In this document: piece by piece, positions 1 to 64,000 of the stretch
Numbering within the stretch: the first letter of the stretch is position 1
How the letters are laid out: every line of letters begins with the position of its first letter
From: an uncultured Candidatus Saccharibacteria bacterium
GTDB lineage: Bacteria > Patescibacteriota > Minisyncoccia > Phycocordibacterales > UBA9973
Length of the DNA: 64,000 nt
Direction of reading: 5' to 3'
NCBI GenBank assembly: GCA_964348725.1
Contig: CAYGDG010000004.1
Span: 2,133 to 66,132 of the forward strand
Notes under the pieces: model-generated
What the model saw: only the letters and a program-made list of their open reading frames with translations
The model's database searches: none
What the model was told of the DNA's origin: nothing
Position numbers and translations under genes: made by a program

Positions 1-284
1 CATTCGTGCGAAGCGAGTGGAAGAAATATATAGATTCCAGAATTTCATACATAAGTTCATCACCGGAAGCGAAATGAAAGTCCGGATCCTGTCCCTTTGC
101 TTGGAGTTATTTTATGCAAAGCACATTGAGCGCAAGATAAAGCATTTAGCTTCTTTCAGTGTAGGCTCTCGCTAGGCAAAGCCGCCAGAGTTTCTTTACC
201 TTTCCTATATCTTTCCTTTAGGTGTTCTTTAGTACGAACTTCATATAATTCTATGGAGCTTTTTTTACGCGCGGGGATTTTTAT

Positions 285-698
285 ATGGCAGAAGAAAACA
301 ACAACAAAAATAATCAGGATACAAAATACAAAGTGCTCATCGTGGAAGATGAGACATCTCTGCGCGAGCCGCTGGCGGAAGCGCTGGCCGGCGAAGGTTT
401 TTCTGTAGTGCAGGCGAAAGACGGCAAGGACGGATTTGATAAAGCGCTGGCCGAACGGCCTGACATCATCTTGCTTGACCTCTTGATGCCGGAGCGGGGC
501 GGGATGGAGATGCTCCGCTTGCTCCGACAGGATGCCTGGGGCGCGAATGCGGAAATCATCGTGCTGACGAATCTGAGCAATTCTGTGCCCTTGGCCGAAG
601 CGCTGGCGAATCACGCGCACCATTATATGGTGAAGAGCGATTATAGTATGGGAGAAATCGTGAGCAAAGTGCGAGAACTGCTCGCTTTGAAAGGATGA
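285..698 (+). CDS. stand-alone response-regulator receiver (CheY-like REC) domain protein
   Basis: 137 aa. REC motifs are visible (KVLIVEDE ... IILLDLLMPE ... IIVLTNLS ... K) and there is no output domain. Paralog of 3558..3935. Confidence 0.75.
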   Translation: MAEENNNKNNQDTKYKVLIVEDETSLREPLAEALAGEGFSVVQAKDGKDGFDKALAERPDIILLDLLMPERGGMEMLRLLRQDAWGANAEIIVLTNLSNSVPLAEALANHAHHYMVKSDYSMGEIVSKVRELLALKG

Positions 699-1984
699 AA
701 ATAATTTTCATAAAAACTCTGCTCGCTCTCGGCACCGCAGGAACATTTGTTTTCGCTTTCTTCGCATTTGCCGCGCCGCCCGCCTCGCCGTATATGCCGG
801 GCGAAGCGCTTGCTCCCGCCTGCGACCCGGGCACGCCGAACTGCACGGTGGAATCGCCGCTCCTCTCGGGCATCGCGCTCGGCGCGGACGGCAAAGTGCT
901 GAAAATTTCTTCGGGCGCTCCGGGCTGGGCGGATGATGAAGAGGGAACTTTTATTTTCTCCGCCGCAGATTACGAGCTGGATGATTTTGACGGTATCCTT
1001 TCCACGGACAAAGGCGGCACGGGGCTGGCGATTTTCTCCGCCGGTGATATTTTTTATGCGAGCAATAGTACGACCCTGTCGCTTTTGCCTGTCGGCACGA
1101 ACGGGCAGGTGCTGAAGATCTCCTCTGGTATTCCGAGCTGGCAGACGGATCTGACTATTTCCGGCGGCGGAGGCGAAGGGCCTTTTTCCGCCGGCGCGGG
1201 CATAGATGCGGCGAGCTTGTCCTCGGACATCATCGCCGTAGACCAGTCCGCGCTGAACCTGAATAATTTTGCCAATACGCTTTCCATAGCCAAAGGCGGT
1301 ACGGGCGCGGCGACGGCATCGGGCGCGCTGAATGCTTTAGGTATCGGCAATGTGGAAAACATTGCTTTGTCCTCGTGGACGGGAAGCGCGAATATCACCG
1401 CGCTCGGCACGATCGCTTCCGGCTCTGTTCCGTTTTCGCTCGTCTCCGGTACCGTTCCCGTATTACAAGGCGGCACGGGGCAGACGAGCTACACTGACGG
1501 CCAGCTTTTGATAGGAAACAGCACAGGCAATACGCTGACCAAGGCTACGCTCACTGCAGGGACGGGAATTTCCATCACCAATGGCGCGGGGTCTATCACA
1601 GTGGCAAATGCCGCCCCGGCAATCATCGCCGGCACATCCGACAATTCAAATACGGCGAATGGAAAATTTTATGCGCTCTCTGGAGATTCTTCTGGCAATG
1701 GCACGGATGCTTCCGCCGGCACGCGTACTCTCGTGCCGCGCGTGGGCACGATAAAAAATTTATATGTCATTCTTTCCGTCGCTCCCGGCGCGGGCAAGAC
1801 GAATACATATACAATTTACAAAAATGGCGTGGCCACATCGCTTGTCGCTGCCGTGTCAAACTCAGCGACCGCCGGCAATGACACCGCGCACACCGTGTCC
1901 GTGGCGGCGGGGGATGAAGTGTCCATCAATGTCGCCTCGCAGACCAATACCAAGCTCGGCTGGTCGGTGGAATTTACGAACTGA
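695..1984 (+). CDS. secreted repeat-rich surface protein (hypothetical)
   Basis: N-terminal signal/TM segment (LLALGTAGTFVFAFFAFAAP). Repeated KGGTG / ISSG(A/I)P(G/S)W motifs. Gly/Ser/Thr-rich and tail-fibre-like in composition. Start overlaps the previous stop (ATGA). Confidence 0.5.
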   Translation: MKIIFIKTLLALGTAGTFVFAFFAFAAPPASPYMPGEALAPACDPGTPNCTVESPLLSGIALGADGKVLKISSGAPGWADDEEGTFIFSAADYELDDFDGILSTDKGGTGLAIFSAGDIFYASNSTTLSLLPVGTNGQVLKISSGIPSWQTDLTISGGGGEGPFSAGAGIDAASLSSDIIAVDQSALNLNNFANTLSIAKGGTGAATASGALNALGIGNVENIALSSWTGSANITALGTIASGSVPFSLVSGTVPVLQGGTGQTSYTDGQLLIGNSTGNTLTKATLTAGTGISITNGAGSITVANAAPAIIAGTSDNSNTANGKFYALSGDSSGNGTDASAGTRTLVPRVGTIKNLYVILSVAPGAGKTNTYTIYKNGVATSLVAAVSNSATAGNDTAHTVSVAAGDEVSINVASQTNTKLGWSVEFTN

Positions 1985-1985
1985 T

Positions 1986-2723
1986 ATGGCAAGCATAGAC
2001 ACAATGCACGCATACGCCTGGAGCGAAAATGTCGGCTGGATACGCTTTGGCTCGGGCGTGGATGTGAGCGACAGTGCAGTCACTGGCTACGCGTGGATTC
2101 CAGAGCGTGGCTGGCTGCATCTGTCGCCCGCGCATTCGGGCGTGCATAATGACGGCGCGGGAAATCTCTCCGGGCAGGCGTGGGGCGAGCAAGTCGGCTG
2201 GGTGGATTTTGCCGGCGTCACGATAGATGCGGACGGATTCTTCCACGGCTATGCCGAAGGGGACATCACCGGGCAGGTGAATTTCAACTGCGAAAATACG
2301 GCGACTTGCGGCGCGTCGGATTTCAAAGTGCGCACCGAGTGGCGGCAGGCGAGCGCTCCCGTGCCAGTAGTTTCTTCCGGCGGCGGAGGCGTTGCCTCCG
2401 CCGCCGTCCCTACCATTCTGCCTGTGCCGGAAACATCACCAAGTATTCCTGCCGAAGTGCTGATTCTGCCCGTACCTGTAGCCACTCCCGCCCCGGCGGC
2501 AGAAATTCCGACAGCGCCCCGGCAAGTTTCCACCGCTTCCGTACCGATTGCCGTACCCGTGGCGCAGGCGGAAATTCCCTCAGTCATCTTTGACATCAGC
2601 GTCGCGCCCGGCATAGCCAAAGCGGGCAATCCGCTCATCCTTTCCGCCGCCGTATTGCTTGCTCTGTTTTCCGTCTGGCTCATCTTTTATTTTATTAATC
2701 ACAAGCGCGCGCCATATATATGA
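1986..2723 (+). CDS. membrane-anchored surface protein with three AW(S/G)E..GW(I/V).F repeats, a Pro-rich stalk and a C-terminal TM anchor (hypothetical)
   Basis: ATG at 1986, in frame with track ORF 1764..2723. Repeats YAWSENVGWIRF, YAWIPERGWLHL and QAWGEQVGWVDF. Pro/Ala/Val-rich linker. C-terminal hydrophobic helix followed by a basic tail. Confidence 0.5.
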   Translation: MASIDTMHAYAWSENVGWIRFGSGVDVSDSAVTGYAWIPERGWLHLSPAHSGVHNDGAGNLSGQAWGEQVGWVDFAGVTIDADGFFHGYAEGDITGQVNFNCENTATCGASDFKVRTEWRQASAPVPVVSSGGGGVASAAVPTILPVPETSPSIPAEVLILPVPVATPAPAAEIPTAPRQVSTASVPIAVPVAQAEIPSVIFDISVAPGIAKAGNPLILSAAVLLALFSVWLIFYFINHKRAPYI

Positions 2724-3496
2724 AAAATAAATTTATAATCTTACTTCTGCCTCTGCTTCTTTTCTCACTCTTCGCTTTTTCGGCGAATGCAGAGCAGAGC
2801 GGGGAAGTGCGGAGCGAACAGAGCCGCCTGTCCGCCCGCGCCGCGCCGGGAGAAACTTTGCCCTTTGCCGTGAAGCTCCTCAACTTCGGCTTCACCAAGC
2901 GTACTGATGTGCAAATTACCTATCGCATTACAGACAGCGCGGGGAATGAAATATATTCCGAGAGCGAGACGGTGGCGGTGGAAACTACAGCAAGCTTCGT
3001 GAAAGACATTCCCATCCCGCCTGGCACGCCCCCCGGCACATATCTCGCAAGTTCTGACATCACCTATCCCGGCCAGGTAGAGCCCGCGCATTCCGAATTT
3101 TATTTCTCCGTAGAGCCGAAAATCTTCGGCCTGTGGCAGAGGGACTTCTACCTCTACGGCGGCGGCACCATTCTCTTTGCCGTCCTCATCGCCATCCTGG
3201 CTCGCGCATTCATCCGTCACCGGCGCGCCTCCCGCTTTGCCCCGCATGATTACAGGAATGTCCCGTATGCTGAGCGCGTCTTTTACGAACTCATTTCCGA
3301 CACCGTGATGAGTATGCGCCAGCGGGTGGGCGATCAGGCGCTCATCATCGCTTCGCAGATAGACGGCCTAAAAATAGACGAGCAGGGCAAGGTCATACAG
3401 CTCACGGCTAAGCCTTCCAAGGTCATCGCTGACCTCGTGTCCCGCTACGAGAAGCTCGGACAGAAAGTTTCCTTCTCTTTCCGCGGGCGCACATAA
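2720..3496 (+). CDS. secreted, membrane-anchored hypothetical protein
   Basis: Signal peptide MKNKFIILLLPLLLFSLFAFSANA. Single C-proximal TM segment (ILFAVLIAILARAFI). Start overlaps the upstream stop (ATGA). Confidence 0.5.
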   Translation: MKNKFIILLLPLLLFSLFAFSANAEQSGEVRSEQSRLSARAAPGETLPFAVKLLNFGFTKRTDVQITYRITDSAGNEIYSESETVAVETTASFVKDIPIPPGTPPGTYLASSDITYPGQVEPAHSEFYFSVEPKIFGLWQRDFYLYGGGTILFAVLIAILARAFIRHRRASRFAPHDYRNVPYAERVFYELISDTVMSMRQRVGDQALIIASQIDGLKIDEQGKVIQLTAKPSKVIADLVSRYEKLGQKVSFSFRGRT

Positions 3497-3557
3497 AGTG
3501 CAGACGAAATTTATTATCAGTTGCTTTTGCAAATAAAATATAAGCAAAAATAAAAAT

Positions 3558-3935
3558 ATGAAAAAAGAAAAAATTTTAATAATTGAAGACGAAGCCGGCA
3601 TCCGCGAATCATTGCGGGATATTTTGCAGACCGAGGACTACACTGTGCTGGAAGCCAAGAACGGCAAAGAAGGCCTGGCTCTGGCGCTGGACACTCATCC
3701 TGATCTCATTCTCCTTGACCTGATGATGCCGGAGATGGACGGGATGACCACGTTGAAAAATTTGCGCGCCGACCCCTGGGGCGCGGAGGCGCGCGCGATC
3801 ATCCTCACCAATATGTCCGCCACCGATGAAGCGCTGGTGGAGCAGATGGTGGATTACAAGCCGCTCTTTTACCTTATCAAGAGCGACTGGAAGCTGGCCG
3901 ATGTCCTAAAGAAAATAAAAGATGTCTTCAAATAA
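3558..3935 (+). CDS. response-regulator receiver domain protein
   Basis: 125 aa REC domain (KILIIEDE ... LILLDLMMPEMDG ... IILTNMS ... K). Overlaps the downstream histidine kinase by 14 nt, so they form an operon. Confidence 0.75.
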   Translation: MKKEKILIIEDEAGIRESLRDILQTEDYTVLEAKNGKEGLALALDTHPDLILLDLMMPEMDGMTTLKNLRADPWGAEARAIILTNMSATDEALVEQMVDYKPLFYLIKSDWKLADVLKKIKDVFK

Positions 3936-4623
3936 ACAAATTCCCGATTTCACTTCGCTCGTGTCGCACCAGTTGCGCACGCCGTTTGCCACTATAAACT
4001 GGCACGCCGAGATGCTCCTCTCCGGCCGGCTCGGCGCGATGAATCCCAAGCAGGCCAAATACATCCGGGAAATTTACCGCGCCAGCCGCCGGATGCTGGA
4101 TATGGTGAACACTGTCCTTTCCATCTCGCGCATAGAAAAGGGCGTCCCCGCCGGAGAATTCGGGCCGACCGATATTTCCGCGCTGGCCGAGGCCATCTTC
4201 CGCGAGCGGCGTTTTGAAATAAAAGAAAAAAATCTCATCGTCAGGAAGTCTTTTGAAAAAATTCCCAAAATACATGCCGACCCCAATCAGATAAATATGA
4301 TAGTGCAGAACCTTCTTTCAAATGCCATCAAGTACACGCCCGCGGGCGGGCGCATCGCCTTTGCCATCAAGCGCGAAGTACAGCAGGGAGTGGCCGGCGT
4401 CAGCATCAGCATGGCAGATTCCGGCATCGGCATACCAAAGAGCGCTGAGAAAAATATCTTCGGTAAATTTTTCCGCGCCAAGAATGCCCGCGCGCAGGAA
4501 GCCGAAGGCTCAGGCCTCGGCCTCTACATTCTCAAATCGGTCATAGAAGAAATGCACGGCAGGATATGGTTCACTTCAGAAGAAGGAAAGGGTACGACAT
4601 TTTTCGTCTTTCTGCCTACCTGA
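3922..4623 (+). CDS. sensor-less cytoplasmic histidine kinase (HisKA + HATPase_c)
   Basis: H-box SHQLRTPFATI. N-box QNLLSNAIKYT. G1 box DSGIGIP. G2 box GSGLGLYI. No TM segment or sensor domain. Confidence 0.8.
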   Translation: MSSNKQIPDFTSLVSHQLRTPFATINWHAEMLLSGRLGAMNPKQAKYIREIYRASRRMLDMVNTVLSISRIEKGVPAGEFGPTDISALAEAIFRERRFEIKEKNLIVRKSFEKIPKIHADPNQINMIVQNLLSNAIKYTPAGGRIAFAIKREVQQGVAGVSISMADSGIGIPKSAEKNIFGKFFRAKNARAQEAEGSGLGLYILKSVIEEMHGRIWFTSEEGKGTTFFVFLPT

Positions 4624-4630
4624 ACAGTTC

Positions 4631-5140
4631 CTATATCCCAAGCAATTTCAGTACCGGCGCGGCGAGCGGGTCGGCAGATGTGCCGTATACCAATACGCCG
4701 CCGAGGAGGCCGGTAAGCGTGATGGCGAGAAGACCAAGGAAAGCCAAAAGTTTTGACAAGATCTTGTGCGTCAGTATTTTTTCAAAAAAAGATAGAAATT
4801 GCGAAATTTGCACCGAGTTCAACCTTGCCGAAAGTACTGGAATGACAACAGTCAGAATTTCTCCGATAAGCAGAAGTCCGTAGAGCCAGAGGGAAGCCGC
4901 GGCGAAGAACGAATGCATTTCCACTGTCTGCCTGTCCACGCGCACTAATTCCTCCGCTAATTCACCGGTAGTATTTGCCGCAAAAGCGCCGAGCATTCCC
5001 GCGAGGAGCAGCATACGCTCAATGTGTTTCCAGGATACCAGCGGCAGCCATTTTTGCCAAGGCAGGATTTTTACCACTGAATACAAAAATAGAAATGCTA
5101 TCGGAAAGTGCACTAAGATGGGGTGAATATTGTAAGTCAC
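4631..5140 (-). CDS. DUF2231-like polytopic membrane protein
   Basis: N-terminal HPILVHFPIAFL motif typical of DUF2231. Four predicted TM helices. Confidence 0.5.
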   Translation of the reverse strand: MTYNIHPILVHFPIAFLFLYSVVKILPWQKWLPLVSWKHIERMLLLAGMLGAFAANTTGELAEELVRVDRQTVEMHSFFAAASLWLYGLLLIGEILTVVIPVLSARLNSVQISQFLSFFEKILTHKILSKLLAFLGLLAITLTGLLGGVLVYGTSADPLAAPVLKLLGI

Positions 5141-5174
5141 TTTTTTATTATACTATATTTCGTCTTTGGAGTCT

Positions 5175-5768
5175 TCAGATGAGATGTCGCTCTGCCGCCG
5201 CAGGTTTTTCTTTGCAGGTCTTGATGAAGACGACCATGATTGTATTGGTGACAATCATGGATATGGAATGCAGGACGGTGGCGATGTTGTACGCGCCGAG
5301 GGTGGCGAGGATGAGCGAGTGGCGCAGGACATTCGTGCCGAAGAGGAGCGGCGTTTCGCTCTTCGGATGGCAATATGCTTTGCGCAGTGTCGGCACGAAT
5401 GCCACCAGGTCTATGGCGACGACGATGATGACGGACACAGTCGGGTCTTTAGTGATCAGCCAGGGGATGAGTCCAAGCAGAGCGACGGCGAGAAAATATT
5501 TGTCCGATCGCGGAGGATTCTTGAAGCCGTATTTCAGCGAGAAGAAGAAAATGGCGACGGTGAATATTTCGGACACGCCGGTGGCTATAGCCGCGATGCC
5601 CGCGCCCTTCGCTACTTGGCCGAAGAAAATTACACAGGACACGATGCTCCAAATGAACCAGGTATATGGATGCGGTTTCACTTTGCCGCGCACCACATCC
5701 CGTAAGTAGGGAATATTCCCGAGGAGAGCGAGGAGCGATGCGACGATGACCAGGATTATTTTGAACAT
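5175..5768 (-). CDS. hypothetical 6-TM membrane protein (paralog of 11272..11853)
   Basis: Hydrophobic throughout. Shares architecture with 11272..11853 (for example PTLRKAYCHPKSETP versus [16 protein letters not shown]). Confidence 0.45.
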   Translation of the reverse strand: MFKIILVIVASLLALLGNIPYLRDVVRGKVKPHPYTWFIWSIVSCVIFFGQVAKGAGIAAIATGVSEIFTVAIFFFSLKYGFKNPPRSDKYFLAVALLGLIPWLITKDPTVSVIIVVAIDLVAFVPTLRKAYCHPKSETPLLFGTNVLRHSLILATLGAYNIATVLHSISMIVTNTIMVVFIKTCKEKPAAAERHLI

Positions 5769-5870
5769 GGGCGTATTATACTATGTTTCGCCCGGCGCAC
5801 GAACTCGTAAACAAATTCCGGACGGGAGAACTTTAGAATTTCTTTATCTCTAATGTAGTAAAATCAGCAA

Positions 5871-6251
5871 GTGAAAGATTTTGATAATTGGAATAAATTA
5901 AAAAAAGAGCTCAATGAAAAAGGAAATTTTCCTTACCCTGCACCTCGTGAGATATGGTGGTGTTCTCTTGGACTGAACATTGGAGTAGAAATAGACGGGA
6001 AAAATGAAAATTTTGAAAGACCTGTTTTAGTTCTTCGCGCGTACAATAAAGAAATGCTCAAAGTCGTACCGCTTACCACAAGAGAAAAATCACCGCCTTT
6101 CTATTTTAAAATTCAGAACGAGGCGATTTCTTCTTTTGCCGTTATTTCACAAACGAGAGTAATCAGCTCCCGCCGGATGATACGGAAAATAAGCAAGATT
6201 TCACCAGAGGAATTTCAGCGCCTGAAAGCTGCTATTCAAAAAATCGGCTAG
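5871..6251 (+). CDS. MazF/PemK-family toxin-like protein with N-terminal extension (no adjacent antitoxin seen)
   Basis: REIWWCSLGLNIGVEIDGKNENFERPVLVL aligns with the MazF core GDLIWVDFDPTKGSEQAGHRPAVVLS. LKVVPLTTREKSPPFYF aligns with CLCVPCTTQSKGYPFEV. The C-terminal ISPEEFQRLKAAIQKIG aligns with APEELQLIKAKINVLIG. Confidence 0.6.
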   Translation: MKDFDNWNKLKKELNEKGNFPYPAPREIWWCSLGLNIGVEIDGKNENFERPVLVLRAYNKEMLKVVPLTTREKSPPFYFKIQNEAISSFAVISQTRVISSRRMIRKISKISPEEFQRLKAAIQKIG

Positions 6252-6353
6252 AAACAATCGGAGCCCGCCACTTTCGTGGCGGGCTCCTCGGAGTTCCGCA
6301 AAGGGAACCTAATACTTATATTATAGCAAAGCGCCTTGCTTCAAGTCAACCTC

Positions 6354-6626
6354 CTAATACAAAGTCTTCAACCAAACCCCCACGCCTTTATGCCCCGAGC
6401 AAGTGCCGCGCTTGTGCTGGCTGAAGCTGTATGTGCCGTCCTTGCATTTCGCGCTCGCGCCTTTCGGCGCGACCTTGGCCTTTACCGGAGCGTGCACTTT
6501 CACGCCGCTTGAATTCACATAATAATCGCTCGCCGCTATGGTCGGGACAGGGGAGAACGCCAGGCTGAAAGCCATCGCCAAAAGCAAAATAAAGCCGGGT
6601 ATCAAGTGCCTCTTTTTCGTATTCAT
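6354..6626 (-). CDS. DUF3761-family small secreted protein
   Basis: Signal peptide followed by the hallmark YYVNSSGVKVHAP ... AKCKDGTYSFSQHKRGTCSGHKGVGVWL. Confidence 0.6.
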   Translation of the reverse strand: MNTKKRHLIPGFILLLAMAFSLAFSPVPTIAASDYYVNSSGVKVHAPVKAKVAPKGASAKCKDGTYSFSQHKRGTCSGHKGVGVWLKTLY

Positions 6627-6754
6627 ATGTCCTCACTTTCGCATCTGGGTTCGCCTTTGTCAATATAAAAACTTTATCTTTTCTTTATGTGGGGTGTGTA
6701 TACTGCCGGTGGCGCGAATTGCGCTATTTATTATTTTGCCTAATTACAAGTTAT

Positions 6755-7417
6755 ATGGAAAAAAGTATACACAAAATTACAATCGGTATTCGCTATCGGC
6801 GTTCTTTTAGGATACCTGACATCTCAGGAAAAGTTATAGATTATATCTTGCACGATGATAAATCACCATTTCGTGAAAATTTCTTTCAAGAAGTTGGTGA
6901 AACTTCTGAAAAAGGTAAGATACTTGTAAGTGAAAAGAAAGATTTCTTGTCTATTGATATAGATAGCTTAATTTTAAGTTTAAATACAAATAATTTGGAG
7001 TCAGCCTTAACAAAAATCAAAGACTCATATTTTCCTTATTTTACAGATTCTATCTTTAAAGAATTTGAAATTGAAAATATAAATAGATTAGGTATTATTT
7101 TTGAACACAGGTTAGAAAAACTTGATTCAATAGATAAAATGACTAAAGAGCTTTCCTTAAATGAAATTTCTGCACCTGATAACTTTGAATTAAGATTTTC
7201 AAAAAAATTACCTACAACAGCTGGATTGATTTCAAAAAATATAGTTGACTTTTATAACACCATTTTTACCTATCAGAAGAATTCTAAAGGTATAGATATT
7301 AAGTTAGACTATCAACTATATTTTTCCCCAGAGATTGGTAGTATACAAGATGTTGAATTTAATAAATTTATTGATTCAGCAAAAAGTTATTTATTAGGTA
7401 AATTCTATAAATGGTAA
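6755..7417 (+). CDS. hypothetical cytoplasmic protein, first gene of an AT-rich three-gene operon
   Basis: Internal ATG at 6755 is preferred over the track start at 6689. About 30% GC against about 50% in flanking sequence. No TM segment. No recognizable domain. Confidence 0.45.
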   Translation: MEKSIHKITIGIRYRRSFRIPDISGKVIDYILHDDKSPFRENFFQEVGETSEKGKILVSEKKDFLSIDIDSLILSLNTNNLESALTKIKDSYFPYFTDSIFKEFEIENINRLGIIFEHRLEKLDSIDKMTKELSLNEISAPDNFELRFSKKLPTTAGLISKNIVDFYNTIFTYQKNSKGIDIKLDYQLYFSPEIGSIQDVEFNKFIDSAKSYLLGKFYKW

Positions 7418-7418
7418 A

Positions 7419-7949
7419 ATGGCAAAGAGAAACTACCATCTATCACGATTTCATCATACAGGTAAATCTAAGATAGAGAAAAATGATTATGTTGAATTAA
7501 TTAATGCTCCTCAAGAAAAAATCAATGATACTATTGAAGACAGCAGTGATGTATTTTCAGGCTCAGATATAACCGATTCTGGAAAAGGAACAATCTTAAA
7601 GAGTCGTAAAATTATAAAAGAAGATGTTGTAGAGCAGAGCAAAGCACAAAAATCTAAACCTTATGTATCTTTAGGTACAAAATTAAGTAAAAATATTAGA
7701 AAAATAATCTGGGATGGAATTATTGTTGCGATACTCATCACTGCTGTTGGAGTAGTATGGGGCCAGCAAAAAGATTTAGGGAAGATTTTAGCTAATATTG
7801 ATGCCATAAAAGATGATATTACTAAACTTCAAAATAAATATGACGATAACACAGGGTATATTGATAATGTAAAGATAATTACACAGATACAATCAGATTT
7901 GGCTTTTTTAAAGGAAAGGTTAATCAAAGTAGAGTTAAAAGTAGAATAA
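7419..7949 (+). CDS. hypothetical single-pass membrane protein with C-terminal coiled coil
   Basis: Start lies 1 nt after the upstream stop, so translation is coupled. TM segment IIWDGIIVAILITAVGVVWG. Heptad-like C-terminus. AT-rich. Confidence 0.45.
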   Translation: MAKRNYHLSRFHHTGKSKIEKNDYVELINAPQEKINDTIEDSSDVFSGSDITDSGKGTILKSRKIIKEDVVEQSKAQKSKPYVSLGTKLSKNIRKIIWDGIIVAILITAVGVVWGQQKDLGKILANIDAIKDDITKLQNKYDDNTGYIDNVKIITQIQSDLAFLKERLIKVELKVE

Positions 7950-7986
7950 TATTGTATCAATATATTCAAAATGCTAATATCAATAT

Positions 7987-8658
7987 ATGAGAATTAAAAA
8001 ATTAGTATCAAATATTGTTTTCATTAAAAGACCTGAAACAGAAAATAAATGGTGGCATCGTCTATCCCAGGTACTTGTTTTTGGCTCAGGTATTATTGTA
8101 TTTATAATTTCAATCTTATTTTCCTTAGATTATTTAGGTAATCATAGATATGTTGCTTATCATCCAACAGCATTTAGTCTAGAGCCAAACTATGAACGAG
8201 CCAAGGGAAAAGAATTCCGGTGTGAAGAAACCCTGAATTTTTCAGGGGAAGAGCGTTTCATAATTAAATGTGAAGGCATTGCAATTTCACCCGAAGCTTC
8301 AAAGAGATATCAAATACTCTACAATGTTGCTGATAAAGATTTAGAGAAGCAATTTGGTTTAGATAAATATGATGCTACTCATTGCTCTAATAGTGAAAAA
8401 TTTACAACTGAAGCAATGGATTGTATATGGCAAGCTGTAGAGGATAAGCAGGCAGATGCTGCGTATGATGAATATCTAGAGGCACAAAAAAATATCGCGC
8501 GCATTAAAGTTGTCAAAGATATTCACTATAAATACATACTAAGTGATGTCTGTATGTTTTTATTAGTTCCAATTGTTTCTTTTATTGCTTGGATTTTATT
8601 GTGGAATTCAGTTATTTATAGAGTGATTCTTTATATAATTTACGGAAAGAAAAAATAA
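7987..8658 (+). CDS. hypothetical two-TM membrane protein
   Basis: N-terminal TM (VLVFGSGIIVFIISILFSL) and C-terminal TM (VCMFLLVPIVSFIAWILLW). AT-rich. Followed by a strong terminator. Confidence 0.45.
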   Translation: MRIKKLVSNIVFIKRPETENKWWHRLSQVLVFGSGIIVFIISILFSLDYLGNHRYVAYHPTAFSLEPNYERAKGKEFRCEETLNFSGEERFIIKCEGIAISPEASKRYQILYNVADKDLEKQFGLDKYDATHCSNSEKFTTEAMDCIWQAVEDKQADAAYDEYLEAQKNIARIKVVKDIHYKYILSDVCMFLLVPIVSFIAWILLWNSVIYRVILYIIYGKKK

Positions 8659-8670
8659 TTAATAAAAAAG

Positions 8671-8700
8671 AAAACCCCGCAATATTGCGGGGTTTTCTTT
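8671..8700. terminator. bidirectional intrinsic terminator ending the AT-rich operon
   Basis: AAAACCCCGCAAtaTTGCGGGGTTTT: a perfect GC-rich stem with an A-tract upstream and a T-tract downstream. Confidence 0.55.
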
Positions 8701-8826
8701 GAGCGAGAGGGTGTACCTTTCTTGCGCCGTTTTCGGTAGCAAATCTGAAAAGTTGATTACTGAATTTCTCGCCGAAGTAAGCTCTCAATAATCCAGTACA
8801 TTTTACTCAGTTCCTCTAGATAGGAG

Positions 8827-9051
8827 TTATCCTTTAGGAGGGAAGTCATCGTTCCCATAAGAATTTCTCCAGCCAATCGTGCCATCTAGCTTCTGAACCA
8901 AAAGTTCAGCTTCTTTATTGATTGCGATTTCTCGCGCTCTTTCAATAGCTTCTTCTTTTGTTTCAAAAAATCCAGCAGCTCTTTCTGCTCCTGCACTTTT
9001 GACCTTCCATCCTTCATCACTAGGGCTTACCCATACTTGATTCAAAGACAT
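8827..9051 (-). CDS. DUF2188-family small protein
   Basis: VSPSDEGWKVKSAGAERAAGFFETKEEAIERAREIA ... DGTIGWRNSYGNDDFPP matches the DUF2188 pattern (GW.V...G.....F.T..EA...A..IA ... DGTI....SYGNDP). Confidence 0.55.
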   Translation of the reverse strand: MSLNQVWVSPSDEGWKVKSAGAERAAGFFETKEEAIERAREIAINKEAELLVQKLDGTIGWRNSYGNDDFPPKG

Positions 9052-9427
9052 AAAACTAATTCTGGTTAATTACTGCAGCCAGTCCGACTAATTTGGCTGG
9101 TTCGGTAAAAATAAAAAGCAAGAGTCCCTCTGACTCCGCTTTTTAATGAGATTTTGGTCTTTTTATTGGCGGCATCAGAGGTGAAGATTCTATTGGGTGC
9201 AAAAATTTGTTGAAATTGTTGTTGACCCTCCGATTTCTAACTTTTGTTTTTAGTTTTAGTGAACTACCCTTTAAGTATAGCATATTCCAGCACAAAATGC
9301 AAGCCGCTTTTCAGCATTTTTACATCGGTAACCCTGAAAACCAGCCCCCATTTCAGCTAATCGCGACCTTCTTTATAATTCCTTTATTTTGATTGTGTAA
9401 GATATGCTTGGGGAGTATAATGATATT

Positions 9428-9907
9428 ATGAATAAAGAACTTTTGGAAAAGATAACGGTATTTTTGAGCATACAGAAGAACAAGCTCGGAGCGGTGAGCA
9501 CGGTAAATGCCGATGGCGGGCCGGAGTCGGCGCTGGTGTATTTTACTTTTGATAATGACCTCAATTTTTATTTCGCCACCCGCGACAACAGCCGCAAGTA
9601 TCAGAACCTCATCCAGAATCCGAAAGTCGCCTTCGTGATGGGGCAGGACAATCCGCCGCAGACGCTCCAGCTGGAAGGCATCGCCAGCGTCATCCGGGAT
9701 GTGGAAGGGCAGAAGCACCTTTTTCCGGAGCTGGTGGGGCTCGCTTCCGCCAAGAATTTTTCCGCGCCCATCAGCCAGATGTCTACCGGCGGACTGCAGT
9801 TCGTGAAGATCGCGCCCACCTGGCTGCGCCTCGGGAATTTTGAAGTCCGCAAGCACGAGGATACTTTTCAGGAAATAAAAAAAGAATCTTCCGATGAAAA
9901 TAAATAA
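9428..9907 (+). CDS. pyridoxamine 5'-phosphate oxidase-family (FMN-binding split-barrel) protein
   Basis: ATG at 9428 (MNKELLEK). LGAVSTVNADGGPESALVYFTFDNDLNFYFATRDNSRKYQNLIQNPKVAF is typical of the PNPOx-like / general stress protein 26 fold. Confidence 0.6.
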   Translation: MNKELLEKITVFLSIQKNKLGAVSTVNADGGPESALVYFTFDNDLNFYFATRDNSRKYQNLIQNPKVAFVMGQDNPPQTLQLEGIASVIRDVEGQKHLFPELVGLASAKNFSAPISQMSTGGLQFVKIAPTWLRLGNFEVRKHEDTFQEIKKESSDENK

Positions 9908-10370
9908 CATCTTGCGCGCCGCTCTGGCTATACTCATCTGTGAACTGGCCGGCATTCTCGGCTCAGTCTTTACTGTCTCGGCAATTCCGAACTGGTATGA
10001 AGGCATCGTGAAGCCGGCGCTGAATCCGCCCGGCTGGGTTTTCGGCCCGGTGTGGACTTTACTGTACGCTCTGATGGGCATCTCGGCATTCCTCGTCTGG
10101 CGGCAGGGTTGGGGCAGGAAAGACGTGAAAAAAGCGCTCCGCATATTCGCTTTCCAGCTCGGCTTCAACGCTATCTGGTCCGTCATCTTTTTCGGCATGC
10201 ACAATCCGGGGCTAGCGCTCGCGGACATCGTGCTCCTGTGGCTGTACATCGCCTGGACGATAATTCTTTTCTACAAAATTTCCAAGCCCGCCGCATACCT
10301 GCTCATCCCGTATATCCTCTGGGTCAGCTTTGCGACCTATCTCAATTATTCCATCTGGATTTTGAATTAG
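9894..10370 (+). CDS. tspO: TspO/MBR family tryptophan-rich sensory protein
   Basis: PNWYEGIVKPALNPPGWVFGPVWTLLYALMGISAFLVW and five TM helices: the classic TspO signature. Confidence 0.8.
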   Translation: MKINNILRAALAILICELAGILGSVFTVSAIPNWYEGIVKPALNPPGWVFGPVWTLLYALMGISAFLVWRQGWGRKDVKKALRIFAFQLGFNAIWSVIFFGMHNPGLALADIVLLWLYIAWTIILFYKISKPAAYLLIPYILWVSFATYLNYSIWILN

Positions 10371-10416
10371 CGTGATATACTTGAGTCATTAGAAGTCATA
10401 GTAAAAATATACATAT

Positions 10417-10827
10417 ATGCAAATCACAATAAATTTTTGGGCAGTGTTGATCGCCGCTATCGTGAATATCGTCGTTGGTTCGCTGTGGTACGGTCCGCTC
10501 TTTGGCAAGATGTGGAAAGGGCTGATGGGCTTTACCGATGAATCAATGAAATCAATGAAGCTCTCCGCCGCGCACGCGATGGTCGGCGGCCTTATCACCG
10601 CGCTCGTCATGGCGTATGTTCTCAATCACTTCGCCGTGCTCACCGGCGTAGTCGGCTTGGACGGCGCGTGGCAGCTGGCATTCTGGATCTGGCTCGGCTT
10701 TATGATGACCGTCTCCGCCGGTTCGTTCCTGTGGGAAGGCAAGCCGCTGAAATTGTTTCTCTTGAATGCCGGTCAGCAGCTCGTGTCCATTTTCCTGATG
10801 GCTGTGGTGCTGGTGCTTTGGAAGTAA
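10417..10827 (+). CDS. DUF1761-family membrane protein
   Basis: GSLWYGPLFGKMW motif. Four TM helices. Confidence 0.55.
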   Translation: MQITINFWAVLIAAIVNIVVGSLWYGPLFGKMWKGLMGFTDESMKSMKLSAAHAMVGGLITALVMAYVLNHFAVLTGVVGLDGAWQLAFWIWLGFMMTVSAGSFLWEGKPLKLFLLNAGQQLVSIFLMAVVLVLWK

Positions 10828-10837
10828 TTTCTGCATT

Positions 10838-10873
10838 CACCCTCTCCTTAATAAGGAGAGGGCAGGGTGAGGT
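10838..10873 (+). repeat. palindromic element copy A (CACCCTCTCCTTAATAAGGAGAGGGCAGGGTGAGGTG), intergenic, 10 nt upstream of the msrB ATG
   Basis: A 10-bp perfect inverted repeat (CCCTCTCCTT / AAGGAGAGGG) with a 3-nt loop, followed by CAGGGTGAGGT. Near-identical to copy B at 61264..61298. Confidence 0.8.
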
Positions 10874-10882
10874 GAATTTCAC

Positions 10883-11275
10883 ATGTCAGAAATAAATAAA
10901 AGCGAAGAAGAATGGAAGCGCGAGCTCTCGCCGGAGGAATATAAAATCCTGCGCGAGAAGGGAACGGAAGCGCCGTTTACCGGGGAATACGATAAATTCT
11001 TTGAGAACGGGATGTATCGCTGTGCCGCCTGCGGCGCGGAGCTCTTTGATTCGTCTCGCAAGTACGATTCCGGCTGCGGCTGGCCCGCCTTTGATGAAGC
11101 CCTGCTCGGTGCCGTAAAATTCACCGAGGACAACACCCTCGGTATGCGCCGCATAGAAGCCACCTGCACAAACTGCGGCGGCCACCTCGGCCATGTATTC
11201 CCGGACGGCCCGAAAAATACCACCGGGCAAAGATTTTGCATAAATTCCCGTTCGCTGAAATTCAAAAATAAATGA
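10883..11275 (+). CDS. msrB: peptide-methionine (R)-S-oxide reductase MsrB
   Basis: [22 protein letters not shown] ... [21 protein letters not shown]: SelR/MsrB catalytic motifs and a zinc CxxC pair. Confidence 0.9.
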
Positions 11276-11853
11276 CAACCATTCTAATTATTTTCTTTTC
11301 TTCAATTTCGTACCTCATCGGTTTTTACGCTATCGTAAAAAAAGGATATCGCCCGAGCTTGTTTACCAGAATGGTATGGCTCGCTCTTGCCCTGAACAAT
11401 CTGTATAGCGTCATAAAATTGGGAAATGAAATACCCACTATCTCCCTTGCGTGGGTCACATTCCTCGGCTCATTATTGATTCTTATCGGCAGTATTTTCA
11501 AAGGCGAACGGACTTTCGGCAGGAATGAAAAAATTGCCAGCGTGCTCCTGGTGGCGAGCTTGCTCCTTTGGCTGTATGGAGGAATACCAATTATTAACCT
11601 CCTGATCGGACTCATCGCGCATCTTATCGGCTCAATCCCGACAGTCGTGCGAGCAGTCAAAGAACCCGAAAGCGAAAATATTCCTTTTTGGTTTTTCTTT
11701 GCCTTGGGTAGTCTCATTGCTTTCCTCTCTACAGATAATTCCTCTTTCAAAGGGTATATATTTATACTCTACTTCTTGATTTTTGACAGCGCGATGGTTA
11801 TGCTCTCTTTGCGAAGGTATATAAAGAATGGAAAAGATAATTCTCTTAAATAA
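11272..11853 (+). CDS. hypothetical 6-TM membrane protein (paralog of 5175..5768)
   Basis: Same length and hydropathy layout as 5175..5768. Overlaps the msrB stop (ATGA). Confidence 0.45.
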
Positions 11854-12595
11854 AAAGGAAGGCGAAACTCCGCTGGAAGCGCTGGAGCTTTTTCGCCGCA
11901 AGCATAGAGAATACAAAGATGTACCGATGACCTATGCGGGCAGGTTAGACCCGATGGCTTCGGGGCTTCTGATAATTCTCGCGGGGGAGGAATGCAAGAA
12001 GAAAGAAAAATACCTCGCCCTGCCGAAAGAGTACGAATTTGAAATCCTGTTCGGTTTTGCCACGGATACGTATGATATTTTGGGGAAAATGCAACACAAA
12101 GGACATACTGACAAACTGGAGTATGTTGGTATGTTAGAATTAGAAAAAAAGATAAAAGAAAGCCTGAAATATTTCCGCGGAAAAATCACGCAAACATATC
12201 CGGCATATTCTTCACGCACGGTAAAAGGCAAACCATTATTCGCATACGCTCGCGCGGGGGAGGAAGTGGAACTGCCGGAGAGGGAAGTAATGGTGAAGAA
12301 ATTGGAATTTTTAAAATTACGGAAAATCAGCGCGGGAAAACTTTTGGTTAATATTGAAAAAAGGATAAAGAAAGTACAGGGCGATTTCCGGCAGAAAGAA
12401 ATTTTGAAAATATGGAAAGGGGAGCTCCGCCGCAAAAAATCGGAACGATTTTTTGCGGCTTCTTTTCGCATTTCCTGCTCCTCCGGCACATATGTCCGCA
12501 CCATCGCAAATGACCTCGGCACAAAGATGGGCATACCCGCGCTCGCTTTTTCCATCAGGCGTACAAAATTAGGCAAATGGAAGGAAATACTTTAG
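11828..12595 (+). CDS. truB: tRNA pseudouridine(55) synthase TruB (short form)
   Basis: YAGRLDPMASGLLIIL catalytic Asp motif. TruB_N-type layout. 255 aa. Confidence 0.8.
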   Translation: MEKIILLNKKEGETPLEALELFRRKHREYKDVPMTYAGRLDPMASGLLIILAGEECKKKEKYLALPKEYEFEILFGFATDTYDILGKMQHKGHTDKLEYVGMLELEKKIKESLKYFRGKITQTYPAYSSRTVKGKPLFAYARAGEEVELPEREVMVKKLEFLKLRKISAGKLLVNIEKRIKKVQGDFRQKEILKIWKGELRRKKSERFFAASFRISCSSGTYVRTIANDLGTKMGIPALAFSIRRTKLGKWKEIL

Positions 12596-12604
12596 AATAT
12601 CGGT

Positions 12605-13204
12605 GTGCAAAATATTAATGAGATAATCATTCAAAACTTGTTTTCTCTGCCTGTTTGGGCGGTAAATTTTTTCATACTTCTGCTTGCGTACATTGAAAGC
12701 CTGCCGATAATCACGATATTTTTCCCCGGTATGATGGTCGCGCTCATAATTGGGAGCTTCACACAGACCGGAGAAATTTCTCCTTTCCTAGCAATCAATC
12801 TCATAGCGCTCGGAAGTTTTTTAGGCGATGTCACAAGCCTATATTTAGGTCCTAAGCTTTTAAAGATTCCCTGGTTTAAAAAATTCATTGAGAAAGAAAA
12901 ATATCAGAAACACTGGGCTTTGTTTGATAAGCACATCGCCTGGATACTTATTTTAAGCAAGGTGTTGCCATTTATTCGCTCAACACCGTCATTATTTGCC
13001 GGCGCGCGAAATATTTCCAAGACAAAGTATTTTCTCTACACGTTGATCGGTTCATATCTATGGTCGGCTCTCGCAATTCTGGGAGGAAGTTTTCTTGGCA
13101 AGATTTTCGGCGCACTAGTAATTCCAGTAATTATTCTCGTCTTTGTTTTAATAGGAATCATTACCTATCTGTATAACAATAAGACAAGTGGGCAAGGGAA
13201 GTAA
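12605..13204 (+). CDS. DedA/VTT-family membrane protein
   Basis: AYIESLPIITIFFPG ... GDVTSLYLG and VLPFIRSTPSLFAGARNISKTKYFLYTLIGSYLWSA match the DedA signature regions. Confidence 0.6.
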   Translation: MQNINEIIIQNLFSLPVWAVNFFILLLAYIESLPIITIFFPGMMVALIIGSFTQTGEISPFLAINLIALGSFLGDVTSLYLGPKLLKIPWFKKFIEKEKYQKHWALFDKHIAWILILSKVLPFIRSTPSLFAGARNISKTKYFLYTLIGSYLWSALAILGGSFLGKIFGALVIPVIILVFVLIGIITYLYNNKTSGQGK

Positions 13205-13223
13205 ATTATAGTAGTATATAGGA

Positions 13224-14138
13224 ATGCTATCCGCGATTTTTACTATAGTCGGTTTGTCCTTATTTGAGGCGGTTTCGTCCGTGGACAATGCCATCATAAA
13301 TGCCGAAGTATTATCCACAATGGGGCAGAAGGCGCGCCGGTGGTTTTTGACTTGGGGAATGTTCATCGCGGTATTTGCGGTGCGCGGGCTTCTGCCTTTC
13401 GGAATCATCTGGGCATTTAATACTTCGCTCACGCCTTTGCAAGTCATCTCCGCCGCGTGGTCTTCCGATCCTCTGGTCGTGGAGTCAATCCAAAAATCCG
13501 CTCCTATCCTGCTGGTAGCCGGCGGCGTGTTCCTGCTCTTCCTCTTTCTCCACTGGCTTTTCTTGGAAGACAAGAAGCTCGGCTTGCCGCGCGCGGAAAA
13601 ATTCTTTATGGAAAAAGGTATCTGGTTTTATGCCACGGTTTCCATCCTGCTCGCTGTCATCGCTTGGTTCGCCTTACAGGAGAGCAACTTGATGGGCTTC
13701 GGCGCAGTCATCGGCTCCACGCTCTTTTTCATCACGCACGGCTTCAAGCAGAATGCCGAAATGCAGGAGAAAAAATTGCTCGGCTCGGCGCATTCCGACC
13801 TTTCAAAACTTTTCTTTTTGGAAATTATTGATACCACTTTTTCCATTGACGGCGTGCTCGGCGCATTCGCTTTCACCCTTTCCATCCCGCTCATCCTCAT
13901 CGGAAACGGCTTCGGCGCGCTCCTCGTAAGGCAGCTCACTATCCACAATATTGAACGCATCAAGAAATATGTGTACCTAAAGAACGGCGCGATGTATTCC
14001 ATCCTCGTGCTTGGCGTGGTGATGGTCCTGCACGCTTTCGGCTTCCACATCCCGGAATGGGTTTCTCCGCTTTCCACTGTAGTCATCATCGGCGGATTCT
14101 TCTGGAAATCAAAAATAGAACTCAAAAATGCCAAATAA
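13224..14138 (+). CDS. DUF475/TerC-like integral membrane protein
   Basis: Two internal repeats, each with an (F/V)S(V/I)D(N/G) motif (EAVSSVDNAIINAEVL and DTTFSIDGVLGAFAF). Polytopic. Confidence 0.55.
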   Translation: MLSAIFTIVGLSLFEAVSSVDNAIINAEVLSTMGQKARRWFLTWGMFIAVFAVRGLLPFGIIWAFNTSLTPLQVISAAWSSDPLVVESIQKSAPILLVAGGVFLLFLFLHWLFLEDKKLGLPRAEKFFMEKGIWFYATVSILLAVIAWFALQESNLMGFGAVIGSTLFFITHGFKQNAEMQEKKLLGSAHSDLSKLFFLEIIDTTFSIDGVLGAFAFTLSIPLILIGNGFGALLVRQLTIHNIERIKKYVYLKNGAMYSILVLGVVMVLHAFGFHIPEWVSPLSTVVIIGGFFWKSKIELKNAK

Positions 14139-17133
14139 AGATTTTAGTGAAGAATATAACCAATTAAACAAAGCTCAAAAGGAAGCCGTGGACGCCATTG
14201 ATGGTCCGGTGATGGTAGTCGCCGGGCCGGGCACGGGGAAGACGCAGATTCTGGCTCTGCGCATCGCGAATATTCTGACGAAGACGGACACGAAGGCGGA
14301 CGGCATCTTGTGCCTCACCTTTACAAATGCTGGCGTGAAAGCGATGCGCCAGCGCCTACGCGCGTATATCGGCGCGGAAGCGAGTAAGGTGAAAGTGGCG
14401 ACCTTCCATAGCTTCGGTATGGAGATGGTGGAAAAATATTTCGCCGCGCTGGACTTACCCGAAGCGCCGCAGCTGATGGATGAAAAGGATTCCGTGGCAT
14501 TGTGCGATTCCATTCTGCACAGCCGCGACTGGGCTCAAATCCGCCCGCGCTCGGATGCTTCGCGATATTTTCGTGATTTGAAATCATTGATTTCGCTCCT
14601 GAAGCGCGAGCGCCTCGCGCCGGAAATCTTTGCCGCCGAAGTGCGCGCCGAAATACAATCCATACAAGAAGACCCAGAAAATATTTCTTCGCGCGGAGCG
14701 ACAAAAGGCGAATTGAAGAAAGACGCCCTCGCGAAAATGGATTCGCTTTCGCGCACGCTGGAAGCCGTAGAATTTTACGGACTGTACGAAGAAGCGAAAA
14801 AAGAGAAGAACGCATTTGATTATGACGATGTGCTGGAAGCATTAGTGAAGATAGTGGAATTATCAGAGGAATCAGGCTATTTTATCAGAGAAAATTATCA
14901 GTATATTTTGATAGACGAGCACCAGGATTCCTCCGGCGTGCAGAACGAATTTTTGGACAAAGTATGGGGCGGGGAAGAAATGCCTAATATTTTCGTCGTC
15001 GGCGATGACCGCCAGCTCATTTACGGCTTCGGCGGCGCATCATTGGAATACTTTGAAAATTTCAAGCACGCATTCGGCAAAGCGAAATTCATCACCCTGA
15101 CGGAAAACTACCGCTCCACCGCGCCGATTTTGGAAGCCGCGCATTCGCTTTTGCAAAGCTCTATCACGAAAGAGAAATTGCAGAGCCAGAGCAAGGAAAA
15201 ACATCCACTCCGCATTTTTGAATGCGACTATCCGCGCGATGAGATAATTCTGGCGGGCATAGAGATGAAAGAACGCCTTGCCAAAGGGGAAGACAAGAAC
15301 GAGATGTCCATTCTTTTGCCGAAGAATCGCCAAGTGCGCAGTGCGGTGGCGATATTGCGCGATATGGGCTTGCCTGTTTCTTCCGGCGAATCGCTGAACT
15401 TCTTTGATTCCTCTGAAGCGCGGGCGATAATTCGCGTGCTCAAAATAATCGCCGACCCGCACGATGGCGCGGCGCTTGCCGAAAGCTTTTTTGATACATT
15501 GTCCGGCATCGCGCCGCTGGATGCGCATAAATTCCTGCGCACGGTTAAGATGCGCGAATTTTCTTTGGCAAATACCACAGAGGAGAAATCCCTTTTCGGA
15601 AATGCCATTGCCGACTGGCTCGCCAAGCTCCGCTCGTGGCTCGCTGTTTCAGGCACGCTGTCCGCATATTCCCTCATCCAGCACATCGGTACGGAATTCT
15701 TGTTGAACACCGCGAAGAATCATGACGAATTAGTACGCCGCGTGGAAGTAATTCGCACCGTGCTTCATCTCGCGCTCGCGCAAATGGAAAAACAGCCGAA
15801 GCAAAAGCTTTCTGATTTTCTCGCTTTCATAGACCGCCTGGAATCATACGGCGAACACATCCCATTGTCCGTTTTCTCCGCCGACGAAGGCATCAAAGTG
15901 CTCACGCTCCACGGCTCAAAGGGCTTGGAATTTGATTATGTGTGGATAGCGCATATGGATGAAAAATCTTTGGCGGGTTCGGCGAACCGCGGCTTCGCAT
16001 TGCCCGCGCGCATAGAAGAAAAAAAAGAACAGAAAGATGAAATGGTGCTGAAGCGCCAGCTGTATGTCGCCATCACTCGCGCAAAAAGATTTTGCACGCT
16101 GTCGTACCCGGTGCATTCGTACACGGGAGGGGATTTGGAGCTCGCACATATCATCGCCGACTTGTCCGCCACGGCGGATAAACCGGAAGGAATTTTTGAA
16201 AAGAAAAATAAAGATGAGACGGAGGGAATGATATTGAAGCACGACCCGAAGGTATACATTGCAAGCAAAAAAGAAGAAAAAGAAAATACTGGTTTGGCAG
16301 AATTGGCAAAACTTGTCGCCAAGGATTACGAAGACAGAAAAGTGTCCGTGTCTTTGCTCAATAACTTTTTTGAATGTCCGTGGAAATGGTACTTCAGGAA
16401 TTTGCTTCAGCTTCCAGAGCCGGAAACAGCGAGCTTGGAATTTGGAAATGCCGTGCACGCGTCCATAGATAAGATTTTGAAAACTCCCGGCACGCCGAGC
16501 GCCAAAGAAATAGAAAACATAGTCACCGAAGCGGTAGAAAAAAGCAAAGTATCCCTCAGCCAGAAAGAAGTGCTCTCGCTCGTGCAGTATTGGGCAAAGA
16601 ACCGCCTGCCGGAAATCAGCACAAACAGGAAAAATGAAGAGCCTGTGCCCGTCTCGGATGAACGCTTCCCACATCTGTCCATTTACGGAAAAATTGACCT
16701 GATAGAAATTTTAGATAAGGAAGCCGTGCGCGTCACCGACTTCAAAACCGGCAGCGCCAAGAAAAAAAGCGAGATAGAAGGCCGCGTTTCAGTGGACGGT
16801 ACGCGGCATGATTCCGCTGAATCAGACAGAGGGCGGCTTTCAAACCTGATGCGCCAGCTGGCGATGTATTCATATTTGCTTTCCAATAATGCAAAATGGA
16901 AAAAAGATGTGCGCGAAAGCCGCCTGGAATTTGTGGAATCAAAAGACGCCAACAATTTTTACAATACCGTCATTCAGCCGGAGCACATTTCACTCCTCGT
17001 GCAGGATATCGCGGACTATGACACCCTACTCAAATCAGGGCAGTGGCTTTCTCGCCCGTGCAATTTTAAATCCTACGGCAAAGCCGACGCTGTGTGTGAG
17101 TATTGCAAACGAGGAGGAATCTATAAGCAATAA
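14128..17133 (+). CDS. UvrD/PcrA-like superfamily-1 helicase fused to a C-terminal Fe-S PD-(D/E)xK (RecB/AddB/Cas4-type) nuclease domain
   Basis: Walker A VVAGPGTGKTQILALRIA. Motif II ILIDEHQDSS. VVGDDRQLIYGFGGA. Helicase C-terminal motifs LTLHGSKGLEFDYVWI and VAITRAK. The C-terminus has CPWKWYF ... IDLIEI ... DFKTGS ... and the cysteine triad CNFKSYGKADAVCEYC. Confidence 0.8.
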   Translation: MPNKDFSEEYNQLNKAQKEAVDAIDGPVMVVAGPGTGKTQILALRIANILTKTDTKADGILCLTFTNAGVKAMRQRLRAYIGAEASKVKVATFHSFGMEMVEKYFAALDLPEAPQLMDEKDSVALCDSILHSRDWAQIRPRSDASRYFRDLKSLISLLKRERLAPEIFAAEVRAEIQSIQEDPENISSRGATKGELKKDALAKMDSLSRTLEAVEFYGLYEEAKKEKNAFDYDDVLEALVKIVELSEESGYFIRENYQYILIDEHQDSSGVQNEFLDKVWGGEEMPNIFVVGDDRQLIYGFGGASLEYFENFKHAFGKAKFITLTENYRSTAPILEAAHSLLQSSITKEKLQSQSKEKHPLRIFECDYPRDEIILAGIEMKERLAKGEDKNEMSILLPKNRQVRSAVAILRDMGLPVSSGESLNFFDSSEARAIIRVLKIIADPHDGAALAESFFDTLSGIAPLDAHKFLRTVKMREFSLANTTEEKSLFGNAIADWLAKLRSWLAVSGTLSAYSLIQHIGTEFLLNTAKNHDELVRRVEVIRTVLHLALAQMEKQPKQKLSDFLAFIDRLESYGEHIPLSVFSADEGIKVLTLHGSKGLEFDYVWIAHMDEKSLAGSANRGFALPARIEEKKEQKDEMVLKRQLYVAITRAKRFCTLSYPVHSYTGGDLELAHIIADLSATADKPEGIFEKKNKDETEGMILKHDPKVYIASKKEEKENTGLAELAKLVAKDYEDRKVSVSLLNNFFECPWKWYFRNLLQLPEPETASLEFGNAVHASIDKILKTPGTPSAKEIENIVTEAVEKSKVSLSQKEVLSLVQYWAKNRLPEISTNRKNEEPVPVSDERFPHLSIYGKIDLIEILDKEAVRVTDFKTGSAKKKSEIEGRVSVDGTRHDSAESDRGRLSNLMRQLAMYSYLLSNNAKWKKDVRESRLEFVESKDANNFYNTVIQPEHISLLVQDIADYDTLLKSGQWLSRPCNFKSYGKADAVCEYCKRGGIYKQ

Positions 17134-17139
17134 TTATTT

Positions 17140-17171
17140 GTAACATTTTCTGCGATAGCAGAGATTGTTAC
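17140..17171 (+). promoter_or_regulatory. 32-nt palindrome copy 1 (GTAACATTTTCTGCGATAGCAGAGATTGTTAC): putative operator and/or terminator
   Basis: Outer inverted repeat GTAACA/TGTTAC plus inner CTGCGATAGCAG. Identical to copy 2. Followed by a T-run. Confidence 0.5.
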
Positions 17172-17296
17172 ATTTAGATATTTTTTATTACTTTTTTATC
17201 AAATATTTAAGAAGGTTTTTTATAATCCCTTCAAATCAGTTATGAGGTAGCCGAAAATCACAAAAAGAGTAGGCATACAAATTTAATATTTTAGCT

Positions 17297-17980
17297 ATGA
17301 AAAAAGTTTTGTTCTTTGTAATTATTTTGGCTATTGCTCCGCCTCTGTCTGCGCAAGTGCACATAGAGGCTCTGGATTTTCCGACAGCTATGACAGTGCC
17401 CGGAGAGAATCAGATGTTTGCTCGGTATCAGATCGCGTCCGATTCAAATTCGGCATATCTGTATATGGATACCTGCAATATGCTTTTCTACGATTTCGGG
17501 AATTTCTCGGGGATGTCCCTGCGGAATGTCAGGCTGTTCGTAGACGGCGAGGAAAGATTGATGCAGATGACGATGCCCGGTGATTTCTGGCAATTTTATC
17601 CGAGCATATTGCTCGGTTTTCCGTATGGCTTTGCGGACACGGCGCAGATTCATTTTCTGGCTGATCTGCCGGACACGCTCGGTGATGACTTCATCCCCTC
17701 CGTAGGCGATTCGCTGTATGCGAGTATCCATTGCAGCTGTCATTATGTTACAGGCACCGGCTCTTTTGCCACCAATGAAGCCATCAGCCAGACTGTCTTC
17801 GTGACGTCTTCCTCCGTCGGAATTGCGCAACCTTCGCCGCAAAATTTCTCCGAGCGCCAAAATGCTCGCTTCTTTGATATCTTAGGCAGAGAAATCAGCC
17901 GAAGCAATCTGGAAAATCTCCCGCCCGGCGTGTACATCTGGCGGAGTGACCGCTTGGCAGGGAAAATCCTCGTGCGGTAA
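17297..17980 (+). CDS. secreted protein with a T9SS (Por)-type C-terminal sorting-domain-like tail
   Basis: Signal peptide MKKVLFFVIILAIAPPLSAQ. The C-terminus FFDILGREISRSNLENLPPGVYIWRSDRLAGKILVR resembles the Por_Secre_tail consensus (..D..GR.V......LP.GVYI......GK..K.LV). Confidence 0.5.
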   Translation: MKKVLFFVIILAIAPPLSAQVHIEALDFPTAMTVPGENQMFARYQIASDSNSAYLYMDTCNMLFYDFGNFSGMSLRNVRLFVDGEERLMQMTMPGDFWQFYPSILLGFPYGFADTAQIHFLADLPDTLGDDFIPSVGDSLYASIHCSCHYVTGTGSFATNEAISQTVFVTSSSVGIAQPSPQNFSERQNARFFDILGREISRSNLENLPPGVYIWRSDRLAGKILVR

Positions 17981-18034
17981 AAATTACTCGCGAGAAAAGC
18001 CATCGGGAACGGTGGCTTTCTTTTTACCAAGAAT

Positions 18035-18066
18035 GTAACATTTTCTGCGATAGCAGAGATTGTTAC
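18035..18066 (+). promoter_or_regulatory. 32-nt palindrome copy 2, immediately upstream of a TATAAT and the PaaX-like gene
   Basis: Identical to copy 1. Followed by ATCTAATCACACCTATAATAATATG, so it overlaps the likely promoter of 18089..18571. Confidence 0.5.
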
Positions 18067-18088
18067 ATCTAATCACACCTATAATAAT

Positions 18089-18571
18089 ATGAGCATAGTT
18101 AACGAAATTTTGCAGCAGTTAAATAAACAGGCATTTAATTACAAAGGCGCGCGCGTCAGTTTCTTTGGTATTCCAGAATTTAAAAAATATCGCACGGGCT
18201 CAGTCCGGGCGACTTTCTCTCGCTTGCTTGCCGATGGGCTCGTAGAAGATTGCGGTGACTTGCGCATCACAGTGAAAGGAAAAGAATATATAAAAAGAAA
18301 AATTGATTCACTGAAGCAGTTTGATTTCCGATTTGCCAAAGACGCGCCGAAGAATCTGATGGTAATGTTTGATGTGCCTGAGACGAAGAAGGCGGAGAGG
18401 GAATGGCTGCGCTGGCAGCTAAAAAAATTCAGTTACTTGATGATTCAAAAGAGTGTGTGGGTCGGCCCGTCGCCCTTGCCAAAGGAATTTATGGAGTATG
18501 TGGAAGAAATCGGTCTGAAAGACAGCCTAAAGACCTTTAAACTGGCGAAAGGGTATGACTTTAAAAAATAG
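18089..18571 (+). CDS. PaaX-like small transcriptional regulator (N-terminal winged HTH plus Cas2-like ferredoxin-fold domain)
   Basis: The N-terminus GSVRATFSRLLADGLVEDCGDLRITVKGKEYIKRK is wHTH-like. The middle NLMVMFDVPETKKAEREWLRWQLKKFSYLMIQKSVWVGPSP matches the PaaX/Cas2 pattern (PaaX: KWLLLLSEGLDKSTLADVKKQLIWQGFGALAPSLMASPS; Cas2: LVVV...R.RL...L...G..VQ.SV). Confidence 0.4.
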   Translation: MSIVNEILQQLNKQAFNYKGARVSFFGIPEFKKYRTGSVRATFSRLLADGLVEDCGDLRITVKGKEYIKRKIDSLKQFDFRFAKDAPKNLMVMFDVPETKKAEREWLRWQLKKFSYLMIQKSVWVGPSPLPKEFMEYVEEIGLKDSLKTFKLAKGYDFKK

Positions 18572-18578
18572 AAAATAA

Positions 18579-18610
18579 GTTACATTTCCTGCTATCGCAG
18601 AGTTTGTAAC
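18579..18610 (+). promoter_or_regulatory. 32-nt palindrome copy 3 (GTTACATTTCCTGCTATCGCAGAGTTTGTAAC), just after the PaaX-like stop codon
   Basis: Same architecture as copies 1 and 2, with the core reverse-complemented. Followed by TTTTAT. Confidence 0.5.
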
Positions 18611-18783
18611 TTTTATAAATATTTCGGCGCGTTGTCCAGCCAGCCCAAAATAAAGCCCAGAGCGAGGAAGATGACAAGCAGAACGGCGAGGATTATGTAG
18701 GTTTTTCGCATATCTTAATTATATAAGATAATAACCAAAATAAAAACAGGAAGCTTGTAATTACAAGCTTCCTGTTCATTTTT

Positions 18784-19146
18784 TTACCTCTTCTTTCTTT
18801 TGAGCATTTGGAGTAACTCTTTTTGTGTTCCAACTACTTCTTTGAGTAATTCTATTTCCTGCTCATAACGGGAAACTTTTTCTTTCAGTTCCTTGATTTC
18901 GGAACCGAAAACTAGATTTCCGTCAAAAGATTCCAGTTCAGTTTCTGTGATATGTAAGGCATCGCATATGAGTTTCAAGGTGTGGTGGTTGACCTTGCCA
19001 TTTTTTTCGATGTGGGAAATCATTGCCCTTGTCTTGTGGATTTTTTCCGCAAGGTCACTCTGGGTCATATCTCTCAAAATTCTTATGAGCATTATTTTCT
19101 TGCCCAGGTTCATTTTCTTAGAATCGGGTAGCGTAGATTTTTTCAT
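18784..19146 (-). CDS. XRE-family HTH transcriptional regulator with C-terminal coiled coil
   Basis: IRILRDMTQSDLAEKIHKTRAMISHIEKNGKVNHHTLKLICDALHI is a Cro/C1-type HTH. Confidence 0.7.
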   Translation of the reverse strand: MKKSTLPDSKKMNLGKKIMLIRILRDMTQSDLAEKIHKTRAMISHIEKNGKVNHHTLKLICDALHITETELESFDGNLVFGSEIKELKEKVSRYEQEIELLKEVVGTQKELLQMLKRKKR

Positions 19147-19242
19147 AGGTTTTTAATTTGCTTTGCCTACATTATATCATATACACTATATACTTGTCAA
19201 TACCTCTGTTGCAATTCGGCATTTTTAAGTTAAGATGACACT

Positions 19243-20337
19243 ATGCTCACGAAGGTGAATTTCAAATCAAAAGAGGAACTGCGGGCGGACTTGGCGAAGG
19301 AGGATTTCTGCCGCACGACGCTTTCTTTCTATAAATATGTACGTATTGCCGACCCGAAGGCGATGCGGGATTTTTTGTTTGATACTTTTTCCGAATTGAA
19401 ATGCCTCGGCAGGATATATGTAGCGAAAGAGGGAATCAATGCGCAGATGAATGTGCCGGAGCATAACTTTGCGGCTTTTGATCGGTTTATTCAGAGTACA
19501 AAAGAATTTGCCGGTGTGCCTTATAAAGTAGCTGTAGAGGAGAAACCTGCCCGCAATGCTTCGCATAGCGATGCAGGCGGGGGTCAGTCCAGCTTTTTGA
19601 AATTGACGATAAAAGTGCGCGAGAAAATAGTAGCGGACGGCATAGACGACCCAAGTTTTAATCCCGCAAATACCGGCGAATATGTGCTGGCGGAAGAAGC
19701 GAATGCGATGATAGACCGCGGCACGACGGTGATAGATATGCGCAACCTCTACGAATCCGCCATCGGGCACTTTGAAAATGCGAAGATAATGAATGTGGAT
19801 ACTTTCCGCGAGCAATTGAAAAAAGTGCACGCGATGTTTAAGGACAAGAAAGACGAAGAAGTGCTTCTGTATTGCACCGGCGGCATCCGCTGTGAGAAAG
19901 CTTCGGCCTGGATGAAGCACAATGGTTTTAAAAATGTAAAGCATATTAAGGGCGGCATTATAGATTACGCGCATCGGGTGAAGGAGCTTGGCTTGCCGAA
20001 TAAATTCCGCGGAAAGAATTTCGTCTTTGACGAGCGGATGGCGGAAAAAGTGGGGGAGGAGACGATAGCGTACTGCCAAGTGTGCGAAAAGGAAAAGTGC
20101 GATGATTATATCCACTGCAAAAATGAATCCTGCCATATGCTTTTCATTTCCTGCAAAAAATGCGAGCAAAACCTCGCCGGCTACTGCGGACGCATCTGCC
20201 AGATATGCGACAAATTCCCGAAAAAGATAAATGATATGCTCATCGGCAAGAGCCGCCAGAAGCACGGCAACCAGTTCAAGAAGAATTACAAGAAGTTCAA
20301 AGATATTAGCCCTATAAAAGTAAATTTAGTAAAATAA
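19243..20337 (+). CDS. trhO: tRNA uridine(34) hydroxylase TrhO (rhodanese-domain, UPF0176/YceA family) with Cys-rich C-terminus
   Basis: Long blocks are near-identical to E. coli YceA: SFYKY..IADPKA, GINAQ, VADGIDDP, YCTGGIRCEKASAWMKHNGF, GKNFVFDERM, followed by a CxxC-rich tail. Confidence 0.85.
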   Translation: MLTKVNFKSKEELRADLAKEDFCRTTLSFYKYVRIADPKAMRDFLFDTFSELKCLGRIYVAKEGINAQMNVPEHNFAAFDRFIQSTKEFAGVPYKVAVEEKPARNASHSDAGGGQSSFLKLTIKVREKIVADGIDDPSFNPANTGEYVLAEEANAMIDRGTTVIDMRNLYESAIGHFENAKIMNVDTFREQLKKVHAMFKDKKDEEVLLYCTGGIRCEKASAWMKHNGFKNVKHIKGGIIDYAHRVKELGLPNKFRGKNFVFDERMAEKVGEETIAYCQVCEKEKCDDYIHCKNESCHMLFISCKKCEQNLAGYCGRICQICDKFPKKINDMLIGKSRQKHGNQFKKNYKKFKDISPIKVNLVK

Positions 20338-20368
20338 AGCTGTTGGATGTGTGACCCTATAAAATTAT

Positions 20369-20968
20369 ATGCAACTTACACACAGTGACAGAGAAAAAAT
20401 CGCTCGTCAATATGATAAATCTTTATTAATTCCTAGTCATAATCTGACACATAGGTTTATTCTTGCTCCTGTTGGTTTGGTTGGTTCTGGTAAAAGCACA
20501 GTTGTTAAGCCGCTTTCAGAAAAATTTTCTCTTGTACGAATTTCCTCTGATGAAATAAGAGAAATTTTAAAAAAATTATCTTGTGACTATACACAGGAAG
20601 ATGTTTTATATATTGACATATTGTTGCTCCGTAAATATTTGAAAAGCGGATACGGAGTTGTTTTTGACAGTGATTGTGAAAACAAGGTATCAATCATAAA
20701 GGAGTTGGAAAAAGAATTTGATGTCCCAGTAATCTGGATAAATATTAATCCACCGGAAGAATTCATACTAAACAAGTTGCAACATATGAGCTATGAAAAA
20801 GGTCATGTTTTCAAAAATGCACAACAGGCTATCGCCACTTACTTTAAAGACAAACCGATTCATAGAAATTTGAGTATGCCATTTATTTCTACGATTGATA
20901 CTTCAAAAGAAAACCTCAACGGTCAGATTTACGAAACGAGCGAAAAGATAAGTAAGAGCTTGATATAA
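20369..20968 (+). CDS. P-loop NTPase, predicted small-molecule/nucleotide kinase (AAA_33 / zeta-toxin-like fold)
   Basis: Walker A LAPVGLVGSGKSTV. Walker B-like VVFDSD. 199 aa. About 33% GC, which is compositionally atypical. Confidence 0.45.
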   Translation: MQLTHSDREKIARQYDKSLLIPSHNLTHRFILAPVGLVGSGKSTVVKPLSEKFSLVRISSDEIREILKKLSCDYTQEDVLYIDILLLRKYLKSGYGVVFDSDCENKVSIIKELEKEFDVPVIWININPPEEFILNKLQHMSYEKGHVFKNAQQAIATYFKDKPIHRNLSMPFISTIDTSKENLNGQIYETSEKISKSLI

Positions 20969-21721
20969 ATGTCTCTTGGGGCATATTTTAGTGCAAAAAT
21001 AGTCTTTTTTTGCTATATTCTAGGGATGAATGAAAGGGGAAAAGAACATCCGCTGAATATACTCATCGCCGAATCGTACGGCGTGTTTTCCGAGCTTGGA
21101 TTTGAGATAGCGATAGAGCGCGAGCTGGAAGACGAACAGCACAACTTTGATATTTTGAATGTGCCGAAAGACCATCCCGCCCGCGATATGCAGGATACTT
21201 TTTATGTGAAAGGAAAAGAGGGCGTATTGCGCACGCACGCGACGAATGCTTCGGCTCGCGCTTTGGAAAAATTAGCGGCGGAGGGCAAGACGACTGCCGC
21301 ATATATTTCCATCGGCAAAGTGTTCAGGAATGAAGCCACGGACGCCACGCACGAAATGCAGTTCTATCAGATAGACGGCGCGATGGTGGGGGAGAATATC
21401 ACGCTGGCGAATTTGAAAGCGGTGCTTCTGCACTTCTACAAAAAAGTGCTCGGCGAAGAAGTGGAAATAGAATTCCGTCCGTCGTTCTTCCCATTTACCG
21501 AGCCATCCGTGGAAGTGTTCGCAAAATTCAAAGGCAAGTGGCTGGAAGTGATGGGCGCGGGAATGCTCCATCCGAATGTGCTGAAGAATTGCGGCCTTGA
21601 CCCGGCGCGCGTACAAGGCTTCGCCTTCGGCGGCGGCTTGGACCGCATAGCGATGGTCCGCTGGGGCATTCCCGATGTGCGGCTTTTTTATCAGGGGGAT
21701 TTGAGATTGAATCAGTTTTAA
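20969..21721 (+). CDS. pheS: phenylalanine--tRNA ligase alpha subunit (catalytic core only)
   Basis: DHPARDMQDTFYV, LRTHATNASARAL, FRNEATDATHEMQFYQIDG, FRPSFFPFTEPSVEV, GAGMLHPNVL. The true start may be the internal ATG at 21029 (MNERGK). Confidence 0.85.
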   Translation: MSLGAYFSAKIVFFCYILGMNERGKEHPLNILIAESYGVFSELGFEIAIERELEDEQHNFDILNVPKDHPARDMQDTFYVKGKEGVLRTHATNASARALEKLAAEGKTTAAYISIGKVFRNEATDATHEMQFYQIDGAMVGENITLANLKAVLLHFYKKVLGEEVEIEFRPSFFPFTEPSVEVFAKFKGKWLEVMGAGMLHPNVLKNCGLDPARVQGFAFGGGLDRIAMVRWGIPDVRLFYQGDLRLNQF

Positions 21722-21722
21722 T

Positions 21723-22325
21723 ATGAAAAATAAAAATTTAAAAATTATAATTTCCGTACTATTTCTTTTGGCGATAGGAGTTGCTATGTTTTTTTTGATT
21801 AACAAAAAAGACAATGCTATTTATGGGGACTCTATATTACCAATAGCAGAGCAAAAAGATTATTTAAAAAAACTCACTAGACTTTGGAATAATTATATAA
21901 AAAACCCAAACGAAGAAACCGCACAAGAATTGCTTGTATTTTTACCAGACACGAATAATCATATATATTCACCAGATGTTCCAGATTATGAATCGCTTAA
22001 GAAAGCGATAAACAATGATTATCCTAGAGTTCTAGAAATTATCTTTGAATTTCAGCGTAATTCAACAGGAGTTGATAAGGAATTTTTGAATATTCAAGCA
22101 GGATATTACTTGGAAGTTAATCCTAAAAACTTCTTAGAGATAGCTTCTAAAACTAAAGATTTTAGGGTAACTGATTATGATTGGACATTAGATTCAGATG
22201 AATTAACTAAAGAACATACCTCAAAAATGATTAATGCTTTAGAAAATGTTAAAGATAATAATTTTATAAATCTACGGGACAAACTTATTAAAGAATTTAA
22301 ATATAGTTTAAGTAGATATAATTAA
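21723..22325 (+). CDS. hypothetical membrane-anchored protein inserted between pheS and pheT
   Basis: N-terminal TM segment (IIISVLFLLAIGVAMFFLI). AT-rich, about 30% GC. No recognizable domain. Confidence 0.4.
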   Translation: MKNKNLKIIISVLFLLAIGVAMFFLINKKDNAIYGDSILPIAEQKDYLKKLTRLWNNYIKNPNEETAQELLVFLPDTNNHIYSPDVPDYESLKKAINNDYPRVLEIIFEFQRNSTGVDKEFLNIQAGYYLEVNPKNFLEIASKTKDFRVTDYDWTLDSDELTKEHTSKMINALENVKDNNFINLRDKLIKEFKYSLSRYN

Positions 22326-22326
22326 T

Positions 22327-24150
22327 ATGAAAATCTCCTACAACTGGCTCAAATGGTATATTCCTGAAATTCCCGAGGCGGACAAGGTCGCGGAGATTTT
22401 TTCGCGGCATCTGACGGAAGTGGAGGGAATGGAGAAAAAGGAGGATGGCGATGTGATTTTTGATTTGAATATTTTGCCGAATCGGGCGCACGATTTGCTT
22501 TCGCATCACGGCGTGGCGAAAGAATTAGCAGGACAGCTCGGCATCAAATACAATGATCCCACGCCGATGTATAAAGTGCCGGAAGCAAAGCCAACGAATT
22601 TGAAAATAGATTTGCAGACGGATAAATGCCGCCGATATATGGGGCGGATTGTGAGGAATGTAAAAGTAGGTGAAAGCCCGGACTGGGTGAAAGGGCACTT
22701 GGCTTCAATAGGGCAGAGGAGTATAAACAATATCGTAGATGCCACGAATATCACAATGTATGACTGCGGTCAGCCGATACACGCTTTTGATTTGGATAAG
22801 CTAGCGAGTGAAAAGATTATCGTGCGTACGGCGAAAGCGGGCGAAAAAATAACTTTGCTTTCCGGTGAGGAAAAGGAATTGAAAGAAGGGGATATGGTAA
22901 TTGCCGATGAACAGAATGCGCTCGCTATTGCCGGTGTGAAAGGCGGAAAAGTAGCGGAAGTGGATGCGAACACAAAAAATATTTTGATAGAAGTGGCGAA
23001 TTTTGACCCGGCCAGCGTGCGGAAGACTTCGCGACGATTGGGAATTTTGACCGATTCTTCCAAGCGATTTGAAAATGACCTTTCGCCGGAATTAGGAGAT
23101 CTCGCAATGAAAGAAGTATCCGGGCTGATGGTGGAATACGGATTTACGGATTTTGAAGAAATTATAGACCAGTATCCTGTGAAGCAAAAGGAACACAAAA
23201 TTTCTTTCACTACGGAATTAGTGAATAAAAAATTGGGAAGCAGCATCACCGATTCGGAAATAGAAACTATATTAAAAAATTATTCTTACGATTTTTCCCA
23301 TATGTTGGACATCTGGGAAATAAAGGTGCCTGCACTTCGCCTTGATTTAGTTTTCCCCGAAGATATGGTGGAAGAAATCGGCAGGATATACGGCTATGAC
23401 AAAGTAGTGCCGGTGATGCCAAAGATTGATTTCACGCCGAAAGAAAATGAAACTTTTGCCAAAATTTCCGCCGCGCGGGAGAAACTGCTTTCGGAAGGGT
23501 ATAGCGAAGTGATGACCTATGCCTTCCGCGCGAAAGGGGAAGTGGAAGTGCTTGCTTCTGCATCGGATAAAAAATTTCTGCGTACGAATCTCTCGGACGG
23601 ATTAAAAGAGAGCATAAAAATGAATCAGGCGAATTTACCGCTCCTCGGGATGAAAGAGGTGAAAGTTTTTGAAATTGGGAATGTGTTTGTGAATGGAAAA
23701 GAGGAGACGTATGTTGCGTACGGAAATAAAAAAGAAGTGAAAGAAATAAAATTGGAAGAATTCGCCTCGGCTGATGCTTTTGCTCAGGTCCTCGGGTCGG
23801 CCGCGCAATCTTCTCCTTCGGAGCGGCCTCTACCAGACCATTCGCAAAAGTATACAGCCTCGGCTTTTACGCTGTGGTCTGCGTATCCTTTTATCGCGCG
23901 TGATATTGCACTCTGGGCAAGTGAAAATACTACACCGGAGGAAATTATGGAAATCATAAAGGGGGTTATGGGCGAGCTCGTCGTGCGTGGTCCCGAGCTT
24001 TTTGATCAGTTCAAAAAGGACGCCAAAATATCCTATGCTTTCAGGGTGGTTTTCCAATCACCGGAACGGACTTTGACGGATGAAGAAGTGAGTGTTTATA
24101 TGGGTAAAATCACCTCAGCACTCACGGAAAAAGGCTTTGAGATTAGGTAA
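22327..24150 (+). CDS. pheT: phenylalanine--tRNA ligase beta subunit (short, 607 aa)
   Basis: N-terminal MKISYNWLKWYIPE. B3/4 and B5 regions. C-terminal FDQFKKDAKISYAFRVVFQSPERTLTDEEV is an FDX-ACB-like end. Confidence 0.8.
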   Translation: MKISYNWLKWYIPEIPEADKVAEIFSRHLTEVEGMEKKEDGDVIFDLNILPNRAHDLLSHHGVAKELAGQLGIKYNDPTPMYKVPEAKPTNLKIDLQTDKCRRYMGRIVRNVKVGESPDWVKGHLASIGQRSINNIVDATNITMYDCGQPIHAFDLDKLASEKIIVRTAKAGEKITLLSGEEKELKEGDMVIADEQNALAIAGVKGGKVAEVDANTKNILIEVANFDPASVRKTSRRLGILTDSSKRFENDLSPELGDLAMKEVSGLMVEYGFTDFEEIIDQYPVKQKEHKISFTTELVNKKLGSSITDSEIETILKNYSYDFSHMLDIWEIKVPALRLDLVFPEDMVEEIGRIYGYDKVVPVMPKIDFTPKENETFAKISAAREKLLSEGYSEVMTYAFRAKGEVEVLASASDKKFLRTNLSDGLKESIKMNQANLPLLGMKEVKVFEIGNVFVNGKEETYVAYGNKKEVKEIKLEEFASADAFAQVLGSAAQSSPSERPLPDHSQKYTASAFTLWSAYPFIARDIALWASENTTPEEIMEIIKGVMGELVVRGPELFDQFKKDAKISYAFRVVFQSPERTLTDEEVSVYMGKITSALTEKGFEIR

Positions 24151-24175
24151 ATTTTTGCTATACTAGGGCTACTTT

Positions 24176-26269
24176 ATGGCAACAGCAAAAGACAAAAAAA
24201 GTTTACCCGCCTCTGGAGGGCAGAAATACGGAGCCGAACAAATCTCCATTTTGGAGGGTCTGGAGCCTGTACGTAAGCGCCCGGGAATGTATATCGGCAC
24301 GACGGGGCCTGAGGGCCTCCACCACTTGGTGTGGGAAATTTTTGATAACTCCCGCGATGAAGCGATGGGAGGATTTTGTAATGAAATAGAAATCGTGATG
24401 CTTCCGGGCAATCGTGTGCGCGTGGCGGACAACGGCCGCGGTATCCCGACTGACATTCATCCAAAGACGAAAGTATCCGCCCTTGAAACAGTGATGACCA
24501 CTCTCCACGCCGGAGGAAAATTCGGTGGCGAGGATTCGGGCTACAAAGTTTCCGGAGGTCTTCACGGCGTGGGCGCATCCGTAGTGAACGCGCTTTCGGT
24601 ATACACTCGCGCGGAAGTGCATCACGATGGCGGGAAATTCTTTCAGGAATACAGCCAGGGTAAGAAAAAGGCGGCGGTGAAAAAATTCGGCACTTCCAAG
24701 AGAAGCGGAACGATCATCACCTTTGAGCCGGACGCGGAAATTTTCAAGGAAGGCGTGAAATTTAATTGGGATACGGTGGTAAACCACATCCGCCAGCAGG
24801 CTTACCTGGTGAAAGGGCTGAAAATTCACATCATAGACGCACGCGGATACGAGGCGAAGAAAGACATCGGAGAGCTGCTAGAAGACGCGGACGCTTTTTT
24901 CTTTAAGGAATTAAATATGGAATTTCCCTCCGTCGGCTTTTACTTTGAAGGGGGCCTGACATCGCTCATCAAGTACTACAACAAATTCGTGAAGCCGGTG
25001 CAGAGCAATATTTTTTACGTAGAGAAAGAACAGGACAGCGTGGGTGTGGAAATCGCCCTCCAATATGTAGACGACATCACCGACCGCATTGTGCCTTTTG
25101 CGAACAATATTTATAACCCGGAAGGCGGCACGCATGTGACCGGTTTTAAGACTGCGCTCACAAGGACGCTGAATACTTACTGCAAGAAAAATGAAATGAT
25201 GAAGGAAAGCGAAGGGGGATTCACTGGCGAAGACGTGCTGGAAGGCCTCACTGTGGTCATCTCCGTAAAGCTCCGCGAAATACAATTTGAAGGACAGACC
25301 AAGGCAAAGCTTGGCTCGATGGAAGCCCAGGGCGCAGTCGCGACCGTCTTCGGCGAAGCGTTCTCAAACTTCCTGGAAGAAAATCCAGACGAAGCCAAAG
25401 CCATCATCAGCAAATCCATCCTCGCGCTCAAAGCCCGCAAGGCGGCAAAAGCGGCGAAGGACAGCGTGCTCCGAAAGGGCGCGCTGGAAGGAATGACTTT
25501 GCCCGGCAAACTCGCTGACTGCCAATCCAAGAGTGCCGAAGAATCCGAACTCTTCCTGGTGGAAGGAGATTCCGCAGGCGGCTCGGCCAAGCAGGGCAGG
25601 GACAGGCGCACGCAGGCCATCCTGCCGCTCCGCGGAAAAATTTTGAATGTGGAGCGCGCGCGCATAGACAAGATGCTCGCATCCAAAGAAGTGAAATCCC
25701 TCGTCATCGCGATGGGAGCTTCCATCGGCGACACTTTTGATATTGAAAAAATGCGTTATCATAAAATCATCATCGCGACCGATGCCGACGTGGACGGCGC
25801 GCACATCCGCACTTTGCTCCTGACGCTTTTTTACCGCTACTTCAAGAAAATAATAGAAGCCGGATATATTTATATCGCTCAGCCGCCGCTGTACAAGATA
25901 AAAAAGGGCAAGCAGATAAATTATGCGTATTCCGACGAAGAGAGAATAAAATTGGCGGGGGATACTGACATCGTTATAGAGAATCTGGATGACCAGGTAG
26001 CTCCACCAGAAGGCGAGGAGAGTGAAGAAGAAGAAGTAAAAAAGAAATCATCCAAAGTGCACATCCAGCGCTACAAAGGTCTCGGAGAAATGAATCCGGA
26101 AGAATTATGGGAAACGACGATGGATCCCGAAAAGCGCGTCATTAAAAAAGTGAATATAGACGATGCCGAAGAAGCGAACAAGATATTTGATATACTGATG
26201 GGCACGGAAGTTCCGCCTCGTAAGTCGTTTATACAATCTAATGCCAAATTGGCGGAGATTGATATATAA
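24176..26269 (+). CDS. gyrB: DNA gyrase subunit B
   Basis: GLHHLVWEIFDNSRDEAMGG ATPase lid. GGLHGVGASVVNALS. TOPRIM EGDSAGGSAKQGRDRRTQAILPLRGKILNVERA. PLYKIKKG ... RYKGLGEMNPEELWETTMDP. Confidence 0.85.
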   Translation: MATAKDKKSLPASGGQKYGAEQISILEGLEPVRKRPGMYIGTTGPEGLHHLVWEIFDNSRDEAMGGFCNEIEIVMLPGNRVRVADNGRGIPTDIHPKTKVSALETVMTTLHAGGKFGGEDSGYKVSGGLHGVGASVVNALSVYTRAEVHHDGGKFFQEYSQGKKKAAVKKFGTSKRSGTIITFEPDAEIFKEGVKFNWDTVVNHIRQQAYLVKGLKIHIIDARGYEAKKDIGELLEDADAFFFKELNMEFPSVGFYFEGGLTSLIKYYNKFVKPVQSNIFYVEKEQDSVGVEIALQYVDDITDRIVPFANNIYNPEGGTHVTGFKTALTRTLNTYCKKNEMMKESEGGFTGEDVLEGLTVVISVKLREIQFEGQTKAKLGSMEAQGAVATVFGEAFSNFLEENPDEAKAIISKSILALKARKAAKAAKDSVLRKGALEGMTLPGKLADCQSKSAEESELFLVEGDSAGGSAKQGRDRRTQAILPLRGKILNVERARIDKMLASKEVKSLVIAMGASIGDTFDIEKMRYHKIIIATDADVDGAHIRTLLLTLFYRYFKKIIEAGYIYIAQPPLYKIKKGKQINYAYSDEERIKLAGDTDIVIENLDDQVAPPEGEESEEEEVKKKSSKVHIQRYKGLGEMNPEELWETTMDPEKRVIKKVNIDDAEEANKIFDILMGTEVPPRKSFIQSNAKLAEIDI

Positions 26270-26272
26270 AAA

Positions 26273-26308
26273 AGCTGTTCATTGTGATTAATGAACAGCT
26301 TTTGCTTT
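26273..26308. terminator. bidirectional intrinsic terminator (gyrB / 26318..26527)
   Basis: AGCTGTTCATTgtgattAATGAACAGCTTTTGCTTT: an 11-bp perfect stem followed by a T-tract. Confidence 0.55.
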
Positions 26309-26317
26309 AACGAGATA

Positions 26318-26527
26318 TCAAACTCGCCATATTTTTTCATCAAGACAGAAATCTATGTGAGCGCCAAGATTCACCACTTGATGACCGCAACTCATACAGA
26401 TTCCTCCTTTCTCTCGCTTTGCCTCTTTTCGTTTTAGTATTTCTTCTTTCAGAAGAATAAAAATAAAATATCCCAAGACAGACAATACGGGGGAAAATAC
26501 TACTGACCACGCTATAAATTTTTCCAT
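26318..26527 (-). CDS. small hypothetical protein (N-terminal TM, C-terminal CxxC...C)
   Basis: 69-aa ORF only. Weak support. Confidence 0.25.
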   Translation of the reverse strand: MEKFIAWSVVFSPVLSVLGYFIFILLKEEILKRKEAKREKGGICMSCGHQVVNLGAHIDFCLDEKIWRV

Positions 26528-26715
26528 AATAAGAAGTTTCCCTTACTTTACAATTTATAAAAGATTAAATCAAGTTATCCACCTTTGTGGCTTGCGTCAT
26601 TTTCCCGGCATTTTGGTATAATATATCCATAACCAATTGTTATTTTGACAATTAATCTAAACTCCATCCATACATCTAAAAAAGTCCCCCGAGTAAAGTA
26701 GGAGGCAAACACATT

Positions 26716-27666
26716 ATGAAAACTTTAGGCTTTCTTTTGCTGATTGTGCTTTGTCTTTTAGCATATTCAGTACTCGCGCAGAATCCAAATCTCGTGCCGA
26801 ATCCGAGTTTTGAATTTTATGATTCGCTTCCAAATGATGATTCTCAAATCGGTCGCGCGACCGGATGGAATGCCTGCTCAAACACCCCTGATTATTTTCA
26901 CGGCGCTTCGCCGAGCGGAAATGTCAGCATCCCGCAAAATTATTTCGGCACCGTGGAGCTTTCAGGGAATGAAGAGGTAGGGTGTGCCGGTTTTTATGCC
27001 AAGCATCCTTCGCATTATTGCGAAGTCGTAGGCAGAAAGCTTGCCAGCCCGCTCATATCAGGTGTGACATACTATGTATCTTTTTATGTGAGCAGGGCGG
27101 AAAAGATATCTAATTGCGGAGTTGATCACATTGGCGTTCTTTTTACCGATTATTTCTTCGGGGATACGGTGCACGGATGTGTTATCGTAGATAATCCGCC
27201 GCAAGTGCAGGATTTTGCCCACGTTTATTCCGAAGAGATAATCATTGATACTTTGGAATGGACGAAGATAAGTGGCTCGTTTACCCCAAGGGAAATATAC
27301 CGATTTATCTATATCGGTAATTTCTTCCATGTCCCAAATATGGAAATTGTTTCGGAGCCGCAGGATACTTGTATTGCATATTATTATCTTGATAATGTAT
27401 GCGTCTCAACTGATCCGGAAGTGTGCGGTGTAGTGGCGAGTGTGCAAAAACGAGAAGCTGCAAAGCATCCGCCGCTCTGGCCGAATCCATTTCAGGACAA
27501 TCTGTATATCCGTGATGCGGGTGTACCGGCGACATTATGTTCCGTTTTAGGGCAAGAACTCCGGCACTGGGAAGTAATTCCTAGTGAAATTGACTTCTCG
27601 GATTTTGAAAGAGGAGTGTATTTCTTGAAAACTGAAAAAGAAGTTTTCAAACTGATCAAACAATAA
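26716..27666 (+). CDS. secreted protein with a T9SS (Por)-type C-terminal sorting-domain-like tail
   Basis: Signal peptide MKTLGFLLLIVLCLLAYSVLAQ. The C-terminus LWPNPFQDNLYIRD ... LCSVLGQELRHWEV ... IDFSDFERGVYFLKTEKEVFKLIKQ matches the Por_Secre_tail pattern (YPNP......I......I.D..G..V......iD.S.L..GVYF.K........KLIK). Confidence 0.55.
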   Translation: MKTLGFLLLIVLCLLAYSVLAQNPNLVPNPSFEFYDSLPNDDSQIGRATGWNACSNTPDYFHGASPSGNVSIPQNYFGTVELSGNEEVGCAGFYAKHPSHYCEVVGRKLASPLISGVTYYVSFYVSRAEKISNCGVDHIGVLFTDYFFGDTVHGCVIVDNPPQVQDFAHVYSEEIIIDTLEWTKISGSFTPREIYRFIYIGNFFHVPNMEIVSEPQDTCIAYYYLDNVCVSTDPEVCGVVASVQKREAAKHPPLWPNPFQDNLYIRDAGVPATLCSVLGQELRHWEVIPSEIDFSDFERGVYFLKTEKEVFKLIKQ

Positions 27667-27685
27667 TTTTAAATGAGGCAAACAA

Positions 27686-27721
27686 AAAGCCCTTCACTTT
27701 CAAATTTTGAAGGGCTTTTTT
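27686..27721. terminator. bidirectional intrinsic terminator (26716..27666 / thrS)
   Basis: AAAGCCCTTCActttcaaatttTGAAGGGCTTTTTT: an 11-bp perfect stem followed by a T-tract. Confidence 0.55.
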
Positions 27722-27736
27722 ATGGGAATTTTAATA

Positions 27737-29506
27737 TTAAGTGCGCATGCGGACCGCGTCTGTAACTTTTTCGATAAAATTTTTCAAGAGCATCTGCTCT
27801 TTCGTGCCGCCCGCCCCGGCGGGTAAATCTCTATTTTCAATCGTCAGCATGCCGGATTCTATTTCCTTATCACCGAGAACGATGACGAACGGAGCTTTCT
27901 TTCCTTTGGCGGCATGAATGCGCTTGCCGAGTGATTCATTTCCGGCGATGAGTTCTGCACGGATATGGAAGCGGCGGAGTTCATCACAAATTTCTTTTGC
28001 CTTTTCGTCGTGATTCTCACGTACAGGGATGATGGCGACTTGGAGCGGGGAGAGCCAGGTAGGGAAGATGCCGGCGTAGTGCTCTATCAGGAAGCCGATG
28101 AAGCGCTCGTGCGTGCCGAGCGGCGCGCGGTGGATGCAGAGGGGAGTTTCCTGCTTGCCTTCCTTGCTGTTATAGGTGAGGCCGAAGCGGGCGGGTACGG
28201 CGAAGTCCACTTGGTTCGTAGCGAGAGTGAATTCGCGGCCGATGGCGCTCCATACCTGCACATCAATCTTTGGTCCGTAGAAAGCGGCTTCATTTGGTAC
28301 TTCTACATACGGAATGCCGGAATCAATAAGCACATCGCGCACCATTTTTTCGGTTTTTGCCCAGAGCGCTGGCTCGTTCACGAATTTCTCGCCGAGCTTT
28401 TTTGGGTCATGAGTGGAAAAGCGCATGACATATTTTTCAATGCCGAATATTTTGAAATATTTGAGGTACATTTCATTCACGCGCTTGAACTCGCTCGCGA
28501 ACTGCTCCTCGGTACAGTATATGTGCGCATCGTTCATGGACAGCGAGCGTACGCGCATGAGGCCGAAGAGCTCGCCAGATTTTTCATGGCGGTATACCGT
28601 GCCGTATTCAGCGAGGCGGAGCGGCAAATCGCGATAGCTCTTTGGGCGGGCGCCGAAAATTTTGTGATGATGCGGGCAGTTCATTGCTTTCAGATAATAT
28701 TTTCCGCCATCATATTCCATCGGAGGATACATGGATTCTTCGTAATAGGGAAGGTGGCCGGACGTGATGTACATGGATTCTTTGGCGAGGTGCGGGGTGC
28801 GCACGCGGTGATAACCATCTTCAAATTCCGTTTCTTTGGCGAGGGTTTCCAGTTCTTCCACCATCACGGCGCCGTTTGGAAGCCAGAGGGGAAGCCCTGC
28901 GCCCACATCATCATCAAAAGTAAATATATCCATTTCCGCGCCGATTTTGCGGTGGTCGCGGAGCTTCGCTTCTTCGCGGAGAGCAGAGAATTCTTCGAGT
29001 GCTTGCTCGGTTTCAAACGCCAAGCCGTATATACGCGTGAGCATCTTATTCTTTTCATCTCCGCGCCAATACGCGCCGGCGACGCGGTCCAAGCGGAAAG
29101 AACCTTCAGCGATTTCTTTTGCCGGATGTTCCAAATGTCCGCCACGGCAGAGGTCTTCAAAACCGCCGCATTCGTATAAAGTTATCTTTTCGCCGCGATC
29201 GGAAATTTCCTTGATGAGTTCCAATTTGTACGGATTACCGACAAAAACTTTCTCCGCTTCTTCGCGCGAGACTTCGCGGTGGGAGAATTCCGTCCACTTC
29301 GGCAGATTCTTCGCCATGCTCGCTTGTATCTTTTCCAAATTCGCTTCGGTCAATTTTTCCGCACCTAAGTCAAAATCGTAATAAAAGCCGTCATCAATGG
29401 CCGGGCCGAGGGTAGGGTGCGCGCTCGGATAATGTTCTAATACCGCCTGGGCAAGTAGGTGTGCCAGAGTATGCCGAGCGTTCTGTAATTTTTCGTTTTT
29501 ATCCAT
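27737..29506 (-). CDS. thrS: threonine--tRNA ligase (lacks N-terminal TGS domain)
   Basis: Starts in the second additional domain (HTLAHLLAQAV ... GPAIDDGFYYDF). Class II motifs HRKIGAEMDIFTF, YLKAMNCPHHHKIF, FGLMRVRSLSMNDAHIY. Anticodon-binding C-terminus. Confidence 0.9.
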   Translation of the reverse strand: MDKNEKLQNARHTLAHLLAQAVLEHYPSAHPTLGPAIDDGFYYDFDLGAEKLTEANLEKIQASMAKNLPKWTEFSHREVSREEAEKVFVGNPYKLELIKEISDRGEKITLYECGGFEDLCRGGHLEHPAKEIAEGSFRLDRVAGAYWRGDEKNKMLTRIYGLAFETEQALEEFSALREEAKLRDHRKIGAEMDIFTFDDDVGAGLPLWLPNGAVMVEELETLAKETEFEDGYHRVRTPHLAKESMYITSGHLPYYEESMYPPMEYDGGKYYLKAMNCPHHHKIFGARPKSYRDLPLRLAEYGTVYRHEKSGELFGLMRVRSLSMNDAHIYCTEEQFASEFKRVNEMYLKYFKIFGIEKYVMRFSTHDPKKLGEKFVNEPALWAKTEKMVRDVLIDSGIPYVEVPNEAAFYGPKIDVQVWSAIGREFTLATNQVDFAVPARFGLTYNSKEGKQETPLCIHRAPLGTHERFIGFLIEHYAGIFPTWLSPLQVAIIPVRENHDEKAKEICDELRRFHIRAELIAGNESLGKRIHAAKGKKAPFVIVLGDKEIESGMLTIENRDLPAGAGGTKEQMLLKNFIEKVTDAVRMRT

Positions 29507-29567
29507 AAAACCTATAATATCACAGTATGGTTGCTTTTCAAATTGAATATGCTATATTTATCTCATT

Positions 29568-29792
29568 ATGGTAGTAAGAATGAGACATACAAAATCGCAT
29601 ACAGCAAACCGCCGCTCGCACCATGCATTGGAAGCGACCAGCTTTTCCAAGTGCGCGAACTGTTCTGCGCTGAAGCGCCGCCACACCGTATGCCCATCCT
29701 GCGGCTTTTACCGCGGCAGGAAAGTGACTGATTTGGTGAAGAAAGCAGAGAAGAAGCAGAAGAAAGCAAAAGCCAAGACCGCAGCGAAATAA
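29568..29792 (+). CDS. rpmF: 50S ribosomal protein L32
   Basis: MVVRMRHTKSHTANRRSHHALEATSFSKCANCSALKRRHTVCPSCGFYRGRKV is an L32 zinc ribbon with a K/A-rich tail. Confidence 0.8.
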   Translation: MVVRMRHTKSHTANRRSHHALEATSFSKCANCSALKRRHTVCPSCGFYRGRKVTDLVKKAEKKQKKAKAKTAAK

Positions 29793-29833
29793 TTCCGCCG
29801 CTCTTCAAATAGGGGGCATTTGAGAATAAATTT

Positions 29834-30736
29834 ATGGCAAACAGGCACCTTTCCAGATCCATAGTTCTTCAGACCCTCTTTGAGTGGGATTTCAACGACG
29901 GCAAGGTGGAAATCAAAGACGCATTAAAACGCAACTTGGACGAATTTGCTCCTGGGCTGGAAGACGATGATTTTGTGGCGGCATTGACCGAACAAGTATT
30001 AAAAAAGAGGGAAGTGGTAGATGAAATTATCCAGAAAGCCGCGCCCGAGTGGCCTATCGAAAAGATCTCCGTAGTTGATAGGAATATTTTGCGCATTGGG
30101 CTGTCCGAGCTCCTTTTCGGTGATCGCGCGCAAGTGCCTCCGAAAGTCGCTATCAATGAAGCCATCGAATTGGCAAAAACGTTCGGCGGCGAAAATTCCG
30201 GCAAATTTATCAATGGCGTACTTGGTGCCGTGTACAAAGAAATCGGCGAGCCGGGCAAGGACGAGACTTCTAAAAAGAAAAAGAAAGATGACACGCCGGT
30301 GGACCCGTCAAAATTGCCGGTAGAAAAATTCGGCGGCGCGCTCATCTATTCAAAGAGGGACGGCGAGACACTCTTTGCCCTCGTGCATGACGTATTCGGC
30401 TATTGGACCCTTTCTAAAGGGCATCTTGATCCAGATGATACGGAAGAAGAAGGTACAGTGAAGCGCATCAAAGAAGAATTGGCGCTGGACATCACGATAG
30501 TAGAAAAATTAGGCGACACTGAATATGTGGCCAGCCATCCGGAAAAGGGAAAGCTCCTGAAAAAAGTGTCTTTCTTTTTGGCTGAGAGCAAATACCGCGA
30601 GCTTGTGTTGGAATCATCCGGCGGCCTCGACGGCGCACGCTGGTTCAGACTTTCCGAAATTCCGGAGCTCCGCATTTACAATGACATCATACCGCTCATA
30701 GCCAAAGCAGTGGAGATAATTTCAAAGCAGAAATAA
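29834..30736 (+). CDS. nusB: NusB antitermination factor fused to a C-terminal NUDIX-like hydrolase domain
   Basis: aa 1-140 are NusB ([10 protein letters not shown] ... [15 protein letters not shown] ... [25 protein letters not shown]). A KKKKKDD linker follows. aa ~160-300 have a NUDIX fold ([39 protein letters not shown] ... [12 protein letters not shown]), and the Nudix box is degenerate. Confidence 0.7.
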
Positions 30737-30758
30737 AAGAAAAAATAATTTTAATACA

Positions 30759-31454
30759 ATGATACAGTTTTCCGATTTCGAAAATAAAACAAAAGTAGTA
30801 TTTAAAGATAAAGACCTCTTACGTCAGGCGTTCATTCATCGTTCATATATCAATGAAAATCCGGCGGCTCATCTTTCGCACAACGAGCGCCTGGAATTTT
30901 TGGGTGATGCGGTCCTTGAGCTCGTGGTTACGGATTTCCTCTACAAAAAATATCCGACCTATACCGAAGGGGAACTGACCGCGCTCCGCTCTGCATTAGT
31001 AAATGCCATCATCATCTCCGAAGTCGCTTCCGTTCTCGGGATGAATGAATACTTACTCCTTTCCCGCGGTGAAGCCAAAGACACCGGCAAGGCGCGGCAG
31101 TATATTTTGGCAAATACCTATGAAGCGTACGTGGGTGCGGTATTTTTGGATCAGGGCTACGAAGCGGCGGATACATTTATCACGGAATCATTGTTGCCGC
31201 ACACCGAGGAAATAGTTTCAAAAAAACTCTGGCGCGATGCCAAGAGCCTGGTGCAGGAAAAAGCACAGGAATTCGTCGGCTCTACTCCTTCATACAAGAC
31301 ACTGCACGAATCCGGCCCTGACCATGACAAGCATTTTACTGTCGGTATTTTCTTTGCTGGCGAGCTCGTCGGCGAGGGCAAGGGCAAGAGCAAGCAGGAG
31401 GCCGAACAAAAAGCCGCCGAGGCCGCATTAAAAGCTAAGAACTGGCTGGATTAA
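30759..31454 (+). CDS. rnc: ribonuclease III
   Basis: ERLEFLGDAVLELVVTDFLY signature. C-terminal dsRBD (GPDHDKHFTVGIFFAGELVGEGKGKSKQEAEQKAAEAAL). Confidence 0.9.
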   Translation: MIQFSDFENKTKVVFKDKDLLRQAFIHRSYINENPAAHLSHNERLEFLGDAVLELVVTDFLYKKYPTYTEGELTALRSALVNAIIISEVASVLGMNEYLLLSRGEAKDTGKARQYILANTYEAYVGAVFLDQGYEAADTFITESLLPHTEEIVSKKLWRDAKSLVQEKAQEFVGSTPSYKTLHESGPDHDKHFTVGIFFAGELVGEGKGKSKQEAEQKAAEAALKAKNWLD

Positions 31455-31456
31455 TT

Positions 31457-33595
31457 ATGCGGCTGAAGACTTTAGAACTGAACGGATTCAAATCTTTTGC
31501 CAAAAAAACTTCTTTGGAATTTACGAGCCCGATCACAGCAGTCGTGGGCCCGAACGGCTCCGGTAAATCGAACGTGGTGGAATCCATCCGCTTCGTGCTC
31601 GGTGAACAGTCGATGAAAAGCATGCGCGGCAAGGGCGGCGCGGACCTCATTTTCAAGGGCTCGAAATCCCTTTCTCGCGGCACACGCGCATCCGTCTCCA
31701 TCTTTTTCGATAATAACGACAAAATATTCCGTCTCGAAAATGAAAGCGGCGAGAATATGAATATGAATTACGATACCGTCTCTATCGCGCGCGAAGTATA
31801 TGCGGACGGCCTGAATAAATATTCTTTGAACAATACCGATGTGCGCTTAAAAGACGTGAATGCGCTTCTTGCTTCCGTGAACATCGGCTCCTCCGGCCAC
31901 CACATCATTTCTCAAGGCGAAGCTGACCGGGTGCTGAATGCGCCTTCCCGCGAGCGCCGCGAAATGATCGAAGACGCGCTCGGCCTCAAGATATACCAAT
32001 ATAAAATAAAAGAAGCGGAGCGCAAGCTCGAACGCACCGGCGAGAATATGAAAGAAGTCTCGCTTCTGCGCCGCGAGATAGCGCCGCACCTGAAATTTCT
32101 GCGCGGGCAGGTGGAAAAATTCGCCAAAGCGGAAGAGATGAAGACCGAGCTCCTCGGCCTCTATCGCGACTATTTGAAAAAGGAAAGCGTCTACTTGGAA
32201 AAAGAAGAAACCGCGCTTTCCGGCGAGAAGAAAAGGCTCGAAGCGGAAATTCGCGTCATCTCCGAGCAAGTAGTCGATGAACCAAAAGCGGAAGAGAACA
32301 AAGAAAAGCAGGAAGATCTTCGCGTGGCCGAATTGCGCTCTCTCGAGCAAAAAATATATGCCGTGCGTGCCACAAAGAGCGAGCTCGAACGCAAGCTTGG
32401 CCGCATCGAAGGAATGCTCGAACTCAAAGAAAAGAAAGCTGACCTTTCCGGTAAGTGCCCGCTATGCGGACATATCATCGAACAGAAATCCGCAGAAGCC
32501 ACAGCCGAACATACTGACGACGATTTAGCCGAACTCAAAAATTCGAAAGAAGATATCCTGCGGCAGACCGGTGAAATGGAAAAAGAAATTTCCGTCCTCG
32601 ACGGAGAGATGCGCGCCCTGCGGCAGGCGATAGATTCCGAGCGCGACAGTGAGCGGGAAAAAGAACGAGAGCAGGAACGGGAGAAATATGCCTATAAGAT
32701 GAAGCTCGGCGAGCTTAATTCCGCTCTGAATATAGCGACGGTCAAAGAAGAAAATATCATTCGCGAAGCCGAAGCGTTCGAGAATGAGCTCAAGGAAGGC
32801 GCGGCACTCGTCGGTCCGGATATCCTTTCATATAAGAATGTAGAAATAGAAGGTACACCTGACAGATACCAGCAGGAAGAGGCAAAAAGAAAAATCGAGC
32901 GCTTAAAGATCAAGCTTGAAGATGCTGGTCTTGGCGGCGGGGGAGATATTGCCCGCGAATATGCGGAAGTCTCCGAACGCGACGCATTCCTCGCCAAAGA
33001 AATGGAAGATCTCGGCAAGAGCATCGGTTCATTACAAGCCCTGATGGCCGACCTCAAAGAAAAGATCGACAGCGAATTCAAGGACGGCGTGCGCAAAATA
33101 AATAAAGAATTTTCCGAATACTTTTCATTGATGTTCGGTGGTGGGCATGCATCGCTCGATGTCGTAGCACAGAATAATAATAGGAGAAAAGCCAAGCTTG
33201 ATTCTGCTGAATCAGACGATGACGGGGAGATACCACTCGAGCAGGGAATAGAGATAAATGTATCCTTACCCCACAAGAAAGTAAAAGAGCTGCACGCACT
33301 TTCCGGCGGCGAGCGCTCTCTCACTTCCATCGCCCTTCTTTTTGCTATGTCCCAAGTAAACCCCCCGCCATTCCTCGTGCTGGATGAAACTGACGCTGCG
33401 CTCGATGAAGCGAACAGCCGCAAATACGGTGATATGCTCGAAAAGCTCTCCAAGCATTCCCAGCTCATCGTCGTCACTCACAACCGCGAGACAATGAGCC
33501 GTGCCGGTGCGCTCTATGGCGTGACCGTCGGCGCTGACGGCGCTTCCAAGCTCCTCTCCGTCCGTTTTGACGAAGCGGCCGCTATTGCGAAATAA
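31457..33595 (+). CDS. smc: SMC-like ATPase with a Rad50/SbcC-type CPxCG zinc hook in place of the hinge (712 aa)
   Basis: SMC N-terminal head MRLKTLELNGFKSFAKKTSLEFTSPITAVVGPNGSGKSNVVESIRFVLGEQS. SMC C-terminal head LSGGERSLTSIALLFAM ... FLVLDETDAALDEANSRKYGDMLEKLSKHSQLIVVTHNRETMSRAGALYGVT. Mid-coiled-coil KCPLCGHII. Follows rnc, as smc normally does. Confidence 0.7.
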   Translation: MRLKTLELNGFKSFAKKTSLEFTSPITAVVGPNGSGKSNVVESIRFVLGEQSMKSMRGKGGADLIFKGSKSLSRGTRASVSIFFDNNDKIFRLENESGENMNMNYDTVSIAREVYADGLNKYSLNNTDVRLKDVNALLASVNIGSSGHHIISQGEADRVLNAPSRERREMIEDALGLKIYQYKIKEAERKLERTGENMKEVSLLRREIAPHLKFLRGQVEKFAKAEEMKTELLGLYRDYLKKESVYLEKEETALSGEKKRLEAEIRVISEQVVDEPKAEENKEKQEDLRVAELRSLEQKIYAVRATKSELERKLGRIEGMLELKEKKADLSGKCPLCGHIIEQKSAEATAEHTDDDLAELKNSKEDILRQTGEMEKEISVLDGEMRALRQAIDSERDSEREKEREQEREKYAYKMKLGELNSALNIATVKEENIIREAEAFENELKEGAALVGPDILSYKNVEIEGTPDRYQQEEAKRKIERLKIKLEDAGLGGGGDIAREYAEVSERDAFLAKEMEDLGKSIGSLQALMADLKEKIDSEFKDGVRKINKEFSEYFSLMFGGGHASLDVVAQNNNRRKAKLDSAESDDDGEIPLEQGIEINVSLPHKKVKELHALSGGERSLTSIALLFAMSQVNPPPFLVLDETDAALDEANSRKYGDMLEKLSKHSQLIVVTHNRETMSRAGALYGVTVGADGASKLLSVRFDEAAAIAK

Positions 33596-33622
33596 GCCTT
33601 ATTTTATAAGGTTTTATATTCC

Positions 33623-33651
33623 TTGACTTTTGCTATAAAAGGGTGTATAAT
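33623..33651 (+). promoter_or_regulatory. consensus sigma70-type promoter TTGACT-N17-TATAAT upstream of 33739..34068
   Basis: Perfect -35 and -10 hexamers with a 17-nt spacer. Followed by an inverted repeat ATTGTCT...AGACAAT and a second TAGACAA near the ATG. Confidence 0.45.
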
Positions 33652-33738
33652 GTACCCGAACATGATAAGTTGATTGTCTGAGCCGATTTTTGTCGTTTTA
33701 GACAATTAACCTATCATACACTTCTTAGACAACTAAAT

Positions 33739-34068
33739 ATGAAAACTAAACGCCTGACTGTCGCTCAAAAGAAAGCGGCACACGAAAATGCAAAGATTAT
33801 TTATGCTTGTATTGAAACTGCCGCTGGAATATTTCTGGGCATATTAATGGGTGCTTTTTTCAGAATTCTGGGAGAGGAAACTCGTTCACATGTCATAGGA
33901 TATGTCATATTCGGCATGTGCACTATGAGCATACAGCTCTATTTTCAGGAGAAAAAATACCCATACGCATTCATGATCGGTCTTTTCATCGGTGCAATTC
34001 TCTGGTGCTACATATTTCTTGATCCAGTAGGACATTGCACAATCAGCCATTTCCTTTCAAGAAGCTAA
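33739..34068 (+). CDS. small hypothetical membrane protein
   Basis: 109 aa with three hydrophobic helices. No recognizable domain. Confidence 0.35.
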   Translation: MKTKRLTVAQKKAAHENAKIIYACIETAAGIFLGILMGAFFRILGEETRSHVIGYVIFGMCTMSIQLYFQEKKYPYAFMIGLFIGAILWCYIFLDPVGHCTISHFLSRS

Positions 34069-34116
34069 ATAATGCAGAAAAATAAAAAAATGCCTCGGCT
34101 AATCCGAGGCATTTTT

Positions 34117-35994
34117 TTATTCCGTTTTTACTTCCTCAAACTTCACTTTCTCCTCCTTTCCCTTGATGACTTTCTCCGGCTGGAAGGCGCGGGAGAGAGG
34201 GACGGTATGCATGGCGGCTGTCATGGAGCCGTCTTTTTTTATTTTTATTTCCAGGAGCGCGCCGCGCATGGTATTTACGGAAAAGTATTGATCAAAGATA
34301 AAATTACCGAGGCTGTATGCGATGTAGCCATTTTTATATATTTCCGTATCCTGCACCACGTGCGGATGCGCGCCGATGACGAGCTTGGCGCCCGCATCTA
34401 CTGCGCGGTGGGCGAGCGTTTCTTGCCGTTCATTGTGTTTCGTCTGATATTCATCGCCGAAGTGAAATGATACGACGAGGTGATCTACTTCCGCGGCGGC
34501 ATTTTTTATTATTTCATCAAAATTCGGATCGCTGGCGAGGAGGAGCCCGGCTTCAGTTTCTGTCGCTTTCATCCAGTCGGGACCCACATCAGAGAAAGCG
34601 ATATAGCCTATCTTGATACCATACTTTTCTATGATTGCCGGCTTTTTCGCTTCTTCGTAATTCATGCCGCCGCCGGCTGTGAGTATTTCATTTTCTTTCA
34701 GGCGAGCGAGGGTATCGGTGAAGGCATTTCTACCCCAGTCGCCGACATGATTATTTGCAAGCGACAGTACGGAAAAGCCCGCGCCTTTGAGAGCGGGAGG
34801 CACGGTAGGGTCCATACGGAAAGAATACAAGTTACGTTTGTCAGCGCCTTGATCCGATGCGGGACCTTCCAGATTCGCAAATGCGATGTCCGCTTTTTGC
34901 AATATCCCCAGATTTTCAAAAAGAGCGGTATAATCACCGCCAAAATTTTTCATGACAGAATTTTTGACACCCCGATCCAGCATGATGTCGCCGCCGAAGA
35001 CGAGCGTGAGGAAGTCCGGATCTTTTATTTCCGGCACGCCTTCTTTTTCTTTCACCCAGGCAGTGTCCGCGTCCGCTTCGCCGCCGTAGTATACATTTTT
35101 TTTCAGATATTTCACGAGGCTCATGACGTCCGCATATCTATCAGGGCTCCGCAGGAGGGCGATGGCGACAGTGCGGTTGCCCGTTTCGGAAAGCGGTAGT
35201 ATAAAGACGGATAGTACGGTTTGACGCGCAGGATCAGTGTAGCCGCTCTTGCCGCCCTGATATCCTTCTTCACGCAGGAATTGATTGTTTGATGACCAGA
35301 TATGGCGGTCGGTCTTATATGTTCGTTTAGAACTTATGGAAAAGAGCTCAGGTTTTTTTGTACTAATGAAACCGGCAAGGCGAAAGAGGTCAAGCGCACT
35401 GCCTTGATTCCCGGCGGAAAGCCCGCTCGGATCGGCAAATGATGCTGACAATGCGAGGCGCTCGGATTCCTGGTTCATTTTTGCGATAAAATTTTCACGT
35501 CCGAAATGTTCGGCAAGTATTTCCGCGGCATCGTTTGATGATTCCAGAAGCAGGGGATACAAGAGGTCGCCAGTCTGTATTTTTTCACCTTTCCGAAAGC
35601 CGCCGTTTTCGCCGTATGTGGCGAGCGCGCGAGGGGATACTATCGCCGTGTCATGTTCGCGCGGTAGCTCCGTAGATACGAGGGCAGTCATGAGCTTGGA
35701 CACGGACGCGAGCGGCATCACTTCTTTTTCATTCTTTTTTAAAATTATTTCTCCGGTATCCAAGTCGCCCACGATGTATGCTTCTGCGGCTACTTTTGGT
35801 TTGGCGCTGCCATCTTTGAGGAAATAAAAGAATTCCGGCTCTTGTGGTACAGGGGTCACGGTGACGGGCGCCGGCTCACCTGTTTTTATTTTCTGATAAT
35901 TCGCACTCGTAATAAAAAAGACGAGCGATACGCCTACACCGATGGAAAAAATGGTCCAGAAAAATGCCTTGATTTTTCCTGTGTGCGTCATCAT
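34117..35994 (-). CDS. fusion protein: N-terminal serine-type D-Ala-D-Ala carboxypeptidase (PBP5/DacA-like) domain plus C-terminal CapA/PgsA-type metallophosphatase domain
   Basis: N-terminal TM segment. SxxK LASVSKLMTALV. SxN SSNDAA. KTG-like KSGYT. The C-terminal half has VFGGDIMLDRGV ... FANLEGP ... LANNHVGDWG ... VVSFHFGDEY ... GAHPHVVQ ... YSLGNFIFDQ (CapA/YwtB-like). Confidence 0.65.
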   Translation of the reverse strand: MMTHTGKIKAFFWTIFSIGVGVSLVFFITSANYQKIKTGEPAPVTVTPVPQEPEFFYFLKDGSAKPKVAAEAYIVGDLDTGEIILKKNEKEVMPLASVSKLMTALVSTELPREHDTAIVSPRALATYGENGGFRKGEKIQTGDLLYPLLLESSNDAAEILAEHFGRENFIAKMNQESERLALSASFADPSGLSAGNQGSALDLFRLAGFISTKKPELFSISSKRTYKTDRHIWSSNNQFLREEGYQGGKSGYTDPARQTVLSVFILPLSETGNRTVAIALLRSPDRYADVMSLVKYLKKNVYYGGEADADTAWVKEKEGVPEIKDPDFLTLVFGGDIMLDRGVKNSVMKNFGGDYTALFENLGILQKADIAFANLEGPASDQGADKRNLYSFRMDPTVPPALKGAGFSVLSLANNHVGDWGRNAFTDTLARLKENEILTAGGGMNYEEAKKPAIIEKYGIKIGYIAFSDVGPDWMKATETEAGLLLASDPNFDEIIKNAAAEVDHLVVSFHFGDEYQTKHNERQETLAHRAVDAGAKLVIGAHPHVVQDTEIYKNGYIAYSLGNFIFDQYFSVNTMRGALLEIKIKKDGSMTAAMHTVPLSRAFQPEKVIKGKEEKVKFEEVKTE

Positions 35995-37952
35995 GCTAGT
36001 TCGTAATCAATTATTTTGCGCTCCAAATCTGCCTTTTTTACTTTTATTTTTACGCTGTCGCCCAGGCGATAGCGCTTTTTCTTTTTCTTGCCGACGAGCT
36101 CCAGTTTTTTCTCGTCAAAGATATAAAAATCGTCCGATATGTCGCGGGCGCGTACCATGCCTTCGCACTTTGTCTCAATTTCTTCCACGTATATGCCCCA
36201 CTCGGTGACGCCGGAGATGATGCCTTTAAATGTCTCCCCAATACGGTGCGACATGTATTCCGTCTGCTTGTATTTGATGGATGCGCGTTCAGCGTCAGAT
36301 GCGCGCTTTTCCTGGTCGGAACTTTTGCGGGACATCATCTCATACTCGCTCAATTTTTCTTTCGGCACTTTCTTGCCGGCAAGGTATTCCATAAGCAGGC
36401 GGTGCACCATCACGTCCGGATAGCGGCGGATAGGGGAAGTAAAGTGCGTGTAGTGCTCAAAAGCGAGGCCGTAGTGCCCGATATTTTTTGTGGAGTATAT
36501 CGCTTTTGCCATAGAGCGGATGACCGCGCGATGCACGGCGTCCTTTTCGGGCTTGCCGGCGAGCGAGGCGAGGAGTTTATTTATTTCAAATGGGGGAATG
36601 ACGCCGTTCAGTAATTTTACTTTGTATCCGAGGCCGTTTAGGAAGAGCGCAAGGTCGTGCATTTTTTCTTTTTCCGGCGCGTCATGAATGCGGTACACGA
36701 AGACGCCTTCGCCTTTCTTCATTCCTTTGCCAATGCGTTCGGCTACTTTACGATTCGCGAGGAGCATGAGCTCTTCTATCAATTTATTTGAATCTCCGCG
36801 CACTTTTTTTATGACTTTGAGCGGCACGCCTTTTTCATCCAGCACGAATTTTACTTCTTCCTGGTCCAAAGACACTGCGCCTTTCCGGAAGCGCTCAGCG
36901 GTGAGCTTTTTGGCGATGCCGTTTATGATGGCGAGTTCCGCGTGTAATTCACCATTCTTATCCGTGATAGATTTCTCCGCGTCTTCATAGCTGAAACGCT
37001 TTGCGGAGTGGATGACGGTGCGGCCGAACCATTCATCCAGTACCTGACCTTCTGTGTTCATGTGGAATACGGCGCTCATGGTCAGGCGGTCCTGGCCGGG
37101 CACGAGGGAGCAGAGATCATTTGAAAGTACTTCGGGGAGCATGGGTATCGTCCTGTCTACCAAATATACAGAAGTCGCCCGCTCGCGCGCTTCCTGATCC
37201 AGCTCGCTGCCGGGACGCACGTAATACGATACGTCTGCGATGTGGATGCCGATTTCGTACACCTCACCCCCTGACCCCCTCTCCTTAGTAAGGAGAGGGG
37301 GAAGAATGCGGAAAGAAATCGCGTCATCAAAATCTTTCGCATCTGCCGGGTCAATAGTGAAGGTGAGTATGTTTCTGAAATCGCGGCGGCCTTCGTAATC
37401 TTTTTCAGAAATGCCGAGCCGGCTGATGGCCTGCGCTTCATCTTCCGTACCTCTTGGCAGATCTGGCGCAAAGCCGCGCTCAATGGCGATGGCATTCATC
37501 TCGGCGGAATTTTCGCCCGGCTTGCCGAGCACGCGCATGACTTTTCCTTCAGGCGCTTTGCGCGCATCTTTCCACGACGCTATCTCTACGTACGCTTTTT
37601 CGCCGGCTTTGGCGCCGCCCAGGTTCGCCGGGGGGATCAAGATGTCCGTATACATCTTTGTATCATCTGGCTTCAAAAAAAACACGCCGTTCTCTTCTTC
37701 AATCACGCCGGAAAAACCACGCTTGGCGCGGGATATGATTTCCACCACTTCGCCCGTCTGCCGCACACCTTTCTTTTGCGGGAATAAGGCCACGAGCACG
37801 GTATCGCCGTGCAGGCCGGTGTGCAGATGCAGGGATTCTATTTCCACATCTTCTTCATCTTTCTTTTTTTTCGGTTCCAATGTGCGCAGGTAGCCTACGC
37901 CTTTACCGGAAACAGACAGTATGCCTTCAAGGCGGTTAGATTGTGTATCCAT
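35991..37952 (-). CDS. rnr: ribonuclease R (RNB-family 3'-5' exoribonuclease) carrying an in-frame palindromic-element insertion
   Basis: Cold-shock-like N-terminal domains. RNB motifs FTIDPADAKDFDDAISF and HFTSPIRRYPDVMVHRLL. C-terminal S1 domain and a K-rich tail. Confidence 0.85.
   Translation of the reverse strand: MDTQSNRLEGILSVSGKGVGYLRTLEPKKKKDEEDVEIESLHLHTGLHGDTVLVALFPQKKGVRQTGEVVEIISRAKRGFSGVIEEENGVFFLKPDDTKMYTDILIPPANLGGAKAGEKAYVEIASWKDARKAPEGKVMRVLGKPGENSAEMNAIAIERGFAPDLPRGTEDEAQAISRLGISEKDYEGRRDFRNILTFTIDPADAKDFDDAISFRILPPLLTKERGSGGEVYEIGIHIADVSYYVRPGSELDQEARERATSVYLVDRTIPMLPEVLSNDLCSLVPGQDRLTMSAVFHMNTEGQVLDEWFGRTVIHSAKRFSYEDAEKSITDKNGELHAELAIINGIAKKLTAERFRKGAVSLDQEEVKFVLDEKGVPLKVIKKVRGDSNKLIEELMLLANRKVAERIGKGMKKGEGVFVYRIHDAPEKEKMHDLALFLNGLGYKVKLLNGVIPPFEINKLLASLAGKPEKDAVHRAVIRSMAKAIYSTKNIGHYGLAFEHYTHFTSPIRRYPDVMVHRLLMEYLAGKKVPKEKLSEYEMMSRKSSDQEKRASDAERASIKYKQTEYMSHRIGETFKGIISGVTEWGIYVEEIETKCEGMVRARDISDDFYIFDEKKLELVGKKKKKRYRLGDSVKIKVKKADLERKIIDYELA
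37261..37300 (-). repeat. palindromic element copy C, in-frame inside rnr (encodes PPLLTKERGSGGEV)
   Basis: The sense strand reads CCCCCTCTCCTTACTAAGGAGAGGGGGTCAGGGGGTGAGG. Same family as copies A and B, with substitutions that remove in-frame stop codons. Confidence 0.7.
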
Positions 37953-38007
37953 ATATAGAATATAGCATACCAGTTGCCTTTTTAAAACTTTATGCTAATA
38001 TAGCTGT

Positions 38008-38316
38008 ATGTTAAAAATTAGATTGAGCAGAATAGGCAGAAAGAACGACCCCGCATTCCGGGCGGTTCTGACCGACTCCAAGAATGCCGCGAAGAGCGGA
38101 AAATTTTTAGAAATCGTAGGGACGTATAATCCGAAAGCAGGCGAGGCGAAATTTGACGGCGAACGCATCAAGCACTGGATCAGCCAGGGCGCAAAGCTCT
38201 CTGACACGGTACATAATTTTCTTGTATCCCAAAAAGTAATAGAAGGGAAGAAAATAAACGTGCTTTCTAGGAAGAAGCCTACTATCAAGCGCAAGGAGTT
38301 GAAAGCGAAGAAATAA
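38008..38316 (+). CDS. rpsP: 30S ribosomal protein S16
   Basis: MLKIRLSRIGRKNDPAFRAVLTDSKNAAKSGKFLEIVGTYNP. Confidence 0.9.
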   Translation: MLKIRLSRIGRKNDPAFRAVLTDSKNAAKSGKFLEIVGTYNPKAGEAKFDGERIKHWISQGAKLSDTVHNFLVSQKVIEGKKINVLSRKKPTIKRKELKAKK

Positions 38317-38384
38317 TTTTATATAATAGTTCCAGCAGTCGCCTTGGTCGGGGACTGCCTGATTAAAAATTTATACAGTACATT

Positions 38385-38708
38385 ATGCAAGACAACGACA
38401 AAATATTTCTAGAGTATGTAGTGAAGGCTTTGGTAGATAATCCGAATGACGTAAAGATTGACCGTGCCGTGGACGAGATGGGTGTGCTCATTACGCTCAC
38501 CGTGAACCCGGCAGACATGGGCAAGATCATCGGACGTATGGGTAACACCGCAAAAGCGATCCGCACATTACTCCGCGTCATCGGCATGAAGAACAATGCC
38601 CGCGTGAATCTAAAGATAAACGAGCCCGAAGGCGGCACCCGCCCGGCTTCCGTGAGCATGCCTGTAGGCACTGTGGATCAGGCTATGGAGGACTTGAAGG
38701 GAATATAA
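38385..38708 (+). CDS. KH-domain RNA-binding protein (YlqC/UPF0109-like)
   Basis: GKIIGRMGNTAKAIRTLLRVIG is a KH GxxG loop. It occupies the conserved position after rpsP. Confidence 0.75.
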   Translation: MQDNDKIFLEYVVKALVDNPNDVKIDRAVDEMGVLITLTVNPADMGKIIGRMGNTAKAIRTLLRVIGMKNNARVNLKINEPEGGTRPASVSMPVGTVDQAMEDLKGI

Positions 38709-38793
38709 TTAAAATTTTTCCAGAAAAAGCCCGAGCAATCGGGCTTTTTCTTTACGGAGGTGTTACCCCGTATTCTTTGCTACCTGATTTATC

Positions 38794-39021
38794 GTGTGCT
38801 ATAATACAAGTATGGTTACCATAACCCTTCCGAAAATTGAATATTTGAAGTTGAAAAAGGAAGCTATCGCGTACCGTCGCTTGAAGGCGGAGGTCTTTGA
38901 ATCTTTGATGCGGGATCCTGTCGGCCGAGTCGTGAAAAATTTCCGAAAAACTAAAATTTATTCCGAAGGATTTCTGAAAGACCTCGAAGAAGGCCTCCGC
39001 TCGTCTTCTTATGGCAAATAG
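38794..39021 (+). CDS. putative antitoxin of a type II TA pair (hypothetical)
   Basis: 75 aa. Overlaps the downstream toxin-like gene by 11 nt. MVTITLPKIEYLKLKKEA may form a ribbon-helix-helix-like beta strand. An alternative start is at 38812. Confidence 0.3.
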   Translation: MCYNTSMVTITLPKIEYLKLKKEAIAYRRLKAEVFESLMRDPVGRVVKNFRKTKIYSEGFLKDLEEGLRSSSYGK

Positions 39022-39274
39022 TTTTAAAGTAATTATTGCTGCGCCAAAAGTTCTACAGTACGCGGCTGAGCGGGGAATTTCCGCAAAGTTTATGAAAGCC
39101 AGGGCCTACTTGGCAAAAGACATACGGCACTCTTCTTTACGCACCGAACTTCTTGAGCCGAAGTCGGATGGCGTTTATTCTTTTCGTGTAGATAGAAAAT
39201 ACCGAGGCCTTTTCTTTTTCAATACAAGCGGTGAAATTGAAATTTTCGCTCTGACTAATCATTATAAAAAATAA
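39011..39274 (+). CDS. putative RelE/ParE-superfamily (HigB-like) toxin
   Basis: LEPKSDGVYSFRVDRKYRGLFFFNTSGEIEIFALTNHY resembles HigB (LHPLKGDREGYWSITVRANWRITFQFINGDAYILNYEDYH). Confidence 0.4.
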   Translation: MANSFKVIIAAPKVLQYAAERGISAKFMKARAYLAKDIRHSSLRTELLEPKSDGVYSFRVDRKYRGLFFFNTSGEIEIFALTNHYKK

Positions 39275-39278
39275 CGTC

Positions 39279-39923
39279 ATGCGTTTCCATATTATTACAA
39301 TTTTCCCCCAGGCCTTTGACTCTTATTTACAAGAGTCTATTATCGGCCGCGCGATACGGGATAAGAAGATACAAATAAAGTTTTACAATCCTATGGATTT
39401 TTGCAAGCCAAAGGAGCGAGTGGATGGCCGGCCGTATGGCGGCGGGCCGGGGATGGTGCTGCGCCCGGAAGTTTTCTTGAAAGCATTTTCTTTAATAAAG
39501 ATTAAAAATAAAAAGGCAAAAATAAAAATCATACATTTCTCTCCCTCCGGCAAAAAATTTGATACGGCGTATGCAAAAACTTCTGCCAAAAAATATACGG
39601 ATATCATTCTCATTTCCGGCCGGTACGAAGGCATAGACGCTCGTGTTCAGAAAATTTTAAAGGCAGAAGAGATTTCAATAGGGGATTATGTCCTCACCTC
39701 CGGCGATTTGCCGGCCATGGTGCTGATAGATTCCATTTCCCGCCAGATTCCCGGCGTACTCGGCAAATATGAATCCCTGGAAGAAGAGCGCGTATCATCC
39801 AGCGAAGTGTACACTCGCCCGGAAATCTTCAAATACAAAAACAAGAACTACCGCGTGCCAAAAGTGCTCCTTTCCGGCCACCAGGCGAAGATAGATGAGT
39901 GGAAAAAGAGCCGCAATCTATAA
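39279..39923 (+). CDS. trmD: tRNA (guanine37-N1)-methyltransferase
   Basis: MRFHIITIFPQAF ... GRPYGGGPGMVLRPEVF ... LISGRYEGIDARV ... EISIGDYVLTSGDLPAMVLIDSISRQIPGVLG. Confidence 0.9.
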   Translation: MRFHIITIFPQAFDSYLQESIIGRAIRDKKIQIKFYNPMDFCKPKERVDGRPYGGGPGMVLRPEVFLKAFSLIKIKNKKAKIKIIHFSPSGKKFDTAYAKTSAKKYTDIILISGRYEGIDARVQKILKAEEISIGDYVLTSGDLPAMVLIDSISRQIPGVLGKYESLEEERVSSSEVYTRPEIFKYKNKNYRVPKVLLSGHQAKIDEWKKSRNL

Positions 39924-39999
39924 TTGACTTGCATTTTGTGCGGGCGTACAATTTATATAAACAACTTCTTATTTTCACTTCTTTAAAAAACTCAGACTT

Positions 40000-40374
40000 A
40001 TGAAAACTCTCATCTCCGTATGCGCAATGCTTCTGATTAGCTTCGGGTTATATGCCCAAGCATATCATCTGGAAACAGATGTATTTGATCCGTATCTTTC
40101 TTCTTCAGATACATTATGCGCTACACTTCGTTTTGATGACTGTGGCCGTCTGTCTTTAAAATTTTTAAGCACAACAGATGCGATGCGGATAGAAATTATA
40201 GATTATGAGCCGGATGATGATATATCAAGCTGGAAAGTGATGGATCTTTGCCGCTACAGGCTCACTTCGCGGTGGTATTGTGATACATCTTGGCACAATC
40301 CACTTGATTCGGCACAGTTCTCCTATCTCTTAGGAGAAACAGTGGCACGGCTTCGATATGAACACAAGAAGTGA
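40000..40374 (+). CDS. secreted hypothetical protein
   Basis: Signal peptide MKTLISVCAMLLISFGLYAQA. 124 aa. Confidence 0.4.
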   Translation: MKTLISVCAMLLISFGLYAQAYHLETDVFDPYLSSSDTLCATLRFDDCGRLSLKFLSTTDAMRIEIIDYEPDDDISSWKVMDLCRYRLTSRWYCDTSWHNPLDSAQFSYLLGETVARLRYEHKK

Positions 40375-40470
40375 CTTATAAATATGAAAGCGGGACTCAT
40401 CAGAGGCCCGTTTTTTTGATTTTAAAGCTGATTCGTGTTATTCTACAAAAAACTCTAAACCCTACGCACC

Positions 40471-41262
40471 ATGAAAAAAATAAATAAACTTACAGCACTC
40501 ATCGTGCTATCGCTCGCGCTTGCCGTGCCGGACCTCTATGCGCAAAAGACCCACATTCCCGAGCTTCTCGCGCAATGCGTGATGGCCGGGAGTGAAGTGC
40601 CGGAAGACGTGAAACTCCGTGCCCAAGACCTGATGAAAAAGACTGCCGATTCAGTCCTTCGGGACAGCGTCACCGCTCTGGTGCTCCGAAAAGCAGAAAA
40701 GAACATTATTAAAGTTAAAATTATCACAACAGGAAAGAATATCGATTATTTTCTTTCCCACGATTCTGCAACGACCGAGATACAGTACACACTTTATCTC
40801 CGCTCGGCTTCCGTGCGTAAAGTGGTGAAAGATGGTCAGACTGTCAATAAGTACACTTCCAGCTTGCTTGCCAGCGAAGTGAATTATTTAGATAGAAGAT
40901 ACGGCGTAAGCAGGATGTATATGAGCCGATGTATGAATCCCGGAGGCGGGCAGCATGAACAGAGTGGTTCAAGAAAGGATATCGAGTTTTTTGCTGACTG
41001 TATGGCGAATCTAATTGTGATGAGCGCCGCAGTTCCGCTCTCCCTTTCAAATTGTTTGGCGGTAGAGCTGGAAGACAGCACCAGTAGAAATCTTTTTATT
41101 CAGTATATCTGCCGACGGGGGATAGAAATTTCTAATACTGACGATGGCATGCATATCGCTGTCACTCGCTATGCGCCGGACGGCAAAGAATTACAATACG
41201 ATATACGTCTGAATGGGCAGAACTTGTCTCCCATTGCCGTACGTCATAATCCGCAAGAATGA
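40471..41262 (+). CDS. secreted hypothetical protein
   Basis: Signal peptide MKKINKLTALIVLSLALAVPDLYAQ. 263 aa. Confidence 0.4.
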   Translation: MKKINKLTALIVLSLALAVPDLYAQKTHIPELLAQCVMAGSEVPEDVKLRAQDLMKKTADSVLRDSVTALVLRKAEKNIIKVKIITTGKNIDYFLSHDSATTEIQYTLYLRSASVRKVVKDGQTVNKYTSSLLASEVNYLDRRYGVSRMYMSRCMNPGGGQHEQSGSRKDIEFFADCMANLIVMSAAVPLSLSNCLAVELEDSTSRNLFIQYICRRGIEISNTDDGMHIAVTRYAPDGKELQYDIRLNGQNLSPIAVRHNPQE

Positions 41263-41288
41263 CGCGGATTGCATACAAAATAAAAAAA

Positions 41289-41315
41289 GCGTTCCTCTCG
41301 GGGAATGCTTTTTTC
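41289..41315 (+). terminator. intrinsic terminator after 40471..41262
   Basis: GCGTTCCtctcgGGAATGC, a 7-bp stem with one G:U pair, followed by TTTTTTC. Confidence 0.5.
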
Positions 41316-41333
41316 TTTATCCACATAAAACGA

Positions 41334-41361
41334 TTGACTTTTTAACGGAGATGAGTATACT
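41334..41361 (+). promoter_or_regulatory. candidate sigma70-type promoter for rpoB (TTGACT-N16-TATACT)
   Basis: Hexamers lie about 140 nt upstream of the rpoB ATG. Sequence match only. Confidence 0.35.
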
Positions 41362-41503
41362 TTTGGGGATTGGAAGATTGAGTCACTGATGCAATCCTTT
41401 CGCATTATTATAGTGTTATCTTAATCACTCAGAGTCGAATAAGTAAAAGAAAAGCATAACTGAGCTGTTTTTCTTTTGTTTTTTCGTCTCTATATAACAA
41501 AAT

Positions 41504-44500
41504 ATGCATACAGAAGCAAAGCGTCCGAAGAAGTATTTCTCGAGGTACAAGAAGCCTCTCATTGAGTTCCCGAACTTGATCGAGACGCAAGTAAAATCTT
41601 TCAAGTGGCTCGTGGCCGAAGGCTTGAAAGAAGTATTCAAAGAATTTTCTCCTATCGCCGATTATTCCGGCAAGAAGTTCCAGCTGGAGTTCACTTCGTT
41701 CTCGCTCGGCGAGCCGAAGTGCGATCAGAACTATGCAAAGACTAATAAGCTCTCATACGAAGGGCTTTTGAAGGCGCGCGTGAAGCTCACAAATAAAATT
41801 CTCGGTACGGTAAAGGAGCAGGAAATATTTATGTCCGAGCTCCCGCTCATGACCGGCCATGGCACATTTATCATAAACGGCGTCGAGCGCGTGCTCGTGC
41901 CGCAGCTCGCTCGCTCTTTCGGCGTATTCTTCACTGAAAACGAGAGCAAAGGCAAGAGATATTTTGGCGCGAAAGTCATCCCTGCGCGCGGTGTCTGGAT
42001 CGAGATCGAATCAGAAGCTGACGGCGCTATTTATATTCGCATCGACAAAAAGAGAAAATTCCCCGCTACCGCACTCCTTCGCGTGATGGGCTTCCACACA
42101 AATGAAGCCATCGAAGAAGCCTTCAAGGGAAACCCTACCTGGGCGGAAGCTATTAAGGCATCCTTGGCTAAAGATCCAGCCAAGTCACTGAGCGATTCAT
42201 ATATTGATATTTACAAGCGCCTCCGCGACGGCGATATGGCGACCGCTGACAATGCGAAAGAATTCATCAATTCACTTTTTACCGCAGAACGCTACGACCT
42301 TTCTCCGGTCGGCCGCTTCCGTTTCAACAAGCGCTTTGAAAAAGACATGGGCGAGGCTGAAATGGCGCGCCGCACTATTTCCAAAGAAGATTTGGTGAGC
42401 GTGCTTACGAATATTATCGACCTCAATAATACGCCGGGGGCAAAGAGCGACGACATTGATCACCTCGGCCAGCGCCGCGTGCGCTTCGTGGGCGAGATGC
42501 TCCAACAGAAAGTGCGCACCGGTATGATGCAGATCAAGAGAAATATTCAGGACCGCATGTCTACTATTGACGTCGATACCGCGATGCCGATCCAGATTAT
42601 CAACCAGCGTCCGCTCCAGGCCCGCATCAAGGAATTTTTCACTACGAACCAGCTCTCACAATTCATGGCGCAGGAAAATGTGCTGTACGAGATAGAGCAT
42701 CTTCGCACGCTGTCCGCACTTGGACCCGGCGGTCTTGTACGCGAGCGCGCGGGTCTCGAAGTGCGCGACGTGCACCCATCCCACTATGGCCGCGTCTGTC
42801 CTATCCACACGCCTGAAGGTCCGAACATTGGTCTTATTCTTCACCTTGCAACATATGCGAAGATCAATGATTTCGGTATTATCGAAACTCCGTACATCAA
42901 AGTAAAGAACGGCAAGATCACCGGTGAAGTGCAATACTTGAACGCTCTTGAAGAAGAAAAGTACAATATCGCGCACGCCGGCATTCCGTATGACAAAGAC
43001 GGCAAGATCACCGAAGACAAAGTAGAAGCTCGCGTGAAGACAAACCCAGGCCTCATCGCTCGAGAAGAAGTGGACTTCATAGATGTCGCTACGAATCAGG
43101 CTTTCTCTATTGCTACCTCGCTCGTGCCATTCCTCGAACACAACGATGCAAACCGCGCACTCATGGGATCAAACATGCAGAAGCAGGCTGTGCCATGCGT
43201 ATTACCTGAAGCTCCGCTCGTTGCCACCGGCATGGAGGAATTAGCATCCCGTGATTCTGGCCGCCTCGTCATCGCTGAAGAAGACGGCGTCGTGTCATAT
43301 ATCGATGCGCGTAAAGTCGTCGTCACCGGTAAGACAGAGAAGACCTATACGTTTATAAACTTCCTCCGCAACAACAACTTTTCCGCATTCCATCAGCGTC
43401 CGAATGTGAATATGGGAGATAAAGTAAAGAAAGGCGACGTCCTCGCTGATACATCATCGACCGTCGGCGGACAGATTTCCCTCGGGCAAAACATCCTCGT
43501 AGCCTTTATGTCATGGTCTGGTTCGAACTACGAAGACGCGATTATTGTATCTGAAAGACTCGTGAAGAAAAGCAAATTTACTTCCGTCTACGTAGAAGAA
43601 TTTACTTGCGTTGTTCGCGATACCAAGCTCGGACCCGAAATTACCACTCGTGATATCCCGAATGTCGGCGAATTGAAATTGAAAGATCTCGATGAGGATG
43701 GCATCGTACGCGTGGGCGCGGAAGTTCGCGAGAACGATATCTTGGTAGGAAAAATTACTCCAAAAGGCGAGACTGAACTTACCCCTGAAGAACGCCTCCT
43801 CCGCTCCATCTTTGCCGAAAAAGCACGCGATGTGAAAGACACATCGCTCCGCATGGAACACGGCAAGCGTGGACGCATCATCGGTGTGAAGATCTTCTCT
43901 CGCGATCTCGGACACTCTCTCGAATCCGGCATCATTAAGAAGATCGTCATTGAAGTGGCGCAGATCAGAAATATTTCCGTCGGTGACAAGCTTGCCGGAC
44001 GCCACGGTAACAAAGGTGTCATTTCCACCATTCTTCCTGAAGAAGATATGCCGTACATGGCCGATGGAACTCCGGTAGACATTATCCTCACTCCGCTCGG
44101 CGTGCCTTCCCGTATGAACCTCGGACAGATTTTGGAAATGCATCTCGGTATGGCCGCGAACACCCTCGGCTACCAGGCGATCGTGCCGCCATTCCTTGGC
44201 GCAAAGCATGAAGAAATAAAAGAAGAGCTCGTAAAAGCGGGCTTGCCTGAAAATGGAAAGATGAAGCTCTTTGACGGACGCTCCGGCGACGCATTCCAGC
44301 AGGATGTGGCAGTGGGCTACATGTACATGTTGAAATTGCACCACATGGTGGAAGACAAGATCCACATGCGTTCCATCGGTCCCTACTCCCTCATCACCCA
44401 GCAGCCGCTCGGCGGAAAAGCTCAGGGCGGAGGACAGCGATTCGGAGAAATGGAAGTGTGGGCTCTCGAAGGATACGGCGCTGCTTATGCCCTTCGCGAA

Positions 44501-44695
44501 ATGCTTACGATCAAATCCGACGATATCTTGGGACGCTCTGCGACATTCGATTCCATCATCAAAGGAGAAACGATCAAAGCCCCGAACTCTCCGGCATCCT
44601 TTAATGTTATGTTGAACTACCTTCGCGGTCTCGCACTTGATGTGAACTTGAGCAAGAAAAACGGGTCGAATTCAGGAAATTCAGAAAATAATTAA
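41504..44695 (+). CDS. rpoB: DNA-directed RNA polymerase subunit beta (compact, 1063 aa)
   Basis: Fork loop, rifampicin region (GPGGL ... [21 protein letters not shown]) and the C-terminal [20 protein letters not shown]. Confidence 0.95.
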   Translation: [1063 protein letters not shown]

Positions 44696-44714
44696 TCATA
44701 AATATATAAAAAAT

Positions 44715-48323
<3,609 letters not shown>

Positions 48324-48333
48324 AAATCAATAT

Positions 48334-48418
48334 GGATCCCGTTAGAGATAACAAATTACAAGCCTCATTAATAAGTAAATATAGTAAAAATTATTTATGA
48401 AAATCTCTAACGGGATGG
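48334..48418 (+). promoter_or_regulatory. long-range inverted repeat spanning the dnaG ribosome-binding region and start codon
   Basis: GGATCCCGTTAGAGAT (48334..48349) and ATCTCTAACGGGATGG (48403..48418). 14-bp perfect complementarity. The dnaG ATG is at 48397. Confidence 0.45.
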
Positions 48419-50172
48419 ACTCTCCCGTAGAAAAAATAAAGGAGAGGCTTTCCATCGAAGAAGTAGTCTCTTCCTACATAAAGCTTGAGAGGTCCGGGAT
48501 GAATTTCAAAGCCCGTTGCCCTTTTCACAATGAGAAGACCCCGTCTTTTTATGTGTCGCCGGACAGGGGAGGCTACTATTGCTTCGGCTGCTCCGCCAAG
48601 GGAGATATCTTCACCTTCGTGGAAGAATTCGAAGGGCTTGATTTCAAGGGTGCGCTGAAGCTCCTCGCCGAGCGCGCGGGCGTGCAGCTCGCTCGGTATA
48701 ATCCGAAAGAAGAAAGCGAAAAGGAAAAACTGTACCGCGTGATGGAAGAGGCGACTGCGTTCTTTGAGAAAAATTTGGAAACAAATGCAGAAGCGAAAAA
48801 ATACCTGAAAGACCGCGGCTTGGAAGAAAAGACTACAGCAGAATTTCGCATCGGTTTCGTGCCGGATGATTGGCGCTTACTGTATGCGCACCTGCAAAAA
48901 AAAGGATTTGCCGACAGTGAGATAGAAAAAGCTGGGCTCGCAAAAAAATCAGAGAAAAGCTTGCCCGCCTCTGGCTGGGGGATGTATGATAGATTCCGCT
49001 CACGCATCATGTTCCCAATTTCTGATTCTTCCGGCCGTGTCATCGCATTCTCTGGCAGGGTTTTCGGACCGGCGTCCGAAAACCCTGCCAATGCAAAATA
49101 CCTCAACAGCCCCGACACGCCCATCTTCTACAAATCCTCTGTACTGTACGGCCTCGACAAGGCCAAGGACTCCATCCGCAAGAATAATTTTTCCATCCTT
49201 GTGGAAGGACAGATGGATCTCGTGCTTTCGCATCAGGCGGGCTTCAAGAATACCGTCGCTACTTCCGGCACAGCGCTTTCGGAGTCCACTGTCTCTCGCG
49301 AAAATGCCGTGAACAACCTCGGCCTCATCCGCCGCCTCTCCGGCAATATCGTGCTGGCTTTCGATGCGGACAAAGCAGGACTTTCCGCCGCCGGACGCGC
49401 CGGCAAGATCGCCCTCGCGCTCGGTATGGATGTAAAGGCTGCTTCGCTGCCCGAAGGCATCGATCCGGCTGACCTCATCGTGAAAGAGGGCGCAGAAGCC
49501 TGGAAAGCCGCCGTGCGCAATTCAAAGCACATCATCGAGTTCTTGCTCGAGAAAGTCTTAAAAAACACGCCGGACGAGCGCAAGGCAGGCAGGGAAATCA
49601 AGGAGAAAATACTGCCATATGTGGCATCGCTCGACAGCGCCATCGAGCAGGCGCACTTCTTAAAGAAGATCAGCGATGCTTCCGGCATACCGGAGAGTGC
49701 ATTGCAGGAGGATTGGAAAAAGGTAGAGCAAGAGGTAAAATATACTAAGGAAGCGCCCGCCGAAACCTCGGACAAATACCGCGAAAGCAAGATGTTCCGC
49801 CGGGATTACATCGAGCGGCGCTTGCTCGGCATAGCTCTCTGGCAACAGAAACAGAAAGAGCCGAAAGTGGACGCGGAGAATATTTTAAACAAGCTCGGTG
49901 GTATTCTGGAAAAATACGCCGACTCTAAAGAAGACCTGATATTCGAAGCTGAAGTATTTTATGAAAACAACATACGCCTCGCTCGGGATGTGGCGGAAAT
50001 GCTGCAAAATCTCGAAGAGGAAGAGATAAATGAAGAGCTGGCGCGGAAGATGCGCGACCTGCATATCGCGGAAGAAAAGAAAGAGAAAGAGAAGTCCGCG
50101 GAAATTTTAAAAGAAATCAATGAGTTGAATAAGAAGAAGGAAGAAATTAAAAACAGTCGCTTTTCCGCCTGA
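48397..50172 (+). CDS. dnaG: DNA primase
   Basis: Zinc ribbon CPFHNEKTPSFYV ... CFGCSAKGD. RNA polymerase domain. TOPRIM ILVEGQMDLV ... LAFDADKAG. Confidence 0.9.
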   Translation: MKISNGMDSPVEKIKERLSIEEVVSSYIKLERSGMNFKARCPFHNEKTPSFYVSPDRGGYYCFGCSAKGDIFTFVEEFEGLDFKGALKLLAERAGVQLARYNPKEESEKEKLYRVMEEATAFFEKNLETNAEAKKYLKDRGLEEKTTAEFRIGFVPDDWRLLYAHLQKKGFADSEIEKAGLAKKSEKSLPASGWGMYDRFRSRIMFPISDSSGRVIAFSGRVFGPASENPANAKYLNSPDTPIFYKSSVLYGLDKAKDSIRKNNFSILVEGQMDLVLSHQAGFKNTVATSGTALSESTVSRENAVNNLGLIRRLSGNIVLAFDADKAGLSAAGRAGKIALALGMDVKAASLPEGIDPADLIVKEGAEAWKAAVRNSKHIIEFLLEKVLKNTPDERKAGREIKEKILPYVASLDSAIEQAHFLKKISDASGIPESALQEDWKKVEQEVKYTKEAPAETSDKYRESKMFRRDYIERRLLGIALWQQKQKEPKVDAENILNKLGGILEKYADSKEDLIFEAEVFYENNIRLARDVAEMLQNLEEEEINEELARKMRDLHIAEEKKEKEKSAEILKEINELNKKKEEIKNSRFSA

Positions 50173-50227
50173 GGCGGATCAGCCTTTGGCTGAAATAATA
50201 TCAATATTAATAATAAATTAAAAAATT

Positions 50228-51487
50228 ATGGCTACAAAAAACAAAAAAATAAATAAGCCGAAAGCAAAAGCAAAACCTGCTAAGGCAAAGCCAAAGGCAG
50301 TAAAGAAAGTAAAGCAGGTCAAAAAAATCATCAAAAAACCAGCGCCAAAAAAAGCAGTCAAAAAAGAAAAGAAAGTCGTCGTAAAGAAAGAACCGGTCAA
50401 GAAAATGACCGCTGCTGAAAAGAAAGCAGATGACTTGCTAAAAACCTCAAATAGTCTCGTCGAAAAGGGCAAGAAGCGCGGCTTCATCACGTATGATGAG
50501 ATATTGAAGACATTCCCCGACATCGAGAACAACATCATATTCCTTGATGAACTCTACGAAAAATTCTCCGTCGCCGGCATTGATGTGCTCGAAGGCGGCA
50601 ATCTCTTGAACCTCGATGCTGAATTGACGGACAAGGACTTGAATAAGTCCACGATGCACGACTCCATCCAGATGTACTTGAAAGAAATCGGGCAGTACCC
50701 GCTCATCTATGCATCTGAAGAAAAGGAACTTGCAAAGCGTATCCAGAAAGGAGATTTGGAAGCCAAGAACCTCCTTGCCCGTGCGAACCTGCGCCTCGTG
50801 GTGTCCATCGCGAAGAAATACGTCGGCCGCTCGGCTGATTTAACTTTACTTGATTTGATTCAGGAGGGGAATTTGGGTCTTTTCAAAGCAGTGGAAAAAT
50901 TTGACTGGACGAAAGGCTACAAATTCTCCACGTATGCTACGTGGTGGATACGCCAGAGCATCACCCGTGCCTTGGCCGACCAGAGCCGCACCATCCGCAT
51001 CCCGGTGCACATGGTGGAAACCATTTCAAAATACAAGCAGGTGCATCGCCGCCTGTCCCAAGACCTCGGCCGCGAACCATTGGCGGAAGAAATTGCTACC
51101 GAGATGGGCATAGAAGTGGAAAAAGTACATACCATAGAAAATATTTCGCAGGAAACTATCTCCCTGGAACAGCCAGTGGGGGATGATGATGACAAGTCCA
51201 CGCTGGAAAACTTTATCCCCGATGATAAGATTCTCCGCCCTGACCAAGAATCTTCCCGCCGCATCCTTTCAGACCAGATTCGCGCAGTATTGGATGAGCT
51301 GAATCCGAAAGAAAGAAAAATATTAGAAATGCGCTACGGCTTGCTTGACGGCATCCAGCACACCCTGGAACGCGTGGGCGAAGAATTCGGCGTCACCCGC
51401 GAGCGCATCCGCCAGATAGAAGCGAAGGTGCACGACAAGCTCCGCGGACATGATAAGATTTCAAGGTTGAAGAACTACTTTGATTAG
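50228..51487 (+). CDS. rpoD: RNA polymerase sigma-70 factor RpoD with Lys/Ala/Pro-rich N-terminal extension
   Basis: Regions 1.2 to 4.2 are present. Region 2.4 [50 protein letters not shown]. Region 4.2 [26 protein letters not shown]. The gene lies directly downstream of dnaG. Confidence 0.9.
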
Positions 51488-51494
51488 CAGGCTT

Positions 51495-51590
51495 CCCCTC
51501 CTTGATTAAGGAGGGGATTGAGGGGTGGTAATTCAAAAAATCACCACCTCGGCCTTCGGCCACTCCTCCTCAATAAGGAGGAGAAATATG
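51495..51590 (+). repeat. cluster of three GC-rich hairpins after rpoD, two of them SD/anti-SD-like palindromes related to the repeat family
   Basis: CCCCTCCTTgatTAAGGAGGGG followed by ATTGAGGGGTGG. GGCCttcgGCC. CTCCTCCTcaatAAGGAGGAG followed 7 nt later by an ATG that opens a 13-codon ORF. Confidence 0.6.
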
Positions 51591-51765
51591 TGGTTTGAGC
51601 CTTATTTTGTAAGGCTATTTACCTGTTGACTTTTATACCCATATATGCTATACTTATCAGGTAAAGTAGTTTTTTAACAAATATTGATTTTGGGAATTTA
51701 GTGGCTGCCAGAGGAGCTTTTTGGCTCTTGCGGTGGCTACTAAACTCTATAAACAAAATCAAATT

Positions 51766-51930
51766 ATGAAAACATTAGATTCCATTCTCTTCTATCTCTT
51801 TATTTTTATGTTCCTAGGTCTTTCAGTTGGATTATTCTTTGGTTCAGAACCGATTACGAATAAGCATCTTGTCTCCCTGATTACCTTGGCAGTTGGTGCA
51901 ATTCTATTCAGAATAGAAAAAGGAAGTTAA
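51766..51930 (+). CDS. small hypothetical two-TM membrane protein
   Basis: 54 aa counted from the internal ATG (MKTLDSILFYLFIFMFLGLSVGLFF ...). Weak support. Confidence 0.3.
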   Translation: MKTLDSILFYLFIFMFLGLSVGLFFGSEPITNKHLVSLITLAVGAILFRIEKGS

Positions 51931-51995
51931 AAATCAAACCACCGCGCAAAAGAAAAACCACTTTTGCCGGTGGTTTTTCTTTTGCCAATTTTAAT

Positions 51996-52763
51996 TTATT
52001 TTACAATCTTATCCAATTTCACCTTTACCGATTCAAAAGGCTCAGCGCCGGCGATGACGTCCACTACTTTTCCTTTCTTTATGATGAAAGATGAAGGCGT
52101 GCCGTTTACGCCCGCTTCGGAGCCGGATTTCATGTGAAGGTCTACCTTGTCAGAATATTTTCCATCCGCGAGGCAGGTAGTGAAGGTGCTAACATTGAGC
52201 CCCAGGTCAGCGGCGATTTTCGGTAATTCGGCTGGTTCCAGGGAATCATTTGATTCCGTACGTGCGTATACTTCGTCGGTATATTTCCAGAAGGTGTCAT
52301 TACCGCCCTGTTCCCAGGCGCATTCCAGAGCGAGGGATTCATTGAAAGCGCGCTGATGCAGCTGTGGGATAGGGTAGTGGCGGTATACCCAGGCTACTTT
52401 GTCGCCGTATGCATTTACTACTTCATGCATCGTGTCGTGGAAGCGCTTACAGAATGGGCATTCGGTGTCGGAATATTCCACTATCACTATATCGGCATCC
52501 GCATTGCCAAAGATATGTTCGTCTTTTTGTACATCTATGTTGATACTGCCGAGGTCCGGTCCATCTGCAGGGGTCGGTGCGGCTGGTGCTTTACCGCGGA
52601 GGAGTATCGCTCCGGCGATGAGTACTCCGGCCAGGAGTATCGCTCCGGCGATGATCATCGGCCCGTTATTTTTATTATTTTCGGCTGCATGTGCCGGTGG
52701 TATTTCTTGGTTTTCCATAATGTATCTATTCTTGATTACTGTTAATATCTCCCATTGTAGCAT
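51996..52763 (-). CDS. DsbA-family thiol:disulfide oxidoreductase, membrane-anchored
   Basis: N-terminal TM segment. Thioredoxin fold with an active-site CPFC (VIVEYSDTECPFCKRFH). Confidence 0.7.
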   Translation of the reverse strand: MLQWEILTVIKNRYIMENQEIPPAHAAENNKNNGPMIIAGAILLAGVLIAGAILLRGKAPAAPTPADGPDLGSINIDVQKDEHIFGNADADIVIVEYSDTECPFCKRFHDTMHEVVNAYGDKVAWVYRHYPIPQLHQRAFNESLALECAWEQGGNDTFWKYTDEVYARTESNDSLEPAELPKIAADLGLNVSTFTTCLADGKYSDKVDLHMKSGSEAGVNGTPSSFIIKKGKVVDVIAGAEPFESVKVKLDKIVK

Positions 52764-52841
52764 TTTTTCTCGCTATGGTATACTAAGAGTATTACAAGTT
52801 AAATTGCTTGCGCAAAGGCGCGGCAGAATTAAAAATAATTT

Positions 52842-53147
52842 ATGTGTAAAGGAAATTGTAATTGTGGAAAGTGCGGAGGATGCACCGTCTCTCTCATCGC
52901 CAAGATTTTGGTCATCGTCGGAGGTGTGAACTGGGGTCTCGTCGGTGCAGGCTGGGTCTTCGGCGGCAGTGCTGACTGGAATCTCGTGCACATGGTGCTC
53001 GGCTCCATGCCGATGGTAGAAGGTATCGTGTACTTGCTCGTGGGCATAGCGGCTATCGCTATGATCATCGGTTGTAAGTGCAAGACGTGCACAGGTGGCG
53101 TATGTGCGACTGATCATGCTTCTGGCCCTGCGGCTGGAAATATGTAA
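52842..53147 (+). CDS. DUF378-family small membrane protein with Cys-rich N- and C-termini
   Basis: Core IAKILVIVGGVNWGLVGAGW ... VYLLVGIAAIAMII matches DUF378. Flanked by CKGNCNCGKCGGC at the N-terminus and CKCKTCTGGVC at the C-terminus. Confidence 0.55.
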   Translation: MCKGNCNCGKCGGCTVSLIAKILVIVGGVNWGLVGAGWVFGGSADWNLVHMVLGSMPMVEGIVYLLVGIAAIAMIIGCKCKTCTGGVCATDHASGPAAGNM

Positions 53148-53233
53148 TATTTGTTTTCTTCAAAAATCCCCAGGCCTGGCTTGGGGATTTTTGCGTTTTA
53201 GGCCTTAAAATGGTAGAATGAGCCCAATCATAT

Positions 53234-54475
53234 ATGGGCATTTCCACGGTACTATTTTATATATTGACGTTTCTGGCCGTTTACGTACAGGTCTTTTTTC
53301 TCGTTACATTCATTGAAAATCGGGACAAGATCAAGCGCCGCACGGGGGAGACGAAGCTTTCCAAATACCCGGCTGTTACTGTCATGGTGCCGTGCTGGAA
53401 TGAAGAGAAGACAGTCTACGGCACTGTGCGCTCACTCCTCGCGCTGAATTACCCGATGGATAAGCTGAATATTTTTCTCATTGATGACGGCTCTACGGAC
53501 GGCACCTATGCTGCTATTAAGCGTTTTGAAAAGTATAACAACATCACTATTTTCAAAAAAGAAAATGGCGGCAAGCATACTGCATTGAATCTCGGCCTCC
53601 AGCATGCGAAGACAGATTTTGTCGCCTGCTTGGACGCCGATTCTTCCGCTGATCCGCAAGCGCTCGCCCGCCTCATGAGCTACTTTGAGCGTGATCCGAA
53701 GATCATGGCGATCGCGCCCTCCATCATCGTGCGTGATCCAAAGAGCCTTACACAGCACGCGCAGAAAGCAGAATACCACATGGCCGTGTATGTAAAAAAA
53801 ATGCTCGGCTTCCTCGGCGCCATACATGTCACCCCCGGCCCGCTGACCGTCTTTCGCAAAAAAGTATTTGAAGATCTTGGCCCGTACCGCAAGGCACATA
53901 ATACTGAAGACATGGAGATAGCCTACCGCATGCAGACGAACGGCTATAAAATAGAACAGTGCCACGACGCGTATATATATACCGGCACCCCGCCGTCAGT
54001 GCGCACGCTCTACAAGCAGAGAGTGCGCTGGATATATGGCTTCATAAACAATACGATAGATTATCGCTCCATTATTTTTCGCAAGAAATACGGCAACTTT
54101 GCCTGGTTTACTATCCCGTCCGGCATTATTTCAGTGCTTGCCGCCATCTATCTCTTTTCGCGCTTCGCTTCCAAGATTGGCCATTTCATCGCTGAAAAAT
54201 TCACCCATGTCAGCGCCGTCGGTTTTGATTTCACCCCGAAAGCGCCGTCATTTGACCCTTTTTTCTTCAATGCTTCTTCGCTTCTTTTTATTACGATATT
54301 CCTCTACAGTTCGGTTATTCTCTCTATGATCATCGGCCACCGCATGGCAAATGGCAAATGGGGATTCTCCATAAATATGGTATATTTCTTTTGTATCTTT
54401 TCGGTCGCCGCGCCGTTCTGGCTGGCGAAAGCGATATTTGCCACCGTCTTTGCCCGTAAGCCCGCCTGGCGATAA
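53234..54475 (+). CDS. membrane-embedded family-2 glycosyltransferase (processive, NodC/IcaA/cellulose-synthase-like)
   Basis: VTVMVPCWNEE ... IFLIDDGSTDGT. DAD motif. QRVRW (QxxRW). TM helices at both ends. Confidence 0.8.
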   Translation: MGISTVLFYILTFLAVYVQVFFLVTFIENRDKIKRRTGETKLSKYPAVTVMVPCWNEEKTVYGTVRSLLALNYPMDKLNIFLIDDGSTDGTYAAIKRFEKYNNITIFKKENGGKHTALNLGLQHAKTDFVACLDADSSADPQALARLMSYFERDPKIMAIAPSIIVRDPKSLTQHAQKAEYHMAVYVKKMLGFLGAIHVTPGPLTVFRKKVFEDLGPYRKAHNTEDMEIAYRMQTNGYKIEQCHDAYIYTGTPPSVRTLYKQRVRWIYGFINNTIDYRSIIFRKKYGNFAWFTIPSGIISVLAAIYLFSRFASKIGHFIAEKFTHVSAVGFDFTPKAPSFDPFFFNASSLLFITIFLYSSVILSMIIGHRMANGKWGFSINMVYFFCIFSVAAPFWLAKAIFATVFARKPAWR

Positions 54476-54484
54476 CATACACAT

Positions 54485-55177
54485 ATGGAAAATCAAGACA
54501 ACAGAAAAATAGACTGGAAAAAATATCTGATAGTGTTTTTCCTGACGGCCGGGCTTTTTCTCATCGCCATCTATCTATCCAATTATTTCGGCGAGAAAAA
54601 AATAAATGAGCTGAAAACCATTCAGGATAAAATAGCCATAGATATTCTTTCTTCCGAGACGCAGTTTTCGCTTCTCTCCGAACTGTCCTGTAAAAATGTA
54701 GCCGATTCATTTCTTTCCGGCGAGCTCGGCGAGCTGGGACGCAAGCTGGAATGGAGCCAGGACAATCTGGGTTCCACTGAAGAAGTATCATATCTGAAAA
54801 AATATTATTCGCTGCTGCAGATAAAAGATTATCTCCTCATGAAGCGCATCGCCGAGCGGTGCAAGGTAAAAAGCGCGTTTATTTTGTATTTTTATACCAC
54901 CGCCGAAAACTGCACCGAATGCGAAAAGCAGGGGATCGTGCTGTCTACATTGCGCGACCGATATCCCGAACTCCGCGTCTACTCCTTTGATTACTCCACC
55001 GACCTCTCCGCCGTCAAAGCCATGCTGAATATCTATAAGATAGAAGACACAAAGCTCCCGGCGCTTGTCATAGATGATGAAGCCCTGACGGGATTCCAGA
55101 GCATAGGAGACTTGGAGAAAAAAGTAAATGACTCCTTCAAGCTCCAGGAGCCGAAAGAAGAAACAAAGAAAAATTAA
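54485..55177 (+). CDS. hypothetical membrane-anchored protein, possibly thioredoxin-like (CTEC)
   Basis: One N-terminal TM segment. The C-terminal half carries a single CxxC (YTTAENCTECEK). No firm family assignment. Confidence 0.3.
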   Translation: MENQDNRKIDWKKYLIVFFLTAGLFLIAIYLSNYFGEKKINELKTIQDKIAIDILSSETQFSLLSELSCKNVADSFLSGELGELGRKLEWSQDNLGSTEEVSYLKKYYSLLQIKDYLLMKRIAERCKVKSAFILYFYTTAENCTECEKQGIVLSTLRDRYPELRVYSFDYSTDLSAVKAMLNIYKIEDTKLPALVIDDEALTGFQSIGDLEKKVNDSFKLQEPKEETKKN

Positions 55178-55182
55178 TCTTG

Positions 55183-55255
55183 AGCCGGCACGAGGGATCG
55201 AACCCCGGACATCCAATTTACAAAATTGGCGCTCTACCAACTGAGCTATGCCGGC
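55183..55255 (-). tRNA. tRNA-Thr (anticodon UGU)
   Basis: The reverse complement folds as a cloverleaf: acceptor GCCGGCA/TGCCGGC, D-arm GCTC-AGTTGGTA-GAGC, anticodon arm CCAAT-TTTGTAA-ATTGG, T-arm CGGGG-TTCGATC-CCTCG, discriminator T. CCA is not encoded. Confidence 0.85.
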
Positions 55256-55314
55256 ACTTATTAAACAGCTGCGCTAACAATATTTCATACTACACTACGG
55301 ACGCCTTTTTGTCA

Positions 55315-55722
55315 TTATTCTATACCTTCCTCCTCTTTTATCCTATTCTTTATTTTCTTTATCTTATGCTTATAATCCGTCATCATCGAAAGGAATTTTG
55401 ACACTTCTTTCGCTTTTGGTTCGCCATCACGGTTCGTATATTTATTCGCAAGCGTCTGCGCCTTCTCTTTTATCTCCTTGCCCTTTTCCTTCAGGAAGCG
55501 GGAAGAGAGGATGGAGAAGCGGATGGTCTCGACGAGGGCGAAGTAGCCGAATTTTTTTGCTCCATATACGGCCATATGCTTCACATCCTCGATATCCGGC
55601 ACTTCCACTTGGAATTCGTGCGGTATTCCGAGGCGTCCGCTCCGAAGGGCGAGAAGCTTTCTTCCTATCATTCCAGCAATTCCGAGAAGGGATATGAAGA
55701 ATAAGATAAGAAGTAGGGTCAT
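55315..55722 (-). CDS. hypothetical small membrane protein, translationally coupled to tsf
   Basis: N-terminal TM segment. K/E-rich C-terminus. Start overlaps the tsf stop. Confidence 0.4.
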   Translation of the reverse strand: MTLLLILFFISLLGIAGMIGRKLLALRSGRLGIPHEFQVEVPDIEDVKHMAVYGAKKFGYFALVETIRFSILSSRFLKEKGKEIKEKAQTLANKYTNRDGEPKAKEVSKFLSMMTDYKHKIKKIKNRIKEEEGIE

Positions 55723-56492
55723 TATATTGAATAGCGCTTCACGTCCTTGATCTTCGCCTTGTTCTTCTCAAGGAGCTGTCCGACGGTCTCATCGCCCTTG
55801 ATGAACGGCTGATCAAGTAAAGTCTTTTCCTTGAAGTATGTGCTTATCTTGCCTTCGAGCATCTTTTTCTTAATGTCTTCCGGCTTGTCGATGGTAGCTA
55901 CTTCTTTTTCAAAGACTTCGGTAATCATCGCTTTGGCATTTGCATCGATTTCGTCCGCAGTGATGTATTCAGGCTTCATTGCGGCGATATGCATCGCCAC
56001 ATCTTTCGCCAGGTCGGCAGTGCCGCCTTCAAGGGATACGACGACGGCCATTTTGCCATTGTGGACATAGTTGCCGACAGTCGCGCCTTCGATGGTGTAT
56101 GCGTCACCCAGCTGGATGTTTTCGCCGGTCTTCTGGATGATCGGGTCTATCATGTCTTTTGCGGCTTCTTTCATTTTTTCAACGCCTTCGGCCAGCGCTT
56201 TGTCAGCAAGGGCAGAGAGAAGGTTTGTAAAGTCCTCGTTCTTTGACACGAAATCAGTCTCGCAGTGGAGAGCGATGAGGAGGGTCTTGTTTCCGGAGGT
56301 CTTTACCATCACGGCGCCGTCGGCAGCTACGCGGTCAGCTTTCTTGGCGGCGATGCCGGCGCTGTTTTTTTTCAGGATGGCGAGCGCCTTATCCATATTG
56401 CCTTCAGCTTCTTCAAGGGCGCGCTTGCACTGCATTACGGATACCCCTGTGGCATCTCTAAGCTCTTTGATAAGTTCTGTGGTGATTTGCAT
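55722..56492 (-). CDS. tsf: translation elongation factor Ts
   Basis: MQITTELIKELRDATGVSVMQCKRALEEAEGNMDKALAILKK is the UBA-like N-terminus. EF-Ts core. Confidence 0.9.
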   Translation of the reverse strand: MQITTELIKELRDATGVSVMQCKRALEEAEGNMDKALAILKKNSAGIAAKKADRVAADGAVMVKTSGNKTLLIALHCETDFVSKNEDFTNLLSALADKALAEGVEKMKEAAKDMIDPIIQKTGENIQLGDAYTIEGATVGNYVHNGKMAVVVSLEGGTADLAKDVAMHIAAMKPEYITADEIDANAKAMITEVFEKEVATIDKPEDIKKKMLEGKISTYFKEKTLLDQPFIKGDETVGQLLEKNKAKIKDVKRYSI

Positions 56493-56545
56493 ATATTATT
56501 TATGTTACATAAAGCGGAAGAACCGCTTACGCTAATTATAAAAGA

Positions 56546-57286
56546 TTATTCTTTGGAAGGCACGCTCATCTGTCCATCCTTGTAGGCGGATACGATAGCG
56601 GCGGTGAAAAGCTTGATTGCAGGGATGGCGGCGTCATTGCCGATGATAGGGAAGTCTATGCCTTTGATATTTGAGTCAGAGTTCGCGAGAGCGACGACAG
56701 GCACGCCAGACTTCCTGGATTCGGTAGCGGCGATGTGTTCGGCGCGGGCGTCAATGACGAACAGCGCATCCGGAGCTTTCTTCAAGCCAAGGAGGCCGGT
56801 GTAGTACTTTGCGAGCTTCTCCATCTTCTTTGCCATTACGACGCGCTCTTTCTTGGTGTATTTTTCGAGGTTGCCTTCGACGGTGTCTTTCTTGTAGTTC
56901 TCGAGTTCGGCGATGCGCTTCTTGATTTCGGTAAAGTTCGAAAGAGTTCCACCGATCCAGCGTTCGATGACATACGGCATATTCAGGGATTCTGCGGCAT
57001 TTTTGACCGCTTCGCGCGCTTCAGGCTTTGTGCCCACGAAGAGCACGGTCTTGTTGCGAGCGCCGAGAGTCTTTATGAATTCGGCTGCATCGCCCAGCAT
57101 CACGGCCGTCTTTTCAAGGTCTATGATGTCGGTCTTATTCTTGGTAGCGAATATATACTTGGCTACGGAAGGGTGGCGGCGCGTCTTGGAGTAGCCATAA
57201 TGCGCTCCCGCGTCAAACATCTTCTCTATAGACACTTGTGATACTTGATTTTCCTTGGTATTTTCTGCTTTTTGCATAGGGTTCAT
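56546..57286 (-). CDS. rpsB: 30S ribosomal protein S2
   Basis: MFDAGAHYGY.KTRRHPSVAKYIFATKNKTDIIDLEKT ... VLFVGTK. The start is placed at the internal ATG (MNPMQK) rather than the track start at 57370. Confidence 0.9.
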   Translation of the reverse strand: MNPMQKAENTKENQVSQVSIEKMFDAGAHYGYSKTRRHPSVAKYIFATKNKTDIIDLEKTAVMLGDAAEFIKTLGARNKTVLFVGTKPEAREAVKNAAESLNMPYVIERWIGGTLSNFTEIKKRIAELENYKKDTVEGNLEKYTKKERVVMAKKMEKLAKYYTGLLGLKKAPDALFVIDARAEHIAATESRKSGVPVVALANSDSNIKGIDFPIIGNDAAIPAIKLFTAAIVSAYKDGQMSVPSKE

Positions 57287-57375
57287 ATTAGCAGAAAGGC
57301 AGGATTTTTGCAAATTTAAAAAGATATGTGAATAAAAAAAGCCCCACAGTTTCGTGAGGCTTTTAAACATAAATT

Positions 57376-58053
57376 TTAATCCTTATTCTTGGTCACCGAG
57401 ATGCTTTGGCGTGTTTTCCAGAAATGCCGGAGAGACCAATCGTCGGAATAAATTTTTCCGCTTTCAAACTTCTGCTCCCCGTCAGGTAGATGGATGCCTC
57501 CGCCGCTGAAATTTATTACATTCAGCATGGAATTGCTTGCCCCCATCGATTGCAGCCATACTTGTGGAGCAATTACCTTGCTGATAAGGATACTTTCGGG
57601 CGCTCGCCCGAATACCTCGATCGGATTTTCCAGGATACATTTTTCAATAGTCAACCTTGTTCCGGTGATGTCATGCAAAGAAATTGAAAGCACCCCATCT
57701 GGTTTTCGGCCTATCCAATTTTCCGGATCAATAAATTGGCAATTTTCAAAATTGATGTGTTCTAGTATACAGTTTGAAAATTTAATTCCGCCAACGAAAA
57801 TACATTTTTTAAAAATTATCTGGACAGAGCCTTCGCCATGCAGAGTGATGATTTCTTTTCGCGCGAAGGAATTTACTTCCGAGAAATCAAAAAATTGGTT
57901 TTTGATTTTCAACACATGGGATGGGTTTTTCACCGGATGGCAATTTAAAACCGACATCGTCGAATTTTTCAGGAATTCAAGTACGTCGTCGGAACTCAAG
58001 AAGGGCGGTGCGTGCATTACAGCATCAGCTGGCTTAAAGGTTGTTGTGCTCAT
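57376..58053 (-). CDS. hypothetical protein (possible beta-helix repeats)
   Basis: 225 aa. Moderately AT-rich. Short N/C/F-containing repeats (FENCQFIDPENW, IKFSNCILEHINF). No confident family assignment. Confidence 0.3.
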   Translation of the reverse strand: MSTTTFKPADAVMHAPPFLSSDDVLEFLKNSTMSVLNCHPVKNPSHVLKIKNQFFDFSEVNSFARKEIITLHGEGSVQIIFKKCIFVGGIKFSNCILEHINFENCQFIDPENWIGRKPDGVLSISLHDITGTRLTIEKCILENPIEVFGRAPESILISKVIAPQVWLQSMGASNSMLNVINFSGGGIHLPDGEQKFESGKIYSDDWSLRHFWKTRQSISVTKNKD

Positions 58054-58168
58054 GGTATATTTTTTTTAAATAGTGATTTAAAATAATTTAATCACATATT
58101 ATTAAATAACACAACCCCTTTTGCTAAAAAGCCTTTTTTCCGCTACTATAGGCTATATGACCAAAGGC

Positions 58169-59437
58169 ATGCGACAATCCAAGCTTTTCACCAAGACCCG
58201 CAAAGAGGCTCCGGCAGAGGAGGTATCTAGAAATGCCGAGCTTTTGATACGCGGCGGCTACATTCATAAGGAGATGGCTGGCGTGTATGCTTATCTGCCA
58301 TTGGGTATTCGCGTAATAGAAAAGATAAAAAATATAATTCGTGAAGAAATGGATGCTGTGGGCGGGCAAGAACTTTATATGACTACTCTTCAGCCGAAAG
58401 ATATTTGGGAAAAGACTGATCGCTGGGATGATGCAAAAGTCGATAACTGGTTCAAGACAAAATTAAAGAATGGCGAAGAACTCGGAGTTGGTCTGACTCA
58501 CGAAGAACCTATAGTGGATGCGATAAGCAATTATGTTTCTTCATATCGCGATTTGCCTTTTTCCGTCTACCAGATCCAGAATAAGTTTCGCAATGAATTG
58601 CGCGCAAAAAGCGGCTTATTGCGCGGCAGGGAATTCATTATGAAAGATATGTATTCTTTTGCCAGAACGGAAGAAGAACACACGGAGCTGTACGAAAAAA
58701 TCGCTGCTGCGTATCATAGGGTGTATACAAGGCTCGGTATCGGGCATATCACATATCGCACATATGCCGACGGCGGCATTTTCACCAAGAAGTTCAGCGA
58801 TGAATTCCAGGTACTTTCCAGTGTAGGTGAAGACACTATATATTTGGATGAAGAAAAGAATATCGCCATCAATAAAGAAATATACACAGATGAGAATTTG
58901 GAAAAATTAGGTCTTGATAAGGCAAAATTGGTGGAAAAGAGAGCGATAGAAGTGGGTAATATCTTTCCGCTTGAAAGCAAGTATACCGATGCTCTGGATG
59001 TTTATTTTACGGATGAAAATGGAGAAAAAAAATCCATAATCTCAGGCTGCTACGGAATAGGTGTGAGCCGCACGATGGGCGTGCTTGCTGAAATACTTTC
59101 TGACGACAAGGGCATCATCTGGCCGGAAGCTGTCGCGCCTTTTAGGGTGCACTTGCTTGCCCTCGGCGAAGATGAGGCGGTGCAGAAAGAAGCAGAAAAG
59201 GTTTTCAATGATTTGGAAAATGCTGGGATAGAAGTGCTTTTTGATGACCGCACGGACATGTCGGCAGGGGCAAAGTTTGCCGATGCGGACTTGCTCGGCA
59301 TGCCATATCGCGCAGTCATTTCCGCGAGAAGCATGAAAGAAGGCGGTGTGGAATTGAAGAAGCGGAATGAAGAGAAAGGCAGAGTTATCAGCACAGATGA
59401 ATTAGTTAGGGCTTTAGACCCTAACGAGAGGGTCTAA
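58169..59437 (+). CDS. proS: proline--tRNA ligase (short form without editing insertion)
   Basis: MRQSKLFTKTRKEAPAEEVSRNAELLIRGGYI ... AGVYAYLPLGIRV. Class II motifs. C-terminal anticodon-binding domain. Alternative upstream ATGs at 58121 and 58157. Confidence 0.8.
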   Translation: MRQSKLFTKTRKEAPAEEVSRNAELLIRGGYIHKEMAGVYAYLPLGIRVIEKIKNIIREEMDAVGGQELYMTTLQPKDIWEKTDRWDDAKVDNWFKTKLKNGEELGVGLTHEEPIVDAISNYVSSYRDLPFSVYQIQNKFRNELRAKSGLLRGREFIMKDMYSFARTEEEHTELYEKIAAAYHRVYTRLGIGHITYRTYADGGIFTKKFSDEFQVLSSVGEDTIYLDEEKNIAINKEIYTDENLEKLGLDKAKLVEKRAIEVGNIFPLESKYTDALDVYFTDENGEKKSIISGCYGIGVSRTMGVLAEILSDDKGIIWPEAVAPFRVHLLALGEDEAVQKEAEKVFNDLENAGIEVLFDDRTDMSAGAKFADADLLGMPYRAVISARSMKEGGVELKKRNEEKGRVISTDELVRALDPNERV

Positions 59438-59451
59438 AGCCCTAACTACAT

Positions 59452-60498
59452 ATGTTCAAAAAATTTTACGAATTAATTTCAAACGACATCGGCATTGACC
59501 TCGGCACGGCGAATACTTTGGTGTACCTGAAAGGTCACGGCATCGTCATTAATGAGCCGTCGGTGGTGGCGGTCAATACCAAGACGAATCAGATCCTCGC
59601 TGTCGGCGCAGCGGCAAAAGAAATGCTTGGCAGAACGCCGGGACATATTCGCGCAGTGCGTCCGCTGGTGGACGGCGTGATTTCGGACTTTGAAGTCACC
59701 GAAGAAATGCTTTCATACCTCATCAATAAGGCCGACAAGATGTCCAAGAAATTCGGGCGCCCGCGCGTGGTGGTGGGCGTGCCGTCGGGAACGACGAATG
59801 TGGAGACGCGCGCTGTATATGATGCCGCTCGCAGTGCGGGCGCCCGTGAAGTGTACCTCGTGGAAGAGCCGATGGCCGCGGCTATCGGCATCCGCTTGCC
59901 CATCAAAGAACCGAAAGGCTCCATGATTATAGACATCGGCGGCGGCACGACGGATATCGCAGTCATTTCCCTCGGCGGCATCGTCAAATCTAAAAACCTT
60001 CATATCGCCGGCGACAAATTAAATACCGACATCATCACATACATGCGTGATGAATTCAAAATACTTATCGGCGAAAAAACTGCCGAAGCGGTAAAGATGG
60101 CGATAGCATCCGTATTACCCGGCGAGTACATGGAAGCGTCCGTGCGCGGGCGCGATCTCCTGACCGGTTTACCGCGCGAAGTGGTAGTAACCGATACCGA
60201 TATACGCGAAGCAATAGCACTTTCAATCAAAGGACTTGTGGAAGGCGTGAAAGATGTGCTGGAGACGACGCCGCCGGAAATTCTTTCTGACATCATGCAT
60301 CAGGGCATCACGCTCTCGGGCGGCGGCGCATTGCTTCACGGCTTGGACCGCTTGCTTCAAAACATTTTAAAAATTCCCGTCTACGTGGTGGAAGATCCGC
60401 TCTCCGCAGTCGCCCGCGGCACCGGCGTCATACTGGACGACATAGAAGGCTACCGTGAAGTTCTCATAGGTAATCAAGATGAGCTACCTCCTCGATAA
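59452..60498 (+). CDS. mreB: rod shape-determining protein MreB
   Basis: IGIDLGTANTLVY ... PSVVAV ... VVGVPSGTTNVETRAV ... IIDIGGGTTDIAVISLGG. Confidence 0.9.
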   Translation: MFKKFYELISNDIGIDLGTANTLVYLKGHGIVINEPSVVAVNTKTNQILAVGAAAKEMLGRTPGHIRAVRPLVDGVISDFEVTEEMLSYLINKADKMSKKFGRPRVVVGVPSGTTNVETRAVYDAARSAGAREVYLVEEPMAAAIGIRLPIKEPKGSMIIDIGGGTTDIAVISLGGIVKSKNLHIAGDKLNTDIITYMRDEFKILIGEKTAEAVKMAIASVLPGEYMEASVRGRDLLTGLPREVVVTDTDIREAIALSIKGLVEGVKDVLETTPPEILSDIMHQGITLSGGGALLHGLDRLLQNILKIPVYVVEDPLSAVARGTGVILDDIEGYREVLIGNQDELPPR

Positions 60499-61276
60499 AA
60501 AGAATCGGCAGAAAAAATATCGCACCATTGCGATAGGCGTTTTCATTTTGCTCGTCGCCATATATTTCCGTGCGGAAATTTACAATGGCTTTTCGCGTGT
60601 TCTCGGCGCGGTGGCAAAACCATTTCTCTCGTTCGGCCGAAATGTGGGCGGCGGCATTTCCGGCACTGGCGCGGCTTTTGCTTCCAAAAAATCTTTGCGT
60701 GCGGAAAATGAAAATCTAGAGGCACAGCTCGCCGAAATGCAGGGCAGGATGGGGAACTATGATATTCTGGCCGCCGAAAATGAAAACTTGAAAGAAATAT
60801 TGGCGAGAAAAAAAACTCCCGGCACATTGCTCCTCGCCGCCATCCTCGCACATCCGAACCGCTCTTTATACGATACTGTACTTATAGACGCGGGCGAAGC
60901 TGAAGGGGTGAAAGCAGGCGACAGGGTATTCGCGGAAGGCGATATACCGCTCGGCACAGTGGCGGAAGTCATGCCGCACTCGGCAAAAGTGCTCTTGTAT
61001 TCAAATCCCGGCGAGAAGACCGAAGCCATCCTCGGCGAAGGGCATGTCACCCTCACCGGCCGCGGCAGGGGAAATTTTGAGATGATTCTGCCGCGTGATT
61101 ATGTATTGGAGCCAGGCACTGCCGCGCATCTGCCCGGTATATATCCGTATGTCATTGCCCGCACGGCCACGGTCATTTCCGACCCGCGGGATTCGTTTCA
61201 GAAAGCGTTACTGATCAGCCCGGTGAATATTAATCACCTCAAATTTGTGGAGGTGGAGGTTTCACCCTCTCCTTAA
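60479..61276 (+). CDS. mreC: rod shape-determining protein MreC
   Basis: N-terminal TM segment. Coiled coil ENENLEAQLAEMQ ... ENENLKEIL. Beta-rich C-terminal domain. The last 6 codons and the TAA stop lie inside palindromic element copy B. Overlaps mreB. Confidence 0.8.
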   Translation: MSYLLDKKNRQKKYRTIAIGVFILLVAIYFRAEIYNGFSRVLGAVAKPFLSFGRNVGGGISGTGAAFASKKSLRAENENLEAQLAEMQGRMGNYDILAAENENLKEILARKKTPGTLLLAAILAHPNRSLYDTVLIDAGEAEGVKAGDRVFAEGDIPLGTVAEVMPHSAKVLLYSNPGEKTEAILGEGHVTLTGRGRGNFEMILPRDYVLEPGTAAHLPGIYPYVIARTATVISDPRDSFQKALLISPVNINHLKFVEVEVSPSP

Positions 61277-61298
61277 TAAGGAGAGGGCAGGGTGAGGT
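61264..61298 (+). repeat. palindromic element copy B (CACCCTCTCCTTAATAAGGAGAGGGCAGGGTGAGGT), between mreC and tgt
   Basis: Identical over about 35 nt to copy A. It supplies the mreC stop codon and a GGTGAGGT motif 5 nt upstream of the tgt ATG. Confidence 0.8.
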
Positions 61299-61302
61299 TC
61301 TT

Positions 61303-62568
61303 ATGAAATTTGAAATTATAAAAAAACTAAATAATTTGCTCGGTCGCGCGGGAATTTTAGAAACTCCGCACGGGGTTATCCGCACGCCGGCATTCGTGGC
61401 CGTCGGTACGAAAGCGACGGTGAAATCCCTCACGCCCGAGCACGTCAAAAGCGCCGGCTGCCAAGTGGTGCTCGGCAATACCTATCATTTATATTTACAG
61501 CCCGGCGATGAGATAGTGCGCAAAGCCGGCGGCATCGGGAAATTTATGAATTGGCAAGGACCGACGATGACGGATTCCGGCGGCTTCCAGGTATTTTCGC
61601 TGGGCGCGGCATACGGCAAAGATATTTCTAAAGTAATAAAAATCACCGACCCGTCGCTCCTAATACCAGAGCGTTTTGATGACAGCGATGCTCCGCGCCT
61701 CGCGAAGATCGGCGCAGACGGCGTGTCCTTCAAATCGCACTTGGACGGAAGCATTCACTACATCACGCCGGAAAAATCCATCCAGATCCAGCACAATCTC
61801 GGCGCGGATATTATTTTCGCTTTTGACGAATGCACTTCGCCGGCGGAAGATGTGCGCTATCAGGAAGAAGCATTGGAACGCACGCACCGCTGGGCGGAGC
61901 GATGTTTACGGGAGCACATCAAACTTAATACCACCCCCTTACCCCCTCCTAATTTAGGAGGGGGAAGCTCCGACCTAGGTCGGAGCGGGGGAGGTATCGC
62001 ATTGTTTGGAATTGTGCAAGGCGGCAGGGAAGAAAATTTACGCAAAAAATCCGCCAAGATAATTTCGGAGATGCAAGTGGATGGAAAAGGATTTGATGGC
62101 TTCGGCATCGGCGGCTCTTTCGCGAAGGAAGATATGAGTACTGCCGTAAAATGGGTGAATGAAATTTTGCCGGAAGAAAAGCCGCGGCACTTGCTCGGCA
62201 TCGGCGAGCCGGAAGATTTTTTTATGGGCATAGAAAACGGCGTGGATCTTTTTGACTGCGTCATCCCGACGCGCCTCGGCCGAAACGGCACGATATATAC
62301 GAAAAGAGGGAAGATAGTGATCACGAATGCGCAGTACAGAGAAGATTTTACGCCGATAGAGGATGACTGCCCGTGCACGACCTGCCAAGGCTACACCAAA
62401 GCCTACATCGCGCACCTTTTCCGCGGCAAAGAAATGCTCGCCGGCACGCTCGCCTCCACGCATAATATGTATTTCATCGTCTCCCTCGTAGACAAAATCC
62501 GGCAATCTATTTTGGATGGAAATTTTTATGAATTTAAGGAAAGCTTTATGAGGGAATATATAAAATAA
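61303..62568 (+). CDS. tgt: queuine tRNA-ribosyltransferase carrying an in-frame palindromic insertion
   Basis: TPAFVAVGTKA, QGPTMTDSGGFQVFSLG, LGIGEPED ... DLFDCVIPTR, and the zinc site CPCTTCQGYTKAYIAHL. Confidence 0.9.
   Translation: MKFEIIKKLNNLLGRAGILETPHGVIRTPAFVAVGTKATVKSLTPEHVKSAGCQVVLGNTYHLYLQPGDEIVRKAGGIGKFMNWQGPTMTDSGGFQVFSLGAAYGKDISKVIKITDPSLLIPERFDDSDAPRLAKIGADGVSFKSHLDGSIHYITPEKSIQIQHNLGADIIFAFDECTSPAEDVRYQEEALERTHRWAERCLREHIKLNTTPLPPPNLGGGSSDLGRSGGGIALFGIVQGGREENLRKKSAKIISEMQVDGKGFDGFGIGGSFAKEDMSTAVKWVNEILPEEKPRHLLGIGEPEDFFMGIENGVDLFDCVIPTRLGRNGTIYTKRGKIVITNAQYREDFTPIEDDCPCTTCQGYTKAYIAHLFRGKEMLAGTLASTHNMYFIVSLVDKIRQSILDGNFYEFKESFMREYIK
61931..61993 (+). repeat. composite palindromic element inserted in-frame in tgt (encodes TTPLPPPNLGGGSSDLGRSGGGI)
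   Basis: CCCCCTCCTaatttAGGAGGGGG followed by CTCCGACCTAGGTCGGAG. About 20 extra residues relative to the canonical Tgt loop between RWA..R and ALFGI(I/V)QGG. Confidence 0.65.
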
Positions 62569-62599
62569 AAAGTGAAGAAATTATTCTTCACTTTTTTTA
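62569..62599. terminator. bidirectional intrinsic terminator (tgt / 62614..62913)
   Basis: AGTGAAGAAattaTTCTTCACT followed by TTTTTTT. Confidence 0.55.
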
Positions 62600-62613
62600 C
62601 TAAAATACAAAGT

Positions 62614-62913
62614 TTATGCCGGCTGTCTTTTAGGCGCTAGGGATAAAGTTTGCATGGGATGTTCTTCTGTCCAAATCTTCAATCCGTGTTCGTGGCCGCA
62701 TCCGGTTGCCATACATTCAATTTCTCCTGTTGAGCCATTGACTGATAACCAAACAAAAGAGCCACATCTCGCGCATTTTTGAGGGCGATTTGGTTCACGA
62801 AATTCCAATGTTGCCTTTTCATTGTTTATGGATTTTACTATTCCATAAACACTATAGGTTGATCCCTTGAAATCAACTACTGAATTTACTGCAATTTTTA
62901 CCTTTGTTGCCAT
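62614..62913 (-). CDS. hypothetical zinc-ribbon protein
   Basis: 99 aa with a CARCGSF ... ECMATGCGHEH metal-binding cluster. Confidence 0.35.
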   Translation of the reverse strand: MATKVKIAVNSVVDFKGSTYSVYGIVKSINNEKATLEFREPNRPQKCARCGSFVWLSVNGSTGEIECMATGCGHEHGLKIWTEEHPMQTLSLAPKRQPA

Positions 62914-63081
62914 GGTTTCTATTTTAATGGTTAATAATTAGTGAATTTTTTCTAAGTCCAAAACTTTGGGCTCGGAAATAATCCACCAATACAACCGAAC
63001 AAAACTTGAAATAATTATAGCAATTTACAACAAAATTGTCAAGCGACAATAAACCCTTATTTTGCTATACTTAATAGACAT

Positions 63082-64000
63082 ATGGGGTTTAAACTCAAAA
63101 CTGAATTTCAGCCTGCGGGCGACCAGCCGAAGGCTATAGAGGGGCTGGTGAGCGGGCTCAAAAAGGGTATGCGGAAGCAGACATTGCTGGGTGTGACGGG
63201 TTCGGGCAAGACTTTTACGATGGCGAATGTCATACAGCAGATGCAAAAGCCGACGCTGGTGATAGCGCATAACAAGACCCTGGCCGCCCAGCTGGCGCAG
63301 GAGTTCAAGGAATTTTTTCCGGAAAATGCCGTGCATTATTTTGTTTCTTATTACGATTATTACCAGCCGGAAGCGTACTTGCCGACGACGGACACATACA
63401 TAGAAAAAGACGCGCAAATAAATAAAGAGATTGATCGGCTTCGTCATGCGAGTACGCAGGCACTTTTGTCCAGAAAAGATGTGATAATAGTTGCCTCAGT
63501 GTCCTGCATTTACGGCTTGGGAAGTCCGGAAGAATATAAGGAAGAAAATATGTCCCTCGCCGTGGGCGATGCCGCCGGGCGCTCGGAGATAATGAAGCGC
63601 CTTATCGGTATGCATTTCTCGCGCACGAATGCGGACCTGACGCCGGGAACTTTCCGCGCGATGGGGCAAAAGGTAGAACTGATGCCGATTTCGGAGACTT
63701 TTACATATAGTATTGAATTTTCCCCCTCTCCTTTACAAGGAGAGGGCGGGGGTGAGGTTCTTCGCATTTTAAAAATAGACGCCGTGTCATCCAAAGTCCT
63801 CGGTGAAGAGCAGAATATTTTTATTTTTCCGGCGAAGCACTTCATCACGAACAAAGCGAAGCTTCAGCAGGCGATAAAAAATATCAAAGAAGAACTGAAA
63901 GCCCAGCTGAAGAAATTTGATAAGGAAGGAAAAATTTTGGAAGCCGAGCGGCTGAAGCGCCGCACGAATTATGATCTGGCGATGCTGCGCGAAGTGGGCT
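63082..64000 (+). CDS. uvrB: excinuclease ABC subunit B (5' part; continues beyond window)
   Basis: MGFKLKTEFQPAGDQPKAIEGLVSGL ... QTLLGVTGSGKTFTMANVI ... YFVSYYDYYQPEAY ... ASVSCIYGLGSPEEY. Confidence 0.9.
   Translation, partial: MGFKLKTEFQPAGDQPKAIEGLVSGLKKGMRKQTLLGVTGSGKTFTMANVIQQMQKPTLVIAHNKTLAAQLAQEFKEFFPENAVHYFVSYYDYYQPEAYLPTTDTYIEKDAQINKEIDRLRHASTQALLSRKDVIIVASVSCIYGLGSPEEYKEENMSLAVGDAAGRSEIMKRLIGMHFSRTNADLTPGTFRAMGQKVELMPISETFTYSIEFSPSPLQGEGGGEVLRILKIDAVSSKVLGEEQNIFIFPAKHFITNKAKLQQAIKNIKEELKAQLKKFDKEGKILEAERLKRRTNYDLAMLREVG
63722..63758 (+). repeat. palindromic element copy D in-frame inside uvrB (encodes SPSPLQGEGGGEV)
   Basis: CCCCCTCTCCTTTACAAGGAGAGGGCGGGGGTGAGGT. Same family. 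The stop-creating positions are altered (TTTACAA loop, GGCGGGGG). Confidence 0.7.

Follow-up and report, generated by a model that had tools for sequence, protein, structure and literature searches.

A T9SS Type A CTD-Like Remnant on a Secreted Protein of a Paceibacteria-Type Genome and Its Probable Origin in an Old Transfer from Bacteroidota

Introduction

CPR bacteria are thought to have neither an outer membrane nor a T9SS, and we found no report of T9SS CTDs in CPR in the published literature. The question raised by the present locus is how a secreted protein encoded in such a genome came to end in a tail that resembles a T9SS type A CTD, and what the tail can do there. The gene, hereafter the target, occupies positions 17297-17980 of the forward strand of the window, i.e., of the whole 64-kb stretch of DNA that was analysed. 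The first-pass annotation, made by reading the letters only, had proposed a T9SS-type sorting tail, a Patescibacteria-like window, and, as possibilities, an acquisition of the gene from Bacteroidota or a repurposing of the CTD fold; the open reading frame, the signal peptide, and the letters of the tail are in the sequence as it described them. The explanation that we regard as rather probable is an old transfer from Bacteroidota to CPR, after which the CTD was kept for its fold or for binding and did not serve as a T9SS signal.

Results and Discussion

The Target Protein

The ORF encodes 227 aa, starting with MKKVLFFVIILAIAPPLSAQ, a typical Sec signal peptide by its sequence, and ending in ...FFDILGREISRSNLENLPPGVYIWRSDRLAGKILVR. 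It can be divided into the following parts.

17297..17353, forward strand: signal peptide, aa 1-19 (MKKVLFFVIILAIAPPLSA), with n, h, and c regions in the sequence and predicted cleavage before Gln20
17354..17797, forward strand: mature N-terminal all-β domain, aa 20-167, from the AF2 model
17798..17866, forward strand: linker and degenerate CTD strands β1-β2, aa 168-190, from alignments A1, A2, and A3
17867..17977, forward strand: putative retained part of a T9SS type A CTD, aa 191-227, from the PDB profile match and hhalign

The predicted cleavage leaves a Gln at the +1 position, which is the Q-rule of SPase I substrates, a feature specific to Bacteroidetes (PMC5837995, PMC10653852). The junction is kept across the target family, with LSA/Q in the target and NA/Q, IA/Q, and FG/Q in the homologues, where the slash marks cleavage sites assigned by eye; an automated tally of the +1 residues misplaced these sites and was left out of the results. 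No glutaminyl cyclase is present among the Pfam-annotated ORFs of the window.

The mature N-terminal domain is all β in the AF2 model, with a pLDDT of about 66-83 over most of its length, and 23 of its 153 alignment columns are invariant in the family. The full-length model has a pLDDT of 62 and returns only generic β-sandwich matches in Foldseek (TM ≤ 0.33). The family itself consists of four members, the window protein and three relatives, found in a search of 1.84 billion representative proteins. The same collection contains no Bacteroidota homologue of the mature N-domain, and the three relatives do not allow a donor lineage to be named. When 5.8 billion proteins were searched by a word index, the target as query recovered nothing but itself and the tail profile recovered nothing, while a scan of GTDB genomes and a tblastn search of 50,697 phage records with the target gave no match. 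Among the Pfam and NCBIfam models, none matches the window protein even at E ≤ 10.

Relationship of the Tail to T9SS CTDs

The T9SS CTD is a seven-stranded Ig-like β-sandwich (3+4), the Gly of L-β3-β4 and the Lys of β7 constitute its recognition motifs, and an intact fold is needed for secretion (PMC11285876). The window protein alone matches neither PF18962 nor TIGR04183 at E ≤ 10, and the best member of the family, P0007, reaches 19.9 bits against TIGR04183 (E 5e-4), below the cutoff of 23. The first-pass annotation had called for this HMM search and had named the lack of a significant hit as grounds for rejecting the CTD assignment, which for the single sequence is formally the outcome. The negative result is overruled only by the evidence from the family profile and the structure models, which confirms the assignment at the level of the family.

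A profile built from the four tails matches the RgpB CTD in the PDB (5HFS, 7PQ4, 5AG8, and 5AG9) with E-values of 9.7e-6 to 1.5e-4, the top four matches out of 177,635 sequences all being T9SS CTDs. When the profile is aligned by hhalign to 82 independent genuine PF18962 CTDs, the score is 27.7 (P 1e-5), at a probability of only 82-87%. The same comparison after 200 column shuffles gives a mean of 8.6 with an sd of 1.6 and a maximum of 13.9, the real score lying about 12 sd above, and the controls give 8.2 for the reversed profile, 8.7 for OmpA, and 18.3 for the type B CTD. The alignment to the RgpB CTD is collinear and anchored at the C-terminus, and both the hhalign and the PDB profile alignments run to the last residue in query and CTDs alike. 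Homology to genuine CTDs is thus seen at the profile level, for a segment that forms the very C-terminal end of a protein exported with a Sec signal peptide, as is also the case for the archetype, RgpB of Porphyromonas gingivalis.

The AF2 model of the tail of homologue P0006 alone (72 residues) has seven strands and a pLDDT of 74, and its top three Foldseek matches among 350,542 PDB chains are the RgpB CTD (7PQ4), a chain of the T9SS translocon (8GL8_D), and PorZ (5M11). The corresponding E-values are weak (0.05-0.2), and the structural support therefore lies in the ranking. Six residues of the tail (D194, G197, G211, Y213, K223, and V226) do not vary among the four members. The invariant residues coincide with the L-β3-β4 Gly and the β7 Lys, and D194, G197, K223, and V226 are aligned to the FDMNGRR and KVIVK segments of RgpB. 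The two loops are alike (FDILGRE in the target), both tails have G.Y in β6 and Lys/Val in β7, and the long members of the family are predicted to form the same seven-stranded sandwich. As judged from these profiles and models, the relationship of the tail is specifically to type A CTDs of the T9SS.

The window protein, however, differs from such a CTD in several respects. Relative to P0006 and P0007 it has a 10-column deletion within aa 168-190, an indel-prone part of the family alignment, and about 10-17 residues covering β1-β2 are absent or degenerate; these strands are lost in two of the four members. Residues 154-186 have an AF2 pLDDT below 50. The segment aa 191-227 comprises β3, β4, a short β5, β6, and β7, with FFDILGRE at L-β3-β4 and GKILVR at the C-terminus, and in the AF2 model the tail has just four strands (pLDDT 57-69), leaving at most one sheet of the sandwich. 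It also scores under the curated cutoffs and has no PNP motif. By alignment and model, the tail of the window protein is consequently best described as a remnant (β3-β7) and not as a full CTD. This remnant appears to be maintained, since conservation in β3-β7 equals that in the N-domain (0.33 versus 0.38 in mean pairwise identity and 14% versus 15% in invariant columns).

The LPXTG/sortase signals of monoderms offer a further comparison, since they too are C-terminal elements of Sec-exported proteins in cells that have no outer membrane. The target tail, in contrast, has no LPXTG-like motif, no hydrophobic membrane span, and no basic stop-transfer end, and it appears to be a β-strand domain instead of an anchor peptide.

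Genome Identity and Neighbourhood

The RpoB of the window is 64-88% identical to that of Nomurabacteria, Paceibacterota, and Parcubacteria MAGs, which bears out the earlier impression of a Patescibacteria-like window and identifies it, on sequence grounds, as Paceibacteria-type Patescibacteria (CPR). The position of the target is syntenic in three independent assemblies. At the homologous locus L082 the helicase is 53% identical to that of the window and a PaaX_M gene is present, while at L083 the identities are 77% for UPF0176, 69% for pheS, and 56% for pheT; these two genomes have 33-38% GC. The GC3 of the target (0.583) is close to that of rpoB, gyrB, and rpoC (0.59-0.61).

The target is surrounded by short repeats and is followed by a PaaX-like gene:

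17139..17173, forward strand: 35-nt palindromic element, copy 1 (TGTAACA-N20-TGTTACA, inner stem CTGC-GATA-GCAG)
18034..18068, forward strand: 35-nt palindromic element, copy 2, an exact repeat of 17139-17173
18089..18571, forward strand: protein with a PaaX_M / Cas2-like domain, 160 aa (PF20803 at 3.6e-14)
18578..18615, forward strand: palindromic element, copy 3, 79% identical, with compensatory stem changes and an inverted loop

Copy 1 lies 6 nt past the stop codon of the helicase-nuclease gene and about 125 nt 5' of the target start, and copy 2 overlaps a promoter-like site of the PaaX-like gene (TTGTTA-17-AATAAT). An exact repeat of 35 nt is expected zero times by chance. We considered the two flanking copies both as borders of a cassette or attachment site and as a signature of mis-assembly, and rejected both assignments in view of the third, diverged copy after the next gene and of the long, lineage-specific palindromes found in the corresponding spacer of L082 and of L083. 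PaaX_M genes adjoin the target homologues in L082 and L083 as well, so that this family neighbours the target family in three genomes; the PaaX-like protein may have a regulatory role.

No component of the T9SS machinery (PorK/L/M/N, SprA/Sov, PorV, PorU) is found among the scanned ORFs of the window, in contrast to the organisms in which type A CTDs are at home, and the rest of the genome presumably lacks it too. T9SS organisms carry tens of CTDs per genome, according to the TIGR04183 description; in related CPR DNA, by contrast, tails of this kind are very rare. No further CTD-like ORF was found in about 770 kb of Paceibacteria DNA, which implies that the CTD is not a general sorting tag in CPR.

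The DUF805b Leader

The region upstream of the target contains an RNA motif, and the gene is followed by a terminator-like element:

17221..17226, forward strand: TATAAT hexamer, -10-like, 14 nt 5' of the DUF805b motif, from sequence inspection
17241..17275, forward strand: DUF805b RNA motif (Rfam RF02914, clan CL00115), located in the target's 5' leader, from the covariance model
17996..18025, forward strand: intrinsic-terminator-like hairpin and T-run, 10-bp stem with 5 GC pairs, 16 nt after the stop codon

The DUF805b motif is matched over its full length (model 1-35 of 35) with 41.4 bits, above the gathering score of 35.6 (E 2.4e-8 in the window), and of its four stem pairs one is non-canonical. 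Shuffled sequences give an MFE fold as good as that of the leader (z 0.05); the evidence for the RNA is the covariance model and the covariation across loci. A consensus promoter scan did not call the hexamer as a full promoter; transcription may start just before the motif, and the gene looks monocistronic.

The core of the motif is about 22-23 nt from the ATG of the target, i.e., at the same spacing as elsewhere, the distance being 19-29 nt in 60 of 77 DUF805b loci from metagenomes. The ten proteins sampled at such loci include SusC/RagA (3), SusD (1), and a T9SS CTD protein (1), and the sampled loci are largely from Bacteroidota, whereas the present copy is in a CPR genome. We found no published account of the distribution of DUF805b. 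The Bacteroidota -7 element TAnnTTTG does not occur at a fixed place 5' of the motif in 78 loci, and the promoter element thus gives no taxonomic information. DUF805b is absent 5' of the three homologues, whose loci were searched; it would accordingly have been lost three times, acquired later, or be functional in the lineage of the window only.

A Second CTD Gene in the Window

Another secreted protein with a CTD is encoded between gyrB and thrS:

26716..27666, forward strand: signal-peptide protein of 316 aa with a CTD at aa 254-316

It scores 23.2 bits against PF18962 (GA 27, E 8.5e-5) and 18.8 bits against TIGR04183 (model 2-72 of 72), below the cutoff in both cases. It has 123 homologues, most with PF18962, and those with a named source are all from Bacteroidia, Flavobacteriales, or Bacteroidota. 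Over its full length the protein is homologous to a family of Bacteroidota T9SS cargo proteins of about 320 aa (P0010, P0012, P0017), with members named, for example, [quoted passage not shown]. Its presence within a CPR window demonstrates the transfer of cargo genes from Bacteroidota to CPR. Its signal peptide ends in VLA/Q (by eye), and its GC3 is 0.42, compared with 0.59 for core genes; the target being ameliorated and syntenic, this gene is probably the younger arrival. The target resembles the cargo family in being small and secreted and in having an A/Q signal peptide and a type A CTD-like tail, but its mature domain is unrelated, and the tail HMMs do not cross-detect. In L087, an ORF that lies beside P0010 likewise encodes 227 aa and is unrelated to the target. 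Two further ORFs with A/Q signal peptides are located at 40000-41262 and are absent from 80 related loci.

Taken with the DUF805b leader and the predicted Gln at +1, this second gene supports the horizontal acquisition from Bacteroidota that the first-pass annotation had put forward.

Alternative Explanations

The most direct alternative is that Bacteroidota DNA was mis-joined into a CPR contig, the circumstance under which the first-pass annotation would have been withdrawn. The exact repeats on both sides of the gene would be in line with this, as would the Logan assembly of run ERR3094292, which breaks exactly at them and leaves a 920-bp contig; a k-mer assembler is, however, expected to break at any repeat longer than its k-mer, and the third, diverged copy marks the repeats as a local genomic element and not as junction artefacts. 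Two further, independent assemblies show the same neighbourhood, the genes on either side being 53-77% identical to those of the window, and the codon composition of the target is that of core CPR genes. A chimera is effectively refuted, and we give it next to no weight. It is also quite unlikely that the tail is an unrelated small β-sheet whose D..G and G.Y...K..V pattern resembles that of the type A CTD by chance. Such convergence would account for the failure of every curated HMM at threshold, the limited hhalign probability, the Foldseek E-values above 0.05, and the missing PNP motif throughout the target family, but not for an hhalign score far above all the shuffles with low reversed, OmpA, and type B controls. 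Furthermore, T9SS CTDs make up all of the leading PDB matches, four by sequence and three by structure, with collinear and C-terminally anchored alignments in both kinds of search, and the same gene bears an independent Bacteroidota signature in DUF805b.

If the relationship is accepted, the tail might still be a working signal, by which some unrecognised CPR machinery (a PorU-like sortase, for example, or a different receptor for CTDs) attaches the protein to the cell surface. The invariant residues are those needed for T9SS recognition, the tail is conserved to the level of the N-domain, and two secreted proteins with CTDs occur within one 64-kb window. Against this, the annotated ORFs of the window include no T9SS-like gene, both CTDs fall under the curated cutoffs, comparable tails are otherwise missing from the Paceibacteria DNA searched where a T9SS organism would have tens, and two of the four members have lost β1-β2 although secretion requires the intact fold (PMC11285876). 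We therefore consider a working signal unlikely. Less likely again is mimicry of the host's own cargo tag, in which the CPR cell would be an epibiont of a Bacteroidota host and the half-CTD would serve as a ligand for surface-exposed or periplasmic T9SS components of that host (PorV/PorU/PorZ, of the shuttle or attachment complex), in adhesion or in interference with secretion. It would explain why the recognition motifs have been kept selectively and the second sheet of the sandwich has not, and the repeated gene flow from Bacteroidota (the target, ORF 26716, and the two A/Q ORFs at 40000-41262) implies physical proximity. Fold constraints at the β-turn and the terminal strand, however, explain the conserved residues equally well. 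Few hosts of Paceibacteria are known.

Proposed History of the Target

In the old-transfer explanation, the small target protein would be Sec-exported; it consists of a signal peptide, an all-β domain (about 150 aa), and, at its C-terminus, what is left of a type A CTD. A Bacteroidota donor most probably passed the gene, as one for T9SS cargo, to the ancestor of a narrow Paceibacteria clade. The Bacteroidota origin is suggested by the DUF805b leader, the A/Q signal peptide, and the clear Bacteroidota-derived CTD gene in the same window; the leader and the Bacteroidota-style signal peptide (Gln at +1) would have arrived together with the gene. The gene would then have been inherited vertically in a fixed position (helicase-nuclease / PaaX-like gene / X / UPF0176-pheS-pheT), its base composition shifting to that of the host. 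The direction of the transfer, and an old rather than a recent age, appear to be the most consistent with these features.

Since an outer membrane and a T9SS are both thought to be missing from CPR cells, the tail cannot act as a signal for translocation across, or attachment to, an outer membrane. After export through Sec the protein would be released or surface-exposed with the tail uncleaved, and the tail would be under selection as a small β-sheet module. The window protein would keep the β4-β3-β6-β7 sheet alone, which probably packs against the N-domain or serves in binding; such a structural or binding function is the present role that we propose for the tail.

Conclusions

T9SS CTDs are usually treated as a secretion signature of Bacteroidota and the FCB group. 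The present analysis indicates that the CTD can survive where the whole machinery is believed to be missing from the lineage, in a truncated form with the recognition motifs conserved, the tail being retained across genomes that are almost 20 GC points apart. An annotation that equates the CTD with T9SS cargo would mislabel such proteins. The DUF805b element, an "orphan" motif, behaves as a fixed-distance leader before very diverse Bacteroidota genes.

The gene flow from Bacteroidota to Paceibacteria, including a regulatory RNA, would be a rare clue to the partners of uncultured episymbionts. Should mimicry prove true, the repeated import of Bacteroidota-style secreted genes and of a leader RNA would suggest that the present Paceibacteria lineage has Bacteroidota for its host. 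In either case, the CTD remnant may be regarded as a natural experiment that separates the parts of the domain required for folding from those required for recognition.

Target Gene and Genomic Context

The secreted protein with a T9SS-like tail described in the first-pass annotation is encoded at 17297-17980, as stated there. The ORF (+ strand, 227 aa) carries a signal peptide, starts with MKKVLFFVIILAIAPPLSAQ, and ends with FFDILGREISRSNLENLPPGVYIWRSDRLAGKILVR. The Patescibacteria-like appearance of the window was likewise confirmed, because its RpoB (1063 aa) is 64-88% identical to those of Nomurabacteria, Paceibacterota, and Parcubacteria MAGs (GTDB representatives) and the other content is housekeeping (truB, pheST, gyrB, thrS, nusB, smc, rpoBC, dnaG, rpoD, and tgt). 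The features surrounding the target gene are:

17139-17173, 18034-18068, and 18578-18615: three copies of a palindrome of 35-38 nt
17221-17226: TATAAT in the promoter region of the target
17241-17275 (+): DUF805b RNA motif (RF02914), full model, 41.4 bits (gathering score 35.6)
17996-18025: intrinsic-terminator-like hairpin and T-run, 3′ of the target
18089-18571 (+): gene with a PaaX_M/Cas2-like domain, adjoining the target family in 3/3 syntenic genomes

The terminator-like hairpin makes the target look like a monocistronic unit. It would be transcribed from its own promoter region with a leader of ~60 nt that begins with DUF805b.

Elsewhere in the window, islands of very low GC3 (0.19-0.29, compared to 0.59 in core genes) are found at 6689-8658, 20369-20968, and 21723-22325. 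Their content is a set of unannotated ORFs (6689-8658), a kinase-like gene of the AAA_33 type, and, between pheS and pheT, an ORF for a membrane-anchored protein of 200 aa. They resemble DNA inserted recently from a source with low GC. The window also contains a family of REP-like or terminator-like elements, two of which (the first pair listed) are 100% identical at a distance of 50 kb:

10836-10873, 61261-61298, 37273-37310, and 63720-63757: 38-nt GC-rich hairpin repeats (…CCCTCTCCTTAATAAGGAGAGGG…)

Identity of the C-Terminal Tail

The HMM search proposed in the first-pass annotation fails when taken literally, as the target protein alone has no Pfam or NCBIfam match even at E ≤ 10. Three relatives, P0006, P0007, and P0008 (43%, 45%, and 31% identity, respectively), emerged from 1.84 billion cluster representatives searched exhaustively with phmmer, and 5.8 billion proteins, searched via a word index, gave no match other than the target itself. 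The target is thus nearly an orphan, and the profiles and models discussed below are shallow, being built on a family of four members. All four proteins keep the tail pattern [FI]xD..G[RQ]x[IV], followed by pGvY and a C-terminal GK[IV]xV, and P0007 matches TIGR04183 over model positions 21-71 with 19.9 bits (cutoff 23, E 5e-4).

When the profile of the four tails was compared to all PDB sequences, the top four matches were the CTD of RgpB from Porphyromonas gingivalis (5HFS with E 9.7e-6, 7PQ4, 5AG8, and 5AG9), in collinear alignments that reach the last residue of both partners; the fifth was 8GLK_D, a 75-residue chain, with E 0.12. For hhalign, the reference was a set of 82 C-termini (80 residues each) from proteins with a precomputed PF18962 domain; they are independent of the query because these proteins were chosen via N-terminal homology to a different protein of the window. 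The tail profile scored 27.7 against these CTDs (P 1e-5, probability 82-87%), compared to 8.6 ± 1.6 (maximum 13.9) for 200 column-shuffled profiles, 8.2 for the reversed profile, 8.7 for OmpA domains, and 18.3 for type B CTDs. An AlphaFold2 model of the tail alone, calculated for the long P0006 version with only the four family sequences as input, has seven strands and a pLDDT of 74. In a Foldseek comparison to 350,542 PDB chains, its top three matches were the RgpB CTD (7PQ4, probability 0.99, TMq 0.55), 8GL8_D from the translocon complex of SprA and PorV, and PorZ (5M11), with E-values that are weak (0.05-0.2) owing to the small size of the domain. Together, four independent tests (the P0007 match, the PDB profile, hhalign, and the structural comparison) support the proposed T9SS-like character of the tail, and we consider homology of the family tail to the type A CTD highly probable, despite the missed curated thresholds.

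The type A CTD is a 3+4 sandwich composed of the sheets β5-β2-β1 and β4-β3-β6-β7, recognized through the β3-β4 loop (F695-DMNGR-R701 in RgpB, with Gly699 being essential) and through the C-terminal strand with its conserved Lys (PMC11285876). The invariant tail residues of the CPR family (D194, G197, G211, Y213, K223, and V226) map to the β3-β4 loop (FFDILGRE), β6, and β7. Relative to P0006 and P0007, the tails of the target and P0008 have lost 10-17 residues over β1 and β2, and in the full-length model of the target, the tail is reduced to four strands (191-193, 199-202, 211-216, and 221-226), preceded by a disordered linker. According to this model, the surviving part would be essentially a four-stranded sheet with both recognition motifs. 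Conservation of the retained tail matches that of the N-terminal domain (0.33 vs 0.38 in pairwise identity, 14% vs 15% in invariant columns), and the tail is thus kept by selection rather than drifting. Homology places the tail in the type A CTD superfamily. Because its scores stay below the curated cutoffs, its fold is incomplete, and the organism probably lacks the cognate machinery, it is filed as a degenerate derivative of the CTD rather than as a functional member.

Residence in the CPR Clade

The contigs of the homologues have the same neighborhood as the window. L082 begins within the same helicase-nuclease gene (3′ end, 53% identity), which is followed by the PaaX_M gene and the target homologue, while L083 contains PaaX_M, the target homologue, a UPF0176-rhodanese gene (77%), pheS (69%), and pheT (56%). 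The GC content of the homologues' contigs is 33-38%, compared to ~50% in the core genes of the window, and the GC3 of the target (0.583) is at the level of rpoB, gyrB, and rpoC (0.59-0.61). The shared neighborhood and the core-like GC3 show that the gene is a long-term resident of this CPR clade, inherited vertically. A recent arrival and a chimeric insert are rejected on the same grounds, which contradict one of the two cases named in the first-pass annotation as refuting it, a chimera with Bacteroidota DNA. In an independent Logan assembly, the 920-bp contig breaks exactly at two 35-nt exact repeats flanking the target; we do not take this as a mis-join, as it is the ordinary behavior of a k-mer assembler at a repeat.

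Long palindromes with arms of 15-21 nt lie between the PaaX_M gene and the target family gene in the three genomes, with lineage-specific sequences and a GATA/TATC loop in the window and L082. In addition to the window copies, these are:

L082, 1393-1432: palindrome with arms of 18 nt
L083, 649-692: palindrome with arms of 21 nt

The PaaX-like protein may use the palindromes as operators. A role as terminators was rejected for L082 and L083, where no gene ends in that spacer; the window copies also sit right past three consecutive stop codons. The PaaX_M-like protein scores 24.2 bits against the Cas2 equivalog TIGR01573 (cutoff 24.5); the surroundings of 18089-18571 showed neither a CRISPR array nor further cas genes.

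Bacteroidota Signatures

Scanning metagenome contigs with the conserved core of DUF805b gave at least 120 stretches, and 80 loci were retrieved (L089-L168), across which the stem covaries. In the window, 23 nt separate the core from the start codon, and the spacing is 19-29 nt in 60 of 77 metagenome loci. The genes located 3′ of the motif are highly diverse, encoding double-glycine leader peptides, lipoproteins, proteins with A|Q signal peptides, and CTD proteins; proteins ending in DDLPF also occur among the products. A ligand-specific riboswitch accounts less well for this behavior than a leader with a general role in expression or translation. Among ten proteins, the largest sampled from ten motif-bearing loci, there are three SusC/RagA, one SusD-like, and one T9SS CTD protein, which points to a mainly Bacteroidota leader element. 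DUF805b was found neither in the three homologous loci (P0006-P0008) nor in 87 other loci examined.

Gln occupies position +1 of the predicted cleavage site, as read by eye, in the target, its homologues, and the window ORFs 26716, 40000, and 40471, and is absent from this position in the two other clear secreted ORFs (695 and 2720). Judging from these predicted sites, the Gln would represent the Bacteroidetes Q-rule, a feature reported as confined to this phylum (PMC5837995, PMC10653852). Two of these ORFs, both located in the trmD-rpoB interval and both with LYA|Q at the end of the signal peptide, have no family matches. In the related Paceibacteria loci examined, the spacer between trmD and rpoB contains no homologue of either ORF; they may be further Bacteroidota-style imports:

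40000-40374 (+): 124 aa, GC3 0.38
40471-41262 (+): 263 aa, GC3 0.50

The window holds a second CTD gene:

26716-27666 (+): secreted type A CTD protein (…LWPNPFQDNLYI…GVYFLKTEKEVFKLIKQ), between gyrB and thrS

It scores 23.2 bits against PF18962 (GA 27) and 18.8 bits against TIGR04183 (model positions 2-72 of 72), and is a full-length homologue (35-38% identity over ~95% of the length) of a family of >120 proteins. Most members carry PF18962, those with a named source are all from Bacteroidia, Flavobacteriales, or Bacteroidota, and the contigs of its closest relatives hold further CTD genes. Its GC3 of 0.42 is atypical for the window, and the gene is probably a direct example of the same kind of transfer, younger than that of the target. 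The leader, the Gln +1, and this second gene back the suggested horizontal acquisition from Bacteroidota.

Shine-Dalgarno sequences are near-absent from the window genes (start regions of 29 genes), whose leaders are A/T-rich; the 26716 gene, with AGGAGG, is one of the few exceptions. Their rarity is also common in Bacteroidota, and this shared trait should make the expression of imported genes easier. Large Peptidase_S74 (endosialidase chaperone) proteins lie near a target homologue on a CPR contig (L083, 7510-11079) and, on another contig, beside a 26716-family relative (L210, 2049-4844); these placements may be coincidental.

Fate of the Protein and Implications

In Bacteroidota, the CTD takes the cargo through SprA, with subsequent handover to PorV and PorU. 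CPR envelopes are not known to have such a route. No T9SS component was found among the scanned ORFs of the 64-kb window, the part of the genome covered by the analysis. The target product would be exported by Sec and cleaved before Gln20. With SprA, PorV, and PorU presumably lacking, it would be released or remain at the cell surface, keeping its uncleaved tail, which has shrunk to one sheet that probably packs on the N-terminal domain or a partner.

A general CPR sorting tag is rejected as an explanation of such tails, since the 26716 ORF is the sole match (E 1.7e-5) of an HMM of the 82 genuine PF18962 tails in ~770 kb of CPR DNA, apart from weak matches to the target family, which come next (E ~0.2). 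That the tail mimics the T9SS tag toward the host is quite improbable. In the literature searched, CTDs were not reported from Patescibacteria, although a report may exist elsewhere. The preferred reading, a degenerate CTD of Bacteroidota origin, is of interest as evidence of gene flow from Bacteroidota to CPR bacteria that includes a leader RNA, and the tails of the target family constitute a natural truncation series of the CTD.

What the first reader, a model, noticed from the sequence alone, without database searches (positions are those of the whole stretch)
29834..30736. NusB fused to a degenerate NUDIX hydrolase domain
Residues 1-140 are a complete NusB. After a lysine-rich linker there is a NUDIX-fold domain, [39 protein letters not shown]...[12 protein letters not shown]. 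Its Nudix box is off-consensus: GX5E is GHLDPDD and REUXEE is KRIKEE, with one residue missing. This is a fusion of a transcription antitermination factor to a possibly inactive or recoded nucleotide-pyrophosphatase module. I do not recognise it as a known architecture.
Basis: partly seen in the sequence, partly recalled or inferred. Interest (0 to 1): 0.55.

Follow-up and report, generated by a model that had tools for sequence, protein, structure and literature searches.

The report
NusB fused to a variable Nudix domain
This is a real, widely conserved gene in tiny uncultured bacteria (Parcubacteria) that joins the rRNA-transcription factor NusB to a nucleotide/RNA-end hydrolase module whose catalytic residues have often drifted; it always sits next to RNase III, which hints at an undescribed link between rRNA transcription and RNA 5'-end handling.

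Summary
The 300-aa ORF at 29834..30736 is real. It has a complete NusB (res 1-137), a disordered mixed-charge linker (138-166) and a confidently folded Nudix domain (167-298).

It is not an assembly artefact. The same single ORF occurs in 79 of 80 fetched species genomes, at least 592 species genomes hold a relative of the domain, and 341 distinct fusion proteins were pooled. The locus is always rpmF-nusB::nudix-rnc-smc.

The box aligns without gaps: E->D, R->K, E->R and G->A substitutions, with both EE glutamates kept.

The domain belongs to the diadenosine-polyphosphate hydrolase subfamily. The best structural match is Aquifex aq_158, recently shown to be a broad RNA 5'-end pyrophosphatase/decapping enzyme.

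In five Saccharibacteria-type loci, nusB, a canonical-box Nudix gene and rnc are separate adjacent genes, so the linkage is probably older than the fusion.

In the fusions only 45% keep all four box glutamates, and Lys/Arg are the usual replacements. The domain is still under purifying selection, and likely ligand-binding residues are invariant.

Best reading (about 0.4): a NusB-tethered module that binds or hydrolyses the 5'-polyphosphate or capped end of BoxA-bearing nascent RNA. No paper found describes it.

The parts
29834..30736 (+). Complete nusB::nudix fusion ORF (300 aa plus stop)
   Evidence: An identical protein exists in public data (P0001). The same architecture is found in 79 of 80 species genomes.
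29834..30244 (+). NusB domain, residues 1-137 (seven helices)
   Evidence: Pfam PF01029 E=1.7e-33. TIGR01951 scores 124.9 bits, above the 88.35 cut-off. It aligns end to end with solved NusB structures, 1tzt E=1.8e-20. The AF2 model has helices 4-20, 27-38, 46-57, 59-69, 80-95, 103-118 and 120-137.
30245..30331 (+). Flexible mixed-charge linker with a Lys run, residues 138-166 ([29 protein letters not shown])
   Evidence: AF2 pLDDT is below 50 for residues 140-154 and the whole-protein pTM is 0.50. Across 341 fusions the median length is 29 aa (range 14-46), 73% have a run of at least 3 K/R, and the sequence is not conserved in divergent fusions.
30332..30727 (+). Nudix-fold domain, residues 167-298, of the ApnA-hydrolase (Ndx1 / aq_158) subfamily
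   Evidence: Pfam PF00293 E=1.6e-10. AF2 domain model mean pLDDT 95.1, pTM 0.88. Foldseek best hit is 3i7u aq_158, E=1.6e-11, TM 0.79/0.87, followed by Ndx1, Rv2985, MutT1 and the C. elegans and human Ap4A hydrolases. The PDB sequence search gives the same set.
30419..30487 (+). Off-consensus Nudix box, residues 196-218: [23 protein letters not shown]
   Evidence: Ungapped alignments. Position statistics across relatives.
29568..29792 (+). rpmF (ribosomal protein L32), 41 nt upstream; a conserved neighbour
   Evidence: Pfam Ribosomal_L32p E=3.8e-17. Synteny holds in nearly all of the 80 genomes.
30759..31454 (+). rnc (RNase III), starts 22 nt after the fusion's stop; a conserved neighbour in both fused and unfused lineages
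   Evidence: Pfam Ribonuclease_3 plus dsrm. Synteny.
31457..33595 (+). Short SMC-like ATPase (712 aa), starts 2 nt after rnc; probably the last gene of the unit
   Evidence: Pfam SMC_N E=2.7e-65, with no hinge hit. Synteny. The only strong promoter-like site (11 of 12 matches) lies after it, at 33623.

Best explanation
SHOWN: the gene encodes one polypeptide made of a complete NusB, a disordered tether of about 29 aa, and a well-folded Nudix domain of the diadenosine-polyphosphate-hydrolase / RNA-5'-pyrophosphatase subfamily (Ndx1, aq_158). It lies in a tightly packed rpmF-nusB::nudix-rnc-smc unit that is conserved across Parcubacteria-group Patescibacteria. In five Saccharibacteria-type loci the same three functions are separate adjacent genes, nusB, then nudix (overlapping by 20-50 nt), then rnc. 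In the fusion clade the domain is under purifying selection, but two of the four metal-ligand glutamates (211, 214) vary freely and are replaced mostly by Lys or Arg. G196, E215, K195, W191, D186, Y231, W270 and Y282 are essentially invariant. INFERRED mechanism: the NusB half binds BoxA with S10 on nascent rRNA-leader transcripts, as NusB does elsewhere. The tethered Nudix module then engages the polyphosphate-bearing 5' end of that same RNA, which could be a triphosphate or an Np_nN/NAD-type cap. Canonical-box lineages would convert it to a 5' monophosphate. Charge-reversed lineages, including this window's K210/R211/D202 variant, would mainly bind it or hydrolyse it slowly. This would couple 5'-end status to the RNase III step that excises the leader, for example by licensing 5'-P-dependent decay of the BoxA-containing leader and recycling NusB. 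Confidence that the architecture and evolutionary facts are right is about 0.95. Confidence in the RNA-5'-end mechanism is about 0.4.
For: Architecture. Breadth: all 120 best hits have both domains, as do all 120 best profile hits, with source names including Tagabacteria, Giovannonibacteria, Moranbacteria and Paceibacterota. At least 36 of the top 150 50%-identity representatives are fusions, down to 27% identity. At least 592 GTDB species genomes hold a relative of the domain, and 79 of the 80 fetched are fused with invariant synteny. Subfamily. The best structural neighbour, aq_158, removes 5'-PPP, PP, Np4, NAD, FAD and m7G caps from RNA and is killed by E51A (PMC13145063). E51 aligns with the retained E215. 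Gene linkage without fusion: 5 of the 6 standalone relatives whose context I could interpret sit between nusB and rnc, and all five have canonical boxes. Selection: median omega is 0.12 for the Nudix half and 0.09 for NusB; degenerate-box pairs (0.114) are no more relaxed than canonical pairs (0.152). Box relaxation: all four Glu are kept in 5 of 36 diverse fusions against 20 of 25 standalones, in 26 of 79 genomes and in 155 of 341 pooled fusions. K/R make up 56% of replacements against a 12.7% background. At least 68 state switches are needed; position 211 is at the 77th percentile of variability, while W191, K195, D186, W270 and Y282 show 0-1 changes. Established knowledge: NusB/S10 bind BoxA in the rRNA leader, and the leader-trailer helix is the RNase III substrate (PMC10250234).
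Against: There is no biochemical data for any member. Nudix substrate preference cannot be predicted from sequence without a close characterised homologue, as PMC13145063 itself states, and identity to aq_158 and Ndx1 is only 27-29%. RppH-specific models do not match: NF001937 scores 13.9 bits against a cut-off of 139. No rRNA operon or BoxA lies in the window, so the distance from transcript 5' end to BoxA is unknown. rnc-smc adjacency is common in bacteria (my knowledge), so part of the synteny may be inherited gene order and not functional coupling. The Saccharibacteria neighbour genes are only 23-28% identical to the fused domain, so orthology rests on position plus subfamily. dS is near saturation (0.9-2), so the omega values are rough. 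The pooled set of 341 is biased towards relatives of the queries.
Confidence: 0.4

Rival explanations
1. Small-molecule sensor or hydrolase. The Nudix domain binds, and in canonical-box lineages hydrolyses, a free dinucleoside polyphosphate or related alarmone such as Ap4A-Ap6A. It thereby tunes NusB-dependent rRNA antitermination to stress or growth state, in the way NrtR's dead Nudix domain senses ADP-ribose.
For: The closest sequence and structure relatives are ApnA hydrolases. JGI names related standalones 'diadenosine hexaphosphate hydrolase'. The ligand-sensing NrtR Nudix domain ranks 9th in Foldseek. Lys/Arg at metal-ligand positions, with invariant K195, W191 and Y282, fits metal-independent polyphosphate binding without turnover. 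The same Nudix subfamily is also fused to Sigma70_r4 plus DnaA_C HTH modules (P0199) and to a metallophosphoesterase (P0256), which are regulator-like or ApnA-related contexts.
Against: It does not explain the conserved rnc adjacency in both fused and unfused lineages. The AF2 model gives no fixed interface through which ligand binding could be transmitted to NusB (pTM 0.50, disordered linker). aq_158 shows that 'ApnA hydrolases' of this subfamily can really be RNA-end enzymes.
Confidence: 0.25
2. Fusion of convenience. A housekeeping Nudix hydrolase gene happened to lie between nusB and rnc, overlapping nusB. It became fused by a small frameshift or stop loss in the streamlined Parcubacteria genomes, and the two halves work independently.
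For: In Saccharibacteria-type loci nusB and nudix already overlap by 20-50 nt in different frames, so one indel would fuse them. The linker is poorly conserved and disordered. There is no predicted inter-domain contact.
Against: The fusion is maintained in hundreds of species and down to about 27% domain identity. Catalytic residues relax specifically after fusion (20 of 25 standalones canonical against 5 of 36 fusions) while the domain stays under purifying selection, which indicates a changed, tether-dependent role. The nusB-nudix-rnc order is conserved in both Saccharibacteria-type and Parcubacteria-group lineages.
Confidence: 0.2
3. Non-catalytic protein-docking domain. The Nudix fold has been recruited as a protein-protein interaction surface, for example towards RNA polymerase, S10, RNase III or the ribosome, and nucleotide binding is irrelevant.
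For: Non-enzymatic, protein-interaction Nudix domains exist (PMC5389931). Several positions are more conserved in fusions than in standalones: F188 0.86 vs 0.36, Y247 0.97 vs 0.60, F271 0.86 vs 0.32, D284 0.83 vs 0.32.
Against: The residues most strictly kept (K195, G196, E215, W191, Y282) are the ones shared with active ApnA hydrolases. 45% of fusions retain a perfect catalytic box.
Confidence: 0.1
4. Artefact. Two genes were merged by a sequencing or assembly error in this window.
For: None found. One related genome (L070) has a frameshifted copy, which shows that errors or pseudogenes do occur.
Against: There is a continuous ORF. The identical protein occurs on other contigs. 79 of 80 independent species genomes and 341 distinct proteins share the architecture.
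Confidence: 0.01

Closest known systems
NusB (TIGR01951 / PF01029), the BoxA-binding subunit of the rRNA antitermination complex
   Same: The N-terminal 137 residues pass the equivalog cut-off. They align over the full length with Thermotoga, Aquifex, E. coli and Mycobacterium NusB structures, and the model has the seven-helix fold.
   Different: The described NusB proteins that matched here are single-domain, about 140-160 aa. This one carries a 160-aa C-terminal extension with a folded Nudix domain.
Aquifex aeolicus aq_158 ('Omnivore RNA pyrophosphatase', PDB 3I7U/3I7V) and Thermus Ndx1 Ap6A hydrolase (1VC8)
   Same: These are the best structural and sequence matches: TM 0.79/0.87 and E=1.6e-11 for 3i7u, phmmer E=1.9e-7 for Ndx1. 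They share the W-x-x-P/S-K-G-H lead-in to the box, a C-terminal aromatic residue, and the Glu equivalent to aq_158 E51 / Ndx1 E50.
   Different: Identity is only 27-29%. The window protein has Arg where Ndx1 has E46 and aq_158 has E47, Asp for the GX5E Glu, Lys for the box Arg and Ala for the box Gly. It is covalently tethered to NusB, whereas these enzymes are free-standing 126-134 aa proteins.
RppH / NudH RNA pyrophosphohydrolase
   Same: The proposed activity class is the same: a Nudix domain acting on the 5' polyphosphate of RNA to permit 5'-P-dependent decay.
   Different: It is not an orthologue. NF001937 scores 13.9 bits against a cut-off of 139, and BdRppH ranks only about 41st in Foldseek.
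NrtR and CFIm25/NUDT21: Nudix domains with degenerate boxes used as ligand or RNA binders
   Same: A Nudix fold with incomplete catalytic residues is retained under selection. The NrtR Nudix domain is a high structural hit (rank 9).
   Different: NrtR is fused to a winged-helix DNA-binding domain and senses ADP-ribose. CFIm25 is eukaryotic and binds UGUA (my knowledge). There is no specific sequence relationship. Here about half of the family still has a perfect box.
RsmB/Sun: a NusB-like N-terminal domain fused to a 16S rRNA m5C methyltransferase
   Same: The architectural logic is the same: a NusB-fold RNA-binding domain delivers an RNA-acting catalytic domain. RsmB models hit the N-terminal half weakly.
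   Different: The scores are far below the RsmB cut-offs (50.7 vs 319 bits). The catalytic partner here is a Nudix domain, not a methyltransferase. The NusB half here is a bona fide NusB equivalog, not merely NusB-like.

Membership tests
NusB (TIGR01951 / PF01029) | Equivalog HMM score above the curated cut-off | tested here: met
   124.9 bits against 88.35. Pfam 116.2 bits against 23.1.
NusB (TIGR01951 / PF01029) | All-helical NusB fold of about 130-140 residues that aligns over the full length with solved NusB structures | tested here: met
   Seven helices in the AF2 model. 1tzt E=1.8e-20 over residues 6-138, with 2jr0, 3imq, 1ey1 and 1eyv also matching.
NusB (TIGR01951 / PF01029) | Binds BoxA RNA together with NusE/S10 and supports antitermination | not testable with these tools
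   No rRNA operon or BoxA lies in the window. This needs EMSA or a reconstitution experiment.
NusB (TIGR01951 / PF01029) | It is the organism's only nusB, i.e. the housekeeping copy | tested here: inconclusive
   There is no second NusB-like ORF in the 64-kb window.
Nudix superfamily (PF00293) | Pfam NUDIX score above the gathering cut-off | tested here: met
   41.5 bits (43.6 for the domain alone) against 21.1.
Nudix superfamily (PF00293) | Alpha/beta/alpha Nudix fold | tested here: met
   AF2 pLDDT 95.1, pTM 0.88. 574 PDB Nudix-type matches with E<=1e-3, top TM 0.79-0.87.
Nudix superfamily (PF00293) | Complete Nudix box GX5EX7REUXEEXGU | tested here: not met
   The spacing is canonical, but four consensus residues are substituted: E202D, R210K, E211R and G217A. 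G196, I212, E214, E215 and L218 are kept.
Nudix superfamily (PF00293) | Mg2+/Mn2+-dependent pyrophosphohydrolase activity | not testable with these tools
   Requires an enzyme assay.
ApnA hydrolase / RNA 5'-pyrophosphatase subfamily (Ndx1, aq_158, Nudix-type Ap4A hydrolases) | Closest sequence and structural similarity is to characterised members | tested here: met
   The top four PDB sequence hits are Ndx1 (wild type and mutant), C. elegans Ap4A hydrolase and aq_158. The top Foldseek hits are 3i7u, 1vc8, 9cxx, MutT1 and 1ktg.
ApnA hydrolase / RNA 5'-pyrophosphatase subfamily (Ndx1, aq_158, Nudix-type Ap4A hydrolases) | Glu equivalent to aq_158 E51 / Ndx1 E50 (mutation inactivates aq_158) | tested here: met
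   E215 aligns with it (PMC13145063). It is kept in 333 of 341 fusions.
ApnA hydrolase / RNA 5'-pyrophosphatase subfamily (Ndx1, aq_158, Nudix-type Ap4A hydrolases) | Glu of the 'RE' pair (Ndx1 E46 / aq_158 E47), a metal ligand | tested here: not met
   It is Arg211 in the window protein. It is kept in only 194 of 341 fusions. Its importance in Ndx1 is from my memory of Iwai et al. 2004; that paper is not held.
ApnA hydrolase / RNA 5'-pyrophosphatase subfamily (Ndx1, aq_158, Nudix-type Ap4A hydrolases) | Hydrolysis of Ap4-6A or of RNA 5' polyphosphates and caps | not testable with these tools
   Requires an enzyme assay.
RppH (NF001937) | Equivalog HMM score above the cut-off | tested here: not met
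   13.9 bits against 139.
RsmB/Sun (NusB-like domain plus methyltransferase) | Equivalog HMM score above the cut-off and a methyltransferase domain present | tested here: not met
   50.7 bits against 319, matching the NusB part only. There is no methyltransferase domain.

The most novel reading that the evidence does not exclude
In Parcubacteria the rRNA antitermination factor NusB carries its own RNA 5'-end module. This Nudix domain, derived from a decapping/pyrophosphatase enzyme, reads the 5' triphosphate or non-canonical cap of the nascent BoxA-bearing transcript, and in about half of lineages still removes it. It works together with the adjacent RNase III. In many lineages it has repeatedly turned into a metal-independent 5'-polyphosphate binder, with Lys or Arg taking the place of the Mg2+ ligands. 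That would be a previously unrecognised physical link between the transcription-antitermination machinery and RNA 5'-end chemistry. It would also be a natural series of enzyme-to-reader conversions.
Probability: 0.3. Interest if true: 0.75.

Novelty: new variant of a known kind. Interest (0 to 1): 0.55.

Why it matters
NusB is a universal core factor for rRNA transcription and has been studied as a single-domain protein. A lineage-wide covalent fusion to a Nudix module, preceded by a conserved nusB-nudix-rnc gene order in lineages where the genes are separate, is a classic Rosetta-stone signal. It says these three activities act on the same substrate, most plausibly the pre-rRNA leader. If confirmed, it would show that 5'-end status (triphosphate or cap) is handled within the antitermination and processing machinery in a large group of uncultured bacteria, the Patescibacteria/CPR, with minimal genomes. 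It would also suggest a physiological context for the ApnA-hydrolase subfamily whose in-vitro RNA-deprotecting activity was reported only in 2026. The repeated replacement of catalytic glutamates by Lys or Arg under continued purifying selection is a clean natural dataset for studying how enzymes become binding modules. On the practical side, current annotation ('transcription antitermination factor NusB') hides the second domain.

Tried and rejected
- The search for related loci with the diverse 18-sequence alignment A2 failed because it had no sufficiently conserved stretch. I redid it with the five-sequence alignment A3.
- the cluster look-up of ten divergent fusion representatives gave no taxon names, so taxonomy was taken instead.
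- the Ndx1 biochemistry paper (Iwai 2004) is not held. The role of Ndx1 E46 therefore rests on my memory and is flagged as such.
- model coordinates are not exposed, so I could not map conserved or fusion-specific residues (F188, Y247, F271, D284) onto the 3D model or test for an inter-domain interface.
- the promoter and terminator scan was at chance level and gives only weak support for an operon.
- four literature searches found nothing on a NusB-Nudix fusion.
- Rejected: a deletion in the box (the alignments are ungapped).
- Rejected: a sequencing artefact (independent assemblies).
- Rejected: RppH orthology (HMM far below cut-off).
- Rejected: 'uniformly dead pseudoenzyme' (45% of fusions have a canonical box and E215 is retained).
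- Several short 'standalone' representatives (P0125, P0126, P0131) start inside the fusion linker (MPVE..., MGEP...). I treated them as probable split or partial gene calls, not as true standalone genes.
- The dN/dS analysis is limited by near-saturated dS and is used only qualitatively.
Full report
OBSERVATION. Window 29834..30736 (+) is one uninterrupted 300-aa ORF with an ATG start. Pfam places NusB at residues 7-135 (E=1.7e-33) and NUDIX at 188-286 (E=1.6e-10), both above their gathering cut-offs. The NCBIfam equivalog model for NusB (TIGR01951) scores 124.9 bits against a cut-off of 88.35. The N-terminal 145 residues align end to end with solved NusB structures, 1tzt at E=1.8e-20.

The one factual error is 'one residue missing'. 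Alignments to Thermus Ndx1, Aquifex aq_158 and close relatives carrying REIKEE are ungapped through the box. The spacing G196-x5-D202-x7-K210 is canonical. The box is G-x5-D-x7-K-R-I-K-E-E-L-A-L, so it differs by four substitutions (E202D, R210K, E211R, G217A) and keeps both 'EE' glutamates.

ANATOMY. An AlphaFold2 model of the C-terminal 148 residues is very confident, with mean pLDDT 95.1 and pTM 0.88. It has the Nudix strand-helix-strand topology. The full-length model shows a seven-helix NusB, then residues 140-154 at pLDDT below 50, then the Nudix domain. Its overall pTM is only 0.50, so no fixed inter-domain packing is predicted. Across 341 fusion proteins the linker has a median length of 29 aa (range 14-46). 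It is mixed-charge, contains a run of at least three Lys/Arg in 73% of cases, and is not conserved in sequence among divergent members. The protein therefore looks like NusB with a flexibly tethered module.

NOT AN ARTEFACT, AND NOT RARE. The identical protein is present on other public contigs. All 120 best database hits (74-82% identity, about 300 aa) carry PF01029 plus PF00293 and are annotated simply as 'NusB'. An exhaustive search of 1.84 billion 50%-identity representatives with the Nudix domain alone gave 132 hits at E<=1e-10. At least 36 of the best 150 are full NusB+Nudix fusions, down to about 27% domain identity. A profile of the most divergent fusions again returned 120 of 120 two-domain proteins, with source names including Tagabacteria, Giovannonibacteria, Moranbacteria and Paceibacterota. 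Of the 80 loci fetched, 79 have the single fused ORF. The exception, L070, is a frameshifted copy. All named records are Patescibacteria of the Parcubacteria group. The window holds no second NusB or related Nudix gene.

GENE NEIGHBOURHOOD. In the window the order is thrS(-), rpmF, nusB::nudix, rnc, and a short smc. The intergenic gaps are 41, 22 and 2 nt, and the flanking identities are confirmed by Pfam. This order is nearly invariant in the 80 related genomes and in a Moranbacteria-labelled genome. The consensus promoter and terminator scan is at chance level. The only strong promoter-like site lies after smc. This is compatible with co-transcription but does not prove it.

ROSETTA STONE. 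They do. Five standalone relatives (P0404, P0410, P0427, P0392, P0449), found with a profile of standalone sequences, all lie in the order (rpmF)-nusB-nudix-rnc. Two carry Saccharibacteria source names, and all five share the locus layout. In these loci nusB and nudix are distinct ORFs overlapping by 20-50 nt in different frames. P0427 alone is seen on 16 contigs, so this is not a sequencing error. All five have canonical Nudix boxes (WTIPKGH...REIGEE[T/A]GL). They are only 23-28% identical to the fused domain, about as far as Ndx1 and aq_158 are. Orthology therefore rests on position plus subfamily membership. P0210 also sits directly upstream of rnc, on an odd palindromic contig. P0151 is in a phage-like or mobile context. 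P0489, next to Vsr and enolase, is not linked to nusB. The nusB-nudix-rnc association is therefore probably older than the fusion.

WHICH NUDIX SUBFAMILY. By sequence, the best solved relatives are Thermus Ndx1 Ap6A hydrolase (E=1.9e-7), C. elegans Ap4A hydrolase and Aquifex aq_158 Ap4A hydrolase. By structure, the best are aq_158 (3i7u, E=1.6e-11, TM 0.79/0.87), Ndx1, M. tuberculosis Rv2985 diadenosine polyphosphatase, MutT1 and the C. elegans and human Ap4A hydrolases. The non-catalytic ADP-ribose-sensing Nudix domain of NrtR ranks ninth. RppH-specific models do not match (13.9 bits against a 139 cut-off). [quoted passage not shown] It also removes m7G, Np4, NAD, FAD and sugar caps, and E51A abolishes activity. 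Counting along the alignment, E51 is the second Glu of REVWEE and corresponds to E215 here, which the window protein retains. The same paper warns that Nudix substrate preferences cannot be predicted from sequence without a close characterised homologue. At 27-29% identity that caveat applies here.

THE BOX IS EVOLUTIONARILY RELAXED IN THE FUSION CLADE, BUT THE DOMAIN IS NOT.
- In 25 standalone relatives of 160 aa or less, 20 keep all four box glutamates. In 36 diverse fusion representatives only 5 do, and the 'RE' Glu survives in 8 of 36.
- Among 79 family-level genomes the full G-E-R-E-E-E-G pattern is kept in 26.
- In a pooled set of 341 distinct fusions, 155 (45%) keep all four. E215 is kept in 333, G196 in 330, E202 in 314, E214 in 269 and E211 in 194.
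- Replacements are 56% Lys/Arg, against a 12.7% Lys+Arg background in the domain. This is charge reversal at metal-ligand positions.
- On a UPGMA tree built from non-box columns, Fitch parsimony needs at least 68 switches between canonical and degenerate states. Position 211 is among the more variable columns of the domain (77th percentile) and 214 is at the median. G196 and E215 are constrained (11th-13th percentile). W191, D186, K195, W270 and Y282 show 0-1 changes.
- By alignment, the W-T-x-x-K-G lead-in and the C-terminal aromatic residue match motifs of Ap4A hydrolases (HHWTPPKGH in the C. elegans enzyme). There they contact the phosphates and stack the base (my knowledge, not tested here).
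- Pairwise Nei-Gojobori estimates give a median omega of 0.12 for the Nudix half and 0.09 for NusB. Pairs in which both genomes have degenerate boxes (0.114) are no more relaxed than canonical pairs (0.152). dS is 0.9-2, so these values are qualitative.
- The conserved function of the tethered domain thus does not require a complete catalytic centre, but it does require the fold and the likely ligand-binding residues.
- The window's own state (D-R-E-E at positions 202/211/214/215) is rare, 2 of 341. Most of its closest relatives have a canonical box.

MECHANISM. Shown: the architecture, its subfamily, its breadth, the conserved linkage to rnc, the unfused state in Saccharibacteria-type genomes, and the selection pattern. 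Inferred: NusB with S10 binds BoxA in the pre-rRNA leader. The leader-trailer helix is the RNase III substrate and is essential for 30S biogenesis (PMC10250234). A Nudix module on a tether of about 29 aa, from a subfamily now known to deprotect RNA 5' ends, and encoded between nusB and rnc, is best explained as acting on the 5' polyphosphate or capped end of the same BoxA-bearing transcript. Canonical-box members would convert it to a 5' monophosphate. That could license 5'-P-dependent decay of the excised leader and release NusB. Charge-reversed members, including this window's protein, would bind it or turn it over slowly. I give this about 0.4.

The rivals are these:
- A free ApnA or alarmone sensor/hydrolase that tunes NusB (0.25). 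The subfamily's classical substrates, the NrtR analogy, and fusions of the same Nudix subfamily to Sigma70_r4+DnaA_C or to a metallophosphoesterase support it. The rnc linkage and the lack of a predicted interface weaken it.
- A fusion of convenience, made from two overlapping genes in streamlined genomes (0.2).
- A protein-docking role for the Nudix fold (0.1).
- An artefact (about 0.01).

COMPARISON WITH KNOWN FAMILIES. The N-terminal half is a member of NusB on every criterion that could be tested. The C-terminal half is a member of the Nudix superfamily by HMM and by fold. It does not meet the full Nudix-box consensus, and it lacks the 'RE' glutamate of its closest characterised relatives, so I do not call it a bona fide ApnA hydrolase or an RppH. 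It may work like aq_158 or RppH, or like a ligand-binding Nudix domain of the NrtR/CFIm25 kind. The closest architectural analogy is RsmB/Sun, where a NusB-like domain delivers an rRNA methyltransferase. A large review of the Nudix clan does not mention NusB (PMC5389931), and four literature searches found no description of this fusion or of the gene cluster.

VERDICT. This is a new variant of known kinds: a widespread domain architecture, undescribed in the literature I could search, with a coherent and testable functional hypothesis. Interest 0.55.

Noticed in passing
window 31457..33595 (+): The 'SMC' downstream of rnc is only 712 aa, against about 1150-1200 aa for canonical bacterial SMC (my knowledge). 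Pfam finds SMC_N spanning residues 3-697 but no hinge domain. The middle of the protein contains a CxxC motif (GKCPLCGH), reminiscent of a Rad50/SbcC zinc hook. The homologue is similarly short (about 690-830 aa) in nearly all of the 80 related genomes where the ORF is complete.
   Followed up: partly
L086:74-2971 and L087:1-2905: The leucyl-tRNA synthetase just upstream of the rpmF-nusB-nudix-rnc cluster carries an inserted NUDIX domain (residues 382-501, E=8e-9) right after the editing domain. This is a second unusual Nudix fusion in these Saccharibacteria-type genomes.
   Followed up: partly
proteins P0199, P0256, P0200, P0244, P0183 (representative search): The same Nudix subfamily occurs in other fusions: Sigma70_r4 + Bac_DnaA_C + NUDIX (P0199), metallophosphoesterase + NUDIX (P0256), a roughly 320-aa unknown N-terminal region + NusB + NUDIX (P0200), and a tandem double Nudix (P0183, by my reading of the sequence and the two matched stretches).
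   Followed up: partly
L083:4508-5420, also L085, L086, L087, L089: In these Saccharibacteria-type loci nusB and the Nudix gene overlap by 20-50 nt in different reading frames. The L083 NusB has an acidic low-complexity C-terminal tail. This could reflect translational coupling, and conceivably frameshifting. I did not examine it further.
   Followed up: no
L081:6001-6453: The closest true standalone relative of the fused domain (P0151, 36% identity, canonical box) sits among genes with weak or faint Pfam hits to phage integrase and Phage_rep_O, plus a DNA methylase. That suggests a phage or mobile-element copy.
   Followed up: no
L070:3542-4444: One species genome has the nusB::nudix gene broken across frames while keeping normal synteny. 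It is either a pseudogene or an assembly error.
   Followed up: partly
L082 (whole contig, 4945 bp): The contig has RNase III genes at both ends in opposite orientation, with NusB and Nudix pieces between them. It looks like a palindromic or hairpin assembly artefact.
   Followed up: no
window 17241..17275 (+): Rfam match to the DUF805b cis-regulatory RNA motif (41.4 bits against a gathering score of 35.6). The only other Rfam hit in the window is a tRNA at 55183..55255 (-).
   Followed up: no
window 29834..29893 (+): The first 20 residues of the fusion ([20 protein letters not shown]) are identical in all 20 aligned relatives, which are 74-83% identical overall. This is stronger conservation than the rest of NusB.
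   Followed up: no

Follow-up and report, generated by a model that had tools for sequence, protein, structure and literature searches.

The gene at the center of this analysis is an ORF on the forward strand of the window (the whole 64,000-nucleotide stretch of DNA that was analyzed). It starts with ATG in the ORF listing of the window and encodes a 712-amino-acid product (Table 1). It lies directly after rnc, as the initial annotation had stated: the rnc stop codon precedes the smc start by 2 nt, and the rnc product is identified as RNase III by Pfam. The gene order at the locus is rpmF, nusB-Nudix, rnc, smc; the same order was seen in a related locus (L001), and rnc stood immediately upstream in 64 of 81 related species-representative loci. 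Given this rnc-smc synteny, we regard the locus as the ancestral smc locus. The surroundings are made up of core housekeeping genes (rpmF, nusB, rnc, thrS, gyrB, and rpoBC). The rnc-smc unit probably ends at an intrinsic terminator, a hairpin followed by a T-run that was read from the sequence just past the smc stop.

Table 1. Features of the rnc-smc unit, in positions of the window; aa, residues of the smc product.
Feature	Position	Strand	Basis or context
rnc (RNase III), directly upstream of smc	30759..31454	+	Ribonucleas_3_3 (5e-36) and dsrm (Pfam)
smc, hinge-less mini-Smc with putative zinc-hook apex	31457..33595	+	SMC_N; TIGR02168; B. subtilis Smc head match
Head, N-terminal half, aa 1-177	31457..31987	+	B. 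subtilis Smc head alignment; AF2 secondary structure
Walker A, GPNGSGKS, aa 31-38	31547-31570	+	Within N-terminal head half
SMRG, including R57	31619-31630	+	Within N-terminal head half
Q-loop, SQGEAD, aa 152-157	31910-31927	+	Within N-terminal head half
Outgoing coiled-coil strand, aa 178-325, brief break at aa 274-282	31988..32431	+	AF2 helices
Apex loop, aa 326-349, bearing the zinc-hook motif	32432..32503	+	Conservation; Pfu Rad50 hook matches; hhalign
KCPLCGHII, aa 333-341	32453-32479	+	Sequence
CPLCG, aa 334-338	32456-32470	+	Sequence
Returning coiled-coil strand, aa 350-560	32504..33136	+	AF2 helices 350-452, 454-461, 470-490, 495-560
Smc "joint" discontinuity, aa 462-494, inside returning strand	32840-32938	+	AF2; B. 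subtilis alignment; 5xei
Head, C-terminal half, aa 561-712	33137..33592	+	B. subtilis Smc head alignment; motifs invariant in family
Signature, LSGGE, aa 615-619	33299-33313	+	Within C-terminal head half
Walker B/D-loop, FLVLDETDAALD, aa 639-650	33371-33406	+	Within C-terminal head half
H-loop, THN, aa 674-676	33476-33484	+	Within C-terminal head half
Hairpin CCTTAT...ATAAGG, then T-run, just past smc stop	33596..33625	+	Read from sequence

Bacterial Smc is the ATPase core of prokaryotic condensin. The head peptides on which the initial annotation had based an SMC-type assignment were all present in the translation, and the ATPase motif set was complete (Walker A, Q-loop, signature, Walker B, D-loop, and H-loop), with the catalytic motifs invariant across the family in a 112-sequence alignment. 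The Pfam model SMC_N covered residues 3 to 697 (2.7e-65). Among curated models, TIGR02168 (SMC_prok_B) scored 511.5 bits, short of its equivalog cutoff of 567.35, and aligned in two stretches with the middle of the profile missing; TIGR02169 scored 276 bits. The possibility that the heads instead belong with SbcC, which had been raised at the outset, was checked by HMM score. A Rad50/SbcC-family ATPase of double-strand-break repair would account for a CPxCG hook at mid-length, for a size like that of short bacterial SbcC or phage gp46-type proteins, and for a weak SbcC_Walker_B match (Pfam, E = 0.019). However, the Rad50 NCBIfam models reached 37 to 64 bits against cutoffs of 700 to 1087, far below the Smc models. 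The top sequence match in the PDB was the B. subtilis Smc head (9.5e-79), whereas Rad50 heads followed at e-11 or weaker, and the top fold match by Foldseek was 5xei, a structure of Smc head, coiled coil, and joint. Residues 481 to 560 aligned with the B. subtilis Smc joint/neck, and the AF2 model broke its helices at residues 462 to 469 and 491 to 494 in this joint region. With a Smc-type joint, a conserved rnc-smc position, and no gene for an SbcD/Mre11 nuclease found in the window, a repair ATPase of this kind is highly improbable. HMM score, PDB ranking, and Foldseek ranking agree, and by these comparisons the heads are those of bacterial Smc, not Rad50/SbcC.

The same scores bear on whether the protein could be the SMC-like part of a defense or accessory system (Lamassu LmuB, MADS mad3-like, or Wadjet JetC) or a RecN-like repair protein. 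Some such families combine short arms with zinc hooks, and the PADLOC models for mad3 and LmuB gave 200 and 105 bits, respectively; yet these values reflect generic SMC-head similarity and fall far below the Smc score, while the RecN model gave 43 bits against a cutoff of 408. Given also the housekeeping neighbors, the lack of effector or partner genes, and synteny across the class, such a role is very unlikely.

We found no match to SMC_hinge (PF06470) in the 712-amino-acid protein at E ≤ 1. Nor did the family appear in the precomputed Pfam annotations of any of the 120 closest relatives, which are Paceibacteria-type Patescibacteria with 61 to 68% identity, or in the matches of 62 representatives. 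A product some 470 residues shorter than canonical Smc, taken from a metagenome assembly, could be an assembly or deletion artifact or a decaying pseudogene of full-length smc, and a collapsed assembly had been named beforehand as the result that would undo the finding. The artifact was not upheld: the identical 712-amino-acid product occurs on three contigs, and the architecture recurs in hundreds of independent metagenome-assembled genomes. More than 100 full-length relatives (698 to 724 amino acids) have the central motif in common, and 587 relatives, all bacterial, are found in species-representative genomes. In addition, nothing interrupts the reading frame, the catalytic residues do not vary, and strand lengths differ little within the clade of the query (standard deviation, 3 to 4 amino acids), so that a broken gene is barely credible. 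Taken together, the gene is probably the ortholog of bacterial Smc in Paceibacteria (Patescibacteria/CPR), much reduced and with a putative zinc hook at its apex; we refer to it as mini-Smc.

The arms of mini-Smc are about half the canonical length, with roughly 150 to 220 residues per strand (about 22 to 25 nm) compared to 344 (about 47 nm) in B. subtilis; strand boundaries gave an estimate of about 165 to 180 residues. In the AF2 monomer model, the outgoing arm helices (residues 178 to 273 and 283 to 325) had pLDDT values mostly between 75 and 90, and the apex (residues 327 to 352) had values below 50. The loop joining the outgoing and returning helices carries the CPxCG motif, and KCPLCGHII, reported initially in the middle of the coiled coil, indeed sits at the apex of the predicted antiparallel coiled coil. 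C334 and C337 are the sole cysteines of the protein. Exactly one central CPxCG was found in 112 of the 120 closest relatives, at 0.46 to 0.48 of the protein length, and its cysteines were usually the only ones in the relatives carrying it. Across the 112-sequence alignment, C334, P335, C337, and G338 were invariant, although the adjoining coiled coil varied. Given this conservation, chance does not explain the motif.

Its likeness to the Rad50/SbcC-type hook, which had also been proposed from the sequence, held in structure-anchored searches. With the 110-residue apex alone as query, the zinc hook of Pfu Rad50 (1L8D and 6ZFF) headed the matches from the whole PDB (3.7e-5), and it did so again with a 32-sequence apex profile (1.6e-5); hhalign put the relation between the apex and the Rad50 hook at a probability of 94.6%. 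The two share a GKCP[VL]CG core followed by xE[IL], and both sit at the tip of an antiparallel coiled coil. Mini-Smc differs from Rad50/SbcC in that its heads are not Rad50-type, no Mre11/SbcD gene lies nearby, and the Pfam hook model Rad50_zn_hook is weakly matched (E = 0.58). This weak match and the low AF2 confidence at the apex would also suit a CxxC that serves as a tight-turn or capping motif, or as a redox or other metal site, with any dimer formed through arm-arm contacts, heads, or kleisin, and most relatives do place a cysteine-free helical hairpin here, making the apex cysteines dispensable for the family. Against such a reading stand the invariance of both Cys, the Pro, and the Gly amid a variable coiled coil, the fit of the G[KR]CPxCGxE[IL] context to the Pfu Rad50 hook together with the PDB ranking, and the repeated origin of central CxxC apexes, which argues for selection on a paired-cysteine function. 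Moreover, with two cysteines per chain, as present here, a tetrahedral Cys4 zinc site is possible only between two chains. We therefore consider an apex without a hook unlikely and infer from these sequence features that mini-Smc binds zinc and dimerizes through its hook.

The relatives place this hook in an evolutionary setting. All of the 150 best cluster representatives were short, hinge-less mini-Smc proteins from the same rnc-smc locus. The commonest apex in the clade is a small cysteine-free helical hairpin, and CxxC apexes occur in the clade of the query and in at least five other lineages of the neighbor-joining tree. The helical-apex mini-Smc proteins of other Paceibacteria (for example, P0062 and P0121) are also hinge-less, have heads and arms up to 67% identical to those of the query, and occupy the same locus; however, they are about 40 to 55 residues longer and bear a cysteine-free two-helix hairpin in place of CPxCG. 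The zinc-hook mini-Smc thus represents a derived state in a large clade whose Smc proteins are already hinge-less and half-length, rather than an architecture intermediate between SMC and Rad50 as the initial annotation had suggested. That annotation had also placed the hook where canonical SMC has its hinge of roughly 150 residues. The absence of a hinge and the apical position of the hook both stand, but because the clade is already hinge-less and the hairpin is its commoner apex, the hook most likely displaced a helical hairpin and not a 150-residue hinge. Since most relatives have no apex cysteine, the zinc hook is not essential to the mini-Smc type.

We searched for the partners that an Smc or a Rad50 would be expected to have nearby. 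In agreement with the original remark that neither sbcD nor scpAB is adjacent, no gene for ScpA, ScpB, SbcD/Mre11, or a second SMC-family protein was detected by Pfam among the approximately 55 ORFs of the window, and neither these ORFs nor the L001 neighborhood included a metallophosphatase nuclease. Extending the search for ScpA and ScpB to all ORFs of the window and of 85 smc loci (1.49 Mb) by phmmer and a motif scan (for ScpA, [FYW]xGP[LIVMF][DE]) returned none; the ScpA probe was a B. subtilis sequence validated against the PDB. A pair of ORFs of 242 and 176 amino acids at positions 6689 to 7949, with sizes like those of scpA and scpB, was considered and rejected, having no Pfam match and no ScpA motif. 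The missing ScpA and ScpB show absence near smc only. In the annotation of a cultured Minisyncoccus, which belongs to a different order (supplement of PMC10936435), there is no KO for scpA or scpB and no PF02616, but there is no smc KO either.

These observations fit a mechanism in which one Zn2+ would clamp two apexes into a constitutive homodimer, standing in for the hinge, while at the opposite end ATP would drive the two heads to engage and let go of each other. The resulting DNA transaction would be entrapment and loop extrusion, in the service of chromosome organization and segregation. Such a chromosomal function, together with a kleisin partner, is what we infer for mini-Smc.

Compared to the Smc of bacterial Smc-ScpAB (B. 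subtilis; TIGR02168; PDB 5xg3 and 3zgx), mini-Smc shares the head, the coiled coil near the head, the joint, and the position after rnc. In contrast, it has no PF06470 hinge, its arms reach about half the length, its score is below the equivalog cutoff, its apex carries CPxCG, and neither the window nor the related smc loci yielded ScpAB. Its counterpart in design is engineered. B. subtilis Smc carrying the Pfu Rad50 hook in place of the hinge supported normal growth, and shortened Smc arms were functional in discrete, periodic length windows, the shortest functional hinge constructs falling in a window of 253 to 267 amino acids (Burmann et al. 2017, Mol Cell, PMC5344682). The Smc(Zh) and Mini-Smc constructs follow the same plan as the protein described here, with Smc heads and shortened arms joined by a Rad50-type hook; whereas those are laboratory proteins with a P. 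furiosus hook, ours is a natural, conserved gene with arms below the window of 253 to 267 amino acids. Natural Smc arm lengths have a minor mode at 163 amino acids (PMC5344682), and the arm estimate for mini-Smc lies near this mode and near 344 minus 2 × 91. Hinge-less proteins were excluded from that survey because it required a hinge alignment. Among archaea, ClsN/coalescin and other ASRPs are chromosome organizers of the SMC superfamily with a zinc hook in the hinge position (PMC9389158). Mini-Smc resembles them in carrying a zinc-hook motif at the hinge position; however, ASRPs are archaea specific and have other heads (the ASRP model NF045487 gave 71.9 bits for mini-Smc against a cutoff of 300), whereas mini-Smc is a bacterial Smc ortholog. 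In the searchable literature we found no description of a natural Smc with a zinc hook, of a hinge-less Smc, or of a CPR condensin. Mini-Smc looks like a natural version of the hinge-to-hook swap that had previously only been engineered.

Proteins of the mini-Smc type are annotated as "AAA family ATPase" or "hypothetical protein." Because they score below the Smc cutoff and are missed by standard annotation, surveys could mistakenly record Smc as missing from CPR genomes. A hinge is commonly taken as a defining feature of true SMC proteins; roles in DNA binding and as an entry gate have been proposed for it, and it forms part of several loop-extrusion models. To our knowledge, engineered chimeras are so far the sole evidence that the hinge is replaceable, and yeast Rad50 with a MukB hinge is reportedly another such chimera. 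We give roughly even chances to a broader reading, in which a hinge-less, half-length Smc is the sole condensin ATPase of the whole class Paceibacteria/Minisyncoccia and its arm-tip module is exchangeable, having switched between hairpin and hook at least six times. A more radical version, in which the genomes also lack ScpAB and mini-Smc works without a canonical kleisin, is rather doubtful. With mini-Smc, the rule of periodic arm lengths can be tested directly, and structural and single-molecule work gains a compact, presumably homodimeric Smc of about 80 kDa. A natural, conserved zinc-hook Smc within a hinge-less clade would show that the same substitution evolved repeatedly. If the broader reading is true, the class would show, from nature, that SMC proteins can do without the hinge fold and depend only on arm geometry and a dimerizing tip.

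Mini-Smc, the 712-aa product of the smc gene in the window, was initially annotated as an SMC protein with unmistakable SMC heads, no hinge and a zinc hook in the middle of its coiled coil, and every peptide quoted in that annotation was located in the ORF (see table). In Pfam, a single SMC_N match bridged residues 3-697 (2.7e-65) and SMC_hinge found no match. The NCBIfam bacterial Smc equivalog TIGR02168 reached 511.5 bits, just below its cut-off of 567, and aligned as two stretches that skip the central part of the model; scores were far lower for archaeal-type Smc (276 bits), ASRP (72), Rad50 (at most 64) and RecN (43). Bacterial Smc heads, including that of B. subtilis, ranked best in a PDB sequence search (9.5e-79), followed by eukaryotic SMC2/3, with Rad50 heads reaching only ~e-11. 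A structure predicted by AlphaFold2 from 112 homologs (pLDDT 73.8) was compared against the PDB by Foldseek; the top match was 5xei, which comprises the Smc head, coiled coil and joint, and the B. subtilis joint/neck sequence aligned to residues 481-560. Given these model scores, PDB ranking, fold match and joint alignment, the heads and head-proximal arm of mini-Smc are those of a bacterial Smc. Rad50/SbcC heads and RecN were rejected on the scores above, and PADLOC matches to the defence ATPases mad3 (200 bits) and LmuB (105 bits) were attributed to generic head similarity.

Mini-Smc has no cysteines other than C334 and C337, both at the apex. When the 110 residues around them were searched against all PDB sequences, the two best matches were the Pyrococcus furiosus (Pfu) Rad50 hooks 1L8D (3.7e-5) and 6ZFF (2.3e-4), with GKCPLCG of mini-Smc opposite GKCPVCG. 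With a profile of 32 family apex sequences, the ranking was unchanged (1.6e-5 and 2e-4), and the family consensus, G[KR]CPxCGxE[IL], resembles the Pfu sequence GKCPVCGREL. Pfam Rad50_zn_hook matched the mini-Smc apex weakly (E = 0.58); profile-sequence comparison of the family apex with the Rad50 hook by hhalign gave 94.6% probability, which, with the PDB ranking, bears out the Rad50/SbcC-type CPxCG hook. The Rad50 hook works as a Cys4 zinc site formed between two chains (Hopfner 2002, as cited in PMC5344682); since each mini-Smc chain has two cysteines, such a site would be possible only between two chains.

A collapsed assembly could account for the missing hinge, and chance for the motif. 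The identical product was found on three contigs, one of 94 kb in ENA and two of 5-10 kb; the small contig displayed, a Logan assembly of run ERR3094292, has identical flanking genes. Among 5.8 billion proteins, we found at least 120 full-length relatives (61-68% identity, 698-770 aa) named as Nomurabacteria, Paceibacterota, Minisyncoccia, Parcubacteria or Patescibacteria. Exactly one central CPxC was present in 112 of the 120 listed, at 0.46-0.48 of length (CPLC, 69; CPTC, 30; CPMC, 10; CPVC, 3), usually providing the sole cysteines, and the C, P, C and G of the motif were invariant across the relatives' alignment. The three identical copies and the retained motif thus exclude artefact and chance.

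The window carries a CPR bacterium's core housekeeping DNA, encoding an addA-like helicase-nuclease, pheS, pheT, gyrB, thrS, rpmF, a nusB-Nudix fusion, rnc, smc, an S11 peptidase-CapA fusion, rnr, trmD, rpoB, rpoC, dnaG, rpoD, tsf, rpsB, mreB, mreC and tgt, and its gene order matches that around a relative 64% identical (L001). As annotated, smc directly follows the RNase III gene, whose stop codon lies 2 nt ahead of the smc start. Across 81 smc loci, mostly from species-representative genomes, rnc was immediately upstream in 64. This position matches the rnc-smc arrangement known from Bacillus and marks the mini-Smc gene as the resident smc rather than an accessory paralog. The proposed search for a second smc and for scpA/scpB covered these neighbourhoods: no second smc-like ORF lay within 10 kb on either side at the 81 loci, and neither the window nor 1.49 Mb of related smc neighbourhoods yielded ScpA or ScpB. 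SbcD/Mre11, said to be missing next to smc, was absent from the entire 64-kb window. Separately, the annotation table of PMX_810_sub, a cultured relative of the Paceibacteria class (PMC10936435, supplement file 4), assigns no KO to any of smc, scpA and scpB and contains neither SbcCD nor a chromosomal-type ParB; either the smc system was lost in that lineage, or standard annotation overlooks mini-Smc there too. Logan assemblies ERR3094292 and ERR3094302 (L084, L085) both stop right after mreC (window ~61290-62570), and the exact product of tgt, the next ORF, is not on record; this boundary may vary between strains or reflect an assembly join.

Features of mini-Smc, of two related loci and of the window
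Feature	Position	Remarks
smc ORF	31457-33595 (+)	ATG start, 712 aa
N-terminal head (AlphaFold2)	aa 1-177
Walker A	aa 31-38	GPNGSGKS
Q-loop	aa 152-157	SQGEAD
Outgoing helices (AlphaFold2)	aa 178-273, 283-325
Loop with both cysteines (AlphaFold2)	aa 326-349	low confidence
Zinc-hook motif region	aa 333-341	KCPLCGHII
Returning helices (AlphaFold2)	aa 350-452, 454-461, 470-490, 495-560
C-terminal head (AlphaFold2)	aa 561-712
Signature	aa 615-619	LSGGE
Walker B/D-loop	aa 639-650	FLVLDETDAALD
H-loop	aa 674-676	THN
CxxC apex locus L057	10001-12118 of L057
CxxC apex locus L079	2657-4786 of L079
Low-GC stretch	~5870-8660	GC 0.345 at 6001-8000, 0.45-0.55 elsewhere; may be an inserted island
PemK-family toxin gene	~5871-6251	in low-GC stretch (from L082)
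Three ORFs in low-GC stretch	6689-7417, 7419-7949, 7987-8658	no family match
PaaX_M/Cas2-like protein	18089-18571	160 aa; 3.6e-14 (CRISPR_Cas2 2e-4); neither a CRISPR array nor further cas genes seen close by
Secreted-looking protein	26716-27666	316 aa; weak Por_Secre_tail match (type IX secretion C-terminal sorting domain; E = 8.5e-5, 23 bits, cut-off 27), unexpected in a CPR bacterium
NusB domain fused to C-terminal NUDIX hydrolase domain	29834-30736	300 aa; equivalent position in L001 and L086
RNase III (rnc)	30759-31454
Hairpin CCTTAT-TTT-ATAAGG, then T-run	33596-33625	abuts smc stop codon; resembles an intrinsic terminator at the end of the rnc-smc unit
Peptidase_S11 (D-Ala-D-Ala carboxypeptidase) fused to CapA/PGA_cap	34117-35994 (-)	625 aa; also adjoins smc in L001 and L086
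tgt ORF	61303-62568	next after mreC

With head boundaries transferred from a B. subtilis alignment, an approximate procedure that differs from the published pipeline, the strands of mini-Smc were estimated at ~165 and ~180 residues (mean, ~170). Burmann et al. (PMC5344682) reported an arm of 344 aa for B. subtilis Smc, a functional periodicity of 91 aa, and natural arm-length modes of 238, 341 and 515 aa (major) and 163 and 423 aa (minor). The mini-Smc value is close to the 163-aa mode and to 344 minus 2 × 91 (162); hinge-less proteins fell outside that survey by construction, because a hinge alignment was required. In the crown group containing the query, spacing was nearly constant from the Q-loop to the first cysteine (median, 179; sd, 3.2) and from the second cysteine to LSGGE (median, 280; sd, 4.0), and independent hook lineages had similar strand lengths.

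An exhaustive HMMER search over 1.84 billion cluster representatives returned 30,071 hits. The best 150 were all short (42-67% identity), nearly all of 693-782 aa, with no canonical Smc (~1,180 aa) among them; three were shorter still (P0154, P0145 and P0198; 524-663 aa), of which the first two look truncated. SMC_N matched all 62 sampled representatives, and SMC_hinge was not among the families that they matched. A central CxxC occurred in just 6 of the 150 (P0143, P0152, P0163, P0177, P0197 and P0198, with contexts ICIYCAQ, SCPVCGQ, RCRTCKQ, SCRYCGQ, ICAACGQ and VCGYCGQ), and genome loci supplied two more, KCRYCGQ (a Vogelbacteria MAG) and NCPYCGQ. These apexes share C-x-x-C-[GKA]-Q, unlike the G[KR]CPxCG of the query's clade, and mostly lack its proline (retained in P0152 and L079); this signature suggests, at the level of sequence, that the hook had separate origins. 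The remaining relatives carry a Cys-free, sequence-variable apex insert of ~50-60 residues, present in most of P0121-P0270, in 59 of the 81 loci (L008, L013 and others) and also in 8 of the 120 closest relatives listed (P0057, P0062, P0068, P0077, P0079, P0092, P0097 and P0120). In P0062, AlphaFold2 placed two short helices (338-356 and 361-379) flanked by loops, with modest confidence; the insert had no Pfam match.

In a neighbour-joining tree of 624 head and arm columns (apex excluded, B. subtilis head as root), the crown group of the query, which unites hook and hairpin forms, was monophyletic in 100 of 100 bootstraps and all hook-bearing proteins in none. The root state was helical in 96, and every replicate required at least six changes of apex state (median, 8). 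On this distance tree, it is likeliest that the hinge and half of each arm were lost in the class ancestor, which had a small helical hairpin at the tip, and that paired-cysteine hooks arose or were swapped on several occasions, also in the query's lineage, with the direction in the crown group reading either way. Rather than the SMC/Rad50 intermediate first proposed, the architecture is a derived state inside a hinge-less mini-Smc clade.

One close comparison is Smc(Zh), in which the Pfu Rad50 hook replaced the B. subtilis hinge with normal growth, leading its authors to conclude that the dimerization domain's fold does not matter (PMC5344682); that hook was placed in the laboratory, whereas the hook of mini-Smc is natural. 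The reverse swap was functional in yeast Rad50, and reviews mention hinge/hook replacement only as these engineered cases. Full-text literature, in a collection short of most subscription journals, yielded neither a natural bacterial Smc that bears a zinc hook nor a hinge-less Smc from CPR bacteria, and a prior description may exist. Archaeal ClsN/ASRP proteins are likewise SMC-related chromosome organizers with a zinc hook but form a distinct archaea-specific family (mini-Smc, 72 bits; cut-off, 300), and Rad50/SbcC shares the hook with mini-Smc but not the heads. The data establish that mini-Smc is an Smc ortholog with intact motifs and no hinge, and they show where its hook lies, how conserved it is and how closely it resembles solved hooks. 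For zinc binding, dimerization and function, we infer that mini-Smc would form a homodimer whose arm tips are joined through a single Zn2+ on four cysteines, two per chain, with arms of ~22-25 nm and Smc heads that would cycle with ATP. A kleisin would presumably bridge the heads, so that chromosomal DNA may be entrapped or extruded.
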